Assembly (NCBI GenBank): GCA_963743915.1
Contig: CAVURN010000001.1
Coordinates: 544,001-608,000 of the forward strand
Origin: an uncultured Actinomycetota bacterium
GTDB taxonomy: Bacteria; Actinomycetota; Actinomycetes; JAHEKZ01
DNA: 64,000 bases
Direction: 5' to 3'
Below are positions 1 to 64,000 of the stretch, in pieces. Within the stretch, counting starts at the first letter, position 1, and each line of letters opens with the position of its first letter. A program made the position numbers and the translations under genes. The notes below the pieces were generated by a model. It was given only the letters and a program-made list of their open reading frames with translations. It did not search any database and had not been told where the DNA came from.

Positions 1-197
1 GGGTGATGATCCACGAACCGGCCAAGTGGGTCGCCAGGATCCGCAGCACGGCGCAGCCCGGTGATACCCGCACCCTCTTCCGCGCCGAGCTCGGCGAGGG
101 TGGCCACACCGGACCGACCGGTCGCTACGCCCACCTCGCGTACGAGGCGGAGGTCGCCGCCTTCATCCTGCACGCGGTAGGCAAACTGACTACCTGA
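1..197 (+). CDS. S9 family peptidase (oligopeptidase B-like), C-terminal fragment; gene starts before window
   Basis: HEPAKWVARIR...GGHTGPTGRY...AEVAAFIL matches the oligopeptidase B C-terminus (EPAKW motif, catalytic His in GH). Confidence 0.75.
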   Translation, partial: VMIHEPAKWVARIRSTAQPGDTRTLFRAELGEGGHTGPTGRYAHLAYEAEVAAFILHAVGKLTT

Positions 198-285
198 GCC
201 GCCGATCAGCCGGACAGTATGTGCACCGTGCTCGACGTGTTGGTCAACTCTTGTCGTGCCGGCTGCGGAGGCCCACCCTGGCCGC

Positions 286-1176
286 ATGTTCGAGGAGGCC
301 CAGCTGTACGCCCCGGTGACCCGCGAGGACGGCGAGGTCACGGTGCACCTGGCGGCCGACCACCCCGGAGTGGCCGACCCTGAGTACCGCGCCCGGCGCA
401 ATGCGATCGCCGAGGCCGCCTTGGACTGGACCCCGGGCCAGCCGCTCCCGGAGATCGCCTACACCGACGAGGAGCACCGCGTCTGGCAGCTGGTCGCCCG
501 TGAGCTGCACGCCAAGCACCAGCACTTGGCGCCCCGCGAGGTCGTCGAGGCCGGAAAGCGCCTCGGGCTGCCCGCGGACCACATCCCGCAGCTGTCGGAG
601 GTCAACGACCTGCTCGCACCGCACACCGGCTTCCGCTACCAGCCGGCGGCGGGCCTGGTCCCGCTCGCCGAGTTCTACGGATCGCTGGCCGACCGCCGGT
701 TCTGGTCGACGCAGTACATCCGGCACGCCTCCCTGCCGCTCTACACCCCCGAGCCGGACGTCATCCACGAGGTCGTGGGCCATGCCACGACGCTCGCCAG
801 CCCACGGCTCGCGGCGCTCTACGAGGCCGCCGGCGGCGCGGCGCGGCGCTGCGAGTCACCGGATGCGCTGGAGTTCGTGAGCAAGGTCTTCTGGTTCTCG
901 CTCGAGTTCGGCGTGCTGCGGGAGAACGGACATCCCAAGGCGTACGGCGCCGGACTGCTGTCCAGCTACGGCGAGATCGAGGAGTTCCAGGGGGCCGAGC
1001 TCCGCCCCCTGGACATCCCCGCCATGGGCACCACCACCTATGACATCACGCACTACCAGCCCGTCCTGTTCTGCGGCGAGTCGCTCGAGCACGTCGAGGA
1101 CGTCGTCGGAGGCTTCTTCGAGAGTGCCGACGACGAGCTGGTGCGCCGACTGGGGGCGTTGCAGCACACCGCCTGA
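286..1176 (+). CDS. phhA: Phenylalanine 4-monooxygenase (pterin-dependent aromatic amino acid hydroxylase)
   Basis: DHPG..DPEYRARR, STQYIRH, YTPEPDVIHEVVGH (Fe ligands), FWFSLEFG, KAYGAGLLSSYGE; ATG at 286. Confidence 0.93.
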   Translation: MFEEAQLYAPVTREDGEVTVHLAADHPGVADPEYRARRNAIAEAALDWTPGQPLPEIAYTDEEHRVWQLVARELHAKHQHLAPREVVEAGKRLGLPADHIPQLSEVNDLLAPHTGFRYQPAAGLVPLAEFYGSLADRRFWSTQYIRHASLPLYTPEPDVIHEVVGHATTLASPRLAALYEAAGGAARRCESPDALEFVSKVFWFSLEFGVLRENGHPKAYGAGLLSSYGEIEEFQGAELRPLDIPAMGTTTYDITHYQPVLFCGESLEHVEDVVGGFFESADDELVRRLGALQHTA

Positions 1177-1216
1177 CCGTTTGGCAAAGGTGACGCACCG
1201 CTCTGTGCGCGGGAGG

Positions 1217-2968
1217 ATGGCGGGCGTGACTGCCTCCCCCGCCACGTTCGCCGAGCTCGGTCTGCGACCTGAGCTGCTCGACGCGCTCACCGGGCTCGGC
1301 TACGAGGAGCCCACCCCCATCCAGCGCGAGGCGATCCCACCCCTTCTTGCGGGGCACGACCTGCTCGGCCAGGCGGCGACTGGCACCGGCAAGACCGCCG
1401 CCTTCGCGCTGCCCCTGCTCAACCGGCTTCCGGACGGACAGCGGGGAGACCGCCCGTCGGCACTTGTCCTGGTTCCGACGCGCGAGCTCTGCGTGCAGGT
1501 GTCCGAGGCCCTGCACCGCTACGGACGCGGCCGCGAGGCGCGCGTGCTGCCCATCTACGGCGGCCAGCCGATCGTCCGGCAGCTGCGCGAGCTCAAACGT
1601 GGCGTCGACGTCGTCGTCGCCACCCCGGGTCGCGCCTTCGACCACGTGAAGCGCGGCACGCTCGACCTGTCCGAGGTCGACGTCATCGTGCTCGACGAGG
1701 CGGACGAGATGCTCGACATGGGCTTCGCCGAGGACCTCGACGGCATCCTGTCCACGGCGCCTCACCCGCACCAGACCGTCCTGTTCTCCGCCACCATGCC
1801 GTCCAAGATCGGCAAGATCGCCCGCACCTACCTCAACGACCCGGTGCGGATCGAGATCGAACGCGAGTCCGTGCCGGCCGGCGAGACGCCACGCGTCCGG
1901 CAGTCCGCCTACATCGTGTCCAGGTCGCACAAACCTGCGGCGCTGGGGCGGATCCTCGACATCGAGTCGCCGACGGCGGCCCTGGTCTTCTGCCGCACGC
2001 GTGCCGAGGTGGAGTCGCTGGCCGAGTCGCTCAACGGACGCGGCTACCGGGCCGAGGCGCTGCACGGCGGCATGGACCAGCACCAGCGTGACCGGGTGAT
2101 GAACCGGCTGCGCTCAGGAGCCGCCGACCTGATCGTCGCCACCGACGTGGCGGCGCGAGGACTCGATGTCGAGCAGCTCACGCACGTCGTCAACTACGAC
2201 GTCCCTTCTGCGCCGGAGTCGTACGTGCACCGGATCGGTCGGGTGGGACGCGGCGGTCGCGAGGGTGTCGCCGTGACCTTGGCCGAGCCCCGTGAGCACC
2301 GCATGCTCAAGACGATCGAACGGGTGACCCGCAGCAAGATCACGGTCGAGAAGGTGCCGACCGTCGCCGACCTGCACGCACGTCGCCTCGAGGTCACCCG
2401 CGCTGCGCTGGAGGAGGTCCTCCTCGCAGGCGACCTCGACCACGTGGGCGTCGTCGTCGAGTCCCTGACCGACCAGTTCGACGTCGTCGAGGTGGCGATG
2501 GCGGCGGTCAAGCTGGCCCACGAGGCGGTGGCCGGTCCAGCCGACGACGAGGAGATCCCCGAGGCGTCGGCACCGAAGGATCACGCGCCCGGAAAGGGGG
2601 GCAAGGCGCACCGACCCGACGCAGCGGGCCGCGAGCGCAGGAAGACCGCCACCGGTCGCGGACCGGGCGACGGCGCCACCGCCCGCGTGTACGTGGCGGC
2701 GGGACGGGCGGCAGGCGTCCGACCACAGGACCTCGTGGGCGCGGTGGCCGGCGAGACGCGCCTGACCGGTCGCGACGTCGGGGCCATCGAGATCACCGAC
2801 CGGTTCTCGCTGGTCGAGGTCCCCGCAGACGCCGTCGACGAGGTGGTCGACGCGCTTCGCGCCACCCGCATCAAGGGCCGCAAGGTGCAGGTGCGCCGTG
2901 ACCGGGAGGGCGGACGTCCCGCGGGACGCGGTGCCCCCCGGCCCCGTGGCAGCCGGTCGAAGCCGTAG
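1217..2968 (+). CDS. deaD: DEAD-box RNA helicase with C-terminal DbpA-type RNA-binding domain (DeaD/CsdA-like)
   Basis: Q motif PTPIQ, AATGTGKT, PTREL, DEAD, SAT, TDVAARGLD, HRIGRVGR; C-terminal RPQDLVGAVAGE. Confidence 0.92.
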   Translation: MAGVTASPATFAELGLRPELLDALTGLGYEEPTPIQREAIPPLLAGHDLLGQAATGTGKTAAFALPLLNRLPDGQRGDRPSALVLVPTRELCVQVSEALHRYGRGREARVLPIYGGQPIVRQLRELKRGVDVVVATPGRAFDHVKRGTLDLSEVDVIVLDEADEMLDMGFAEDLDGILSTAPHPHQTVLFSATMPSKIGKIARTYLNDPVRIEIERESVPAGETPRVRQSAYIVSRSHKPAALGRILDIESPTAALVFCRTRAEVESLAESLNGRGYRAEALHGGMDQHQRDRVMNRLRSGAADLIVATDVAARGLDVEQLTHVVNYDVPSAPESYVHRIGRVGRGGREGVAVTLAEPREHRMLKTIERVTRSKITVEKVPTVADLHARRLEVTRAALEEVLLAGDLDHVGVVVESLTDQFDVVEVAMAAVKLAHEAVAGPADDEEIPEASAPKDHAPGKGGKAHRPDAAGRERRKTATGRGPGDGATARVYVAAGRAAGVRPQDLVGAVAGETRLTGRDVGAIEITDRFSLVEVPADAVDEVVDALRATRIKGRKVQVRRDREGGRPAGRGAPRPRGSRSKP

Positions 2969-3025
2969 GGCAGACTCGGTCTGCAGGCCGGCGACGGCTG
3001 CTGAACCGATGTCTTCGGAGGAGTC

Positions 3026-4483
3026 ATGACCCACCGCATTGCGCTGCCCGCCGAGGGCGTCACCCCCGTCCCGATCGCCGGGGAGGCCGTGACCGGCACC
3101 GAGAGCTCGCAGGTGAACTCCCCGTTCAGCGGCGGACGCGTCGGGGACGTTCCGTTCTTGGGGCAGGCTGAGGTCGACCGGGCGGTCGCCGCCGCCAAGA
3201 GCGCGCTGCACAACGAGCCGTTGCCGCCGTGGCGGCGCGCGGAGATTCTCGACAAGGCTGCTGCCCTGCTGCGTGAGCGGCAGGAGGAGTTCGCGCAGAT
3301 CATCGCGCACGAGGCGGCCAAGCCGATCAAGACGGCGCGGGTCGAGGCGGACCGAGCGATCGGCACCTTCACCTTCGCCGCGGTCGAGGCGCGCAAGCTG
3401 GCCGGAGAGGTGGTCCCGATCCAGGCCGCCTCAGGCGGCGACACCAAGGTCGCGTACACGATGCGCGTCCCCATCGGCGTGGTCGGGGCGATCAGTCCCT
3501 TCAACTTCCCGCTCAACCTGGTGGCCCACAAGGTGGCACCGGCGATCGCGGCGGGCTGCCCGGTGGTGCTCAAGCCCGCCGGCCAGACGCCCTTCAGCGC
3601 CATCGCCCTCGCCTGGCTGCTGATCGAGGAGTGCGGCTTGCCGGCGTCCTACCTGTCGGTGGTCACCGGGCCCGGCTCGGTCGTCGGCAACGCGCTGGTC
3701 GACCATCCCGACGTGGCGCTCATCACGTTCACCGGCTCACCCGAGGTCGGCTGGGGGATCAAGGCACGTGCGCCGCGCAAGCACGTCGGTCTCGAGCTCG
3801 GGAACAACGCCCCCGTCATCATCGCCGAGGACGGCGACTGGCAGAAAGCGGCGGACAAGATTCGGGTAGCGGGCTTCTCGCACGCCGGCCAGTCGTGCAT
3901 CTCGACGCAGCGGGTCTTCGTCCACGAGTCGGTGGTCGCCGACTTCACGGCGCGATTGAAGGCAGGCGTCGAGACGCTCGTGGTCGGTGACCCGCTCGAC
4001 CCGGAGACCGACGTTTCCGCGCTCATCTCCGAGAGTGAGCGGGACCGGGTCAAGACCTGGGTGGACGAGGCCGTGGCGCAGGGCGGCGAGATCGTGACCG
4101 GGGGACGACTGGATGACAACGGGGTCCTGATGCCGACGATCATCGGCAACGCCAAGCCCGAGATGCAGGTGTGCATCAAGGAGGTGTTCGGCCCCGTCGT
4201 GGCGATCCAGTCGGTCGACTCGGTCGACGAAGGCCTCAAGCTCGCGAACGACACGGCGTATGGCCTTCAAGCGGCCATCTTCACCCGCGACCTGTCGACG
4301 GCATTCGAGGCCGTGCACACCCTCGACTTCGGTGGCGTGCTCGTCAACGAGGTGCCCACGTGGCGCGCCGACCAGATGCCCTACGGCGGCATCCGTGACT
4401 CCGGCAACACCCGCGAAGGTCCTGCCTACTCGGTCCGCGAGATGACCGAGACCCGTCTGGTGCTCATCGAGACGGCGCGCTGA
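3026..4483 (+). CDS. NAD(P)-dependent aldehyde dehydrogenase
   Basis: PFNFP, FTGS, LELGNN, GQSCIS (catalytic Cys), EVFGP; GGAG RBS. Confidence 0.93.
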   Translation: MTHRIALPAEGVTPVPIAGEAVTGTESSQVNSPFSGGRVGDVPFLGQAEVDRAVAAAKSALHNEPLPPWRRAEILDKAAALLRERQEEFAQIIAHEAAKPIKTARVEADRAIGTFTFAAVEARKLAGEVVPIQAASGGDTKVAYTMRVPIGVVGAISPFNFPLNLVAHKVAPAIAAGCPVVLKPAGQTPFSAIALAWLLIEECGLPASYLSVVTGPGSVVGNALVDHPDVALITFTGSPEVGWGIKARAPRKHVGLELGNNAPVIIAEDGDWQKAADKIRVAGFSHAGQSCISTQRVFVHESVVADFTARLKAGVETLVVGDPLDPETDVSALISESERDRVKTWVDEAVAQGGEIVTGGRLDDNGVLMPTIIGNAKPEMQVCIKEVFGPVVAIQSVDSVDEGLKLANDTAYGLQAAIFTRDLSTAFEAVHTLDFGGVLVNEVPTWRADQMPYGGIRDSGNTREGPAYSVREMTETRLVLIETAR

Positions 4484-5369
4484 CCCCCACCCTCCGGTGA
4501 GCCAGCTCCACAGCGCGTGAACGGGGGCCGAGCACGGCCTGCAGCGACCTGAGCATGGCCGAGCAGGCCAGCTGGTCACTGCGCTGGACCACCGACGGAC
4601 GTGGCCGCGAACCCAGTGCTTCGTGCGCCCACGGCGGGAGCAGGTCGGCGGCCGCGCGCACGAGCACCTCGTAGGCCGGCCACGCGCCTACAGGCAGCGC
4701 TCGCCCCGGGAAACGCAGGAAGCGCGCGACCGCCTGAGTCTCCAACCCGCCTCCGACCTCGGCGGTGAAGGACGCGATGGCTGCCTGCAGCTCGCGGACC
4801 GTCCGCGGTGGTTCCGGCACGCCCAGCGCACGTGCGAGTACGCCCATCTCGTCGACGTACCGGTCTGCGTCGACCGTGCCCGTGCCGTACCGCTGGTACG
4901 CGAGGAGCATCGACTCAGTGAGACCGACGTGCACCCACAGCAGCAGCCGGGGGTCCTGGGCCGAGTACGCACGACCGTCGGGCGCGATGCCGACGACCCG
5001 CTCGTGGACCCGGCGGACCATGGCCGCTGTCTGCTCGGCGAGCTCGGTGGTGCCGAACGTCGAGGTGGTCACGTACAGGTTGGTGCGCTGGAGCCGACCC
5101 AACGGGTCCTCGCGATAGCTGGAGTGCTGTTCGACTCCCGCCAGTGCGAGGGGGTGGCACGCCTGCAACATCAACGCTCGGACTCCCCCGACGAGGGTGG
5201 CCAGGCTGCCGTTGACCTCCCATGCCGCGCTGTCAGGGCCGAACCAGCCGGCGTCCCCGGGGCGTCCGATGGCTTTCACCCAGGGAGGCTCTCCGTCGGG
5301 GTCACCGGACAGGATGACGCGGAAGTTCCGTCGAACGGCGTCGGCGCCCGGCAGTGGCAGGATGCTCAC
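4464..5369 (-). CDS. DUF2236 / MpaB-like oxygenase family protein
   Basis: GWFGPDS..W.V, GGVRALMLQACHP...AGVEQHS.YREDPLGRLQRT, YSAQDPRLLLWVH. Confidence 0.85.
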   Translation of the reverse strand: MSILPLPGADAVRRNFRVILSGDPDGEPPWVKAIGRPGDAGWFGPDSAAWEVNGSLATLVGGVRALMLQACHPLALAGVEQHSSYREDPLGRLQRTNLYVTTSTFGTTELAEQTAAMVRRVHERVVGIAPDGRAYSAQDPRLLLWVHVGLTESMLLAYQRYGTGTVDADRYVDEMGVLARALGVPEPPRTVRELQAAIASFTAEVGGGLETQAVARFLRFPGRALPVGAWPAYEVLVRAAADLLPPWAHEALGSRPRPSVVQRSDQLACSAMLRSLQAVLGPRSRAVELAHRRVGVSAPSR

Positions 5370-5434
5370 CGCACCAGCATGCCGTCCGACCGCGGTCGGC
5401 GCAGGTCGAGGTGCCCGGAACGAGGAGGGGGCGC

Positions 5435-5899
5435 ATGCACCCGAGCAACATCCGTGTGCAGGAGTCGCTGGCCGCGGCCGGGGTCGAGGCGCACGTGCGG
5501 CGACTGCCGGAGTCGACGCACACGGCTGCAGCGGCGGCCGAGGTCCTGGGGTGCTCCATCGGAGCCATCGCCAACAGTCTGGTGTTCATGGCCGACGACG
5601 CACCCATCCTGGTGATGGCCAGTGGGGCGGCGAAGGTCGACACGGCTCTGCTCGCCACGCTCATCGGCGTCCGCGAGGTCCGTCGGGCCAACGCCGACGA
5701 GGTGCGCGCGGCGACCGGGTTCCCGATCGGGGGCGTGGCCCCCGTCGGACACCCGAAGTCGCTGCGGACGTGGATCGACGTCGAGCTGGAGCAGTATCCG
5801 GAGATCTGGGCTGCCGGCGGCACGCCGGACAGCATCGTCGGGCTGACCTATGAGGGACTGCTGACGGCAACAGGCGGAACGCCTACGCGCGTCCGCTGA
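5435..5899 (+). CDS. YbaK/EbsC family aminoacyl-tRNA editing domain protein
   Basis: THTAAAAAEVLG...IANSLVF, TGFPIGGVAPVGH, IWAAGGTP; GAGGAG before ATG 5435. Confidence 0.88.
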   Translation: MHPSNIRVQESLAAAGVEAHVRRLPESTHTAAAAAEVLGCSIGAIANSLVFMADDAPILVMASGAAKVDTALLATLIGVREVRRANADEVRAATGFPIGGVAPVGHPKSLRTWIDVELEQYPEIWAAGGTPDSIVGLTYEGLLTATGGTPTRVR

Positions 5900-5940
5900 T
5901 CCGCGGGGACGTCGAGTCCCCCGGCTGCCACGTGTCCGGC

Positions 5941-6696
5941 TCATCCGTCCGGCTGCGCCGCGATCGTGTCCAGGTCGCGCAGAGCGAAGCGGAGGTGCTC
6001 CCACTCCTCCTCGAGGATCACGTGCAGGCACGACAGCACCGTCTCCTCGTGCTCGGGGGCATGGGGATTTCTCCTCGGCTCGGCCAGCACCTCCGGTGTG
6101 ACGGTGGCCAGGAAGTCGTCCACCATCTTCACGCGACCCGCCCGGACTTCGAGCACCTCGGCATAGGCAGGGATGACGGTCGTGAAGATCGACAGGTCGT
6201 GGCCGTCTTCCCCGAAGCCGGCATCTGCTTGACCGATGGGGTGGAACGGCTGCTCGATCTCCAGGATCGACCGGCCCAGCCATGCGTCCGTGGCGAGCAC
6301 CAGGTGCCGCAACGTCTGCGCGAACGACCACTCGCCACCGACCGAGACGTCGACGGTGCCGGGAGGCATCGACGCGACCCGATCGAGTGTCGTCGTCCAG
6401 CTGCCCTGCAGGGTGACCCAGGCCTTTCGCAGGCCGTGCGGGTCCTCCGCGCGACGCTCCACCCGGCCGGGAAAGCGCCGGTTGAGCTCGGCCTCGACCA
6501 GGGGGACCACGTCGACGCCGTTGACCACCAAGCCCGCACCCTCGGAGAGCCACGGCGCGTCGATATCTGCCCCCGCCAGGTCGACGCCACGCATGACCAC
6601 CCCCGACAGGTCCGCCGCGACGAACCGGGCTCCGCGCAGATTCACGTCCCTGAACTCCGACGCTTGCAGGTCGTCGGAGCGGCTGAAGGTCACCAT
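5941..6696 (-). CDS. DinB family protein with N-terminal pentapeptide repeats
   Basis: LRGARF/DLSGVV/DLAGAD pentapeptides; GEWSFAQTLRHL and CLHVILEEEWEH DinB motifs. Confidence 0.85.
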   Translation of the reverse strand: MVTFSRSDDLQASEFRDVNLRGARFVAADLSGVVMRGVDLAGADIDAPWLSEGAGLVVNGVDVVPLVEAELNRRFPGRVERRAEDPHGLRKAWVTLQGSWTTTLDRVASMPPGTVDVSVGGEWSFAQTLRHLVLATDAWLGRSILEIEQPFHPIGQADAGFGEDGHDLSIFTTVIPAYAEVLEVRAGRVKMVDDFLATVTPEVLAEPRRNPHAPEHEETVLSCLHVILEEEWEHLRFALRDLDTIAAQPDG

Positions 6697-6707
6697 CGGC
6701 TCGTCCT

Positions 6708-7577
6708 CTAGCTCTGGAGCGCGCTGATCACGTCGACCCCGACCTTGAGGAAGTCCTTCCGCTGGTCGCTCGTGGGGGGGTAGAAGATGAACTCGGTGAA
6801 ACCGAGCGGCGCGAACCTCTCCACGAGCCGGGGAACTGCCGAGTGGTCGCTCCACGCGTCGAAGGCCTCGTCGAAGGCGAGCAGCGAGCGGGTGAGGCTC
6901 GTTGGATCGCGACCGATTTCGGCGAGGTAGTCGTCGAGCATCGCGCAGCGTTCGCTCATGCCGCGGTGGAACTCGTCGATGTCGGTGATGTCGATCCAGG
7001 CATTCCAGGTGTCGGCCGCCCGAGCCGCCATCTTGGCGATGCGCGGACCGTTGCCGGCCAGGGCGATCGGCAACCGAGGCTGCTGGACGCAGCCCGGCGC
7101 CATGGCCGCGTTGGTGTACTGGGTGAATGTCCCGCTGAAGTCGCTCGTGTCCTGACGCAGCAGACGGTCGATGACCGCGGTGCCCTCCTCCAACCGGTCG
7201 ACGCGCTCCTTGGCCGACATCTCGTGCACGGTCCGGCCCGCCATGAGCTGGTCGTCCACCTGCCCACAGCCCAGCCCGAGCACGAACCGCCCGTTGCTCA
7301 GCTGGTCCACCGTCATGGCGAAGCGGGCCACCTGGACGGGGTCGCGCCAGGCGAGGTTGGTGACGAGCATCCCCAGCTCCAGGTCCTCGGTCTCCGAGGC
7401 CAGGGCACCGAGCGTGACCCACGGGTCCAGCAGCGGGGCGGGCCGGTCACGCCAGTCGCCCAGGGTGTCCCCGACCCACGCCGTGTCGAACGCGGTGTCC
7501 TCCATCCGCATGGCGAGGTCACGGCTGTGCTTGGTGTCGCGCGGGATGATGTACACGCCGAAGGAGAGGTCCGCCAT
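6708..7577 (-). CDS. LLM class flavin-dependent oxidoreductase (luciferase-like)
   Basis: FDTAWVGD, LDPWVTLGALA, RDPVQVARFAMTVDQLSNGRFVLGLG. Confidence 0.88.
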   Translation of the reverse strand: MADLSFGVYIIPRDTKHSRDLAMRMEDTAFDTAWVGDTLGDWRDRPAPLLDPWVTLGALASETEDLELGMLVTNLAWRDPVQVARFAMTVDQLSNGRFVLGLGCGQVDDQLMAGRTVHEMSAKERVDRLEEGTAVIDRLLRQDTSDFSGTFTQYTNAAMAPGCVQQPRLPIALAGNGPRIAKMAARAADTWNAWIDITDIDEFHRGMSERCAMLDDYLAEIGRDPTSLTRSLLAFDEAFDAWSDHSAVPRLVERFAPLGFTEFIFYPPTSDQRKDFLKVGVDVISALQS

Positions 7578-7672
7578 GCCCGTGATCGTGCCACAGGGCT
7601 GGGCAGGCACACTCGAACCCATGCGGCTGCGCCACCTGATCGACCGGCGCTGACACGGGCCGACTGCGCCGG

Positions 7673-9658
7673 CTAGCGGGACAGCTCGGGCAGGTCGCGG
7701 AACGCGTCGAGCGACTCGGGGTTGGCGAGGGCCTCGCGGTTGCGCACCTCGCGTCCGTGGATCACGTCGGCCACGGCGAGCTCGGCCAGCTTGTTGCTTC
7801 GGGTGCGCGGAAGGTCGTCGACGGCCACGATCCGGGCCGGCACGTGGCGGGGCGAGCAGTTCTCCCGCAGCGTGCGCTTGATGGTGGTCACGAGGGAGTC
7901 GTCGAGCTCACGCCCGTCGGCCAGCCGGACGAACAGCACGATGCGCGTGTCGTCGTCCCACGCCTGCCCGACGGCCAGAGCCTCGACGACCTGGGGCAGC
8001 CGCTCGACCTGCCGGTAGATCTCGGCGGTGCCGATCCGGACGCCGCCGGCGTTCAGCGTCGCGTCGGAACGACCGTGGATCACCAGTCCGGCATGCGGCG
8101 TCCACGACGCGAAGTCACCGTGCGCCCACACGCCGGGGAAGCGGTCGAAGTACGCACCGTGGTACCGCTCGCCCGTGGGGTCGTTCCAGAAGCTGACCGG
8201 CATCGACGGAAAGGGCACCGTGCAGACCAGCTCGCCGTGCCTGCCTGGCTCACCCTTGAGCGAGGCGCCCGTCTCGTCGAAGACGTCGACGGCCATGCCG
8301 AGCACGGGTCCTTGGATCTCGCCGCGGTAGACCGGACGGGTGGGGTCACCGGCGACGAAGCAGCCACAGATGTCGGTGCCGCCCGAGATCGAGGCCAGGT
8401 GCACGTCGGACTTGATCGACCCGTACACGTACTCGAAGCCCTCGTCCACCAGCGGAGAGCCGGTCGACGCGATGGTGCGGAGCGTGCTGAGCCGGTGTGT
8501 GCGCAGCGGGTGGAGGTCTGCCTTGCGTGAGGCGTCCAGGTACTTGGCGGAGGTGCCGAACAGGGTGATGCCGAGCTCGTCGACGAGGTCCCACAGCCGT
8601 TCCGGGTGAGGGTGGAACGGTGACCCGTCGTAGAGAACCAGCGATGCGCCGCAGGCCAGTGCCGACATCAGCCAGTTCCACATCATCCAGCCGCACGTCG
8701 TGAAGTAGAAGACGACGTCGCCCGGCCCGACGTCGCAGTGCAGCCGCTGCTCGACCGCGTGCTTGAGGGTCAGGCCGGCGCCGCTGTGCACGATGCACTT
8801 GGGGGCCCCGGTGGTCCCTGAGCTGTAGAGGATGAATCCCGGTGCATCGACAGGGAGTCGCAACGGCGCGCTGGGTGCGGTCGACGCGCCACTGGCCAGA
8901 GCCTCGTCCCACCCCGTCGCCACAGGGATGCCGTCGAGCGAGGGGTTGGGTTCCAGCTCACCCACGACGACGGTCGCGCGGACCGAGGGAAGCCCGGCCA
9001 CGACCTCGGCGAGCCGGTCGATGCGCGGTTGGTGCTTTCCGGCGTAGACGTAGCCGTCGGTGCCGACGAGCACCGTGGGCTCGACCTGCCCGAACCGGTC
9101 GAGCACCCCCGCGACCCCGAAGTCGGGTGACGTCGAGGTGAAGACAGCACCGACCAAGGACGTCCCGAGCATCGCCACCAAGACCTCGGGGGTGTTGGGC
9201 AGCCACGCAGCGACGCGGTCACCGGGCTGGACGCCGTGCGCCAGCAGGAAGCCGGCGAAGGCGTACGCCTGAGCCTCCAGCTCCGCCCACGTGAGGGTGC
9301 GTCGGACGTCGTCCTCCCGGACGAACGTGACGGCGGTCGTCGCGGAGTCCACCCCGGCGCGCTCGACGCCGTGCAGCAGGTTCTCGCCGTAGCAGACCCG
9401 GGCACCGGGAAAGAAGCGGGCGCTCTCCATGCCGTCGGCGCCCTCGGTACAGGCGGGGCCGTCGCCGCGGTCTCCGACGACCCAACGCGCGAACACGCTG
9501 TCCCAGAAGTCGCCGGGGTGGTCGACCGACCACCGGTGCACGGCTTCGGAGTCAGGGAGGGCGAGCCCGGTCGACTCCGCGACGGCGCGTCGGAAGGCGT
9601 CGAGCTGGGTGGCGGCGACGCGGTCAGGCGCCGGCGTCCAAAGAGGGGTGTCGGTCAC
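7673..9658 (-). CDS. Acetoacetate--CoA ligase (acetoacetyl-CoA synthetase)
   Basis: YSSGTTGAPKCIVH, YFTTCGWMMWNW, SISGGTD, GRSDATLN, PRTRSNK, LANPE. Confidence 0.93.
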   Translation of the reverse strand: MTDTPLWTPAPDRVAATQLDAFRRAVAESTGLALPDSEAVHRWSVDHPGDFWDSVFARWVVGDRGDGPACTEGADGMESARFFPGARVCYGENLLHGVERAGVDSATTAVTFVREDDVRRTLTWAELEAQAYAFAGFLLAHGVQPGDRVAAWLPNTPEVLVAMLGTSLVGAVFTSTSPDFGVAGVLDRFGQVEPTVLVGTDGYVYAGKHQPRIDRLAEVVAGLPSVRATVVVGELEPNPSLDGIPVATGWDEALASGASTAPSAPLRLPVDAPGFILYSSGTTGAPKCIVHSGAGLTLKHAVEQRLHCDVGPGDVVFYFTTCGWMMWNWLMSALACGASLVLYDGSPFHPHPERLWDLVDELGITLFGTSAKYLDASRKADLHPLRTHRLSTLRTIASTGSPLVDEGFEYVYGSIKSDVHLASISGGTDICGCFVAGDPTRPVYRGEIQGPVLGMAVDVFDETGASLKGEPGRHGELVCTVPFPSMPVSFWNDPTGERYHGAYFDRFPGVWAHGDFASWTPHAGLVIHGRSDATLNAGGVRIGTAEIYRQVERLPQVVEALAVGQAWDDDTRIVLFVRLADGRELDDSLVTTIKRTLRENCSPRHVPARIVAVDDLPRTRSNKLAELAVADVIHGREVRNREALANPESLDAFRDLPELSR

Positions 9659-9679
9659 GGCTCCATCTTGCCGTGAGGG

Positions 9680-9955
9680 TCACCGCAAGGGGCGCAACGG
9701 GATCAGAAGACTGCGGATGACCGGCGGGTCGGGGTACCGGACCTCCTGCACCGTCATGTGTCCGGTGGGGGTGTCGGTGCCGGAGTGCGGCGACTCCACC
9801 CCAGAGGTGGAGAGCCAGAAGTCGACCATCTCGTCGAAGGCGGTGGCCTGGTCCTCGTCGATCAGGTTGCGCACCCCCGAACGAGGGTCGACCCAGCCGA
9901 TGGCCCGCCCCCGGTCGTCCAGCACGTCGATGCGGTCAGCCACAGGTGGCGTCAT
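9680..9955 (-). CDS. Hypothetical protein (about 91 aa)
   Basis: Natural composition, AAGGGG RBS before ATG 9955; no family recognised. Confidence 0.5.
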   Translation of the reverse strand: MTPPVADRIDVLDDRGRAIGWVDPRSGVRNLIDEDQATAFDEMVDFWLSTSGVESPHSGTDTPTGHMTVQEVRYPDPPVIRSLLIPLRPLR

Positions 9956-10134
9956 GGCGCACCCCTTCCGTCCCCCTGCTGAGCATTGCCCACTTCCCTT
10001 CGATGGTTGTCGGCGCGACACACCACCGAGTTGATCCCACGCCGGCCCGAGGGTTGCGCCGATCGGGTGACACGCCCGAAGGAGCAGGCGGTGCCAGGCC
10101 GATCTCCTGGCCAGACAACATCCCTGGAGGTCCT

Positions 10135-10704
10135 GTGGCCGCACGCAAGAACCCGGTCGTCATCGACGATGCCCCGGGGGACGTGGCGGACGTCCCGGTC
10201 CCCGAGCTCGACGACGTCATGACCGATGCGTCCGCCGTCGACGCCGAGCTGCCGTCGGACGAGGGCGATACCGGCGCCGACGCGAGCAGCGACACGCCCG
10301 CCGAAGGTCGGCGCAGGGGTCGGGTCGTGGTGCTGGCGATCGCCGCGGTGCTCGCCGCGTCCGGCGCGATCTGGGCAGCGGGCAGTCTCGGGGAGCCGGA
10401 TCCGCAGGGCCTGCCCCCGGCCATCTCCGACCCGGCCGTCGTCGTGTCGGCACTCGACGCGGGCGGGATCTCCTGCACCGGTTCGGTCGTCAGCGGTGAC
10501 GTTGCCACCTGCAACGCGACCGTGGCGGTCCGTGTGTTCGACTCCGAGGACGCGGCGGACGCCTGGGTCACCGACCTGCTCGACGACCCGCTGACGAGCT
10601 CGGCCTTCGGATGGGTCCAGCACGGCAACGTCGTGGTGTCGGCCCCGCTGAACGCCGCACCGGACGTCGCCGCGGCCCTCGGCCCCGCCGCGACCGTCCG
10701 CTGA
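10135..10704 (+). CDS. Hypothetical single-pass membrane protein
   Basis: GGAGG RBS before GTG 10135; acidic N-terminus, RRRGR plus TM helix, then a domain with two Cys. Confidence 0.65.
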   Translation: MAARKNPVVIDDAPGDVADVPVPELDDVMTDASAVDAELPSDEGDTGADASSDTPAEGRRRGRVVVLAIAAVLAASGAIWAAGSLGEPDPQGLPPAISDPAVVVSALDAGGISCTGSVVSGDVATCNATVAVRVFDSEDAADAWVTDLLDDPLTSSAFGWVQHGNVVVSAPLNAAPDVAAALGPAATVR

Positions 10705-10764
10705 CGAGTCCGACCGTCCGACCGCGCACTCGACCGCTCCCGCCCGCTCGCGCCTCCCGGGTGT

Positions 10765-10786
10765 TGTCAGCAGCGCTGGGTACCGT
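10765..10786 (+). promoter_or_regulatory. PafBC-type (RecA-NDp) DNA-damage promoter, leaderless into sbcD
   Basis: TGTCAG-cagcgctggg(10 nt)-TACCGT fits TGTCRG-N10-TA-N3-T; ATG 7 nt after the -10, no SD. Confidence 0.7.
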
Positions 10787-10792
10787 CCCCAT

Positions 10793-12012
10793 ATGCGGCT
10801 GCTGCACACCTCCGACTGGCACCTGGGACGCGGCCTGCACGGTGTCGACCTGCACGTCGCCCAGCAGCACGTGCTCGACCAGATCGTGGCGCTGGTGGCC
10901 AGTCGCGGCGTCGATGCCGTCCTGATCTGCGGTGACGTGTTCGACCGGGCGGTGCCCCCGGTTTCCGCCGTCCAGCTCTGGGACCGGACGCTCCGCGCAC
11001 TGTGCGAACAGGTGCCCGTCGTCGTCATCCCCGGCAACCACGACTCCGCGCCACGGCTGGGGGTCGGCGCCGACCTGTTCCGGAGCGGCGTCCACGTCGT
11101 GGCCGACGTCGACGCGGTGGGGACGCCGGTGACCCTCCACGACGACCACGGTGCCGTGCGCATCTACCCGGTGCCCTTTCTCGACCCCGACGTGGCCAGG
11201 CACGCGTTGGCGGGGGCGAGTGACACCCCGCTCCCGCGTTCGCACGAGGCGGCGATGGCGGCGGCGATGGCCCGCATCCGTTCCGACCATGCCCGACGCT
11301 CTCAGGACGTCCCGGCGCGCATCGTCGTGATGGCGCACGCCTTCGTCGTGGCCGGAGCGGCCGGCGCGCTCCCCGCGGGCGACGGGGCGGGGGGTGGTGA
11401 GCCCCAGCGCAGCGACAGCGAGCGCGACATCCGGGTCGGTGGCGTCGACAGCGTGCCTGTCGACGTGTTCGACGGCATCGACTACGTGGCCCTCGGCCAC
11501 CTGCATGGCGCCCAGCGGGTCGAGGGGCCGCAGCGCAGCGGACGCGTCCGGTACAGCGGATCCCCCCTGCGCTACTCCTTCAGCGAGGCGGCGCAGCACA
11601 AGCAGGTGGCCATGGTCGATCTCTTGGCCGACGGCTCGGTCGAGGTCGAGACCGTCGAGCTCGAGCAACCCCAGGGGATGTCCGCCGTTGCCGGCTCGCT
11701 CGAGCGCTTGCTCACCGACCCCGGGCTCACCGAGGTCGAGCGGTGCTGGGTCCAGGTGACGGTCACCGACCCCGCCCGACCGCCCCAGATGGTCCCCCGC
11801 GTCAAGGAGCGCTTCCCGGACGCGCTGGTGGTGCGGCATGTCCCCGCCACGGGTCCGCTCGCGACCAGCAGCCATGTCGGCGTCCCGGCGTCCCCACTGG
11901 AAGTCGCCGAGTCGTTCGTGCGCTACGTGACCGGTGGCGACATCACCACCGTCGAGCTCGACGTGTTCCGTGACGCGTACGAGCAGGTGCTCGCGTCGGG
12001 CCGTGAGGCCTG

Positions 12013-12013
<1 letters not shown>
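10793..12013 (+). CDS. sbcD: Exonuclease SbcCD subunit D (Mre11-like)
   Basis: HTSDWHLG, GDVFD, GNHD, YVALGHLH, RYSGSPLRYSFSE. Confidence 0.95.
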
Positions 12014-15020
<3,007 letters not shown>

Positions 15021-15024
<4 letters not shown>

Positions 15025-15782
15025 GCGCCGGCCGACAGACACCACCCCCACGGCTGCGCAGCAAGGTCTCGGCGCAGGAGCGCGCCCTCATCACCGATGC
15101 CGTGGGTCCGCTCGCCGACGACCGTCTGGTGCGCGCCGTGCGCGACGGCCGGGGGCGTGAGTTCCAGCGCTTGGAGTTCCTCGGCGACTCGGTGCTCGAC
15201 CTGGTGCTCGCCGCCCATCGGTGGGTCGAACCGACATGCCGTGCGTGTCGCGACGCCCCGCAGGTGGCCAGTGACCGTCATCTCGCACAGGTCGCCAGAG
15301 CGGCGGGGCTCGGCGCCTGGCTCGAGTGGGACGCCTCCGACGACCGCATCGCCGATCTTGTCGAGACGTGCGTGGCCGCGACCTGGCTCACCGGTCGCTG
15401 GCCACGAGCGGTGGGGTTCGCGGCGAGAGTCGTGCACCCGTTCGGCGACGCCACTGGCCGGCTGCTCGCGGCCGGGGGACAGAGCCTGCCGCCGGGCCGT
15501 GAGGCGCGCAGGGTGGGGGCGGCCGTCCTCGAGCTCGCGGCCGCCTCGGGGTTGTTCGACGAGCTGGCGCTTGCCGACGAAGGTGAGTTGTCGCGTCGAC
15601 GCGCACTGCTCCATGAGGCCGACCAGGTCGCCGCGCGGGTGAGGCAGCGGCAGCAGGTCGGCGGTGACGTGGAGACCGTGGTCAGTCGGGTCGAGGACGC
15701 GCTCGCGGCGCAGCTCGCCGACGTCGGAGCGGATGCCGCGCTCACCGCTGCGCGACCCTTGCTGGGGTTCGCGGGCGGCTAG
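15021..15782 (+). CDS. Tandem RNase III-domain protein (one intact, one degenerate domain; no dsRBD)
   Basis: Domain A: QRLEFLGDSVLDL...LAQVARAAGLG...IADLVETCVAA; domain B: RRVGAAVLELAA..GLFDE..ADEGELSRRRALL...VSRVEDALAAQLADVG; GTGA overlap with sbcC stop. Confidence 0.8.
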
Positions 15783-15792
15783 GCTGCGCGCC

Positions 15793-16647
15793 GTGGCCGA
15801 CTACGTGTACCCACCTGTCATCGCAGCGGTCTCGGGGGCGTTCAAGGCACTCGGCCTGGCGATCCGCGTCGAGGGCGGTCACCACGTGCCCACCAGCGGG
15901 CCGGCGGTGATGGCGTCCAACCACATCAGCCACCTCGACTTCATCTTCGTCGGGCTCGGCGCGCGTGGCTCACGGCGCTACGTGCGTTTCATGGCGAAGG
16001 AGTCGATCTTCGCCCACCGGGTCGCCGGGCCGCTGATGCGCGGCATGCACCACATCTCGGTGGACCGCGAGGCAGGACTGCAGAGCTTTCGCGACGCGAT
16101 GGCTGCCCTGAAGGCGGGGGAGGTCGTCGGGCTCTTTCCCGAGGCCACTATCAGCCGGTCGTTCGAGCCCAAGGAGTTCAAGTCCGGCGCCGAGCGGCTT
16201 GCCAAGGCGACCAAGGCGCCACTGATCCCGGTCGCGGTGTGGGGCAGCCAACGCCTGTGGACGTACGACGAGCGGGCCACTCTCCGGCAGCGTGGCGTGC
16301 CGGTGAGCATCTACGTCGGAGAGCCGATCGATCCGACGCTGCGCGGCGAGGCGGCCAGCGACGAGCTGCGAGCCCGCGTGATCGAGCTGGTGCGCCGCGC
16401 CCAGGACGAGTACCCCGAGCCGGGCACCGGTCAGTGGTGGCAGCCGACCCGTCTCGGTGGCACGGCACCGCCCCCCGGCGACTTCGACGAGCGGCGCGCC
16501 CGACACCTGCAGGCCCGCCAACGCCAGGACCGCCACGGTCACGCCGCAGGACGCCTGGGATCGGGGCGGTCCAGCGGCGGTGGGGCTCAGGTCAGGCGGC
16601 CCCACCGATCGGGCCGGCGTGCGCAGCCTCGTCCTTGCTCACCTTGA
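15793..16647 (+). CDS. Lysophospholipid acyltransferase (PlsC family); 3' end uncertain
   Basis: SNHISHLD (HX4D), FMAKES, FPEATISRSF; the tail overlaps the convergent MFS gene and may be extended by a frameshift. Confidence 0.85.
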   Translation: MADYVYPPVIAAVSGAFKALGLAIRVEGGHHVPTSGPAVMASNHISHLDFIFVGLGARGSRRYVRFMAKESIFAHRVAGPLMRGMHHISVDREAGLQSFRDAMAALKAGEVVGLFPEATISRSFEPKEFKSGAERLAKATKAPLIPVAVWGSQRLWTYDERATLRQRGVPVSIYVGEPIDPTLRGEAASDELRARVIELVRRAQDEYPEPGTGQWWQPTRLGGTAPPPGDFDERRARHLQARQRQDRHGHAAGRLGSGRSSGGGAQVRRPHRSGRRAQPRPCSP

Positions 16648-18160
16648 TGGCGAACAGCGTGATGAAGAAGGCGAGGATCATCAGGCCCGCCGACACCTGG
16701 AACGCCGCGGTCCAGCCGTCGACGGTCGCGGTCACCGTGGCGGCCTGGACCTGCTGCTCCGTGGGCTGGGCTCCGCCGGAGACGATCGCGGTCAGGGCGT
16801 CGTCGAGGTTGGTCGACAGCACCGTCACGAAGACGGTCGTCAACGCCGCCAGACCGATCGAGCCACCGATCTGCTGGCTGGTGTTGAGCACGCCCGACGC
16901 GATGCCGGCGTCCCCTTCGTCGATCTGCGACACGGCGGCCAGCGTCAGCGGCATGAAGGTGAAGCCCATGCCGAGCGCGAAGACCACCATCGGGCCGAGC
17001 AGTCCGGTGACGTAGGTGGAGTCGGGCTCGATCTGGGCGAGCCAGATCATGCCCACCGAGGCCAGAGCGGTACCGAGCAGGGCCAGAGGCTTGGCCCCGA
17101 CCCGGGTGATCACCTGGGACGCGGTGCCGGCCGACAGGATGATGCAGACGCTGACCGGAAGGAAGGCGAAGCCGGCCTGGATCGGGCTGTAGCCCAGGAT
17201 CTCCTGCACGAACTGCGTGAGGTAGAAGAACATTCCGAACATGCCCGCCCCGATGATGAGCATGACGCCGTAGGCGCCCGCCCGGTTGCGGTTCTCGAAG
17301 ATGCGGAGCGGCATCAGGGCATGCCGGCTGCGGGCCTCGAGGATGAGGAACACGACGAGCAGGACCACTGACACGCCGATGAGCGCCAGGTTGGTGCTGT
17401 CGGTCCATGCAGCAGTGGCCGGCGAGTCGACGCCCGCGGTCGCGTTCTCGCCGATGTCGGTGGCGATGCGGGTGAGGCTGTAGACCAGCAGGGCCAGTCC
17501 GGCCGTGGCGGTGATCGCGCCGGGCAGGTCGAACTTGCCGGTGTGGCGCTCGGTCTCGTGCAGCGCCCGCGGGGCGACGAGCGCGATGAAGATGCCGATC
17601 GGGACGTTGACGAACATGACCCAACGCCAGTCGATCTCGGTGAGGAACCCACCGAGGATCAGGCCAACCGCTGCGCCCGCGCCCGACATGGCGGCATAGA
17701 CGCCCATGGCCCGGTTGCGCTCCTTGCCCTCGGGGAACTCGGTGGCGATCAGCGACAGGGCGGTCGGTGCAGCGATGGCGGCGCCCAGGCCCTGGAGGGC
17801 GCGGAAGGCCAGCAGCGACCCTTCGCTCCAGGCGAAGCCCCCGCCGAGCGAGCCGATGGAGAAGAGCCAGATGCCGAAGATGAAGACCCGGCGGCGTCCG
17901 AGGATGTCACCGGCACGTCCGCCGAGCAGCAGGAACCCGCCGAAGGCGAGCGTGTAGGCGGTGAGTACCCACTGCAGGTTGGCCGGCGTGAAGCCGAGGT
18001 CCTCCTGGATGCTCGGCAGCGCGATGTTCACGATCGTCGCGTCGAGCACCACCATGAGCTGAGCGGTGCAGATGACCACCAGCGCGAGCGCCAAGTTCTG
18101 TGCCGGGGCGATGTGGTGCTCCTCGGCCCCTTCGGTGGTGGTGCGGTCGGGGGTGGACAT
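16592..18160 (-). CDS. MFS drug:H+ antiporter (DHA2, EmrB/QacA-like)
   Basis: LDATIVNIALPSI, GGRAGDILGRRR, RALQGLG, WRWVMFVNVPIG, about 14 TM; start MSTPDR at 18160. Confidence 0.92.
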   Translation of the reverse strand: MSTPDRTTTEGAEEHHIAPAQNLALALVVICTAQLMVVLDATIVNIALPSIQEDLGFTPANLQWVLTAYTLAFGGFLLLGGRAGDILGRRRVFIFGIWLFSIGSLGGGFAWSEGSLLAFRALQGLGAAIAAPTALSLIATEFPEGKERNRAMGVYAAMSGAGAAVGLILGGFLTEIDWRWVMFVNVPIGIFIALVAPRALHETERHTGKFDLPGAITATAGLALLVYSLTRIATDIGENATAGVDSPATAAWTDSTNLALIGVSVVLLVVFLILEARSRHALMPLRIFENRNRAGAYGVMLIIGAGMFGMFFYLTQFVQEILGYSPIQAGFAFLPVSVCIILSAGTASQVITRVGAKPLALLGTALASVGMIWLAQIEPDSTYVTGLLGPMVVFALGMGFTFMPLTLAAVSQIDEGDAGIASGVLNTSQQIGGSIGLAALTTVFVTVLSTNLDDALTAIVSGGAQPTEQQVQAATVTATVDGWTAAFQVSAGLMILAFFITLFAIKVSKDEAAHAGPIGGAA

Positions 18161-18195
18161 GCAACTCCTTGGGTGGGTTGGGGGGAGCGGGTGGG

Positions 18196-18810
18196 CTAGG
18201 AGACGGTGTGGGGCGAACCAGACGTGAGCAGCGGCAGCCAGATCTCGTCGACCAGGCGCGTGAGGTACGCCTCGTCGACGGGGTGCGGGGTGAGCAGGTG
18301 CCGGAACACGAGCATGCCGGGGACGACGTCCACGAGGAACTGAATATCGGTCGCCTCTGACACCTCGCCCCGCCGCTGGGCGCGTCGGACGATCGCCAAG
18401 GCGAGGTCGCGTTTGTGGCTGATGATCTGGCTCTGGAACGCGCGCGCCATCTCCGGGTCGGTGGCGCAGGCCGACACCATGCCGCGAATCACGCAGAGCT
18501 GCTCCTCCGCCCCAGGGCCGTGGGTGCCGAGGAGCAGCGCCAGCAGGTCCCCGCGCAGGGTGCCGGTGTCGGTCGAGGTCTCGTCGGGGGCGTCGCCGAG
18601 CAGCCTGATCGCGTCGACGACGAGGTCTGCCTTGGACGGCCAGTGCCGGTAGAGCGTGGCCTTGCTGGCTCCGGCGCGCCGGGCGACGGCGTCCATCGTC
18701 ATCCGGTCGTAGCCGACCTCCTGCAGCTCGGCCAGGGCGGCTCGAAGGATCTCGCCGTGCCGGCCCGCGTCGAGGCGCCGCAGTCGGGCGGCGACGGCTT
18801 GAGGCGTCAT
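18196..18810 (-). CDS. TetR/AcrR family regulator
   Basis: GYDRMTMDAVARRAGASKATLYRHWPSK HTH; DTGTLRGDL. Confidence 0.92.
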   Translation of the reverse strand: MTPQAVAARLRRLDAGRHGEILRAALAELQEVGYDRMTMDAVARRAGASKATLYRHWPSKADLVVDAIRLLGDAPDETSTDTGTLRGDLLALLLGTHGPGAEEQLCVIRGMVSACATDPEMARAFQSQIISHKRDLALAIVRRAQRRGEVSEATDIQFLVDVVPGMLVFRHLLTPHPVDEAYLTRLVDEIWLPLLTSGSPHTVS

Positions 18811-18845
18811 GGGCGGGGCTCCGGGATGTCAGCAACGAGAACGCA

Positions 18846-18870
18846 GCGAAACGAAACGGTATCGTTTCGC
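18846..18870. promoter_or_regulatory. Putative TetR operator
   Basis: CGAAACG-gtat-CGTTTCG palindrome (18852-18869) with an extra GCGAAACG half-site, upstream of tetR. Confidence 0.6.
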
Positions 18871-18941
18871 AGGGAAACTACTCCGGGGGACTGGCGACGT
18901 CAACCCCCGGCGTGAGGCGCGGCACTGGTTGGATGGCCCGC

Positions 18942-20596
18942 ATGTCATCTCCCGAGCTGGTCTTCGTCGGCGGTCGCCTCTTCACCGGGCTCGGTGTCCG
19001 ACCGAGCCCGGGCGCGGTGGCGGTGACCGGTGGTCGCATCAGTGCCATCGGCAGCGACGCCGACGTGCGCGCCTTGGCGGGATCGGCCACCGAGGTGGTC
19101 GACATCGGCGAGGGGCTGCTCTGTCCGGGCTTCCAGGACGCGCACGTCCACCCGGTCTACGGCGGCACCCAGATGTCGCAGTGCGACCTGCACCACGTCG
19201 TGACCTCCGACGAGAGCGTCGCGACTGTCGCCGCCTACGCGGCCGCTCACCCCGACCTGCCGTGGATCCTCGGCGGCGGGTGGTCGATGGAGGCCTTCCC
19301 CGGCGGCACCCCCACCAAGGAGCTGCTGGACGCGGTGGTGCCGGACCGACCGGTCTTCCTGCCCAACCGTGACGGGCACAGCGGCTGGGTCAACTCGCCG
19401 GCGCTGGCGGCGGCCGGCATCACCCGTGACACCCCAGATCCCGACGACGGAAGGATCGAACGGGACGACGCGGGGGAGCCGACTGGATGCCTGCACGAAG
19501 GCGCGATGGCGCTGGTGAGCCGGCTGGTCCCGCCCCCCACGGACGCCGACTACGACCGCGCGCTCGACCTCGCGCAGGAGTACCTGTTCTCGCTGGGCAT
19601 CACCGGCTGGCAGGACGCGATCGTCGGTGAGGTCAACGGCCGTCCCGACAACCTGCAGGCGTACCTGCGCGGCGACGCCGACGGACGCCTGAAGGCGCGC
19701 GTCGTGGGTGCGCTCTGGTGGGACCGGTCCCGTGGGCTCGACCAGGTGGCCGAGCATGGTCGCACGCCGCGACGCAGGGGCCGGCAACCGGTTCCGCGCG
19801 ACCAGCATCAAGATCATGCAGGACGGCGTCGCCGAGAACTTCACCGGAGCGATGATCTCCCCGTACCTCGACGGCTGCGGCTGCCAGACGGAGAACGCCG
19901 GGTTGTCGTTCGTGGACCCGGAGGTGCTGCGCGAGGCGGTGGTCGCGCTCGACGCCGAAGGCTTCCAGGTGCACTTCCACGTGATCGGCGACCGCGCGGC
20001 CCGCGAGGCGCTGGACAGCATCGAGGCAGCCCGGCGCGCCAACGGCATGAACGACCTGCGCCACCACCTGGCCCACATCCAGGTGATCCACCCGGACGAC
20101 GTTCCACGGTTCGCCGCTCTCGGCGTCGGCGCGAACATGCAGCCCCTGTGGGCCTGTCACGAGCCGCAGATGGACGAGCTCACGATCCCCTTCCTCGGCG
20201 AGCCGCGGTGGCGGTGGCAGTACCCGTTCGGCGACCTCGAGCGGGCGGGTGCGCGGCTGGTCGGCGGCAGCGACTGGTCGGTGAGCAGTCCTGACGTGAT
20301 GTGGGGCGCTCACGTGGCGGTCACCCGGATGCCACCACCGGACGGGGACGACCACTCGGGCAAGGAGCCCTTCCTGCCCGAGCAGGCGATCTCCCTCGAG
20401 TCCGCGCTCACCGCGTACACGCAGGGCTCGGCGTGGGTGAACCACCTCGACGACGTCACCGGGACGCTGGAGGTGGGCAAGTACGCCGACCTCGCGCTGC
20501 TCGAGCGCGACCCGTTCGCGGGTGACTCCGGCGGAGATCGGCACGACCCGCGTGGCCCAGACGTTCGTCGAGGGCGAGCGGGTCTTCGCGCGCTGA
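18942..20596 (+). CDS. Amidohydrolase-3 (YtcJ-like); frameshifts near 19750 and 20530
   Basis: PGFQDAHVH, DGHSGWVNS, KIMQDG, HVIGDRA, GSDWSV, GTLEVGKYADL spread over successive frames. Confidence 0.85.
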
Positions 20597-20643
20597 GCTG
20601 CCCGCTCGGTCAGGACGGGTGACCGTGCGGGACGGGTGACCGA

Positions 20644-21492
20644 TCAGGTCAGCAGATCCGTGAGCCATCCGGGACCGACGACGGACGCACGTCCGTGTCC
20701 GACGTCGCCGACGCGTCGACGCAGCTCGCGGTCGCTGGTCACCACGACGATGTCGGTGTCCGCCGCGGCCAGTGCGGAGACAGCCGCGACCACCGCGTCG
20801 TCCCCCGACCCAGGTGCACGCACCGTCGTCACCCCCTTGGGCAGGGACGCCTCGCGGGCCTGACCCTCGACGACGACGTGCAGCGTCGTGACGACGCCGA
20901 CCCGGTCGCCGACGTGGACCGTCGATGTGCGCAGCGGAGCGAGCTCGGCACCCCAGCGCTCTGCCGCGCCGCGCCGGTCCTTCCACCAGCCGTCAGGTCG
21001 TGAGCCCATGACGTTGGCGAGATCCACGACCACCGCGAGTGGGCCGAGCCTGACCCGCGGCCACGTGTGCCCGAAGCCGGGATGGAGCGGCAACGCGTCG
21101 ACCCGCGTGACCGGCACCCACTCGAGGGCGGCCGACTCGTCGTTGGGCACGGTGTCGAGCGCGGTGACGGCGTCGCCGTACACCGTCGTGTAGCTCCAGC
21201 CGCCGTGGTCGTCGACGAAGGTGTGGCGCGTCCTCACCTGTGTCACGTCGAGGGCGGTCTCCTCGGAGGCCTCACGCAGCGCGGCCTGCTCGACCGTCTC
21301 GTGGCTGTCCCGCGCTCCGCCGGGCAACCCCCAGGTTCCGCCGTGGTGGCACCAGTCGGCGCGGTGCTGCAGGAGCAGGCGCAGAACCCCGTCGTCGTCG
21401 ACGGAGTGGACGAGCAGGCCGGCCGCTCCGTGCCGGCCCCAGTGACGGTGGCCCTGGTCGCACTCGACCCAGCCGTTGCCGTCGCGTTCCAC
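20644..21492 (-). CDS. Nudix hydrolase fused to NYN/YacP-like PIN domain
   Basis: Nudix box GGARDSHETVEQAALREASEET; C-terminal VVDLANVMGSRPDGWW...GSGDD...VVTSDRELRRRV. Confidence 0.8.
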   Translation of the reverse strand: MERDGNGWVECDQGHRHWGRHGAAGLLVHSVDDDGVLRLLLQHRADWCHHGGTWGLPGGARDSHETVEQAALREASEETALDVTQVRTRHTFVDDHGGWSYTTVYGDAVTALDTVPNDESAALEWVPVTRVDALPLHPGFGHTWPRVRLGPLAVVVDLANVMGSRPDGWWKDRRGAAERWGAELAPLRTSTVHVGDRVGVVTTLHVVVEGQAREASLPKGVTTVRAPGSGDDAVVAAVSALAAADTDIVVVTSDRELRRRVGDVGHGRASVVGPGWLTDLLT

Positions 21493-21546
21493 GCCTCCTG
21501 GCTATCACGCCCATGCTCGGCCCACCACCAAGGGCACCGCTCGGGG

Positions 21547-21967
21547 CTACTGGTGCAGGTCCCACCAGAGGGTGGCCGCGGCTACGGGTGCCTCGAGCTC
21601 CGGCCGACCGGTACGTGGCGATGGCCGGTTCGTCCCCAGCCTCGACCGGCACCCACATCCCGGAGCACCCGCGCTCGCGGGCGAGCTCGGCGAGGGCAGT
21701 GACCAGGGCGCGGCCGATGCCCTGACGGCGATCGGGCTCGTCGACGCCCAGCTCATACAGCAGCATCTCGGTCGGCTTGTCCGGGTGGGCGACCTCGATG
21801 CCCGAGACGAACCCGACGGCTCGCCCCTCGCGTTCGGCGAGCAGCAGGTGGTGTCCCTCCCGGGAGAGGAAGTCGTCGGTTGCCGTGGTCGTGGGGGGAT
21901 GGTCGAAGAGGTGGCCGGCGGCCAGCACGACGGCGGTCTCACCGGTGCCGACGCGGACGATGCGCAC
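21547..21967 (-). CDS. GNAT N-acetyltransferase; frameshift near 21600
   Basis: LYELGVDEPDRRQGIGRALV, AIATYRSAG; plausible C-terminus (AATLWWDL*) in the adjacent frame. Confidence 0.8.
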
Positions 21968-21995
21968 GCCGGAAGGGTAGCCGGGTCTCGTTCTC

Positions 21996-22037
21996 TAGAC
22001 TACAAAGAACCCTTTGCAAAGGTTCCTTTGTGGTCTA
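21996..22037. promoter_or_regulatory. 42-bp imperfect palindrome, putative operator of the adjacent winged-helix regulator
   Basis: TAGACTACAAAGAACCCTTTG|CAAAGGTTCCTTTGTGGTCTA, 18/21 arm match; two tandem CAAAG-N4-CTTTG units. Confidence 0.7.
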
Positions 22038-22048
22038 CCCTGGGAGGC

Positions 22049-22633
22049 ATGAGCCGACCCGACCCCACGTCGACGTACGAGGTGGACGACGCCCGCGCGC
22101 TCCGCGCCCTGGCCCACCCCCTGCGCGCACGGCTGCTCGGCGAGCTCCGCCTCCGCGGAACGGCGACCGCCTCCGAGCTCGGCCGCCGGCTGGGCGAGTC
22201 GAGCGGGGCCACGAGCTACCACCTGCGTCAGCTCGAACGCTTCGGCTTCGTGGCCGAGAGTGACGAGCAGCCGTCGCGCCGCGAGCGTGTCTGGCAGGCG
22301 TTGCACGCGTCGACGCGGCTGGACCCGTCGCGATTTACCGGCGAGGGCGTAGGTGAGCTCGACGACTTCACCGCGATGAGGCTGGGTCGTCTCGTCGAGC
22401 TGGCCGAGCGCTGGCCGGGTGAGCGGACGCAATGGTCGCCGGAGTGGGTGTCGGCCAGCGGGCTGAGCGACGCCGTGGCCCGCCTGTCGCCAGAAGCGGC
22501 TCGACAGCTGCACGACGGTCTCGGCGACCTGCTGGAGCGCCTGGAGCAGGAGTCGGCAGGCGCGGAGGACACCGCCTGGGTGACCGTTCACCTCCACTCG
22601 GTCCCTCGCCGCGACGACGAGGCCGCCTCATGA
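22049..22633 (+). CDS. ArsR-like winged helix-turn-helix regulator
   Basis: LRALAHPLRARLLGEL...TASELGRRLGESSGATSYHLRQLERFGFV; GGAGG RBS. Confidence 0.88.
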   Translation: MSRPDPTSTYEVDDARALRALAHPLRARLLGELRLRGTATASELGRRLGESSGATSYHLRQLERFGFVAESDEQPSRRERVWQALHASTRLDPSRFTGEGVGELDDFTAMRLGRLVELAERWPGERTQWSPEWVSASGLSDAVARLSPEAARQLHDGLGDLLERLEQESAGAEDTAWVTVHLHSVPRRDDEAAS

Positions 22634-23914
22634 CCTCGCTGTCCCGCCGTTTCGTGGCGCTCTCCGGCCTGCGCTGGTTCCCCATCGGGCTGATCGTCCC
22701 GGTGCTGGTGCTGGCGTTCACCGCGCGCGGCCTCGACCTGCCGACCATCGGACGCCTCATGGCGCTCTACGGGGTCGTCACGCTGGCGCTCGAGCTGCCC
22801 ACCGGTGGGCTCTCCGACGTCGTCGGCCGACGCTCGGTGCTCGCCCTCGGCTCGGTGGCCAGCGGGGTGGGCGCAGCCGTCGTCGCTCTCTCGTCCGCGC
22901 CTGCCCGGCTTCGCCCTCGGCGTCGTCGCGATGGCGGTTGGCCGCGCCCTGGGGTCCGGTCCGCTCGAGTCCTGGTACGTCGACACCAGTCGCGCGCTCG
23001 ACCCGGAGACGGACATCGGGCCGGGCATCGCTCACGCACAGGCGGCTGACGGCATCGGCCTCGGCGTCGGGTCACTCATCGGCGGAGCGTTGCCCGCGGC
23101 GGCTGCCACGCTGTGGCCGGCACTTCCGGACGCCGGTGGCGCTGCGCTCATCACGTTCTCGGTGCCGTTGCTGGTCGCCGCCCTGCTGTTCGGGGTCCAC
23201 GCCGTGGCGGTCGTCCTCTTCGTGCACGAGTCCGAGCGTCCGCCTGTCGCCTGGCGACGGCTGACCGGGTCCGTCACCAGCACGGTGATGGAGGGGGCAC
23301 GGCTCGTCAGGCACTCGTCGACGCTCCGCCGGCTGGTCGGCTACTCGGTGGTGCTCGGCGTCACGATGGGGGGCGTCGAGCTCGTCGCACCCGGTGCGTT
23401 CGCCTCGATGCTCGGTGGCGGGGAGAAGGGCAGCGCGGCCTACGGCGTCCTGGTCGGCGTCGGCTTCGGCGTCTCGGCCCTGGGTGCCGTGCTTGCACCG
23501 CGTGTGGCGCGTCGGCTGGGCACGTCGCAGCGGGCAACGCGTCTGGTGGCGCTGCTCGTCGTGCCGGCCGTCCTGTTGATCGGCGTTCCGTGGTTCGGTG
23601 CCGCAGCGTTGGCGTACACCGTCCTGTACCTGCTGCTGGGCGTGAACGGACCGCTGCTCGCCACTCTGCTGCACGACGAGGTGACAGCTGCCGCACGCAA
23701 CACCGTGCTCTCGGTCGACTCGCTGGCGATCCAGGCAGGCGGCATCGCGTCCTCACTGCTCATGGGCTCGCTGGTCGGTGCGACGAGTGCTGCCGCCGGC
23801 TTCGCCGTGATGTCAGTGGTGGCTGCACTCGGCACCCTGATGCTGTGGCAGATGCACCAGTCACGTGCCGTGCCGGCCGTCGCCTCCGAGGAGGCGCCCG
23901 GCATCCCTGACTAG
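22630..23914 (+). CDS. MFS transporter; frameshift near 22900
   Basis: ELPTGGLSDVVGRR, GRALGSGPLESW, multiple TM; ATGA overlap with regulator. Confidence 0.82.
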
Positions 23915-23924
23915 CCTTCGCTCC

Positions 23925-24720
23925 ATGACGTCGATCGCCCTACGCACCGTGCAGGGCTTGCGGTACGTCCTCGCCTTGCGCGAGGGCGGCTCGCTGCCGG
24001 GTCTGGTCGAGGCCAACGACCTCGGCACCTACGTGGTGAAGTTCCGCGGTGCCGGACAGGGTCTGCGCACCCTGGTCGCGGAGGCCGTGGTCGGAGAGCT
24101 CGCGCGTGGCCTCGGGCTTCCGGTGCCGGAGCTCGTCGTCGTCGCCATGGACGCACACATGGCCAGCGCCGAGCCGGACGAGGAGGTGCAGGACCTGCTG
24201 CGCTCCAGCGGCGGGACGAACCTCGGGATCGACTACCTCCCCGGAGCGCTCGGCCTCGAGCTGTCGGCGGACGCCGGCTCTGTCGTCGACGCTGACCTGG
24301 CCGCCGACATCGTGTGGCTCGACGCCTGGACGATGAACGTCGACCGGACGTGGCGCAACCCCAACATGCTGGTCTGGCACGGGACGCCGTGGCTGATCGA
24401 CCACGGAGCGGCGCTCTACTTCCACCACGACTGGGCGACGTCTTCGGCGACACTCGCCAAGCCGACCCCACTGATGTCCGAGCACGTGCTGCTGCCGATC
24501 GCGGGCGACCTGCATGCAGGCCCACGCGCGACTTGCTGCCCTCGTCACCGACGACGTCCTCGACCACGCGGTCTCGGCGCCGCCGGACGAGTGGCTGGCC
24601 GACGCGTCGCCGGACGTCGACGAGGCACGACTTCGGTACCGTCACGCACTGCAGCAGCGCCTGGCGTCCCCGGATGTCTGGCTCGAGCCCGTGGAGGTGG
24701 CACGTGCCGCACGTCTATGA
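23925..24720 (+). CDS. HipA-like (HipA_2-type) Ser/Thr kinase; frameshift near 24520
   Basis: LREGGSLPG, YVVKFRGAGQG, LVAE, NVDRTWRNPNML, LIDHGAAL. Confidence 0.82.
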
Positions 24721-25090
24721 GTGGTCGGTGCTGCGCGCTGTTCCCCGCGTGGAACGCTGCGAGTTCGTCAACGTCGGCGTGCTCGTCTACTGCCAGATGC
24801 TCGACGCCCTGCTCTGTCAGGTGGCCGAGGACCTGTCACGGGTTCATGCGCTCGACCCGGAGGCCGATGTCGATGCCATTCGACGACACCTCGAGGGCAT
24901 CGACCGGGTGTGCCGCGGTGACGCAGCCGGCGGGGAAGCGGCGCTGCGTCCGCTCGGCGAACGCTTCCGCTGGCTCATCGCACCACGCAGCACCGTCGTT
25001 CAGACGTCACCGGTGCACACCGGCATGACCGACGACCCAGTCGCAGAGCTCGCCGACCTGGTGGCCCGGATGGTGGACCCGCCGCGCTAG
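24704..25090 (+). CDS. DUF3037 domain protein
   Basis: YEWSVLRAVPRVERCEFVNVGV...ERFRWLIAPRSTVVQTSPVHTG. Confidence 0.88.
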   Translation: MPHVYEWSVLRAVPRVERCEFVNVGVLVYCQMLDALLCQVAEDLSRVHALDPEADVDAIRRHLEGIDRVCRGDAAGGEAALRPLGERFRWLIAPRSTVVQTSPVHTGMTDDPVAELADLVARMVDPPR

Positions 25091-25110
25091 TTCTCCAGTG
25101 TCCCTGGCGT

Positions 25111-26319
25111 TCAGGGCCCGCGAGGTCGGCTCACCAACCGTTGGTTGCGCGGACCCTGGAAGGTGACTGGTCCGTCGGCACCTTCGGGACCCACGTGGAT
25201 CGTCCAGCCGCCCTCGTGGACCAGGCGGTGATGGAAGCGGCAGAGCAACAGTCCGTTGACCACGTCAGTGCTGCCGCCGTCGAGCCACGACAGGACGTGG
25301 TGGGCGTCGGTGAAGGAGGGAGGTCGGTCGCAGCCGGGGAAGCGACAGCCGGCGTCGCGGACGGCGAGGAAACGGCGCTGTGCAGGGGAGAAGAGACGGC
25401 TGGTCCGACCGAGCTCGACCGGGATCCCGTCCGGTGACAGCAGGACTCGCGTCACCCCGGCGTCGCAGGCGACGCGTCCGACGGAGACAGGATGCAGGAG
25501 CGCATCCGGACCAGGAACCTGCGGCAGGACACCCGCCGCACCAGGCTGCGCCGCCCATGTCACCTGCAGGTGTGGGCGCTCGGCGGCGATCTCGGGAAGG
25601 AGGCGGTGGTCGCAGGCCGCCCGGACGATCTCGACCAGCCCGTCGGCCCGACGCTGTGCCGCACCGCGAAGGTCCTCCGGCCCGTGGGGGACGAGGAAGG
25701 GCTCGAGTGCGGCGCTGAGCAGCGACGCCGACTCCGGGTCGAGGAGTCCCTCGACGGCGGTCATGCCGTCGAGCAGCGGGGAGAGGCTGAGATGCCGTCG
25801 CTCGTACTGCTGTTCGGCCTCGCGGAAGGTTCCGTCAGGATCGGTGACGAACCGCAGATGGCGCCCTGCGGTGCGGACGGCTGTGACGTCGCTCTGCGTG
25901 GCGAGACCCGTGAGCACCGCGGCCGTCGCGGGCTGGGCTCACTGCTTGCCGAGTGCGGAGCTGGGTGCGTTCCGGGAGCGTCGAGTGCGGAGCACTCGAC
26001 TACGGGAGGCAGCACCCAGCTCCGCACTCGGCGGGCTTTGTGACCCACTCGAAAGAAGTTCGCCGGGGGCGACCCCGAGGGCTCCCCGCAGCCAGCTCTG
26101 GGTGCTGGCGGCGCCGTGCAGGATCTCGCCATCACCGGCAGCGTCGAACGACGCGACGGCACCGAGCATCACCGCGTCGACCGCGTCGCGCAGCTGCTGA
26201 AGTCCTGCGACCCACGCCGCCCGGTCGTCGGGGGTGGTGCCCAGGGGTTGGCCCATCCACGCGCGTACGTCGCCGAGAACCGCCATAAGCGGTTCGGGAA
26301 GTACGGGGGGTTGGAACAC
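25111..26319 (-). pseudogene. DUF222 + HNH endonuclease (13E12-repeat-like), interrupted by a hairpin element with an in-frame TGA
   Basis: QRRADGLVE, ACDAGVTRV, LGRTSRLF, RDAGCRFPGC, DAHHV..W..GG.T...NGLLLCRFHH; N-part STQSWLR; TGA at 25939-25941 in the same frame. Confidence 0.8.
25948..26032. repeat. REP-like nested inverted repeat inside the HNH gene
   Basis: Perfect 21-bp arms GCCGAGTGCGGAGCTGGGTGC (25948-25968) and its reverse complement (26012-26032), enclosing GTCGAGTGC-gga-GCACTCGAC (25980-26000). Confidence 0.9.
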
Positions 26320-26397
26320 GGCTGGCGACCCTTCGACGAGAGACGGTGGATTCGCCGTGGGTCGATGGGTCTGTCGCTACGTGTCCGTCACGCTGAT

Positions 26398-26441
26398 TCG
26401 AACGTATGTTCGAGTGTACGGGTGATGAAGCGCCGGGTCAA
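26398..26441 (-). promoter_or_regulatory. LexA (SOS) box overlapping a sigma-70-type promoter of the DUF222-HNH gene
   Basis: TCGAAC-N4-GTTCGA (26398-26413); on the minus strand TTGACC-17 nt-TACACT. Confidence 0.88.
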
Positions 26442-26530
26442 CCGCTGGGGCCAACAAGTTCTTGAAATCGGTGCCGCGGACGGCGGTGTCTGGGGCTGCC
26501 AGCGCTTCGCCGATCGACGGCGCGCCGGGG

Positions 26531-27076
26531 TCAGGGTCCCCATAACTCCGCCGGCCGCAGCGGCGGGGCCCACTGCACGCGCACGCCGTCGAGTCTGCCG
26601 CGGGTGATGTCCGGGATCGGTGTGAGCCACAACGACTGCCACGCCCAGTGGTGCTCGGCGGCGAGGGCCACTGGGGGCCACGGGCCGTGCGGCATCCGTG
26701 CGACAAAACCGAATCGACCGTAGTAGCGCGGATCACCGAGCACGCAGACGCAGTCGGTCTCGCGGTCGCGAGCGGCCTCGAGCGCGAACCGGGTGACGGC
26801 ACCACCGAATCCGCGGTTCTGATGGGCCGGCAGCACCGCCAACGGGGCCAAGATGCTGAACCGCACGTCGGGCACCCCTGGGGCATGCCCGCTGGTCAGC
26901 AGCACGTGCGCCACGACGCCGGCGTCGGTCTCCGCGACCACCGACTGACGAAGGGAGGCGTCGGCGGAGGCCAGCAGTTCGGACACGAGTCGCGGTTCGA
27001 CGTCGGAGTCGAACGCCGCCCGGTGCACCTCGAGAATGGCGCCGAGGTCGGCGGAGAGGGCGTGACGAACGATCAC
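26531..27076 (-). CDS. GNAT N-acetyltransferase (YhbS-like)
   Basis: LAPLAVLPAHQNRGFG, VLGDPRYYGRFGF. Confidence 0.88.
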   Translation of the reverse strand: MIVRHALSADLGAILEVHRAAFDSDVEPRLVSELLASADASLRQSVVAETDAGVVAHVLLTSGHAPGVPDVRFSILAPLAVLPAHQNRGFGGAVTRFALEAARDRETDCVCVLGDPRYYGRFGFVARMPHGPWPPVALAAEHHWAWQSLWLTPIPDITRGRLDGVRVQWAPPLRPAELWGP

Positions 27077-27079
27077 GTG

Positions 27080-27673
27080 TCAGACCAGCAGCTCGCGCTC
27101 CACGACGCCGCGCAGCGCCGCCCGGAGCCGCCAGCGGTTCTCCAGCGAGGGCTGCAGCAGCACCTGGATGCCGAGCCCGTCGAACAGCCCCGCGAAACGG
27201 AGGGCGAAGTCGGCGGCGTCCACCTCGTCGCGGAACTCGCCCGCGCGCTGACCGTTGCGCACGATGGTCTCGATCATGCCGACCCAGCGCGTGTAGATCT
27301 CGTGGTTCCGCTCGCGCAGCTCGTCGCGGCGTCGCGCCTCGTTCCAGAACTCCAGCCAGATGCACCACTCGTCGGCGACGTCGGCGTCCGGGATCTGCAG
27401 GTCGATCAGCCGCAGCAGCTGCTCACGCGGGTCGGAGAGGGTGATGAGCTCGGCGCGGTGGCGGGCGTGCGAGCGCTCGGACGCGTGCTGGAGCGCGGCG
27501 TCGAGGACGTCGACCTTGGTGGGGAAGTAGTAGTGGACGGTGCCGGTGCTGGTGCCGGCCAGTGCGGCGATGTCCGAGACCCGGGCCGCCGCGTAGCCGC
27601 GCTCGACGACCACCGAGACGGCGGCATCCAGGATCGACCGTCGCTTGTCGTCCTCGACGGGGGCCACACTCAT
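27080..27673 (-). CDS. TetR family regulator (BetI-like C-terminus)
   Basis: GYAAARVSDIAALAGTSTGTVHYYFPTK; WLEFWNEA, DGLGIQ. Confidence 0.9.
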   Translation of the reverse strand: MSVAPVEDDKRRSILDAAVSVVVERGYAAARVSDIAALAGTSTGTVHYYFPTKVDVLDAALQHASERSHARHRAELITLSDPREQLLRLIDLQIPDADVADEWCIWLEFWNEARRRDELRERNHEIYTRWVGMIETIVRNGQRAGEFRDEVDAADFALRFAGLFDGLGIQVLLQPSLENRWRLRAALRGVVERELLV

Positions 27674-27685
27674 GCCGGCATCCTA

Positions 27686-27775
27686 ACTGATGCGTCAGTC
27701 GAGCGCCATGGGCTACCGCAAAGCACCGTTCTACGTGCTGAAATGGATGAGCAACCTGTTTGACTCGCGCGTCAG
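27686..27775. promoter_or_regulatory. Two putative TetR operators in the divergent intergenic region
   Basis: ACTGA-tgcg-TCAGT (27686-27699) and TGAC-tcgcgc-GTCA (27761-27774). Confidence 0.5.
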
Positions 27776-27812
27776 ATGGAGGGCATCATGGCGCGAGACC
27801 CCTGGAGGACCG

Positions 27813-29003
27813 ATGCTGCGTGACCTGCCGACCGAGCTGGTGCCGCTCACCGACGAGCAGCAGGCGATCGTCGAGCTCACCCGCGCCTTCGCCGAGCGTG
27901 AGATCCGGCCGATCGCGCGCGAGGTCGACGAGGCCGACACCGAGACGCCCTGGGGCATCTGGCGCAAGGCGGCCGAGGTCGGCATCACCGGTTTCATGCT
28001 GCCCGAGGAGTACGGGGGCGGCGGCTTCACCGACGTCTTCAGCCAGTGCCTGGTGCAGGAGGAGCTCTGCGCCGGTGACCCCGGTATCGGCAACCTCGTG
28101 GCGTCCAACGGGTTCTTCTCGCACCCGGTGATGGAGCTCGGCACCGACGAGCAGAAGCAGCGGTGGCTGACACCCCTCGCAGGCACCGACACCCCCATGA
28201 CCTCGCTGGCGGTCACCGAGCCCGACGTCGGCTCCGACTCTGCGGCGATGACGACGCGGGCGGTGAAGGTCGACGGCGGGTACCGGATCACCGGGCAGAA
28301 GACGTGGATCAGCAACGGCGGCGCGGCCGAGTTCTACGTGGTGTTCGCCAAGACCGACCCTGACCAGCGTGCCAAGGGTGTCACCGCCTTCATGCTGAAG
28401 AAGGGCGCAGAGGGTCTGTCGTTCGGCCAGCCCATGAAGAAGATGGGTCAGCGGGCGCTGGTGAACACCGAGGTGTTCCTCGACGACGTCTTCGTTCCCG
28501 ACGAGGACCGGCTCGGTGACGAGGGCCAGGGCTTCTACGGGCTCATGCACACGTTCGACGCCTCACGCGCCATCCTCGGCGCCGCTGCGGTGGGCGCTGC
28601 GCGTGCAGCCACCGAGTACGCGCTCGACTACGCCAAGGAGCGCAAGCAGTTCGGCAAGCCGATCATCGAGCACCAGGCGGTCGCCTTCCGGCTCGCCGAC
28701 ATGGCCACGCGCGTCGAGCAGGCCCGGCTGATCGTCTGGCGCGCTGCCAAGCGGCTGGACGCCGGGCTGGACGCCGCCGCGCTCTGTGCGCAGGCCAAGC
28801 TCGCGGCGTCCGAGACCGCGATGTTCTGCACCTGGGCCGCGGTGCAGACTCTGGGCGGCTGGGGCTACTCGCGCGAGTTCCTGGTCGAGAAGTGGATGCG
28901 GGACGCCAAGCTCGAGGAGATCGAGGAAGGCACCTCCGACATCCAGCGCCTCATCATCTCCCGTCGCCTGGCCGCGACCCCCACGATCGGAGCCCTCGCA
29001 TGA
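27813..29003 (+). CDS. Acyl-CoA dehydrogenase
   Basis: AVTEPDVGSD, GQKTWISNG, RKQFGKPI, QTLGGWGY, EGTSDIQR; GGAGG RBS. Confidence 0.93.
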   Translation: MLRDLPTELVPLTDEQQAIVELTRAFAEREIRPIAREVDEADTETPWGIWRKAAEVGITGFMLPEEYGGGGFTDVFSQCLVQEELCAGDPGIGNLVASNGFFSHPVMELGTDEQKQRWLTPLAGTDTPMTSLAVTEPDVGSDSAAMTTRAVKVDGGYRITGQKTWISNGGAAEFYVVFAKTDPDQRAKGVTAFMLKKGAEGLSFGQPMKKMGQRALVNTEVFLDDVFVPDEDRLGDEGQGFYGLMHTFDASRAILGAAAVGAARAATEYALDYAKERKQFGKPIIEHQAVAFRLADMATRVEQARLIVWRAAKRLDAGLDAAALCAQAKLAASETAMFCTWAAVQTLGGWGYSREFLVEKWMRDAKLEEIEEGTSDIQRLIISRRLAATPTIGALA

Positions 29004-29809
29004 GCAGCACGAGCACCGTCGACCCGCAGCAGTTCGCCGGTCAGGTCGCCGTGGTCACCGGTGGTGGCAGCGGCATCGGCCTCGGGATCGCCCACCGGCT
29101 CGCGGCAGGTGGTGCGAGCCTGGCGCTCATCGGTCGCGACCCCGACAAGCTCGCGAACGCGGCCGCGCAGCTGCCGGGACGGGTCACGACACGCTCGCTC
29201 GACGTCCGCGACCACGACGCGGTCGACGAGGCCTTCACCTCGATCACCGACGAGCTGGGCGGTCTGCACCTGCTGGTGAACAACGCGGCCGGCAACTTCG
29301 TCGTCCCCGCCGAGGACATGAGCCCACGGGGGTTCAAGGCGGTCGTCGACATCGTGCTCAACGGCACCTTCTTCTGCTCACACGCCTTCGCGAACCGCGT
29401 CAAGGACCAGCCGCACGGCGGCGCGATCCTCAACGTCATCGCCACCTACGCGTGGACCGGACACCCCGGCGTGGTGCACAGCGCGGCGGCCAAGGCCGGC
29501 GTCCAGGCGATGACGCGCACGCTCGCCGTCGAGTGGGCCCGCTACAGCATCCGGGTCAACTGCATCGCGCCGGGGCCGACCGAGACCGAGGGCGCCGGAG
29601 CCGCGCTGTGGCCGACCGAGGAGGACCGACGGAGTCTCACGGCGTCGGTACCCCTCAAGCGCTTCACGACGCCCGAGGAGGTCGCCGTCTCCGCGGCCTT
29701 CCTGCTCTCCGACGACGCCGCGTACATCACCGGTGACACCCTCGTGGTGGACGGCGGACAGTGGCTGGGCAAGCAGGTGTACGGCTTCTCGGCGGCCCGG
29801 TCGTGGTGA
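29000..29809 (+). CDS. SDR oxidoreductase, 2,4-dienoyl-CoA reductase-like
   Basis: TGGGSGIG, NNAAGNF, VDIVLNGTF, HSAAAKAG, LAVEW, DGGQWL. Confidence 0.85.
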   Translation: MSSTSTVDPQQFAGQVAVVTGGGSGIGLGIAHRLAAGGASLALIGRDPDKLANAAAQLPGRVTTRSLDVRDHDAVDEAFTSITDELGGLHLLVNNAAGNFVVPAEDMSPRGFKAVVDIVLNGTFFCSHAFANRVKDQPHGGAILNVIATYAWTGHPGVVHSAAAKAGVQAMTRTLAVEWARYSIRVNCIAPGPTETEGAGAALWPTEEDRRSLTASVPLKRFTTPEEVAVSAAFLLSDDAAYITGDTLVVDGGQWLGKQVYGFSAARSW

Positions 29810-31437
29810 CGAGCCTCTCCGGGGTCACCGGGGGAGAGGTCGTCGTCGCGGCACTGGCGCTGCACGACGTCGGTGTGGTGTTCGGCATCCCGGGGACGCA
29901 CAACCTCTCCGTCTTCGACGCCCTCACCCGCTACGGCGTCCGCACGGTGGCGACCACGCACGAGCAGGGTGCGGGCTACGCGGCTGACGGATACGCGCGC
30001 ACGAGTGGACGTCCCGGCGTCGCTGTCGTGACCAGCGGTCCGGCCGTCTACAACGCCGCGACCGCCGTGGCGCAGGCGTACTCCGACTCGATCCCGGTGC
30101 TGCTCGTCAGCCCAGGCATGCCACGCGACCTGCCGGTGGGTGGTCCGGGCAGCGGCTACCTGCACGAGGCCAAAGACCAGCCAGGCGCGATGGAGCGCAT
30201 CGCGGCGCGCGTGCTGCGCCCCACCACGCACCAGGAGATCGCCGATGCGGTGACCGACGCGTTCACGACCTTCGCAACCGGACGCCCGCGCCCGCTGCAC
30301 CTCGAGGTGCCGCTCGACCTGCTCGACGAGGTCGGCGACGCGGAGCTGCGACGGGCGGCCGTCCCTGAGCGGGCGCGCGCCGACGAGGCTCAGGTCACCG
30401 CGGCTGCCCGATTGCTGGCGGAGGCGCGACGACCGATGGTGGTCGCCGGCGGCGGAGCGCGCGGGGCGTCCGAGCCGCTGACCCGCGTGGTCGAGCGTCT
30501 GAACGCACCGGTCGCGACCACCATCAACGGCAAGGGGGTGCTCGAAGAAGGCCATCCGCTCGCCCTCGGGGCGCGCCTGGGGACCACGGCCGTTGTCGCT
30601 GCCGCCGACGCCGCCGACGTGCTGCTCGTGGTCGGGGCCGAGCTCGGCAACTCGGACATGTGGCAGGGCATGCTGCGTCCGGCCGGTCACGTGGTGCGCG
30701 TCGACGTCGACCCGGACATGGCGGCGGTGAACCTGCAGGCCGACACCATGCTGGTGGGCGACGCAGCGGTGGTCCTGGGACAGCTCGCCGACGTGCTGGA
30801 CGCTGATCGCGATGCTTCACCCGGTGCGACGACGCCCGCCTGGGTGTCCGAGCTGCGCCGCGAGGCGTCCACCGAGGCACGCCAGGCAGGGGCGAGATGG
30901 ATGCCCTGGGTCGCGGCGATCGACGCAGGACGCGCACCGGACGCGGTGGTCGCCACCGACAACGCGATGTGCGTCTACTTCGGCGCGATCGGCAACCTCC
31001 CGATGGCCCGGCCGTCGAGCTTCCACTTCCCCACGGGTTTCGGCACGCTGGGCTTCACCGTCCCCGTCGCCATCGGCGCCGCGTTGGCGGCGCCGGACCG
31101 CCCGGTGATCGGCATCAGCGGGGACGGCGGACTGCTCTTCACCGCGACCGAGCTCGCCACGGCGGCCGCTGAGCATCTCCCCGTGGCGATCGTCGTGTTC
31201 GACAACAGCGGCTACGGAGAGATCCGCGCCGAGATGCTCGAACGCGCCGAGAAGCCGCTCGCGGTGGACGCCCCGCCGCGCGACCTCGTGCTGCTCGCGG
31301 AGGCTCTCGGTGCGCACGGCGTCCGGGTCGAGACGCCCGAGCAGCTGGTCGCCGAGCTCGGCGCCGCGCCCTCGCGACACGGTCCCACCGTGATCGTCGT
31401 CCCCGAGCCCGCTCCACCGGAAGGATCTCCCCGTTGA
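29806..31437 (+). CDS. Thiamine diphosphate-dependent enzyme (2-oxoacid decarboxylase, AruI-like)
   Basis: VFGIPGTHNL, HEQGAGYAADGYAR, GYLHE, GFGTLGF, GDGG...DNSGYGEI. Confidence 0.85.
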   Translation: MTSLSGVTGGEVVVAALALHDVGVVFGIPGTHNLSVFDALTRYGVRTVATTHEQGAGYAADGYARTSGRPGVAVVTSGPAVYNAATAVAQAYSDSIPVLLVSPGMPRDLPVGGPGSGYLHEAKDQPGAMERIAARVLRPTTHQEIADAVTDAFTTFATGRPRPLHLEVPLDLLDEVGDAELRRAAVPERARADEAQVTAAARLLAEARRPMVVAGGGARGASEPLTRVVERLNAPVATTINGKGVLEEGHPLALGARLGTTAVVAAADAADVLLVVGAELGNSDMWQGMLRPAGHVVRVDVDPDMAAVNLQADTMLVGDAAVVLGQLADVLDADRDASPGATTPAWVSELRREASTEARQAGARWMPWVAAIDAGRAPDAVVATDNAMCVYFGAIGNLPMARPSSFHFPTGFGTLGFTVPVAIGAALAAPDRPVIGISGDGGLLFTATELATAAAEHLPVAIVVFDNSGYGEIRAEMLERAEKPLAVDAPPRDLVLLAEALGAHGVRVETPEQLVAELGAAPSRHGPTVIVVPEPAPPEGSPR

Positions 31438-32642
31438 CCACCCGTGACCCCTATCTCGAGGTGACCTGGACCGATGAGGTCACCGGCGTCAAGGGCTACG
31501 TCGTCATCGACACCCTGAGCCGCGGCGTGGCCGGTGGTGGACTCCGCATGCGCGAAGGTGTGACCCTCGCCGAGGTCCGCGACCTGGCCCGCGCCATGAC
31601 TCTGAAGGAGGCCGTCGTCCACACCGAGGGCGACAGGTACGTGCCTCTCGGTGGCGCCAAGGGTGGCATCGACTGTGACCCGTACGACCCCCGCGCGCGT
31701 GAGGTGCTGGCCCGCTTCGGCCGCGCCACCAAGCCGTTGATCCAGTCCCTGTTCGCCACCGGAGAGGACTTCGGCGTCCGCCAGGAGGTCATCGACGAGG
31801 TCTTCGCCGAAGAGGGCATCCGCTCGTCCGCGGAGTCGGCGTTGGCGCTGGTCGAGGACGGGGCGGATGCGGCGCACGAACGGCTCAAGGTCGCCTTCGC
31901 CCAGGACGTCGACGGCGTCGGGCTCGGCGAGCTCGTCGGTGGGTACGGCGTGGCCGAGACGGCCTTGGCGGCACTGGAGTTCCGTGGTCTGGTCCCGGCG
32001 CAGTCCACAGCCGTCGTGCAGGGATTCGGCTCGATGGGTGGCGCCACCGCGCGTTACCTCGCGCGGGCAGGAGTGCGCGTGGTCGGCGTCTCGGACAAGG
32101 AAGGGTTGGTCTACAACGCCGACCGACTCGACGTCGAGGCCTTGCTCGCCCATCGCGACGTGTTCGGCGTCGTGGACCGCACCCGCCTGCGTCCGGGAGA
32201 TGCACAGCTTCCCGGTGAGGACTGGCTGGCGCTCGACGTCGACCTGCTCGTTCCGGCGGCGATGTCGTACGTGATCACCCGCGACGAGGTCGACCGCATC
32301 AAGGCCGGCGTCATCTGCGAGGCGTCCAACGTCGCGACGATGCCGGACGCCGAGGCGGCACTCCTGGCCCGTGGCGTCACGATCGTCCCGGACTTCGTGG
32401 CCAACGTGGGCACCAACGCCTGGTGGTGGTGGGTGGCGTTCGACGACATCGCACCGACCGCCGAGGCGGCCTTCGGCAAGATCTCCGGGGTGCTGCGCCC
32501 GCTGACGACCCAGCTGCTCGAGCGCGCCAGCCGTGAGGGGATCAGCCCGCGGGAGGCAGCGACCGAGATAGCCGACGAGAAGCGAGCCGCGGTCTCCGAG
32601 CGTTACCCGACGTCGGTGAAGTCCGAGGCGGTCGCCCGCTGA
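31434..32642 (+). CDS. Glu/Leu/Phe/Val dehydrogenase family protein
   Basis: GGGLRM, MTLKE, GGAKGG, VQGFGSMGG, EASN, PDFVAN. Confidence 0.88.
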   Translation: MTTRDPYLEVTWTDEVTGVKGYVVIDTLSRGVAGGGLRMREGVTLAEVRDLARAMTLKEAVVHTEGDRYVPLGGAKGGIDCDPYDPRAREVLARFGRATKPLIQSLFATGEDFGVRQEVIDEVFAEEGIRSSAESALALVEDGADAAHERLKVAFAQDVDGVGLGELVGGYGVAETALAALEFRGLVPAQSTAVVQGFGSMGGATARYLARAGVRVVGVSDKEGLVYNADRLDVEALLAHRDVFGVVDRTRLRPGDAQLPGEDWLALDVDLLVPAAMSYVITRDEVDRIKAGVICEASNVATMPDAEAALLARGVTIVPDFVANVGTNAWWWWVAFDDIAPTAEAAFGKISGVLRPLTTQLLERASREGISPREAATEIADEKRAAVSERYPTSVKSEAVAR

Positions 32643-34708
32643 TGTCCGAGTCCGAGGGCAGCCCGCGTCCGTCGCTCGACGCGCTGGAGGCTTTGTTCGC
32701 CCCGACCAGCGTGGCGGTCATCGGAGCCAGCGACGACATCCGCAAGTGGGGCAACTGGCTGGCCAAGGGCGCGCTCGCGGGCCCGGTCCCCGTGCACCTG
32801 GTGAATGCAAGGGCGGACACCGTCCTCGGCCGTCCCGCCGTCCCCTCGCTCGTCTCTGCAGGCCTGCGGACCGATCTCGCCGTCGTGGCGGTACCCGCCT
32901 CGGCGTTCGAGTCGGCGGTGGACGACGCGCTCGCGGCGGGCGCGCGAGCCATCGTCGGCATCAGTGCCGGACTGGGCGAGGCCGGAGCGGAGGGCAAGGC
33001 TCGCGAAGAGGCGGTGGTTGCGCGGGTACGTGCGGCGGGTGCGGTGCTGCTCGGCCCGAACTGCCTGGGGGTGTCCGATGCCGCAGCGGGACTCTCGCTC
33101 ACGTCCAACCCGCTCCCGCCCGGCGACGTGGCCTTCATCTCGCAGAGCGGCAACCTGTCGCTCGAGCTCGCGCAGCTGCTCGAGGCGCACGACCTGGGCT
33201 TCTCGCGCTTCGCCAGCCTCGGCAACCAGGCCCACGTCGACGCCGCCGACCTGGTCGAGGCCACAGCGTCACACGCGGCGACGAAAGTGGTCGCGGTCTA
33301 CTGCGAGGACTTCCGCGACGGACGCCGGTTCGCGCAGGCTGCCCTCGACGCACGGGCCGCCGGCAAGCCTGTCGTCCTGCTCACGGTCGGCGCCAGCGAG
33401 GCATCCGCCCGCCAGGCCTCCTCGCACACCGCATCGTTGGTCTCGTCCTCCGACGTGGTCGACGCCGCGTGCTCGGCCGGTGGCATCGTGCGGGTGCACA
33501 CGCCGTCGCAGATGGCCGAGGCGGTGGCGTTGCTCCGGGAGAGTCCGCTGGCTCTCGGACGCCGGGTCGCGATCATCACCGACGGCGGCGGTCACGCGTC
33601 CATCGCCGCCGACGTCGCCCATCTGCGCGGGCTCGACGTCGTGCACTTCAGCGAGCAGCTGGCATCGACGGTCGCCGCCGAGCTGCCGCCCGCAGCCACC
33701 AGCGTCAACCCGATCGACGTCGCCGGCGGGGGCGAGCAGGACCTCTCGTGCTTCGGCCGGATCATCTCGTCGGTCCTCGCGAGCGGCGAGGTCGACGCGA
33801 TGGTGGTGAGCGGCTACTTCGGCGGGTACGGCCAGTACGGCGAGGCGCTGGCCGATCTCGAGGTCGAGACGGCCGGCGCGATGGCCGACGCCGTGCAGTC
33901 CTCGGGCCGACCGCTGGTCGTCCACTCGATGTTCCCCTCCAGCGCTGCTGCCACGCGCCTGCGTTCGCGCGGAGTGCCGGTGTACCGGACCATCGAAGGT
34001 GCCTTGGACGCACTTGGGCAGACGGCCGGAACCGGCCCGACCGGGCTGGTCGAGCTGCCCGTGGGGGCGACGCCGCTGGCCGACTTCGGGTACTGGTCGG
34101 TGCGCGACCTGCTGAAGGGCTCCGGGGTCCGCTTTCCCGACGCGCACCTGATCGCGTCCACCGACGAGCTCGAGGCCGCCCTGCCTCAGATCACCTTCCC
34201 TGTCGTGCTCAAGGCGATGGGTCTGCTGCACAAGAGCGACGTCGGGGGAGTGCGCCTCGGCGTCACTGACGCCGAGCAGCTGCGGGCCGAGTACCGCACG
34301 ATGGTCGAGCAGCTGAGCCCGCCGGCCGTGACGATCGAGCAGATGCTGGACACCTCGAGCGGTGTCGAGCTGATCGTCGGCGTGCGACGCGACGAGAGGT
34401 TCGGACCGGTGGCCATGGTGGGTATCGGCGGCGTCCTGACCGAGGTGCTCGACGACGTCGCGACGGCGCTGGCGCCGGTCGATGCCGCACGGGCAGGCGA
34501 GCTGCTGCTGTCCCTGCGGTCGGCAGCGCTCCTCACCGGGGTACGAGGTCGGTCGCCCGTCGACCTGGTCGCGCTCGCCGAGCAGGTGGCGCTGATCACC
34601 CGACTGGCCTGTGCGCATCCCGAGGTCGTCGATCTCGAGGTGAACCCGCTCCTCGCCACCGCCGAGGGTGCGGTGGCGCTCGACGCACGAGCGGTCGCCG
34701 TTCCGTAG
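32642..34708 (+). CDS. ADP-forming acyl-CoA synthetase (acetate--CoA ligase family, fused alpha/beta)
   Basis: SVAVIGAS, GPNCLG, SQSG, SHTAS (phospho-His), NPIDV, HKSDVGGV, LEVNPL. Confidence 0.9.
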   Translation: MSESEGSPRPSLDALEALFAPTSVAVIGASDDIRKWGNWLAKGALAGPVPVHLVNARADTVLGRPAVPSLVSAGLRTDLAVVAVPASAFESAVDDALAAGARAIVGISAGLGEAGAEGKAREEAVVARVRAAGAVLLGPNCLGVSDAAAGLSLTSNPLPPGDVAFISQSGNLSLELAQLLEAHDLGFSRFASLGNQAHVDAADLVEATASHAATKVVAVYCEDFRDGRRFAQAALDARAAGKPVVLLTVGASEASARQASSHTASLVSSSDVVDAACSAGGIVRVHTPSQMAEAVALLRESPLALGRRVAIITDGGGHASIAADVAHLRGLDVVHFSEQLASTVAAELPPAATSVNPIDVAGGGEQDLSCFGRIISSVLASGEVDAMVVSGYFGGYGQYGEALADLEVETAGAMADAVQSSGRPLVVHSMFPSSAAATRLRSRGVPVYRTIEGALDALGQTAGTGPTGLVELPVGATPLADFGYWSVRDLLKGSGVRFPDAHLIASTDELEAALPQITFPVVLKAMGLLHKSDVGGVRLGVTDAEQLRAEYRTMVEQLSPPAVTIEQMLDTSSGVELIVGVRRDERFGPVAMVGIGGVLTEVLDDVATALAPVDAARAGELLLSLRSAALLTGVRGRSPVDLVALAEQVALITRLACAHPEVVDLEVNPLLATAEGAVALDARAVAVP

Positions 34709-34774
34709 ACGTCGGCGGACGAGAGCCCGCACCACCACCACCACTGCCACCACCACCGAGGGGACCTCACTGTC

Positions 34775-35947
34775 ATGGACTTCCGCTACACCCCGGACCA
34801 GCAGGCGCTGATCGCCCGCGTCCGCGAGCTCTACGAGTTCATCAAGCCGTACGAGCTCGAGTGCGAGTGGGACAACGGCCTGTCCGCCGACGCGCATGCG
34901 CGCATTCGGCAGGCCGTCCTGGACGCCGACCTGCAGGCGGTCAACATGCCGCGTGAGTGGGGCGGTGCCGGTCTCACCACGATGGAGCAGATCCTGTACC
35001 ACGAGACGTTGGGACGGTTGACCAACGCGTTGTGGGACACCGTGTGGCGCCCGGCCAACGCACTCAAGGCCTGCACGCCGCAGCAGCGTGAGCGCTACCT
35101 GCTGCCCGGTATCCGGGGTGAGCGACGCGATGCCATCGCGGTCACCGAGGAGTACGCCGGCTCGGACCCGTTGGCGATGACCACCACGGCCAAGCGGGTC
35201 GGCGACACCTTCGTGATCAACGGGGAGAAGTGGTTCGTGACCGTCGGAGACGTCGCCGACTTCATCCTCACGCTCGCCTGGGTCGACGAGGAGCCGACGC
35301 TGTTCATCGTCGACGCTGATGCGCCGGGACTGTCGGTCAAGCGCGTGCCCAAGTACACCCACACCTTCGTGTACGAGCACCCCGAGTTCGTCTACGAGGA
35401 CGTCGAGGTCGGGCCCGAGCAGATCCTCGGCGAGATCGGCCAGGGCTACGACCTGATCCGCGACTGGTTCGTCGAGGAGCGGCTGATGATCGGCGCACGC
35501 ACGGTCGGGGCGGCGTCCCGCGCGATCGAGGAGTCGGTCGACTTCGCGACCAACCGCATCCAGGGCGGCGGCCCACTGGTCAACCACCAGCTGATCCAGG
35601 CGATGCTCGCCGACATGGTCGTCGACACCACGGGAGCGCGCACGCTGGTGTACCAGGTGGGGTGCGAGATCGACAGCGGCGAGCTGGACCGCAAGACGCT
35701 GCACGCCAAGGCGGCGGTCGTGAAGCTGGCGGCGTCCGAGGCGGCCGGTCGCGTGGTCGACCGCGCCGTGCAGATCCACGGCGGACGCGGGTACATGCGC
35801 GACTACCCGGTGGAGCGCCTCTACCGCGAGCTGCGGGTCGACCGGGTGTGGGAGGGCACCTCGGAGATCCAGCGGCTCATCATCGGCAACGAGATCGCCA
35901 AGCGCGGGGTGGGCGCCCTGCTCGCTTTCCCAGGCTCCGCCGCCTGA
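34775..35947 (+). CDS. Acyl-CoA dehydrogenase
   Basis: AVTEEYAGSD, NGEKWFVT, QIHGGRGY, EGTSEIQR. Confidence 0.92.
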   Translation: MDFRYTPDQQALIARVRELYEFIKPYELECEWDNGLSADAHARIRQAVLDADLQAVNMPREWGGAGLTTMEQILYHETLGRLTNALWDTVWRPANALKACTPQQRERYLLPGIRGERRDAIAVTEEYAGSDPLAMTTTAKRVGDTFVINGEKWFVTVGDVADFILTLAWVDEEPTLFIVDADAPGLSVKRVPKYTHTFVYEHPEFVYEDVEVGPEQILGEIGQGYDLIRDWFVEERLMIGARTVGAASRAIEESVDFATNRIQGGGPLVNHQLIQAMLADMVVDTTGARTLVYQVGCEIDSGELDRKTLHAKAAVVKLAASEAAGRVVDRAVQIHGGRGYMRDYPVERLYRELRVDRVWEGTSEIQRLIIGNEIAKRGVGALLAFPGSAA

Positions 35948-35975
35948 GGGTCGGGTCGGGTGGCGCCGCGCGGTC

Positions 35976-36827
35976 TCACGCCGCCGGAGTGCGCTGACGC
36001 AGGACGGGGAAGTGGGGGTCATCCAGAGGCAGACCGAGCTCGAGCGACAGACCGAGCGGTGTGAAGTCCGGCGAGCAGACCCACTCGCGCGGTGCGTGCA
36101 CCATGTCGTCCCCCAGGAAGCGCAGGGAGAAGGCCCGCCGCCGGTGGGTTCCAGGAACGCCGTACGCGTGGTGCAGCGTCAGCATGTGGAAGAAGACGGC
36201 GTCGCCCGGCTGCATGGCCCATCCGCGGATGTCGTACGACGCGCGGTCGGCTTCGATGTCGGGCAGCTCCTCGAGCGAACCCTCCGGGAACCACTTGGCC
36301 TGCGCGTCCATGAAGGTGCGCGGCATCCGCCACCCCTCGCGGTGTGAGCCGGCGAGGAACTCCAGTGTCGACTCCGGGGCCACCGGGTCGACAGGTGCCC
36401 ACAGGGAACAGTTCATCCATCCTTCGACGTCGTAGTACGGCTGGTCCTGGTGCCACGGTGTCGGCTGCTGCGTCCTAGGCTCCTTCACCAGCATGTGGTC
36501 GTGGTACAGGCGCACCTCGTCGGACCCCATCAGCGCCCCGGCGACGTCCGCCGCTCGCGACTCGAAGGCGACCTGCCGGTACTCGTCGATGCGTTGCCAG
36601 TTGCAGAAGTCCTCGACGAACCTCCCGGGGTCGTCGTCGCGGCTGGCCACCTTGAACAGGGGGCCGGGATCGGCGAGGTTGCGCTCGATGCCGCGTGCGA
36701 TGGTCGCGACCTCGCCCGCGGTGAACAGCCCACGCACGACCGTCGCTCCGTCGCGACGGAACTGCTCGATCTGGTCGGTGGCGACGACGCCATCGGCGAG
36801 TGGACGAGGGGCAGGGGTGGGGGCCAT
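35976..36827 (-). CDS. Phytanoyl-CoA dioxygenase family (Fe/2OG) protein
   Basis: TPWHQD (HxD), GSH, PGDAVFFH..TLH, RRAFS. Confidence 0.88.
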   Translation of the reverse strand: MAPTPAPRPLADGVVATDQIEQFRRDGATVVRGLFTAGEVATIARGIERNLADPGPLFKVASRDDDPGRFVEDFCNWQRIDEYRQVAFESRAADVAGALMGSDEVRLYHDHMLVKEPRTQQPTPWHQDQPYYDVEGWMNCSLWAPVDPVAPESTLEFLAGSHREGWRMPRTFMDAQAKWFPEGSLEELPDIEADRASYDIRGWAMQPGDAVFFHMLTLHHAYGVPGTHRRRAFSLRFLGDDMVHAPREWVCSPDFTPLGLSLELGLPLDDPHFPVLRQRTPAA

Positions 36828-36838
36828 ACGAGCTCCAG

Positions 36839-37252
36839 CTAGAAGTCGATGCTGGCGGCGCGGTCGGCGTCCATCTCGGCGGTGATCGCCGCGATCTCGT
36901 CAGCAGTCAGGGGTCGCGAGCGTCCCGTCTCGGTGTCGCGCGGCACGACGACGGCCCCGCCCTCGGAGCAGAGCGTGCCGTCGCGCTTGTGCACGACCTC
37001 GCGGCTGCGGACGCTCGACGTGCCGAAGCCGAGCACTCGGCTGGACACGACGACCTCGCCGTCGTCCTGCGTGACCTCGTTGCGGAAGTCGATGTCGACG
37101 TGCGCGAGCACGAAGTCGAGAGCTTCGGGACCGAAGAGGCCGACCATCAGGGTGTCGCGCGCCTCTTCGAGGTAGTTGAGGTAGATCGCGTTGTTGACGT
37201 GCTGGTAGGCGTCCATGTCGGCCCACCGCACGCGCAAGGTCACCTGTCTCAC
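36839..37252 (-). CDS. Acyl-CoA thioesterase (4HBT/YbgC hot-dog fold)
   Basis: RWADMDAYQHVNNAIYLNYLEEAR. Confidence 0.9.
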   Translation of the reverse strand: MRQVTLRVRWADMDAYQHVNNAIYLNYLEEARDTLMVGLFGPEALDFVLAHVDIDFRNEVTQDDGEVVVSSRVLGFGTSSVRSREVVHKRDGTLCSEGGAVVVPRDTETGRSRPLTADEIAAITAEMDADRAASIDF

Positions 37253-37262
37253 GGCGCCGACC

Positions 37263-38180
37263 CTAGTGGTCCGGAACGTCGCTCAGGGTGCGGAGCTGGA
37301 CGGCCATCGCCGCGATGTCGTCCGGGGTGACCCGGCAGCAGCCGCCGACGAGGCGCGCACCCTCGTTCACCCAGCGGTCGACGGGGAAGTGCGGTGACTC
37401 GTCCGTGGCGACCCACGTGCGGCTCACGGCGTCCCATCCCTCCCCGCTGTTCGGGTACACCACGACGGGGCGCCCGCCCACCCGGTGAGCGAGGGGCACC
37501 GCCTCGGTGGCGTCGCGCGGCGTCGAGCAGTTGACGCCGACGGCGACGACCTCTGCCACGTCGTCGACCATCGCGAGGACATCGGCCAGCGGTTCACCGG
37601 CGCGGGTACGGTCCCCGGTGATCGACACCGACACCCAGCAGTCGATCCCGGTGCCGTCGACCTCGGCGAGAACCGCCTCGAGCTCCGCCGCGCAGGGGAT
37701 GGTCTCGAAGGCCAGCACGTCGGCGCCCGCGTCGGCCAGGACCTCGAGGCGTGGGTGGTGGAAGGCGCGCAGCTCGTCGACGGTGAGTCCGTAGCGGCCG
37801 TGGTACTCCGAGCCGTCGGCGAGCATGGCGCCGTAGGGGCCGGCGGACGCCGCCACCCACGTCGGTCGGTCGCTGACTTCGTCCGCCGCTTGCCGCGCGA
37901 GCGCCACGGAGCGACGCATCAAGGACGCTGTCGTCTCCCCGTCGATCCCGTGCGCGCCGAACCCGTCGAAGGTCGCCTGGTAGGACGCCGTGGTCGCCAC
38001 GTCGGAGCCTGCCGCGAAGAAGGCCCGATGCGCCTCGACGATCGCGTCGGGTGCATCCACGAGCAGCTGCGCCGACCAGAGGTCGCCGGAGATGTCGTGA
38101 CCGAGCAGCTCGAGCGTGGTGGAGAGCCCACCGTCGAGCAGCACGACCCGGTCCGCGACGGTCTGACGGAGGCTGCTCAC
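37263..38180 (-). CDS. mmuM: Homocysteine S-methyltransferase
   Basis: LDGGL, LWSA, TASYQA, GPYGAMLADGSEY, ETIP, GVNC, YPNSGE, GGCC. Confidence 0.92.
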   Translation of the reverse strand: MSSLRQTVADRVVLLDGGLSTTLELLGHDISGDLWSAQLLVDAPDAIVEAHRAFFAAGSDVATTASYQATFDGFGAHGIDGETTASLMRRSVALARQAADEVSDRPTWVAASAGPYGAMLADGSEYHGRYGLTVDELRAFHHPRLEVLADAGADVLAFETIPCAAELEAVLAEVDGTGIDCWVSVSITGDRTRAGEPLADVLAMVDDVAEVVAVGVNCSTPRDATEAVPLAHRVGGRPVVVYPNSGEGWDAVSRTWVATDESPHFPVDRWVNEGARLVGGCCRVTPDDIAAMAVQLRTLSDVPDH

Positions 38181-38204
38181 CCCTTGACGATACGGAGCAT
38201 GCGG

Positions 38205-39260
38205 TCAGTGTCGGTGCTCCGACCCCGCCTCCCACTCGGCGCGGGCCTGGTCGTAGATGCGTTGGAGCGTGGGGTCGGGGTGTCGACCTGCGTCACGCGC
38301 CGCCCGGTACGCGGCCGCCTCGCGGGCGCGGTCGGCAAGCCGATCCTCCACCTGGTGCGAGTGGTCGGGGTGGTCGGCCAGCACGAACGACGGGATCGCG
38401 TCGCGCAGCGTCGCGGCGGTCTCGACGGTGCCGGCGGCGCGTCCCGGTGTCCTCCGACTCCGTGGGGTGTAGGGCCACCAGACGTGCAGGGCGTCACCGG
38501 CGATGGTGACGGCGGCGTCCTCGGGGACCCGGTCGAGGATGAGGGCGGTCAGGTGGGGGGCGAGGACGTCGGACGCGAACCGGGTGTCGGCCGCGTGCAC
38601 GGTGTGACGGTCGGCGAACGCGAGGGACTCAGTGCCCCAGCGGGTGCCGGGATCGTCGGCACCCCTGCCGCTCGTCGGCATGATGGCGAGCTCGGGCAGC
38701 CAGCTGCCACCGACCTTGGCCAGGCCGCCCACCCACCGGGTGACCCCCGGCGGTGGTTCGGGCAGGGTCGAGGTGAGGTCGGTGCGGCTCGAAGCCGGCG
38801 CCACCGCGTCAGCAACAGCATCGGCCACCTCGCGCGACAGTCCGACCACGAGGTCGGACAGCACGCCGTCGATCCCGGTCGCCGTGGCGAGCGCATCGGC
38901 GCCGAGCAGCTGGCCGTTCGGTCCCACCTCTCCGACGCCGAGGTCCGGTTCGGGCGCGTACTGACTCAGCACGGCGACGCTGGCGGCATCACCTCCGTCG
39001 GGACTGGCGCACCACAGCAGCGTGCGGCGTCGACCCCTTGACGTCCCCGAGGCGCCACGGGTGCAGCGTCGGCAGCGCGCCGACGGTTCTCAGCACCGCG
39101 CTGTGCGCCCAGAGATCGACCAGGCCGCCGGCCGACGACCACGCTCCCGCCCAGCACGGGCTGGCGTCCGGTGGCAGCATCTCGGTCCTTGGGTCCTCGG
39201 CGAAGGGCTCTCGGGTGAGTAGTCGTCATCGGCGCCCACCGGCTTGACGACGGCGGTACG
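38205..39260 (-). CDS. Hypothetical protein; 5' part broken by frameshifts, start uncertain
   Basis: 255-aa coding-like ORF 38205-38972, continued upstream in other frames (MLPPDASPCWAGAW...). Confidence 0.5.
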
Positions 39261-39268
39261 GTCACCGC

Positions 39269-40046
39269 GTGTCCACCCCACCTTCGACGACCTTCGAGGC
39301 GCATCCGGTGGCACCAGGAGCCGGACTCGGCACCGTGCTCGGGATCTGGGCGCACCCGGACGACGAGGCCTACCTGTCCTCAGGACTCATGGCGCAGGCG
39401 GTCGCGGCCGGGTCCCGGGTGGTCTGCGTCACGGCGACGCGCGGCGAGGGGGGCTCGCTCGACCCGGTGCGATGGCCCTCGGAGACTCTTGGCGACGTCC
39501 GTGCCGACGAGCTGCAGACGCTGCCTCACCATGCTCGGCGTCACCGAGCACGTCTTCCTCGACCTGCCGGACGTCGACTGGCACACGCCGCTGCCCGAGC
39601 GCGGGGCGACGGCGGTGGCCGAGCTGATGCGGGACGTGGCGCCCGACACGGTGCTGACCTTCGGACCGGACGGCATCACCAACCACGAGGGCCACAAGTC
39701 GGTGAGCGCCTGGGCCACGGACGCCTTCGTCGCGCACGCGCCGGCCGGCGCGTCCCTGTACTACTCGGCCTACTCGCGAGAGTGGGGGGAGGCTTTCCTT
39801 CCGCACCTGCGGGAGCTGGGCGCCTTCCGGGACGGTGCTGAACCTCCGGTCGTCGACGACGACGAGCTCATCCTCGACCTGCAGCTCGACGCGGAGCTGC
39901 TCGCGCTCAAGGTGGCCGCCATCCGTCAGCACGAGAGCCAGATCGCCGGCCTCGAGGAGGCCTTCGGTGCGGACCGATGGTCGCAGGCGATGAGCCGGGA
40001 GTCGTTCCGTCTGGCCCACCGGCGGGACGTGGGGGGCCCGTCGTGA
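39269..40046 (+). CDS. PIG-L/MshB-like N-deacetylase; frameshift near 39520
   Basis: AHPDDE, ATRGE, DGITNHEGH, HESQ. Confidence 0.85.
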
Positions 40047-40766
40047 GCGGCTGGTTCGGCCTGCTGGGGTCGGGGGAGTTCCAGCCGTGGTCGGGCGAGG
40101 TGGACGAGTGGGTGCTGAGTCGGGTGACCGGCGACGGCCGGGTACTGGTACTGCCCACCGCCTCCGCCCCGGAGGGTGATGAGGTCTTCAGCCGCTGGGC
40201 GACCAGCGGGCTGGAGCACTTCGCCGCAGCGGGTGTGCCGGCGGAGCTGCTCGACGTGCGTGACCGCACGGATGCCGAGGACGTGGGGCTCGCCGACCGT
40301 GTGGTCGGTGCCTCGGTCGTGTACTTCTCGGGCGGCAACCCCGTGCACCTCGCGAACACGCTGGCTGAGACCGCACTCTGGCGAGCCGTGCCAGAGTGGT
40401 CTCGACCGTGGAATGGGCTACATCGGATGCAGCGCGGGAATGGCGTGCCTCGGGCGCAAGGCACCGGACAGCACCGTCGACCACCTCGGGCCCGAGCTGT
40501 GGCAGCAGGGTCTGGGGCTGTTCCCGAGGGCGTGGCTGGGACCGCACTGGGACGTCCTGGAGCACTTCTTGCCTGGCATCGTCGACCACCTGACCCAGAC
40601 CGTCCCGGCCGACGACGAGCTGGTCGGCATCGACGAGCAGACGGCGATGGTGGGCGACGGGGAGCAGTGGCAGGTCGTCGGACGCGGGGGCGTCCACGTG
40701 CGGCACGGCCGGGAGTGGAGTCGGCACGGTGCGGGCGAGACGGTGTCGGTCAGCCTCAGCTCGTAG
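40043..40766 (+). CDS. Peptidase S51 (PepE/cyanophycinase-like); frameshift near 40395
   Basis: LGSGEF, LPTASAPEG, YFSGGNP, GCSAG nucleophile, PHWD, GIDEQTA. Confidence 0.82.
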
Positions 40767-40776
40767 CCGGCGTCGA

Positions 40777-41004
40777 TCAGCGCGCGGGAGCGGGAACCCG
40801 GCTCACCCGGCAGGTCTCGTGCTGCAGCAAGCCATAGGCGTTGCGCCGGACGAAGTCGTGCGGGTCGATCCAGACCAGGCAACGCGGGCAGATCGCGTCC
40901 GCGTCGACGTGCAGCGACGCGTCGCGCGGCCCGCCCGGTGGTGCAGCGTCGATGACGGCGGGCAGCAGGCTCTGGTTGACACCGTCGAGCGCCCGTCGTC
41001 CCAT
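40777..41004 (-). CDS. Small protein with CxxC...HxxC motif
   Basis: ICPRCLVWIDPHDFVRRNAYGLLQHETC; about 75 aa. Confidence 0.6.
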   Translation of the reverse strand: MGRRALDGVNQSLLPAVIDAAPPGGPRDASLHVDADAICPRCLVWIDPHDFVRRNAYGLLQHETCRVSRVPAPAR

Positions 41005-41057
41005 CGCCCCACGGTAGCCGCGTCGCGCACCCTGGGACGTCGCGCTTTGGTCACGTT

Positions 41058-41132
41058 TGGTGCCCCCGGCAGGATTCGAACCTGCGCACACGGCTCCGGA
41101 GGCCGATGCTCTATCCCCTGAGCTACGGGGGC
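41058..41132 (-). tRNA. tRNA-Arg(CCG)
   Basis: GCCCCCGTAGCTCAGGGGATAGAGCATCGGCCTCCGGAGCCGTGTGCGCAGGTTCGAATCCTGCCGGGGGCACCA; CCA encoded. Confidence 0.97.
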
Positions 41133-41275
41133 GGGGACCGGAGGAATCTATCAGCGGACGGCGCTCTCGCCGTGGGCGCCCTGAGCCGGCGGAGACCGCC
41201 CAGGGCCGAAATTGCCGTGCCGCACGCGGCCCAGGGATGACACGCTCTTCCCCTCAGAGCGAGAGATGGGGTCGC

Positions 41276-42022
41276 GTGGACGTCGAGTGGCACGAGGTCG
41301 AGGGTCGCGGGCGGGTGGTGGGCCGCTACCAGGTCTATCGCTCCGACCCGCCGACCGCTGATCTCTTCGAGGTCGTCGGCCCCGTCGAGGACGCCGTCGA
41401 GGCGATCTTCGACCAGCTGGCAGGGTGGCTGGTGGCCACCGCCGACGACGCGCTGGCGGATGCCTTGATCCGCCGGGGAGCGGAGCAGAAGCGCCACTCC
41501 CATGTCATGTCGAAGGTTCTGACCGACGGCGAGGCGACGCCCGACTGGTCGCTGCCGTGGACACTCGAGGCGATCGACGCGTCCACCCGGTTCGGCCCGG
41601 AGGTCGTGCCACTGATCCGGCGCGCGTATCCCGCTGAGCACCCGGACGCCGAGGAAGGTTCCGACAGCGAGATCGTCGAGGACATCCACGCCCGGCTCGC
41701 CGGCGAACGACTGGGCCCGCACCTGGTCGGCAGCGCCGTGGCGCGGGACGGGGGGCGTCCGATCGGGCTGATCATCGTGAACCGGGTGCCGGGCGAGCCG
41801 CCCTTCGCAGGGCCGTGGATCAGCGACGTCTGCCGAGATCCCGACCCGCCGTACCGGGGGGTCGGCCGGGCCCTGCTCGAGTACGCCATTGGCCGCGTTC
41901 AGGAGGCGGGCGAGACAGGGCTCTCGCTGGCGGTCACCGTGGGCAACCCCGCGCAGCGCGTGTATGAGCGCCTCGGGTTCGTCATCGCGACGACGTCCCG
42001 CAAGGTGCACATCCCGGAGTAG
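41276..42022 (+). CDS. GNAT N-acetyltransferase; start uncertain
   Basis: WISDVCRDP..YRGVGRALL, LAVTVGNPAQRVYERLGF. Confidence 0.85.
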   Translation: MDVEWHEVEGRGRVVGRYQVYRSDPPTADLFEVVGPVEDAVEAIFDQLAGWLVATADDALADALIRRGAEQKRHSHVMSKVLTDGEATPDWSLPWTLEAIDASTRFGPEVVPLIRRAYPAEHPDAEEGSDSEIVEDIHARLAGERLGPHLVGSAVARDGGRPIGLIIVNRVPGEPPFAGPWISDVCRDPDPPYRGVGRALLEYAIGRVQEAGETGLSLAVTVGNPAQRVYERLGFVIATTSRKVHIPE

Positions 42023-42101
42023 GGCACCTGGGTGGCGGCTCGGGCGGGCGCGGCGCCGTCGGGTTACAGTCGCTCGGACCACCCGGTTCAAGGAGTCGTC
42101 C

Positions 42102-42716
42102 ATGGGGTCCAACGCCCAGCGTCGCCGCGAGGCGCGTGAGCAGAAGGTGTCCGAGCTGCGGCAGCAGGAGCGGGCCCGCGAACGACGCTCGTCCACGTTG
42201 CTGTCGGCCGGGCTCGTCATCGTGGTGGTGCTGGCGTTCGGCGGCGTCTGGTGGGCCGTGCAGGCTGGAACCGAGGACCCGACGCCGGGGGCACTCGAGG
42301 ACGTCGCTGCCTACGAGTACGAACCGAGCAAACACACCGACCAGCCCGTGGACTATGCAGAGAGTCCGCCGGTGGGCGGGGAGCACAACCCGTTCTGGCT
42401 CGCCTGCGACTTCTACGACGAGCCGGTGCCCGACGAGAAGGCCGTGCACTCCCTCGAGCACGGTGCGGTCTGGGTCACCTACGACCCGGGGCTGCCGGAC
42501 GGTGAGATCGAGGCCCTGAAGGACCGTCTCGACAAGAACTACCTGCTCCTCTCGCCCTACGAGGGCCAGGAGGCCCCCGTCGTCGCCACGGCCTGGAACC
42601 ACCAGCTCGCGCTGGACGGCGTCGACGACCCGCGGCTCGACGACTTCGTGAACGAGTTCCGCCAAGGACCGCAGACGCCGGAACCCGGCGCGTCCTGCGA
42701 GGACCCCCGGGCCTGA
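42102..42716 (+). CDS. DUF3105 domain membrane-anchored protein
   Basis: SPPVGGEH, AVHSLEHGAVWVTY, TAW, PEPGASC; N-terminal TM; AAGGAG RBS. Confidence 0.88.
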   Translation: MGSNAQRRREAREQKVSELRQQERARERRSSTLLSAGLVIVVVLAFGGVWWAVQAGTEDPTPGALEDVAAYEYEPSKHTDQPVDYAESPPVGGEHNPFWLACDFYDEPVPDEKAVHSLEHGAVWVTYDPGLPDGEIEALKDRLDKNYLLLSPYEGQEAPVVATAWNHQLALDGVDDPRLDDFVNEFRQGPQTPEPGASCEDPRA

Positions 42717-42761
42717 CCGGCGCGCGAGCCGGCTTGCCGATGCCGGACCGTTACCGCAGTT

Positions 42762-42785
42762 TTCACTGAATGGTCGACCAGTGAA
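42762..42785. promoter_or_regulatory. Putative operator upstream of the GcvT-family gene
   Basis: TTCACTG-N10-CAGTGAA with nested TGGTCGACCA palindrome. Confidence 0.4.
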
Positions 42786-42808
42786 CGCGGACGTGGCAGG
42801 CTGCCTCC

Positions 42809-45322
42809 ATGTCTCTCGACTTCGCTGACATCAACCCAGCCGCTGCCAAGGCCGCCGACACCTCGTCGTCTGCCGATCTGCCGTCCCGAGCCCAGTACGT
42901 GGTGGTCGGGGGCGGGGTCATCGGCACCTCGATCGCCTACCACCTGGCCACCATGGGGGCCACCGACGTCGTGCTGCTGGAGCGCAAGCAGCTGACGTCC
43001 GGCACGACGTGGCACGCCGCGGGGGAGGTGGTCTCCGGAGGCGCGTCGGAGGACCCGCTGTGGATGGCGCGGTACTCCCGCGACCTGTACACCCGGCTCG
43101 AGGAGGAGACCGGCCTGTCGACCGGCTTCAAGCAGGTCGGCTACCTGCAGCTGGCCACGACCGAGCGGCGCGACGAGGCGTACCGGCGGGAGACCGCGTA
43201 CATGCGCTCCACCGGCGTGGACAAGCAGATTCTCTCGCCGAAGGAGATTCTCGACATCGTCCCGATGATGAAGGTCGACGACGTCATCCACGGCTTCTGG
43301 ACGCCGGACGAGGGTCGCGCCAACCCGGTCGACGTGACCATGTCGTTGGCCAAGGGTGCGAAGCAGAAAGGGGTCCGGATCTTCGAGGAGACCGAGGTCA
43401 CCGGCTTCGACGTCTCCGACGGACGGATCCGCGGCGTCCAGACCGAGCGCGGCACCATCGAGTGCGAGAAGGTCGTGCTGGCCGCGGGCCTGTGGGGCCG
43501 CGAGCTTGCGGCGAAAGCAGGCGTCCTGGTGCCGCTGCAGGCGGCGGAGCACTATTACCTGCTCACGGAGCCGATCGAGGGCGTCACGCCGGAGAACGTC
43601 CCCGTGATCGAGGACCCGGAGGCGTACGGCTACTACCGGGAAGAGGGCGGCGGCCTGCTGGTCGGCATGTTCGAGCCGGTCGGGGCCGCCTGGTCGCTCG
43701 ACGGCACGCCCAAGGACTCGGCCTTCGCGGTGCTGCCGCCGGACTGGGACCGGCTCGGTCCCTTCCTCGAGAAGGCGATGCAGCGCTTCCCGGCGCTCGA
43801 GGACGCCGGCATCCGCACGCTCTTCTGCGGCCCCGAGAGCTTCACCGACGACATCTCACCGATGCTCGGCGAGTCGCCGGAGGTCGAGGGGTTCTACCTC
43901 GCGTGCGGCCTGAACTCGGTCGGCATCCTCATGGGCGGTGGCCTCGGCCACGTCATGGCCCAGTGGATGATCGAGGACTACCCGCCGATCGACCTCACCG
44001 AGGTGGCGGTCGACCGCACGCACGAGTTCCAGGCGACGCGGCTGTTCCGCAAGGAGCGCACCGTCGAACGGCTCGGCTTCCTGCTCAACGACCTGTCGTG
44101 GCCCAACGCGATGCCGAAGCAGGGGCGCAACGTCCGCCGTGGCCCGTTCCACGATCAGCACGTCGCTGACGGCGCGTACCTGGTTGCCAGCAACGGCTGG
44201 GAGTACCCCGAGTTCTTCGCCGGCCCCGGCACAACCCCGACAGTCGAGTGGGGGTTCAAGCGCGGTTTGGCGTTCGAGCGCACCGGCGTCGAGCACCTCA
44301 ACACCCGCGAGAACGTCGGCGCCATGGACATGACGATGATGTCGAACTACTTGGTGCAGGGCCCGCACGCGATGCAGGTGCTGAACCGGGTGTGCGCGAA
44401 CAACATCGACACCGCCGTCGGCCGTGTCGTCTACACCCAGTGGCTGGACGAGCGCGGCGGGATCATCGCCGACGTGACGGTGACGCGCCAAGCCGACGAC
44501 CAGTTCATGGTCATCAGCGCCGACAACGTGCACCGGCGACTCCCCGCCTGGATCCGCCGACACACCAGCGAGGGCGAGTTCCTGACGGTCACCGACGTCA
44601 CCAGCGGCTTGGCGCTGCTGACCGTCCAGGGCCCGAAGTCGCGCGAGCTGCTGCAGCGCCTGTCGCCCAACGACTGGTCGAACGAGGCGTTCCCGTTCCT
44701 CACCGCGCAGAAGGTCGAGCTGGGCTACACCCCGCTGTGGGCGCTGCGCGTCACCTATGTCGGTGAGCTGGGCTGGGACCTGCTCATCCCGACCGAGTTC
44801 GGCGCCACCTTGTACGACCAGATCAAGGAGGCCGGCTCCGACCTGGGGTTCATGCCGACGGGTGTCGGCGCACTCTCGACGATGCGCATGGAGAAGTCGT
44901 ACCGCGACATGGGCCACGACATCGACTCGACGGACACCCCGCTGGAGGCTGGTCTCGGATTCGCCGTGGCCTGGGACAAGCCCGGAGGGTTTGTCGGTCG
45001 CGAGGCCCTGCTCAAGCAGAAGGAGGCCGGGCCTTTGAAGAAGCGGTTGGTCAACGTGCTGCTCCAGTCGCCGGAGCACGACCTCATCGGCGCCGAGCCG
45101 ATCTTCATGGACGGGGTTCCGCTCGGCTCGCTCCGCGTCGGTGCGTTCGGCTACACGCTGGGCGCGGCCTGCGGGATCGCCGACATCGAACGCGAGGAGG
45201 GCTTCACGGCCGCTGACATCAACGCCGGCAGCTTCGAGGTCGACATCGCCGGGACGCGGGTTCCGGTCAAGGCGTCTCTGAAGCCGCTCTTCGACGCGGA
45301 GCGCACCCGTCCGCTGTCGTAG
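42809..45322 (+). CDS. GcvT-family FAD-dependent oxidoreductase (sarcosine/dimethylglycine dehydrogenase-like)
   Basis: GGGVIG, SGTTWHAAG, GPESFT, C-terminal THF-binding domain TYVGELGW, MRMEKSY. Confidence 0.92.
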   Translation: MSLDFADINPAAAKAADTSSSADLPSRAQYVVVGGGVIGTSIAYHLATMGATDVVLLERKQLTSGTTWHAAGEVVSGGASEDPLWMARYSRDLYTRLEEETGLSTGFKQVGYLQLATTERRDEAYRRETAYMRSTGVDKQILSPKEILDIVPMMKVDDVIHGFWTPDEGRANPVDVTMSLAKGAKQKGVRIFEETEVTGFDVSDGRIRGVQTERGTIECEKVVLAAGLWGRELAAKAGVLVPLQAAEHYYLLTEPIEGVTPENVPVIEDPEAYGYYREEGGGLLVGMFEPVGAAWSLDGTPKDSAFAVLPPDWDRLGPFLEKAMQRFPALEDAGIRTLFCGPESFTDDISPMLGESPEVEGFYLACGLNSVGILMGGGLGHVMAQWMIEDYPPIDLTEVAVDRTHEFQATRLFRKERTVERLGFLLNDLSWPNAMPKQGRNVRRGPFHDQHVADGAYLVASNGWEYPEFFAGPGTTPTVEWGFKRGLAFERTGVEHLNTRENVGAMDMTMMSNYLVQGPHAMQVLNRVCANNIDTAVGRVVYTQWLDERGGIIADVTVTRQADDQFMVISADNVHRRLPAWIRRHTSEGEFLTVTDVTSGLALLTVQGPKSRELLQRLSPNDWSNEAFPFLTAQKVELGYTPLWALRVTYVGELGWDLLIPTEFGATLYDQIKEAGSDLGFMPTGVGALSTMRMEKSYRDMGHDIDSTDTPLEAGLGFAVAWDKPGGFVGREALLKQKEAGPLKKRLVNVLLQSPEHDLIGAEPIFMDGVPLGSLRVGAFGYTLGAACGIADIEREEGFTAADINAGSFEVDIAGTRVPVKASLKPLFDAERTRPLS

Positions 45323-45389
45323 GGCCCCGACACGGCCGAGCGCCGTGGCGGTGTCCCGAGCACGCTCCTGTCCGTGGTTCCATCGACGC

Positions 45390-45932
45390 ATGCACCTTCG
45401 TCGCACCACCGTGTCGCTCGCCCTTGCCCTCGCGTGCACAGCGCTGGTCTCCTGCGGGTCGGACGCGCCGGCCGCGCCTTCGGCGTCCGACACCGACATC
45501 GACGGCGTCCAGACGTACACCGACCTGTCCCGGGAGCACACCACCGACGCCGTCGACTACCCGCAGAGCCCACCCGTCGGCGGGGACCACGACCCGCAGT
45601 GGGTCGACTGCACGGGGACGGTGTACCCCGAGCCGCTGCGTGACGAGAACGCCGTGCACGCCCTCGAGCACGGAGCGGTGTGGGTCACCTACGACGACAG
45701 TCTCTCGGCCGACGACGTGTCCGCACTCGCAGCGAAGGTGGACGGTGCGCCGTACACCTTCATGAGCCCGTACCCGGGGCAGTCGTCACCCGTGGTGCTG
45801 ACGGCCTGGGGCGTCCAGCTCGGCGTCGACGACACGACGGACCCCCGCATCGACGAGTTCCTCACCGCGTACCGACAGGGCCCCCAGACACCCGAGCCGG
45901 GTGCCACCTGTGAGGCGGGGGAGATGTCGTGA
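45390..45932 (+). CDS. DUF3105 domain lipoprotein
   Basis: Lipobox LVSC; SPPVGGDH, AVHALEHGAVWVTY, PEPGATC. Confidence 0.88.
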   Translation: MHLRRTTVSLALALACTALVSCGSDAPAAPSASDTDIDGVQTYTDLSREHTTDAVDYPQSPPVGGDHDPQWVDCTGTVYPEPLRDENAVHALEHGAVWVTYDDSLSADDVSALAAKVDGAPYTFMSPYPGQSSPVVLTAWGVQLGVDDTTDPRIDEFLTAYRQGPQTPEPGATCEAGEMS

Positions 45933-46538
45933 AGCTGGTGACCACCGCCGTGGCGGCGGTGGCCGCCCTCGTGCTGGGCGCGGTGCTGGGGATCCTGCTC
46001 GGGGGAGAGACGGAGCCGGGCGACACGTCCCCGGAGGCCGGGTTCGCGCGGGACATGTCCGTGCACCACGCGCAGGCGGTCGAGCTGGCCTTCTTGGTGC
46101 GGGACCGCACGGACGACCCGGAGGTGCGAACGATGGCGTACGACATCATCAACACCCAGCGCGCCCAGCTCGGGATGTTCAGCGGGTGGCTGCAGCAGTG
46201 GGACCTCCCGCAGACCTCGGACGCGGCGCCGATGGCATGGACGGACGCGCCGCACGGCATGGACGGCATGGGCAGCATGGAGGTCGAGTCTTACGACGAC
46301 ATGCCGGGCATGGCGTCCGACGCGGACGTGGAGCGACTGCGTCAGGCTGAATGGTGTCGCGGCCGAGGTCGTCTTCCTCGAGCTGATGGTCGAGCACCAC
46401 ACCGGTGGCGTGGAGATGGCCGAGGCGGTGCTGCCGCTCACCGACCGCAGTGAGGTCGACTACCTGGCCCAGACGATCGTCGACGGGCAGTCCGCGGAGA
46501 TCGCCACCATGGAGCAGATGCTCGCCGACCGCACCTGA
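45929..46538 (+). CDS. DUF305 domain protein (ferritin-like); frameshift near 46350
   Basis: FARDMSVHHAQAVE, MPGMAS, then FLELMVEHHTGGVEMA...QSAEI in the next frame. Confidence 0.85.
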
Positions 46539-46548
46539 CCCCCTGCAG

Positions 46549-46598
46549 CGAGTGTGCCGCTGGCGGCCTTGACCTCACCCAGGGGGACACTCGGCGGG
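46549..46598. repeat. CGAGTG...CACTCG hairpin between convergent genes (REP-like or terminator)
   Basis: CGAGTGTGCCGCTGG / CCAGGGGGACACTCG arms, 13/15 match; ends CACTCGGCGGG like the 25948-26032 element. Confidence 0.55.
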
Positions 46599-46600
46599 AG

Positions 46601-47990
46601 TCAGTGGCCGGTGAGGAGGGAGAGGGCCTTGTCCAGGACGCCGGCGTGGCGCCCGGTGCGCTCCTCGCGACGGTCCACCCAGTCGGCGAGCCGGAAGCCG
46701 GAGTTGATGCCGACGAAGCGCAGCGGCTCGGGCTCGAAGTCGCGCGACCGGTGTCCCACCCACGGCAGGGCGGTGAGGTCCGACTCGGTCCCGGTGATGA
46801 GGTCGGTGAGCGTGCGACCGGCGAGGTTGGTCAGCGTGACGCCGTCGCCGGCGTAGCCGCCCGCGGTCGCCAGCCCGGTGACCCGGTCGTGGTGCACCGA
46901 CGCGAACCAGTCGCGGGGAACGCCCAGCACCCCTCCCCATCGATGGGTGACGGCGACGTCGGCGAGCGCGGGAAAGAGCTCGACCAGCGAGCGCCGCAGC
47001 GCGTCGTGGACGCCGCGCGGGTGCTCGTAGGACGGGTCGATGCTCGATCGCCAGTGGTAGGGCGCACCCCGTCCCCCCAGGGCGATCCGCCCGTCGGCGG
47101 TGCGCTGCGCATAGATGAGGAAGCGTCGGTCGTCGTTGAGGGTCTGGCGGTCCCGCCACCCGATTTCGTCCCACAGCGCGTCCGGCAGTGGCTCGGTGGC
47201 GATCATCAGCGAGTAGATGGGTACGAGGCGGCGGTGGTACTCGCGCAGTGAGGCGGTATATCCCTCCAGCGCCCGCACCACCACCTCGGCCCGGACGTCC
47301 CCGTGCTCGGTTCGGGCGACGCCGGGCTCGATCGCCGTGACGGCCGTGCCCTCATGGATGGTCACTCCAAGGCGTTCGACGACCTCGGCAAGCCCGCGCA
47401 CCATGCGGGCGGGGTGGATGGCTGCGCAGTGCGGCGTGTAGAGGCCGCCGAAGACACCATCGGCGTTGATCTGGTCGCGAGCCTGACGGCGGTCCAGCAG
47501 CCGGAGGTCGTCCTCGGACTGGTCCCACGAGCGTGCGTGCTCGAGGTCACGCTGCAGCCGCTCCCACTGCAGCGGCGAGGTGGCGAGTCGGAGGTAGCCG
47601 CCCTTCGCGTAGTGGCCGTCGATGCCCTCGGCCCCCGCCACCTGCCCCACTTCGTCGACGGACGCGTTGGCGGCACGCTGCATGTCCAGAGCGGCGTCGC
47701 GTGAGGACTCCTGCGGCAACCTGCTCCAGACTCATGGGCAGCAGGCCGGACGCCCATCCGCCGTTGCGCCCGGAGGCGCCGAAGCCGGCGAAGGACTTCT
47801 CCAGGACGACGATGCGCAGCGACGGGTCGCGGCGGGCGAGGTAGTACGCCGTCCACAGTCCGGTGAAACCCGCACCCACGATGGCGACGTCCGCCGTGGT
47901 GTGACCGGCCAGTGCAGGCCGGAGGGTCGCCAGGTCCCCCTCGGGAAGGGTGTCGTGCCAGAACGAGGTCGAGCGCGGGTCGACGTCCAT
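46601..47990 (-). CDS. FAD-dependent oxidoreductase (DadA/PuuB-like amine oxidase); frameshift near 47720
   Basis: SFWHD, VGAGFTGLWTAY, GASGRNGG, IHPARMVRGLA, GGYAGDGV. Confidence 0.88.
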
Positions 47991-48007
47991 GATCTCCTCA
48001 TGCTTTT

Positions 48008-48021
48008 CGTATCGCCATACG
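48008..48021. promoter_or_regulatory. Putative TetR operator
   Basis: CGTAT-cgcc-ATACG in the 45-bp divergent spacer. Confidence 0.5.
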
Positions 48022-48035
48022 GTATAACGGAGGCC

Positions 48036-48656
48036 ATGACCGACGTCAAGCGCGGCCGACCGGTGGCCCACGACCGGGACGAGCTGCTGCACGCCGCCCG
48101 CACGGTCGCGGTGGCCCGCGGCTTCGACGCGCTCCGGTTCGCCGACGTGTCCGCGGCCACCGGTGTCCCCGTCAGCTCGCTGCAGTACGCGTTCGGCACG
48201 CGGGACGCACTGGTCCGCGAGGTGCTGCGCTCCGCCGTTGCCGACGAGCTCGGCGCGGCTGAGGGAGGCGATCGACCGCGAGATCGATCCCTGGCGTCGC
48301 ATCGAACGCTTCATCCGCCTCGGGATCTCGATCGAGGACGACCGGAGGCGCGAGGGCTGGTTGCTCTGGATCGAGTACTGGCGTGCGGCCTCGCGCGACC
48401 CGGACCTGCGAGCGGAGTCCTCGGAGATCTCACGTGCCTGGCGAGCACTGCTGACCCGTGCGGTCGAGGACGGCGTCCTGACGGGGCGGTTCACCATCGA
48501 CGGCACACCGGAGGAGGTCGCGGCAGCGCTGGTCGCACTCGTCGACGGACTGTCCCTGCAGGTGGAGGTGGGCGACCGGCGCATGCGGTCGGCCCGGGCC
48601 ATCAAGTCGCGCCACCCGACGCGGCGCGGCGCATCCTCGGGGTGGAGCACCGTTGA
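48036..48656 (+). CDS. TetR family regulator; frameshift near 48255, 3' end uncertain
   Basis: GFDALRFADVSAATGVPVSSLQYAFGTRD; WLLWIEYW, DGLSLQ in the next frame. Confidence 0.8.
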   Translation: MTDVKRGRPVAHDRDELLHAARTVAVARGFDALRFADVSAATGVPVSSLQYAFGTRDALVREVLRSAVADELGAAEGGDRPRDRSLASHRTLHPPRDLDRGRPEARGLVALDRVLACGLARPGPASGVLGDLTCLASTADPCGRGRRPDGAVHHRRHTGGGRGSAGRTRRRTVPAGGGGRPAHAVGPGHQVAPPDAARRILGVEHR

Positions 48657-49492
48657 CCGCGATCGTCCTCGCCCTGGTCTCGTCAGTGGCCTACGGGCTG
48701 ACCGACTTCCTCGGTGGCCTCGCTGCGCGCCGCACGCACATCTTCCTGCTGGGGTCGCTGACCCAGCCGCTCGGCCTGGTCGTCCTGCTGCTCCTCGTGC
48801 CGTGGACCGGCGGCGAGCTGAGCCCGGAGGTCTGGTTCTGGGGCCTGGTGTCCGGAATCGGGGGAGCCCTCGCCTACGTGACGCTCTTCCGGGCGCTGGC
48901 CATCGGTCCGATGAGCGTGGCCTCGCCGGTCTCCGCCCTCGTCGCGGTGGTGCTGCCCGTCATCGCGGGGGTGGTGTTCGGTGAGCGCCTGCCGCTGCTG
49001 GGATGGATCGGGATCGCTGTGGGCATGGTCTCGGTGCTGATGGTCAGCCAGGTGCACGAGGACGCGCCGCATCCTGTCAGCCTCAGGGTCCTGCTCCTGT
49101 CCATCGCGGCGGGCGTCTTCATCTCGGTCTTCCTCGTGGCCCTGGAGCGCGCGCCGGAGGACAGCGGCCTCTGGCCACTGGTCGTCGTGCGCATCGTGAC
49201 GTCGACCCTGCTGGTCGGTGCTGCGCTCGCCTCGCGGGTGCTGGCGCGCCCGCCCCGTGACGTCCTGTGGCTCGGTGCCACCTCCACCCTGCTCGACGTC
49301 GCGGCGACGGCCGCCTTCATGCTGGCCACGCGCGAGGGGCTGCTGACGGTGGTCGCGGTGATCACCGCGCTCTACCCGGCTGCCACCGTGATCATGGCGC
49401 GGGTGATGCTCAAGGAGCACCTGCAGGTCCTGCAGCGGGTCGGCCTGGGGCTGGCGGTGGCGTCGGTGACCGTCCTGGCGACCGTGGCGTAG
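48653..49492 (+). CDS. EamA/DMT family transporter
   Basis: About 10 TM, GPMSVASP, ALYPAATV, LKEHL. Confidence 0.88.
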   Translation: MTAIVLALVSSVAYGLTDFLGGLAARRTHIFLLGSLTQPLGLVVLLLLVPWTGGELSPEVWFWGLVSGIGGALAYVTLFRALAIGPMSVASPVSALVAVVLPVIAGVVFGERLPLLGWIGIAVGMVSVLMVSQVHEDAPHPVSLRVLLLSIAAGVFISVFLVALERAPEDSGLWPLVVVRIVTSTLLVGAALASRVLARPPRDVLWLGATSTLLDVAATAAFMLATREGLLTVVAVITALYPAATVIMARVMLKEHLQVLQRVGLGLAVASVTVLATVA

Positions 49493-49535
49493 CCGTGGTG
49501 GTGAAGGTGCGGTCCCATTCAGCCGATGAGGTCCT

Positions 49536-49964
49536 GTGACCCCGCACCCGGCCGTGCGCATCATGGTCGTCGACGACTCCGCGACGATCCGGGACCTGAT
49601 CGCCCTCAACCTCAGCCTGGAGGGGTACGACGTCGTCACCGCCGAGGACGGCGAGGAGTGCCTGCGTCAGCTCGCCGACGTCCTGGAGGGGCGTGCCCCG
49701 CTCCCGCAGCTGCTGATGCTGGACGTCGTCATGCCCGGCCTGGACGGTGTCGAGCTGACCGCGCGACTGAAGGCGACACCGGCCGTGCAGCACATCCCGA
49801 TCCTGATCGTGAGCGCGTCGGCACAACGGCGTGACTTCGAGCTGGCGCAGGGGCGGGCGCCGACGGGTACCTGACCAAGCCGTTCGACCCCGACGAGCTG
49901 CTGGCAGAGGTCGAGCGGCTGTTGGCCCTCGCCCCGACGCCCGAGCGTCGACGCCAGCCCCTGA
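49536..49964 (+). CDS. Single-domain response regulator receiver; frameshift near 49855, end approximate
   Basis: VVDD, LDVVMPGLDG, VSA, then ADGYLTKPFDP in the shifted frame. Confidence 0.8.
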
Positions 49965-49977
49965 GAGGATCGACGGC

Positions 49978-50339
49978 GTGGAGCTCCTCGCCGTCGTCCT
50001 GTCCCTGGTGCTGACCCTGGCCACCGTTCTGGTCGGCATGGCCAAGGTGCAGCACCTGCCGGCGTCCCAGCAGGTACGCGACGCACGCAGCGGTGTCCGT
50101 CCCGGGTGTGGCTGCTCTCCGGCTGGGTCGAGCTCGTCGCGGCTGCGTGCGTCGTCGTGGGGGTGTTCGCCGTGCATGCGCTCGCAGTGGCGGCAGCGGC
50201 ACTGCTCGCGCTCGACTTCGCCACTCTGGCCCTGCGTCAGTTCACCCGACCGGGTCCCGGCGCGTCTGCCGTGCCTGCCCTTGTGCTGTCGGTGCTCGCC
50301 CTGAGCGTCGTCATCACGATCAGTGTTGCCGGACTGTGA
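49978..50339 (+). CDS. DoxX-like small membrane protein; frameshift near 50090
   Basis: GMAKV, GWVELVAA, four hydrophobic segments. Confidence 0.6.
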
Positions 50340-50382
50340 GGGCCGCACGACCGAACCCGGCACCGCTCACTACCCTTGACCA

Positions 50383-52050
50383 ATGACCCCTGCCGAGCTC
50401 TCCACCGCGTTGCTGTCGGCTCTCGACGCCGCGGCGGCTGCCGGTGACCTTCAGCTGCCGGCCGACGGACGCCCGAGCTCGGTCACGGTGGAGCGACCGC
50501 GATCGGCGGAGCACGGTGACTACGCGACGAACCTCGCCCTGCAGCTGGCCAAGACGGTCGGCCGGCCCCCGCGCGAGGTCGCCCAGGTGCTGGCCCCGCA
50601 CATCGCGGCGCTGCCCGGCATCGCCGCTGTCGACATCGCCGGTCCTGGCTTCCTCAACCTCACCCTGGACGCGGCTGCGCAGGGTGAGCTCGCGCGGACG
50701 GTGGTGCACGCAGGTGCCGCGTTCGGGACCAACACGTCGATGTCCGGTCGACGCATCAACCTCGAGTTCGTGTCCGCGAACCCGACCGGGCCGATCCACA
50801 TGGGCGGCACGCGGTGGGCGGCGGTCGGCGACTCGCTGGCCCGGGTGCTGGCGGCGAACGGTGCCGACGTCGAGCGCGAGTACTACTTCAACGACCACGG
50901 TGCGCAGATCGACCGTTTCGCCCGGTCGCTGCTCGCTCGTGCCCGTGGGCGCGAGGTCCCCGAGGACGGCTACGCCGGTCAGTACATCGACGACCTGGCG
51001 GAGCGGATCGCGCGCGAGCACCCCGAAGTCCTGACGCTCGACGACCACGATGCCCAGGAGCAGTTCCGCGCGCACGGCGTGGCGCTGATGTTCGACGAGA
51101 TCAAGCAGAGCCTGTCCGACTTCGGGGTCGAGTTCGACGTGTACTTCCACGAGAACTCGCTCCACGAGTCCGGCGCGGTGCAGCACGCCGTCGACCGGCT
51201 GCGCGAGCTCGGACACATCTACGAGCAGGACGGCGCGGTCTGGCTCCGCACCACGACATTCGGTGACGACAAGGACCGCGTCGTCATCAAGAGTGACGGC
51301 AACGCCGCCTACATCTCCGGCGACCTCGCCTACTACCTCGACAAGCGCGAGCGTGGGTTCGACCAGGTCATCATCATGCTGGGAGCGGACCATCACGGCT
51401 ATGTCGGTCGGATGATGGCGATGTGCCAGTGCTTCGGCGATGTCCCGCACGAGAACCTCGAGATCCTCATCGGTCAGATGGTCAACCTCATGCGCGAGGG
51501 TCAGCCGCTGCGCATGAGCAAACGTGCGGGCACGGTGGTGACGATGGAGGACCTCGTCGACGCCGTTGGTGTGGACGCGGCACGCTACGCACTCGCGCGC
51601 TCCAGTGCCGACTCCAGCATCGACATCGACCTCGACCTGCTCGCTCGGAAGACCAACGACAACCCGGTCTTCTACGTCCAGTACGCGCACGCACGCATCT
51701 CGTCGCTGCTCCGCAATGCCGCTGACCTCGGGTTGACCGTCGACCTCGACTCCTTCGACCCTTCCCTGCTCACGGACGAGCGTGAGGGCGACCTGCTGGG
51801 GGCGATCGGTGAGTTCCCGCGGGTCGTGGCGAGCGCGGGTGAGCTGCGCGAGCCGCACCGGGTCGCGCGGTACCTCGAGGGGCTGGCCACCGCGTACCAC
51901 AAGTTCTACGACTCGTGCCGGGTGCTGCCCCGGGGTGACGAGGAGCCGGCGCCGATCCACAGCGCGCGACTGGTTCTCTGCTCCGCGACGCGTCAGGTCA
52001 TCGCCAACGGACTCGCGCTGATCGGCGTCTCGGCACCGGAGCGGATGTAG
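50383..52050 (+). CDS. argS: Arginine--tRNA ligase
   Basis: [40 protein letters not shown]. Confidence 0.97.
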
Positions 52051-52055
52051 TCGTC

Positions 52056-52319
52056 ATGGCTGAGCCGGCACGGCGCGTGAAGGTGACTCCCACGATGATC
52101 CTGTGGATCGCGCTGGCCCTGCTGGCCGTCGTCCTGGTGCTCCAGAACTCGGCCGACACCACGATCCAGGTTCTCGGCTGGACCATCCAGGCGCCGCTCT
52201 TCGTGGTGCTTGTGGCCGCCATGCTGATCGGATGGGGACTCGGGATCCTCGGTACGCAGGCGTGGTCCTGGCGCAGGCGTCGGATCACGCGTCGTGAGGG
52301 TGACGCGACCGAGTCCTGA
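52056..52319 (+). CDS. LapA/DUF1049-type small membrane protein
   Basis: TM-LQN...LGW...PL-TM pattern. Confidence 0.7.
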   Translation: MAEPARRVKVTPTMILWIALALLAVVLVLQNSADTTIQVLGWTIQAPLFVVLVAAMLIGWGLGILGTQAWSWRRRRITRREGDATES

Positions 52320-52363
52320 GGGACCGCACTACTCTCGTCGCTCCACCACACGAGGAGTCAGCG

Positions 52364-53777
52364 ATGCGCGCGCACCCGGCCGGTCCTCGACACGGCGATC
52401 TCGTCAGCGATGCCCTGCCGGCGGCCCCGCCACCGGACCTGAACGCGATCGATGCGCTCGTATGGCCCACCGGTATGTCGCGGGCTCCCGCTGGAGAGCT
52501 TCGCCTGCATGACCGAGCGGTGACCGAGCTGACCGCCTCCCATGGCACCCCGCTGTTCCTGCTGGACGCCGAGGACTTCCGCCGGCGCGCGCAGGGCCTA
52601 CGTCGACGCATTCACCGGATCCGACGTCTACTACGCGAGCAAGGCATTCACCAGCGTCGAGCTCGTCCGTTGGCTGGCGGAGGAGCGTGTCGGGCTCGAC
52701 GTGGCCAGCGGTGGTGAGCTCGCCGTCGCTGAACGTGCGGGCTTCCCGATGGAGCGGGTGCTCTTCCACGGCAACAACAAGTCGGTCGACGAGCTCACCC
52801 GCGCGGTCAGTGGTGGCGTCGGGCGGATCGTCATCGACTCGACGGAGGAGATCCGCCGGCTGGCCAGGTGCGCCGAGGACGCGGGGATCCGCCAGCGCGT
52901 CCTGGTGCGGGTGACGGTCGGGGTCGAGGCGCACACCCACGAGTTCATCGCGACGGCGCACGAGGACCAGAAGTTCGGCTTCTCGCTCGCGTCGGGGGCC
53001 GCAGCGCGGGCGATCGAGCTGGTGCTGCTGCAGCCCTCGCTGGAGCTGGTAGGGATCCACTCGCACATCGGGTCCCAGATCTTCGACACCTCCGGCTTCG
53101 AGGTCGCCGCACACCGCGCGGTCGGACTCATCGCCGAATTGCGGGCGCGGCACGGCATCGAGCTCGCGGAGCTCAACCTCGGAGGAGGGCTCGGCATCGC
53201 CTACGTCAGCTCCGACGACCCGGCGGACGTCACCGCGGTGGCGGAGAGCCTGCGCAGCATCGTGGAGCGCGAGTGCAGGGCCCACGGCCTCGCCGTCCCC
53301 CGCCTGGCCGTGGAGCCGGGCCGTGCGCTGGTCGGCCCGAGCATGGTCACCCTCTACGAGGTGGGAACGGTCAAGGAGGTCGCGCTGGACGCCGGGGCGT
53401 CCCGCACCTACGTCAGCGTCGACGGCGGGATGAGCGACAACCCGCGTACCGCCCTCTACAACGCCGACTACACCGCGGCCGTCGCCGACCGGCACTCCGA
53501 CGCCGCACCCATGCTCGGCCGGGTCGTGGGCAAGCACTGCGAGAGCGGAGACATCGTGGTGCGCGATGCCTGGCTGCCCGACGACGTGCGCGCCGGTGAT
53601 CTGCTCGCGGTGGCGGCGACGGGGGCCTACTGCCGCAGCATGGCGTCGTCGTACAACCTGCTCGCCCGACCTCCGGTGGTGGCGGTGCTGCCCGACGGCA
53701 CTGAGCAGGTGCTGATTCGGCGCGAGACCGAGGACGACCTGCTGGCGCTCGACCTGGGAGCGTCCCCGCGGCGCTAA
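52364..53777 (+). CDS. lysA: Diaminopimelate decarboxylase; frameshift near 52590
   Basis: MRAHPAG, YASKAF (PLP Lys), [25 protein letters not shown]. Confidence 0.95.
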
Positions 53778-53816
53778 GGTCCATGACGGACGGTGGGACT
53801 GATACTCGGAGGTCAC

Positions 53817-54248
53817 ATGCATCGCGCGATGGTCCTGCTGTGGATCGGCATCGGGCTGCCGTTCGTCCTGACCATCGTCGTGGGAGGGCCCGATGGCCTG
53901 GCGCCGCACCTGCTGTTCCACCTGGTCTACACCGCGCTGCTGATCGTGGGTCTCATCGGTGCGCTACTCCTCTGGACCGCGACCCCGGTGCGCGTGATGC
54001 GTGGCCTCGCGGTCGCTCTGGCCCTTGTATCCGTCGGCGCGATCGCAGGCAACGTCGGGGAGGCCGTTGCCGTCGCGCAGCACGGGGGGCTGGAGGCCGG
54101 GGACGCGGTCTACGACGTCGCCCTGCACGCCGACAGTGCGCGCATCACCCCTCTGGCGATCATGCTCTCTGTGTTCCTGCTGGCGGTGACGACGATCGTC
54201 GCCACCCGGCTCGACCGTCGCGGTGCCCTCGTCGTGACCCGCCCCTGA
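53817..54248 (+). CDS. Hypothetical 4-TM membrane protein
   Basis: GGAGG RBS; four hydrophobic helices with several His. Confidence 0.65.
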   Translation: MHRAMVLLWIGIGLPFVLTIVVGGPDGLAPHLLFHLVYTALLIVGLIGALLLWTATPVRVMRGLAVALALVSVGAIAGNVGEAVAVAQHGGLEAGDAVYDVALHADSARITPLAIMLSVFLLAVTTIVATRLDRRGALVVTRP

Positions 54249-54275
54249 CGCCGCCCCGGGCACTACCGTTGGCAG

Positions 54276-54671
54276 ATGCGCATCTCTGTCGTCCTCGACT
54301 GCCTCGACCCGGACGCCCTGGTGCCCTTCTGGCAGGAGGCTCTCGCCTACCAGCTCGTCGACAGCCTCGACGGGTACCGGATCCTCGCGCCGCGGGACGG
54401 CGAACCACCGGGGCCGGTGCTGATCCTGCAGCCAGTGCCCGAGCCCAAGTCGGTGAAGAACCGCATGCACATCGACGTGCACGCGGACCACGCGGCCGAC
54501 CACGTCCGGCGACTGGAGGAGCTCGGGGCGACCCGACTCGGAGCACCGGTCGCGGCCTTCGGTGTCACGTGGCAGACGCTGACCGATCCTGAGGGCCATG
54601 AGCTCTGCGTGGTCGCCCATGGGAGGCTTGACCTCGACGATCCTGCTGGTGCGGCCCCTGGTGAGGCCTAG
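54276..54671 (+). CDS. VOC/glyoxalase family protein
   Basis: [31 protein letters not shown]. Confidence 0.9.
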
Positions 54672-54709
54672 TCGACAGGGCTGGCCAGGGGTGGAGCACG
54701 GGAGGTCCG

Positions 54710-56006
54710 ATGGGCGCCAAGCCGCTCAAAGTCGCGTTGCTGGGCGCGGGTGTCGTCGGCTCCGAGGTCGCCCGACTGCTCGCCGAGCAGCACGACGACC
54801 TCACCGCGCGCGTAGGGGCGCCGTTGGAGCTGGTGGGCATCGGCGTCCGTCGGGTCGACGTCGATCGTGGCCGGTGGATCGACCCGGCGCTGGTCACTGA
54901 CGACCTGGACGAGCTCGTGGCCGGCCGTGGCGCTGACATCGTCGTCGAGCTCATGGGCGGCATCGACCCGGCACGACGGCTGATCCTGGGAGCGTTCGCC
55001 TCCGGCGCGAGTGTGGTCACCGGGAACAAGGCCTTGCTCGCCCAGCACGGGGCCGAGCTGCACGAGGCGTGTGACGCTGCGGGGCTCGACCTCTACTTCG
55101 AGGCCAGCGTGGCCGGCGCGATCCCCCTGCTCCGGCCCCTGCGCGAGTCGCTCGTCGGTGACCGCGTCCAGCGCGTGCTCGGCATCGTCAACGGCACCAC
55201 CAACTACATCCTGACGCGCATGGACGAGAGTGGCGCGTCCTACGACGACGCCCTGGCCGAGGCACAGGATCTCGGGTACGCCGAGAAGCCGGACCCGTCA
55301 GCTGACGTGGAGGGCCACGACGCGGCTGCCAAGGCCGCGATCATCGCCAGCCTCGCCTTCCACTCCCGGGTGACGCTGGACGACGTGTACTGCGAGGGCA
55401 TCTCCACCATCACGGCCGACGACGTCGGCGGCAGCGAGGGAGTCGGGGCACGTGGTGAAGCTGCTCGCGGTCGCCGAGCGCTCCACCGACGGCCGGGGCA
55501 TCAACGTGCGCGTCCATCCCGCGATGGTCCCGCGTCACCACCCCCTGGCGGCAGTGCGGGAGGCCTACAACGCCGTGTTCGTCGAGTCCGAGGCTGCCGG
55601 TCAGCTGATGTTCTACGGGCCCGGCGCCGGGGGCGCGCCGACGGCGAGTGCGGTGGTCGGCGACATCGTGGCGGTCGCGCGCAACCGGATCAGCGGAGGT
55701 CACGGACCGCGCGAGTCGGCATACGCGGCGCTACCGGTGCTGCCGATGGACACGTCCACCACGCGCTACTACATCAAGGTCGACCTGGCAGACAGAGCCG
55801 GAGTGCTGGCCGCAGTGGCCGCCACCTTCGCCGAGCACGACGTCAGCATCGAGACACTCCGGCAGGAGGGGCACGGCGACGAGGCGACGCTGGAGATCGT
55901 GACCCACGACGCCGCGGAGTCAGCCCTGGCCAAGACCTGCGACTCGCTGCGAGGACTCGACTCGGTGCAGCAGATCACGTCCGTCATGCGGGTGGTGGGA
56001 GAATGA
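54710..56006 (+). CDS. hom: Homoserine dehydrogenase with C-terminal ACT domain; frameshift(s) at about 55280-55450
   Basis: [28 protein letters not shown]; [13 protein letters not shown] and DRAGVLA in the second frame. Confidence 0.93.
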
Positions 56007-57094
56007 GCGGGATGAGCACCCAGCCGATGTCCCGGACGCACCAGTGGCGCGGAGTCATCGACGAGTACCGCGACCGGCTGCCGGTCAGTGACGCGACTCC
56101 CGTCATCTCGCTCCGTGAGGGTGGCACGCCCCTGGTGCGCGCGAACGTGGTCTCCGAACGCACCGGCTGTGAGGTGTGGCTCAAGGTCGAGGGAGCCAAC
56201 CCCACCGGCTCGTTCAAGGACCGTGGCATGACGATGGCCATCTCCAAGGCAGCCGAGGAGGGCGCGCGAGCTGTCATCTGCGCATCCACCGGCAACACCA
56301 GCGCCAGCGCGGCGGCCTACGCCGTGCGTGCCGGGATGGTCTGTGCCGTCCTCGTGCCGCAGGGCAAGATCGCGCTGGGCAAGCTGAGCCAGGCCCTGGC
56401 CCACGGTGCCCGGTTGCTGCAGGTCGACGGCAACTTCGACGACTGCCTGAACTTGGCCCGCGATCTCTCCGAGCAGTACCCGGTGGCCCTGGTCAACAGC
56501 GTCAACCCGGTGCGCATCGAGGGTCAGAAGACGGCTGCGTTCGAGATCGTCGACCAGCTCGGTGACGCCCCCGACATCCATGCGCTGCCGGTCGGCAACG
56601 CCGGCAACATCACGGCGTACTGGCGCGGCTACCGCGAGTACGCCGACGACGGCGTGAGCTCGGGTCGTCCCCGCATGTGGGGCTTCCAAGCGGCAGGTGC
56701 GGCGCCGATCGTGCGGGGGGAGGTCGTCGCGAAGCCGTCGACGGTCGCCACCGCCATCCGGATCGGCAACCCCGCATCGTGGCAGTACGCGCTGGAGGCG
56801 CGTGAGCAGTCCGGCGGTGTCATCGAGGCCGTGACGGACCGCGAGATCCTTGCGGCCTACCGTCTGCTCGCCTCGCAGGAGGGGGTCTTCGTGGAGCCGG
56901 CATCGGCCGCCGGTGTCGCGGGACTGCTGAAGAAGGCGGAGAGCGGCTCCCTCACACCCGGTCAGACCGTGGTCTGCACGGTCACCGGTCACGGGCTCAA
57001 GGACCCGGACTGGGCGATCGCCGGTGCACCACAGCCGGTGACGGTCGCGGCGGACCCGCACGCGGCCGCTGTGCTGCTGGGGCTGACCGACTAG
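56003..57094 (+). CDS. thrC: Threonine synthase
   Basis: [37 protein letters not shown]; ATGA overlap with hom. Confidence 0.96.
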
Positions 57095-58006
57095 TGGCGG
57101 CGCCCATGTTCCGGGCGGCGACGCTGCGCGTCCGCGTCCCCGCCACCAGCGCCAACCTCGGTCCGGGCTACGACTCGTTCGGCCTCGCTCTGTCGCTCCA
57201 CGACGAGATCGTGGTGCGGGTCGGTGAGAACGGCCTCGACGTCGACGTCGCCGGCGAGGGGGCCGACAAGGTGCGCAGGGACGCGCGCAACCTCGTGGTC
57301 AAGGCGATGAACACCGCGTTCGACCGCATGGGAGGACGTCCACGAGGGCTCGAGGTGCGCTGCCTGAACCGCATCCCGCACGGACGCGGCCTCGGCTCCT
57401 CGGCAGCGGCGATCGTCGGAGGTCTGGTTGCGGCGCGCGCGCTGACCGTCGGGGGCGACGAGCGGTTCGACGACGAACGACTGCTGGCCGTGGCCACCGA
57501 GATGGAGGGTCACGCCGACAACGTGTCCGCGGCGGTGCACGGGGGGTTCACCGTCGCGTGGACGGACGGGGGAGAGGTGGGCGTCCTCGCCTCGGGCCCG
57601 CACCCGGACCTGCTGCCGGTGGCGTTCATCGCGGGAACCGAGCTGCGCACCGCCAAGGCGCGCAGGGTGCTGCCGGAGGTCGTGCCGCACGAGCGATGCG
57701 GCCCTCAACAGCGCGCGAGCCGGACTCCTCGCCCGCGCGGTCGTCGAGCGACCGGACCTGCTGATGGTGGCCACCGAGGACTTCCTGCACCAGGAGTACC
57801 GACGCCCGGTCATGCCGCGTTCGCTCGCCCTCGTCGACGAGCTGCGCGCCGCCGGGGTCCCTGCCGTGGTCTCCGGGGCCGGGCCGACCGTGCTGGCGCT
57901 GACCGACCGGGCGACGGCCGCAGACCTGGCCGCCCAGTCGCGGCGGGGGTGGCAGATCGAGGCGCTGGAGGCTGATCGCCAAGGGGTCCAGGTGCTGCCG
58001 CTGTAG
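57094..58006 (+). CDS. thrB: Homoserine kinase; frameshift near 57695
   Basis: [27 protein letters not shown]; LHQEYR, SGAGPT in the next frame. Confidence 0.94.
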
Positions 58007-58278
58007 CGCACCGCTACAGGATGCGGGGCGACACGCCGACATCACTCGGGAGACCCCCGGGAACACTCCGGTGCCGTCAGGTGTTACGGTGGCATCGCAC
58101 CGGGTTCCCGAGTGTCTTCCCTTCAGGGCAATTCACTTCGATCCACACCGAACCCGTCCCGCCGGACGTTTCTGATCCCGGCGGCGCTCCACCCCTCCTG
58201 ACCCGTGCACCGCACGTCCCAGGAGAACCCCCACCGGGCGCTCTTTTCGGCGCACCGGAACTTTTGGAAGGACATCGC

Positions 58279-60057
58279 GTGAGCGACACCACCGACACCC
58301 TCCCGCAGGACGCCACGTCGACTCCTCGTCGGTCGAGCGGACTGTCCGGGATGGTTCTCGCCGAGCTGCAGACCGTGGCCTCCGGGCTCGGCATCACCGG
58401 CACCACCCGGATGCGCAAGGGTGAGCTGATCGAGGCCATCAAGGCCGCCCAGGGCGGAGGCGGCTCGGCCGCCGGCTCCTCGGGCGCCGCACCGCGCCGC
58501 ACCCGCAGCAAGGCGTCCGACGGCGCCCCCACCACCAAGGACGCCCCCTCCGCCAAGGGAGCAGAGTCTTCCAGCGGTGCCGCTGACGCCGCGACGGCGC
58601 CGGCCGACGGCGCCTCCGACGGGGCCTCCGCTCCCACGACGGACGCCCGCCAGACCCGCACCCAGGGTCGTGGCGACAGGTCCGACGGGCGCGAGAGCCG
58701 CAGCGACAACCGCGGCGCCAACGACCGCGAGCGACCGCAGCGCCAACGACCGCGCGCGACAACCGCAGCGCCAATGACCGCAGCGGCGACCGCGACGGCT
58801 ACGAGGGCAGCCGCAGCAGCCGGCGTCGTCGTCGTGGGACGCGACCGCTACCGCGACCGTCCGAGCCGCGACCGCTACTCCGAGAGCGAGCCGACGGTCA
58901 GCCCCGACGACGTGCTGGTCCCCGTGGCCGGCATCGTCGACGTCCTCGACAACTACGCCTTCGTGCGCACCTCCGGCTACCTGCCCGGTCCGAACGACAT
59001 CTACGTCTCACTGTCGCAGGTGCGTCGCTACGGGCTGCGCCGCGGCGACGCCGTCACCGGCGCCGTCCGCCAGCCGAAGGAGGGGGAGCGCCGCGAGAAG
59101 TTCAACGCGCTCGTGCGCCTCGACACCGTCAACGGCACCGAACCGGACGAGGCCAAGCAGCGCGCCGACTTCAACAAGCTGACGCCTCTCTACCCGCAGG
59201 ACCGTCTGCGACTCGAGACCGAGTCCGGCATGCTCACCACCCGCGTCATCGACCTGGTGGCGCCGATCGGCAAGGGCCAGCGGGGACTCATCGTCTCGCC
59301 TCCGAAGGCCGGCAAGACCATGGTGCTGCAGGCGATCGCCAACGCGATCACGTCCAACAACCCCGAGGTGCACCTCATGGTCGTGCTCGTCGACGAGCGC
59401 CCCGAAGAGGTCACCGACATGCAGCGCACGGTCAAGGGCGAGGTCATCGCCTCCACCTTCGACCGTCCTGCCGACGACCACACGACGGTTGCCGAGCTCG
59501 CCATCGAGCGCGCCAAGCGGCTGGTCGAGCTCGGCCACGACGTCGTCGTCCTGCTCGACTCGATGACGCGGCTGGGCCGCGCCTACAACCTGTCGGCGCC
59601 GGCCTCGGGCCGGATCCTGTCCGGTGGCGTCGACTCGTCGGCCCTGTACCCGCCGAAGCGCTTCTTCGGCGCAGCGCGCAACATCGAGAACGGCGGCTCG
59701 CTGACGATCCTCGCCACGGCCCTGGTCGAGACCGGGTCGAAGATGGACGAGGTGATCTTCGAGGAGTTCAAGGGCACCGGAAACATGGAGCTCAAGCTCG
59801 ACCGCAGGCTCGCGGACAAGCGGGTCTTCCCGGCGGTGGACGTCGACGCGTCCGGAACCCGCAAGGAGGAGCTGCTGCTCGGGGCCGACGAGCTGAAGAT
59901 CGTGTGGAGCCTGCGTCGGGTGCTGCACGCCCTCGAGTCGCAGCAGGCGCTCGAGCTCCTGCTCTCCAAGCTCAAGGAGACCAAGAGCAACACCGAGTTC
60001 CTGCTCCAGGTGCAGAAGACCACCCCCGGCGCCATGCTCAGCGAGGACGCCGACTGA
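58279..60057 (+). CDS. rho: Transcription termination factor Rho with actinobacterial N-terminal insertion
   Basis: [39 protein letters not shown]; GGAAGGA RBS. Confidence 0.97.
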
Positions 60058-60214
60058 CCGGAGTCCGTCCCCGTGACCGCCTCGGCAACGCAGAGGCACC
60101 TCGTCAGCGGTCCCCAAGCGCGACCACATCCCACAGCGACCTCGCGTCACGCCGTGTTTAGCCCATTCGGGTGATTGTCTGGACGGGTGAATTCGTGCGA
60201 TCTATCGTGGCCAG

Positions 60215-60796
60215 ATGCTGACGCGTAGCGCGCTTGCACTGACAGCAGCGTTGGTCGCTGTGTCGCTGAGCCCGAGTGCTGCAGAGGCGGCGTATGACGT
60301 GGGGCAGGACCAGGTCTCCGCGGGAGCCGGCGATGAATACGCATCATGGAATGCCGATCTGTACCCCGACTACCTGACCATGTTCGCGAGAAGTCAGCCG
60401 AATCTGGCGAACAACCGTTGCCTCGACAGCTATTTCGACTGGGACACGATAGACAGCACCCATTGGGATGCGCGCATCGCGCGGGTGTGCCGCGCTGACG
60501 CCTATCGCGATTCGAATGACGTGTTCCGGGAGAACGCTGCGTCATACGAGTACCTGCTTTCGGGGGCGCAACGAGGTGCCGGGTGCATCTTCTTTCAGAG
60601 CAGCCTGAGCTATTTGGATGGCCAGGGTAATTCGAGCTGTGTTCAGCTCAGCGGTACTCTGCAAAGCGCAAACCTTGGGGCAGAGTACATAGCAACCTCT
60701 GAGTATGCAGATCGATACTTCCATATGTGGGTTAGGCGTTCCAATGGGAACGCCGACGTCATTCCAGGTGGATCTCCGTCAGATCCCGCCGGTTAA
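60215..60796 (+). CDS. Secreted hypothetical protein, lower GC
   Basis: Signal peptide ending AEA; four Cys; rich in aromatic residues and Asp. Confidence 0.75.
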   Translation: MLTRSALALTAALVAVSLSPSAAEAAYDVGQDQVSAGAGDEYASWNADLYPDYLTMFARSQPNLANNRCLDSYFDWDTIDSTHWDARIARVCRADAYRDSNDVFRENAASYEYLLSGAQRGAGCIFFQSSLSYLDGQGNSSCVQLSGTLQSANLGAEYIATSEYADRYFHMWVRRSNGNADVIPGGSPSDPAG

Positions 60797-60816
60797 CGGT
60801 AAAGGGGGAATGTGGC

Positions 60817-61719
60817 GTGCACAAGGGCGTGGTCGTGGCGAGCGCGGCGGTCCTGCTTGTCGTTGCCTGCGGGACCGAAGACAGTCAGGTTTCCCCGGCT
60901 GTCGAAGACGCACACCTGCTTGCCCTGCAGGAATCGATCATGGGAACTCCCGCTCAGCGCAGTGCTGGCGAGTATCTCGGCAACTACGCACTCGACGCGC
61001 CAGTGCAGGAATGCATGGCTGAGAAGGGCTTGCCGTACGAGATCAAGTACATGGACACGTCAATCGGTACGGAGACCAGGAGTCTTGGGGACACGTGGAC
61101 GGAGCCGCTCGACCTCACCCACATGCTGCATAACATGCAGGTGGTCGCAGCGAAGGCGCCAAAGGAGGAGCGGCTCTCTTCCCCCCCGGACAAGGACGAC
61201 GTGAAGGCCACTCCTGAATATGCCGATGCATTGCGGATATGCGATGATGAAGAGGGCAGTTGGAGTGACGCCTCAAGCCCTCCCAAATCTATGCGCCTGG
61301 CAGTGCGACTCGACATGGCACTACAAGACATTGAACGGGACTTTGGTGGTAATGGTCCGTACAACGACTGCATGGCGGACGCTGGCTTTGACGTCTACCA
61401 GAACGACCTTGATGGTGTGAACGGCCTGGAGTGGCTACTTATCGACCGTGCACCGCCACCCGCCGACCGCCCAGCGCCAGGTGAAGCGGGAGGACCACGG
61501 TGGGCTGACTTTTTGGTGTTTGCCAACCAGGCGCTGGCGTCAGATCGTGCCTGCAGATCCGACAAGCACGCTGAGGCGATGAGCCGAGTCGGGGAGCTTC
61601 TCGATGACTTCGAACAGGAGAACGCCACCGAGATCGCCCGGATTCAAGCGGAATGGCAGGCCCTCGTGCAGGAAGCCCAGGAGAAGGGTTGGGTAGACCA
61701 GACCCAGCGTTACTCGTGA
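60817..61719 (+). CDS. Hypothetical lipoprotein with two C-M-x3-G repeats, lower GC
   Basis: Lipobox VVAC; ECMAEKG...RIC and DCMADAG...RAC. Confidence 0.75.
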   Translation: MHKGVVVASAAVLLVVACGTEDSQVSPAVEDAHLLALQESIMGTPAQRSAGEYLGNYALDAPVQECMAEKGLPYEIKYMDTSIGTETRSLGDTWTEPLDLTHMLHNMQVVAAKAPKEERLSSPPDKDDVKATPEYADALRICDDEEGSWSDASSPPKSMRLAVRLDMALQDIERDFGGNGPYNDCMADAGFDVYQNDLDGVNGLEWLLIDRAPPPADRPAPGEAGGPRWADFLVFANQALASDRACRSDKHAEAMSRVGELLDDFEQENATEIARIQAEWQALVQEAQEKGWVDQTQRYS

Positions 61720-61747
61720 AGTTGAGGGCGGTGGCGCTGTCGCGGCT

Positions 61748-61776
61748 TTGGAGTGCGTCGGCGCCGATGGCATAAT
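61748..61776 (+). promoter_or_regulatory. Promoter of rpmE
   Basis: TTGGAG-17 nt-CATAAT with extended TG. Confidence 0.6.
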
Positions 61777-61786
61777 CTTCTGCGGT

Positions 61787-61821
61787 CCCGGTTCACGGCC
61801 TCGCTCGAGACCGACCCGGAA
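61787..61821 (+). ncRNA. Putative actinobacterial L31 ribosomal-protein leader hairpin
   Basis: CCGGTTCACGG...CCGACCCGG bulged stem in the rpmE 5' UTR. Confidence 0.55.
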
Positions 61822-61840
61822 CCCCGAACGAGGAGACCCG

Positions 61841-62053
61841 ATGAAGCCCGACATCCACCCCACCTACGTGCCGACGCAGGTCACCTGTACCTGCGGCACC
61901 ACGTTCGTGACCCGCAGCACCGCGGCCAACGGCGTGATCCACGCCGAGACCTGCTCCAACTGCCACCCCTTCTACACGGGCAAGCAGCGCATCCTCGACA
62001 CCGGCGGCCGGGTCGCCCGCTTCGAGAAGCGGTACGGCAAGAAGGACAGCTAG
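61841..62053 (+). CDS. rpmE: 50S ribosomal protein L31 (zinc-binding type A)
   Basis: [29 protein letters not shown]. Confidence 0.97.
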
Positions 62054-62061
62054 CGTCACGC

Positions 62062-62095
62062 ACGGCGCCGCGGGCTTCACGGCCTGCGGCGCCGT
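62062..62095 (+). terminator. GC-rich stem-loop after rpmE
   Basis: ACGGCGCCGCGGGC-ttcacg-GCCTGCGGCGCCGT; no U-tract. Confidence 0.55.
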
Positions 62096-62136
62096 CGTCG
62101 TGTGTACCCGCATCTCACCGCACACCGGAGGATCGG

Positions 62137-63210
62137 ATGTTCGAGCAGGTCGACGTCCTCGTCGCTGAGTACGCCGACCTCGAGCGTCAGCTCGCCGATC
62201 CGGGCGTCCACGCCGACACCGGCCGCGCGCGGACGCTCGGGCGGCGCTACGCCGAGCTCGGACCCATCGTGAGCACGTACCAACGGTGGAAGCAGCTGGG
62301 CGGGGACGTCGAGGCCGCCCGGGAGCTGGCGGCCGAGGACGCCGGGTTCGCCGAGGAAGTCACCCGCATGGACGCCGAGCGCGATGCACTCGCCGACCGG
62401 CTCACCGAGCTGCTGCTGCCACGTGACCCTGACGACGACAAGGACGTGATCCTCGAGGTCAAGGCCGGCGAGGGTGGCGACGAGTCGGCGCTGTTCGCCG
62501 GTGACCTGCTGCGGATGTACCTGCGCTTCGCCGAACGCCAGGGGTGGAAGGCGGAGGTGCTGGACGCGCAGGAGTCCGACCTCGGTGGCTACAAGGACGT
62601 GTCGGTGGCGATCAAGAGCAAGGGGACACCCGCTCCGGGCGACGGCGTGTGGTCCCAGCTGAAGTACGAGGGTGGGGTGCACCGGGTCCAGCGAGTGCCG
62701 GTGACGGAGAGCCAGGGCCGCATCCACACCAGTGCGGCCGGCGTCCTCGTCATGCCCGAGGCCGAGGACGTCGAGGTGGAGGTCGACCCGAACGACCTGC
62801 GGATCGACGTGTACCGCAGCAGCGGACCGGGCGGTCAGAGCGTCAACACCACCGACTCCGCGGTCCGGATCACCCATGTGCCGACCGGCATCGTCGTCAG
62901 CTGCCAGAACGAGAAGTCGCAGCTGCAGAACCGCGAGCAGGCACTGCGCATCCTCCGGGCCCGGCTGCTCGCGGCCAAGCAGGAGGCCGCCGACCGCGAG
63001 GCGTCCGCCGCCCGACGGTCGCAGGTGCGCACCGTCGACCGCTCCGAGCGCATCCGCACCTACAACTTCGCCGAGAACCGGATCTCCGACCACCGGGTGG
63101 GCTTCAAGGCGTACAACCTCGACCAGGTGCTCGACGGCGACCTCACCGCGGTCATCACCGCCTGCAAGGCCGCCGACCGCGCGGCCGAGCTGGCCGGAGA
63201 CACCGCATGA
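62137..63210 (+). CDS. prfA: Peptide chain release factor 1
   Basis: [12 protein letters not shown] (PxT), [13 protein letters not shown]. Confidence 0.97.
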
Positions 63211-64000
63211 CCACGCTCGACGACGGCGCGCGGCCGGGCGTCGACGCGCCTCCGCCCGCAGGGCGGACGCTCGGACAGGCCCTGGCCGAGGCCGAACGGC
63301 GTCTCGCCGCCGCTGCCGTCCCGAGTCCTCGCACCGACGCCGAGCTGCTCGCCGGACACCTGCTGGATGTCGGCCGCGGGGGCCTCTGGACCCATCGCGA
63401 CGATCCGGTGCCGCCCGCCTTCGACGACCTCGTCGCCCGACGGGCCGAGCGCATCCCGCTGCAGCACCTCACCGGACGGGCGTACTTCCGCACGGTCACC
63501 CTGGCGGTCGGCCCCGGTGTGTTCTCCCCGCGTCCGGAGACCGAGGTCGTCGTGGGCCATGCTCTCGACGTGCTCGCCGAGCACGGTCCGCAGCCGCTCG
63601 TGGCTGACCTCTGCGCCGGCTCGGGTGCGATCGCGGCGGCGGTCGTCACCGAGGCACCGCACGCCGAGGTGCATGCCGTCGAGCGCGACCCCGGCGCGCA
63701 CCCGTGGCTGAGCCACAACGCAGCGGTGCACGGCTTCACCGCGCACATGCAGGACATCGAGGGGTGTCTGCCTCACCTCGACGGCCTGGTCGACGTGGTG
63801 GTGGCCAACCCCCCGTACATCCCGGTCGACTGTGTCCCGCGTGACCCGGAGGTCGCGAGGTTCGACCCTGCGATGGCGTTGTACTCCGGCACGGACGGGC
63901 TGGACCACATGCGCCTCGTCGAGGAGGCTGCGGCGCGACTGCTGCGACCAGGGGGACACGTTGTGGTGGAGCACGGCGACCTGCAGGGCCGGTCGGCGCC
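63207..64000 (+). CDS. prmC: Release factor glutamine methyltransferase; runs off window end
   Basis: [33 protein letters not shown]; ATGA overlap with prfA. Confidence 0.93.

What the first reader, a model, noticed from the sequence alone, without database searches (positions are those of the whole stretch)
15021..15782. Single-chain tandem RNase III protein with one live and one dead domain: predicted duplex-RNA nickase
Seen: the 253-aa ORF holds two RNase III folds. Domain A (about aa 45-140) has QRLEFLGDSVL, LAQVARAAGLG and IADLVE, so all four metal-binding acids are present (E52, D56, D112, E115; E. coli E41/D45/D114/E117). Domain B (about aa 160-250) aligns to the same fold (ARRVGAAVLELAA..LFDE..ADEGELSRRRALL...VSRVEDALAAQLADVG) but has R163, A167 and S222 at three of those positions. 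Conservation is complementary: only domain B keeps the DEG motif (E. coli E65), which A has lost. There is no dsRBD. Established: bacterial RNase III and Mini-III are homodimers of one domain, E65 lies near the partner subunit's active centre, tandem domains are the Drosha/Dicer layout, and active/inactive pairing that cuts one strand occurs in trypanosome editosome KREN/KREPB pairs. Inference: an intramolecular pseudo-heterodimer that cuts only one strand of dsRNA or possibly an RNA:DNA hybrid. I know of no characterised bacterial protein with this layout.
Basis: partly seen in the sequence, partly recalled or inferred. Interest (0 to 1): 0.85.

Follow-up and report, generated by a model that had tools for sequence, protein, structure and literature searches.

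The report
Single-chain live/dead tandem RNase III
A small actinobacterial protein encoded just after the DNA-repair genes sbcD and sbcC packs two RNase III domains into one chain, one with a complete cutting site and one conserved but dead, so it probably cuts only one strand of a duplex RNA, a design so far tested only in giant viruses.

Summary
The 253-aa ORF (15021-15782, +) has two RNase III catalytic domains and no dsRBD. Domain A (aa 16-141) matches canonical bacterial RNase III at hhalign E 5.9e-26, and domain B (aa 143-250) at E 1.5e-14. Domain B folded alone finds only RNase III folds in the top 29 PDB rows.

The whole AlphaFold2 model (pLDDT 95, pTM 0.93) superposes on the Drosha and Dicer intramolecular dimers: Z 18.3, 245 of 253 residues.

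Of 146 homologs, 145 keep the four metal-binding acids in domain A. None has all four in domain B. Domain B is still under purifying selection.

The family is rare and found mainly in one actinomycete family. In its closest clade the start codon overlaps the sbcC stop by 4 nt in 14 of 16 loci. More distant clades have other neighbours.

One-strand cutting is an inference. It rests on the known independence of RNase III sites and on Mimivirus R343, a tested live/dead tandem enzyme (PMC4402537). The substrate is unknown.

I found no described bacterial case. This scan earlier noted a gammaproteobacterial single-chain RNase III with dsRBDs on other DNA (e1-4029323). Verdict: a new dsRBD-less bacterial variant of a known kind.

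The parts
15021..15782 (+). Complete ORF (253 aa plus stop) of the tandem RNase III protein (P0001)
   Evidence: The N-terminus is conserved from about residue 6 in homologs. 124 homologs at E <= 0.001.
15066..15443 (+). Domain A (aa 16-141): RNase III catalytic domain with a complete metal-binding tetrad
   Evidence: Pfam PF00636 E 8.7e-10. hhalign against canonical RNase III E 5.9e-26. Single bacterial RNase III domains align to model residues 16-140 at Z about 9.
15162..15200 (+). Signature motif FQRLEFLGDSVLD (aa 48-60) holding E52 and D56
   Evidence: Read from the translation. E52 and D56 are each kept in 145 of 146 homologs.
15216..15248 (+). H66...C73-x-x-C76 loop, which replaces the canonical EGxLS segment in domain A; possible metal (Zn) site together with H139 and C117
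   Evidence: Counts among 146 homologs: H66 in 128, C73 in 120, C76 in 120, C117 in 117, H139 in 127. The loop is absent in the distant subgroup.
15354..15365 (+). D112-L-V-E115, the second pair of metal ligands of domain A
   Evidence: D112 and E115 are each kept in 145 of 146 homologs. They align to the LADxxEA motif of canonical RNase III.
15432..15497 (+). Short A-B connection (aa 138-159), including helix 143-151
   Evidence: Secondary structure and pLDDT above 95. It tolerates insertions: a GHLE repeat in L010, P0063 and P0065, and about 27 extra residues in the distant subgroup.
15447..15770 (+). Domain B (aa 143-250): RNase III fold with a dead catalytic site
   Evidence: hhalign against canonical RNase III E 1.5e-14. 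The family profile hits bacterial RNase III chains through this half. Folded alone: pLDDT 89.4. The top 29 rows of a search of 48,161 PDB chains are all RNase III folds, Z 7.4-11.9.
15498..15536 (+). Degenerate signature R160-E-A-R163-R-V-G166-A167-A-V-L-E171-L of domain B
   Evidence: It aligns to ERLEFLGDSVLDL of canonical RNase III. Among 146 homologs, position 163 is R in 110, A in 20 and E in 7. Position 167 is S in 75, A in 59 and D in 3. G166 is kept in 144.
15576..15593 (+). D186-E187-G188-E-L190-S191, the conserved EGxLS-type motif, kept only in domain B
   Evidence: Among 146 homologs: E187 in 135, G188 in 134, L190 in 140, S191 in 132. It aligns to P..EG.LT..RA of canonical RNase III.
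15684..15695 (+). S222-R-V-E225, the counterpart of D112..E115 in domain B
   Evidence: Among 146 homologs, position 222 is S in 65, D in 62 and N in 9. Position 225 is E in 110, D in 12 and Q in 12.
10793..12013 (+). sbcD-like gene (first gene of the same tight cluster)
   Evidence: Pfam Metallophos and SbcD_C.
12013..15024 (+). sbcC-like gene; its stop overlaps the start of the RNase III gene by 4 nt (GTGA)
   Evidence: Pfam AAA_23 and SbcC_Walker_B. Zinc-hook CPVC is conserved. A 4-nt overlap is found in 14 of 16 related loci.
15793..16647 (+). PlsC-type acyltransferase gene, 10 nt downstream on the same strand
   Evidence: Pfam Acyltransferase E 2.1e-27. Present downstream in 15 of 18 loci of the close clade; the other 3 loci end at a contig edge.

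Best explanation
The gene encodes a minimal, dsRBD-less, single-chain RNase III. Two RNase III catalytic domains in tandem fold back on each other into the same pseudo-dimer that Drosha and Dicer form within one chain and that bacterial RNase III forms from two chains.

Only domain A keeps the four acidic residues that hold the two Mg2+ ions (E52, D56, D112, E115). Domain B is a conserved, non-catalytic built-in partner. It completes the duplex-binding valley and supplies the EGxLS motif that domain A has lost. It has arginines (R160, R163, R164) where the metal ligands used to be.

The protein would therefore act as a monomer with one active centre. It would bind an A-form duplex and hydrolyse one strand per binding event, leaving a nick or a one-sided cut in a stem.

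Shown here: the two folds, their predicted packing, the live/dead pattern, purifying selection on both halves, a single origin of the tandem form, and the operon position.

Inferred: catalysis, one-strand cutting, monomeric state, RNA as substrate.

In its own clade the gene is translationally coupled to sbcC. Its target may therefore lie in nucleic-acid end or hairpin processing, but that link is a lead only.
For: Fold and packing
- AlphaFold2 model: pLDDT 95.1, pTM 0.93.
- Foldseek's best matches are Drosha and Dicer tandem domains. TM-score normalised to the query is 0.53-0.68 for the first 17 rows, against about 0.38 for single bacterial RNase III domains.
- VIA-align: Drosha 5b16_A at Z 18.3, rmsd 3.9 A, 245 of 253 residues. 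Single bacterial domains give Z about 9 over about 123 residues.
- Domain B alone has the RNase III fold, and its profile matches RNase III.

Live/dead pattern
- I aligned the 146 homologs of 215-340 aa, out of 168 proteins held; 22 outside that length range were left out. Of the 146, 145 keep E52, D56, D112 and E115.
- None of the 146 has the full tetrad in domain B.

Selection
- dN/dS, median over 94 usable pairs of 153: 0.27 for domain A and 0.37 for domain B.
- In the four least diverged pairs: 0.15-0.19 for A and 0.15-0.26 for B.

Single origin
- A-domains form one clade (support 97/100) and B-domains another (99/95), with the same subgroups inside each.

Literature (passages read)
- The two RNase III sites work independently, and engineered heterodimers nick dsRNA. 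E110 of Aquifex (E117 of E. coli) is essential (PMC3867540).
- Mimivirus R343, with tandem domains of which the second lacks the metal ligands, cleaves inside a hairpin in vitro (PMC4402537).

Paralog status
- The genome also has a normal rnc gene with a dsRBD, so this gene is an extra paralog.
Against: - No activity data exist for any member of the family.
- A monomer prediction can only pack A on B. It cannot exclude that two chains pair A with A' instead.
- Without a dsRBD, and with the usual RNA-contact segment of domain A replaced by a Cys loop, substrate binding may differ from canonical RNase III.
- Gene neighbours differ between clades, so no partner or pathway is conserved across the family. 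They are sbcDC and an acyltransferase in the close clade, MaoC, SSB and ABC-F in a second clade, and an SDR in a third.
- Evidence of expression is a single 235-nt contig, identical to 15493-15727, from one library labelled as RNA. That library may contain DNA.
Confidence: 0.6

Rival explanations
1. The same architecture, but the physiological substrate is not plain dsRNA. The protein works with SbcCD on DNA-linked structures: the RNA strand of RNA:DNA hybrids, RNA-bearing DNA ends, or DNA itself.
For: - sbcD-sbcC lies directly upstream in 16 of 18 loci of the close clade. The 18 are L003-L020, among 27 relatives examined.
- A 4-nt stop/start overlap with sbcC occurs in 14 of those 16.
- In a second clade the gene is followed by an SSB-family gene in 8 of 8 loci.
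[quoted passage not shown] This is reported as cited in PMC7144382 (passages read).
Against: - The same cluster also holds an unrelated acyltransferase 10 nt downstream.
- Clade-2 genomes carry sbcD elsewhere in 4 of 5 genomes searched. In the fifth, the genome that holds the clade-1 locus L019, it was not found.
- A third subgroup sits next to an SDR gene.
- Lipid-metabolism neighbours are as frequent as DNA-metabolism ones.
- Canonical RNase III enzymes are specific for dsRNA (PMC3867540).
Confidence: 0.15
2. Two chains associate, either as a dimer of pseudo-dimers or by swapping so that A pairs with A' and B with B'. This would restore two active centres and ordinary double-strand cuts.
For: - RNase III domains have a general tendency to homodimerise (PMC3867540).
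- A single-chain prediction cannot show intermolecular alternatives.
Against: - The A-B connection is short, confidently modelled and conserved.
- Domain B's interface and motifs are under purifying selection. That fits a dedicated partner of A.
- The A and B clades have mirrored topologies, as expected for co-evolving partners.
- The whole model superposes on Drosha's intramolecular dimer.
Confidence: 0.12
3. A non-catalytic duplex-RNA binding or chaperone protein, like plant RNC1, in which the RNase III pseudo-dimer only binds.
For: - RNC1 shows that tandem RNase III domains can serve as a binding fold without cutting (PMC3867540).
- One domain here is already dead.
Against: - All four metal ligands of domain A are kept in 145 of 146 homologs, across clades only 30-40% identical. 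That is hard to explain without catalysis.
Confidence: 0.08

Closest known systems
Mimivirus R343 / Megavirus Mg559 tandem RNase III-like enzyme (PMC4402537)
   Same: [quoted passage not shown] The N-terminal one has complete catalytic and metal residues and the second lacks the metal ligands. It is proposed to act as a monomer that nicks rather than excises a hairpin. Metal-dependent cleavage inside a hairpin was shown in vitro.
   Different: The viral proteins carry a dsRBD after each nuclease domain, and this protein has none. The host is a giant virus of amoebae, not a bacterium. I could not test sequence relatedness because no viral sequence was available from a tool.
Drosha and Dicer RIIIDa-RIIIDb intramolecular dimer
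   Same: Best structural match for the whole chain: 5b16_A at Z 18.3 with 245 of 253 residues aligned, and DCL3 7vg2_A at Z 17.7. The tandem order and the pseudo-dimer packing agree.
   Different: Both sites are active in Drosha and Dicer, and they carry PAZ, helicase, dsRBD and other modules and long linkers. This protein is 253 aa, has one live site and no extra module. Sequence identity in the structural alignments is 15-18%.
Bacterial RNase III (rnc) and Mini-III
   Same: The same catalytic fold and signature motif. Like Mini-III it has no dsRBD. Mini-III 4oun_A matches domain B at Z 10.5.
   Different: Those are one-domain chains that homodimerise into two identical active sites. This is a fused pair with one site. 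The genome keeps its own rnc gene with a dsRBD.
Trypanosome editosome KREN1-3 with KREPB4/5, and engineered E. coli RNase III heterodimers
   Same: The same logic: one live and one dead RNase III domain give one cut per binding event (PMC3867540).
   Different: Those are separate polypeptides, with zinc fingers and PUF domains in the trypanosome case, or laboratory constructs.
Plant chloroplast RNC1
   Same: Tandem RNase III domains in one chain, expected to self-associate (PMC3867540).
   Different: Both RNC1 domains are catalytically silent. Here domain A is intact.

Membership tests
RNase III superfamily (Pfam PF00636 Ribonuclease_3) | RNase III catalytic domain with the signature motif, above the curated score | tested here: met
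   39.7 bits against a cut-off of 27, E 8.7e-10. hhalign against 53 canonical sequences gives E 5.9e-26 for domain A and 1.5e-14 for domain B.
RNase III superfamily (Pfam PF00636 Ribonuclease_3) | Four acidic metal ligands (E. coli E41, D45, D114, E117; numbering recalled, Aquifex numbering from PMC3867540) | tested here: met
   Domain A has E52, D56, D112 and E115 on these columns, kept in 145 of 146 homologs. Domain B has R163, A167, S222 and E225, so the feature is not met in that domain.
Class 1 bacterial RNase III (rnc; NCBIfam TIGR02191) | One catalytic domain followed by a C-terminal dsRBD; equivalog score | tested here: not met
   TIGR02191 scores 39 bits against a cut-off of 166. There is no dsrm hit at E up to 10. 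A second RNase III domain sits where the dsRBD would be.
Mini-III | A single RNase III domain without dsRBD, acting as a homodimer | tested here: not met
   No dsRBD (met), but the chain has two domains. Oligomeric state cannot be tested here.
Drosha/Dicer-type (tandem RIIID) enzymes | Two RNase III domains in one chain forming an intramolecular dimer | tested here: met
   In the model only: Z 18.3 over 245 of 253 residues to Drosha 5b16_A, pTM 0.93.
Drosha/Dicer-type (tandem RIIID) enzymes | Both catalytic sites functional, with accessory PAZ, helicase or dsRBD modules | tested here: not met
   Domain B lacks the tetrad in all 146 homologs. The 253 aa hold no other Pfam domain. No longer fused forms were found, which is weak evidence.
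Giant-virus R343-type live/dead tandem RNase III | N-terminal live domain, second domain without metal ligands | tested here: met
   for this protein. The description of R343 is from passages of PMC4402537.
Giant-virus R343-type live/dead tandem RNase III | A dsRBD after each nuclease domain; common descent with the viral proteins | tested here: not met
   No dsRBD. Common descent was not tested because no viral sequence was available from a tool.
SbcCD complex accessory subunit (hypothetical) | Physical binding to SbcC or SbcD | not testable with these tools
   Only gene order and start/stop overlap are available.

The most novel reading that the evidence does not exclude
The protein is a dedicated third component of the actinobacterial SbcCD machine. 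It would be an RNase III-fold nickase that removes or nicks RNA (RNA:DNA hybrid, R-loop or RNA-bearing end) at the hairpins and breaks that SbcCD processes. That would be a bacterial counterpart of the reported roles of Drosha and Dicer at DNA damage sites, which I recall from memory and did not check here.
Probability: 0.12. Interest if true: 0.85.

Novelty: new variant of a known kind. Interest (0 to 1): 0.6.

Why it matters
Textbook accounts give bacteria one-domain RNase III enzymes only (rnc and Mini-III). They reserve fused tandem domains for eukaryotic Drosha and Dicer, plant RNC1 and giant viruses.

This family shows that bacteria also fused two RNase III domains and then kept one as a dead partner. 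At 253 residues with no accessory module, it is the smallest such enzyme I know of.

If it nicks duplex RNA it would be:
- a simple natural system for studying how a pseudo-dimer selects the strand to cut;
- a possible tool enzyme;
- a test of whether its coupling to sbcDC in one actinomycete lineage reflects a link between RNA cleavage and DNA end or hairpin processing.

Tried and rejected
- **Complex prediction.** SbcD 1-340, the SbcC head (1-205 and 805-1003) and the protein gave 'no answer' (score 0.00). This says nothing for or against binding.
- **Single-sequence searches.** A search against PDB gave only weak hits (best E 0.066). Pfam on the C-terminal half alone was marginal (E 0.05). 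Profiles were needed.
- **Longer fused forms.** A search for homologs of 444-2000 aa found none, which is weak evidence. Shorter or split forms were not searched.
- **Protein atlas.** It returned only generic RNase III-like clusters.
- **Promoter and terminator scan of 10400-17000.** No promoter-like site, and one terminator-like site on the minus strand, within chance expectation.
- **Sequencing runs.** The DNA occurs in sediment, freshwater and root metagenomes. The RNA-labelled runs cover only fragments, so parts without cover mean nothing.
- **Literature.** Searches on two or tandem RNase III domains, prokaryotes, pseudodimer, SbcCD and Actinobacteria found no described bacterial tandem RNase III.
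- **Rejected: domain B is a non-homologous helical tail.** Contradicted.
- **Rejected: domain B is decaying at random.** Contradicted.
- **Rejected: the gene is a mis-called or fused rnc.** The genome has a separate normal rnc gene.
- **Tree.** It does not resolve whether A and B are each other's closest relatives, nor how they relate to eukaryotic domains. No eukaryotic sequences were included.

Full report
**The gene.** Window 15021-15782 (+) is an open frame of 253 codons. Its GTG start lies inside the GTGA that ends the upstream 1003-codon gene. The DNA is high in G+C. The genome held for the window has 2.9 Mb in 5 contigs.

**Domain A.** Pfam Ribonuclease_3 matches aa 49-125 (E 8.7e-10, 39.7 bits against a cut-off of 27). 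The NCBIfam equivalog for bacterial RNase III is far below its cut-off (39 against 166 bits). No other Pfam family appears at E up to 10, so there is no dsRBD. A profile of domain A from the family matches an alignment of 53 canonical bacterial RNase III sequences (loci L030-L082) at probability 99.7%, E 5.9e-26, over 123 columns. E52, D56, D112 and E115 fall on the metal-ligand columns.

**Domain B.**
- Alone it gives only a marginal Pfam hit (E 0.05).
- Its family profile matches the canonical alignment at probability 98.3%, E 1.5e-14, over 89 columns. R160-E-A-R163-R-V-G166-A167 lies on ERLEFLGD. P-x-ADEGELS-x-x-RA lies on P-x-x-x-EG-x-LT-x-x-RA. V-S222-R-V-E225 lies on LAD-x-x-E.
- A profile of the whole family hits solved bacterial RNase III chains best through its C-terminal half: C. 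jejuni 3o2r_A at E 1.3e-6, E. coli 7r97_A at E 2.6e-6, M. tuberculosis 2a11_A at E 9.8e-6.
- Domain A against domain B gives E 1.7e-7.
- Folded alone from an 18-sequence alignment, domain B reaches pLDDT 89.4. In a search of 48,161 PDB representatives that does not rely on Foldseek, its top 29 rows are all RNase III-fold proteins: Giardia Dicer 2ffl_A at Z 11.7, rmsd 3.0 A, 109 of 111 residues; C. jejuni RNase III at Z 11.1; B. subtilis Mini-III at Z 10.5. The scores then drop to Z 6 or less.

**Packing.** The full-length AlphaFold2 model, built from a 40-sequence alignment, has pLDDT 95.1 and pTM 0.93 and is all-helical.
- Foldseek's best matches are Drosha and Dicer tandem domains. The best is 9asm_A at E 1.5e-5. 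TM-score normalised to the query reaches 0.68. Single bacterial domains cover half the model, at about 0.38.
- VIA-align gives Drosha 5b16_A at Z 18.3, rmsd 3.9 A, with 245 of 253 residues aligned, and DCL3 at Z 17.7. Single bacterial RNase III domains align to residues 16-140 at Z about 9.
- Both domains therefore superpose together on an intramolecular RNase III dimer.
- Caveat: a monomer prediction cannot show an intermolecular alternative.

**Family and live/dead pattern.** The word-indexed search found 124 homologs at E <= 0.001, mostly 250-260 aa, from metagenomes and actinomycete MAGs. The exhaustive search of 1.84 billion cluster representatives found only 56 at E <= 0.001, so the family is rare.

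I aligned the 146 sequences of 215-340 aa, out of 168 proteins held. The 22 outside that range were left out.
- 145 of the 146 keep each of E52, D56, D112 and E115. The exception is the 219-aa P0109.
- In domain B, position 163 is R in 110, A in 20 and E in 7.
- Position 167 is S in 75, A in 59 and D in 3.
- Position 222 is S in 65, D in 62 and N in 9.
- Position 225 is E in 110, D in 12 and Q in 12.
- None of the 146 has all four acids in domain B.
- Domain B keeps G166 (144), E171 (135), E187 (135), L190 (140), S191 (132) and R194 (142).

A distant subgroup of 311-330 aa (L096, which is identical in the alignment to P0141, plus L097, L098, P0138 and P0147) has a linker about 27 residues longer and no Cys loop. 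Its domain B looks more canonical and carries A, D, D, Q on the ligand columns. The essential glutamate is therefore replaced there too.

**Selection.** dN/dS was computed on 18 coding sequences. Of 153 pairs, 94 had dS between 0.05 and 2 in both halves. The median is 0.27 for domain A and 0.37 for domain B. In the four least diverged pairs it is 0.15-0.19 for A and 0.15-0.26 for B. Domain B is under purifying selection.

**Origin.** I built a tree of 17 A-domains, 17 B-domains and 40 canonical domains, the first 40 of the 53 in the file. All A-domains fall in one clade (support 97/100) and all B-domains in another (99/95), with the same three subgroups in each. This points to one origin of the tandem form followed by co-divergence. 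The tree has only 133 columns, is unrooted and contains no eukaryotic or viral sequences. It says nothing about the relation to Drosha, Dicer or R343.

**Distribution.** In a sample of 401 genomes of the class, 28 match at E <= 1e-10. Of these 28, 22 fall into two groups:
- the window's genome and 17 of the 19 other genomes of its own family, some of them cut at contig ends;
- four genomes of two other families, whose matches cover both halves.

The other 6 match only positions of about 38-154, which is ordinary rnc. Record titles of related loci name Actinomycetes, Candidatus Nanopelagicales and, for a distant partial relative, Candidatus Blastococcus massiliensis. The window's genome also has a normal rnc gene with a dsRBD.

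**Context.** Upstream are sbcD (10793-12013) and sbcC (12013-15024, with a zinc hook). Ten nucleotides downstream is a PlsC-type acyltransferase gene (15793-16647).

Of the 27 relatives examined:
- The close clade (18 loci, L003-L020) has sbcD-sbcC directly upstream in 16 loci. L019 and L020 lack it. The acyltransferase is downstream in 15 of the 18, and the other 3 loci end at a contig edge.
- The sbcC stop and the start codon overlap by 4 nt in 14 of those 16. L011 has a 5-nt gap, and L014 has another arrangement.
- A second clade (8 of 8 loci, L021-L028, about 40-45% identical) instead has a MaoC-domain gene upstream and an SSB-family gene followed by an ABC-F ATPase downstream. sbcD lies elsewhere in 4 of 5 genomes searched; it was not found in the fifth, which holds locus L019.
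- The distant subgroup is followed by an SDR gene.

No neighbour is conserved across the family. The sbcC coupling is specific to one clade and shares its cluster with a lipid gene.

**Mechanism.** From passages of PMC3867540:
- Each RNase III site holds two Mg2+ ions on four carboxylates.
- The glutamate equivalent to E115 is essential.
- The two sites work independently.
- Heterodimers with one dead site nick dsRNA.
- Trypanosome KREN/KREPB pairs are thought to use this logic.
- Plant RNC1 has two silent tandem domains.

[quoted passage not shown] The first is intact and the second lacks the metal ligands, and it cleaves inside an RNA hairpin in vitro.

By analogy, this protein most likely acts as a monomer with one active centre and cuts one strand of an A-form duplex. 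Catalysis, strand choice, oligomeric state and substrate are all inferred. The arginines at 160, 163 and 164 may fill the dead site or hold the uncut strand. That too is inference.

**Expression.** One 235-nt contig from a library labelled metatranscriptomic is identical to 15493-15727. This is a weak hint only, because DNA can be present in such libraries.

**Novelty.** Four literature searches found no described bacterial tandem RNase III. The library lacks most subscription journals, and supplements were closed. This scan's earlier notes list two related cases on other DNA:
- a gammaproteobacterial single-chain RNase III with two dsRBDs and one live site (e1-4029323);
- a live-plus-dead rnc gene pair in Patescibacteria (e1-5043835).

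The design is thus known from giant viruses and has been seen in this scan before. What is new here is a conserved, dsRBD-less, 253-aa bacterial form in actinomycetes, coupled to sbcDC in its own clade.

**Verdict.** It is a new variant of a known kind.

Noticed in passing
window 15216-15248, 15369-15371 and 15435-15437 (H66, C73, C76, C117, H139): Domain A carries conserved His and Cys residues: H66 in 128, C73 in 120, C76 in 120, C117 in 117 and H139 in 127 of 146 homologs. They sit in and around a loop that replaces the canonical EGxLS segment, so they may form a structural zinc site. They are absent in the distant 311-330-aa subgroup.
   Followed up: partly
L010 (about 8460-8500); proteins P0063 and P0065: The A-B linker of some homologs holds a tandem peptide repeat (GHLE with A or S, 3-5 copies). 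The linker therefore tolerates insertions.
   Followed up: no
L021-L028, about 8790-11160 in each locus: In the second clade the tandem RNase III gene is followed on the same strand by an SSB-family paralog and then a highly conserved ABC-F ATPase (87-97% identical between loci). A MaoC-domain gene lies upstream.
   Followed up: partly
L006, L010, L014 (sbcC region, about 5000-8000): The sbcC reading frame is broken: HSPs fall in 2-3 frames, with 6-26 stops if read straight through. These are MAG contigs, so this may be assembly indels rather than real pseudogenes.
   Followed up: no
L096 7187-8991 (-) and L097 7906-9790 (+): The distant subgroup of the family (329-330 aa) is followed by a short-chain dehydrogenase/reductase gene, with a 4-nt overlap in L096. 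Its domain B scores higher against Pfam Ribonuclease_3 than its domain A in L096 (best stretch aa 204-294, E 3e-25).
   Followed up: partly
window 16592-18835 (-) and 18196-18810 (-): Converging on the cluster is a long minus-strand ORF that looks like a multi-pass membrane transporter by its hydrophobic sequence. It overlaps a 204-aa ORF that looks like a TetR-type regulator. Both were judged by eye from the translations, and no family search was run.
   Followed up: no
L029 7659-8831 (Candidatus Blastococcus massiliensis AP3): This is the only relative in a named isolate. It is a distant homolog (39% identity over aa 8-197) with a weak Pfam Ribonuclease_3 match (E 5.4e-4). It could be a culturable entry point for genetics.
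   Followed up: partly
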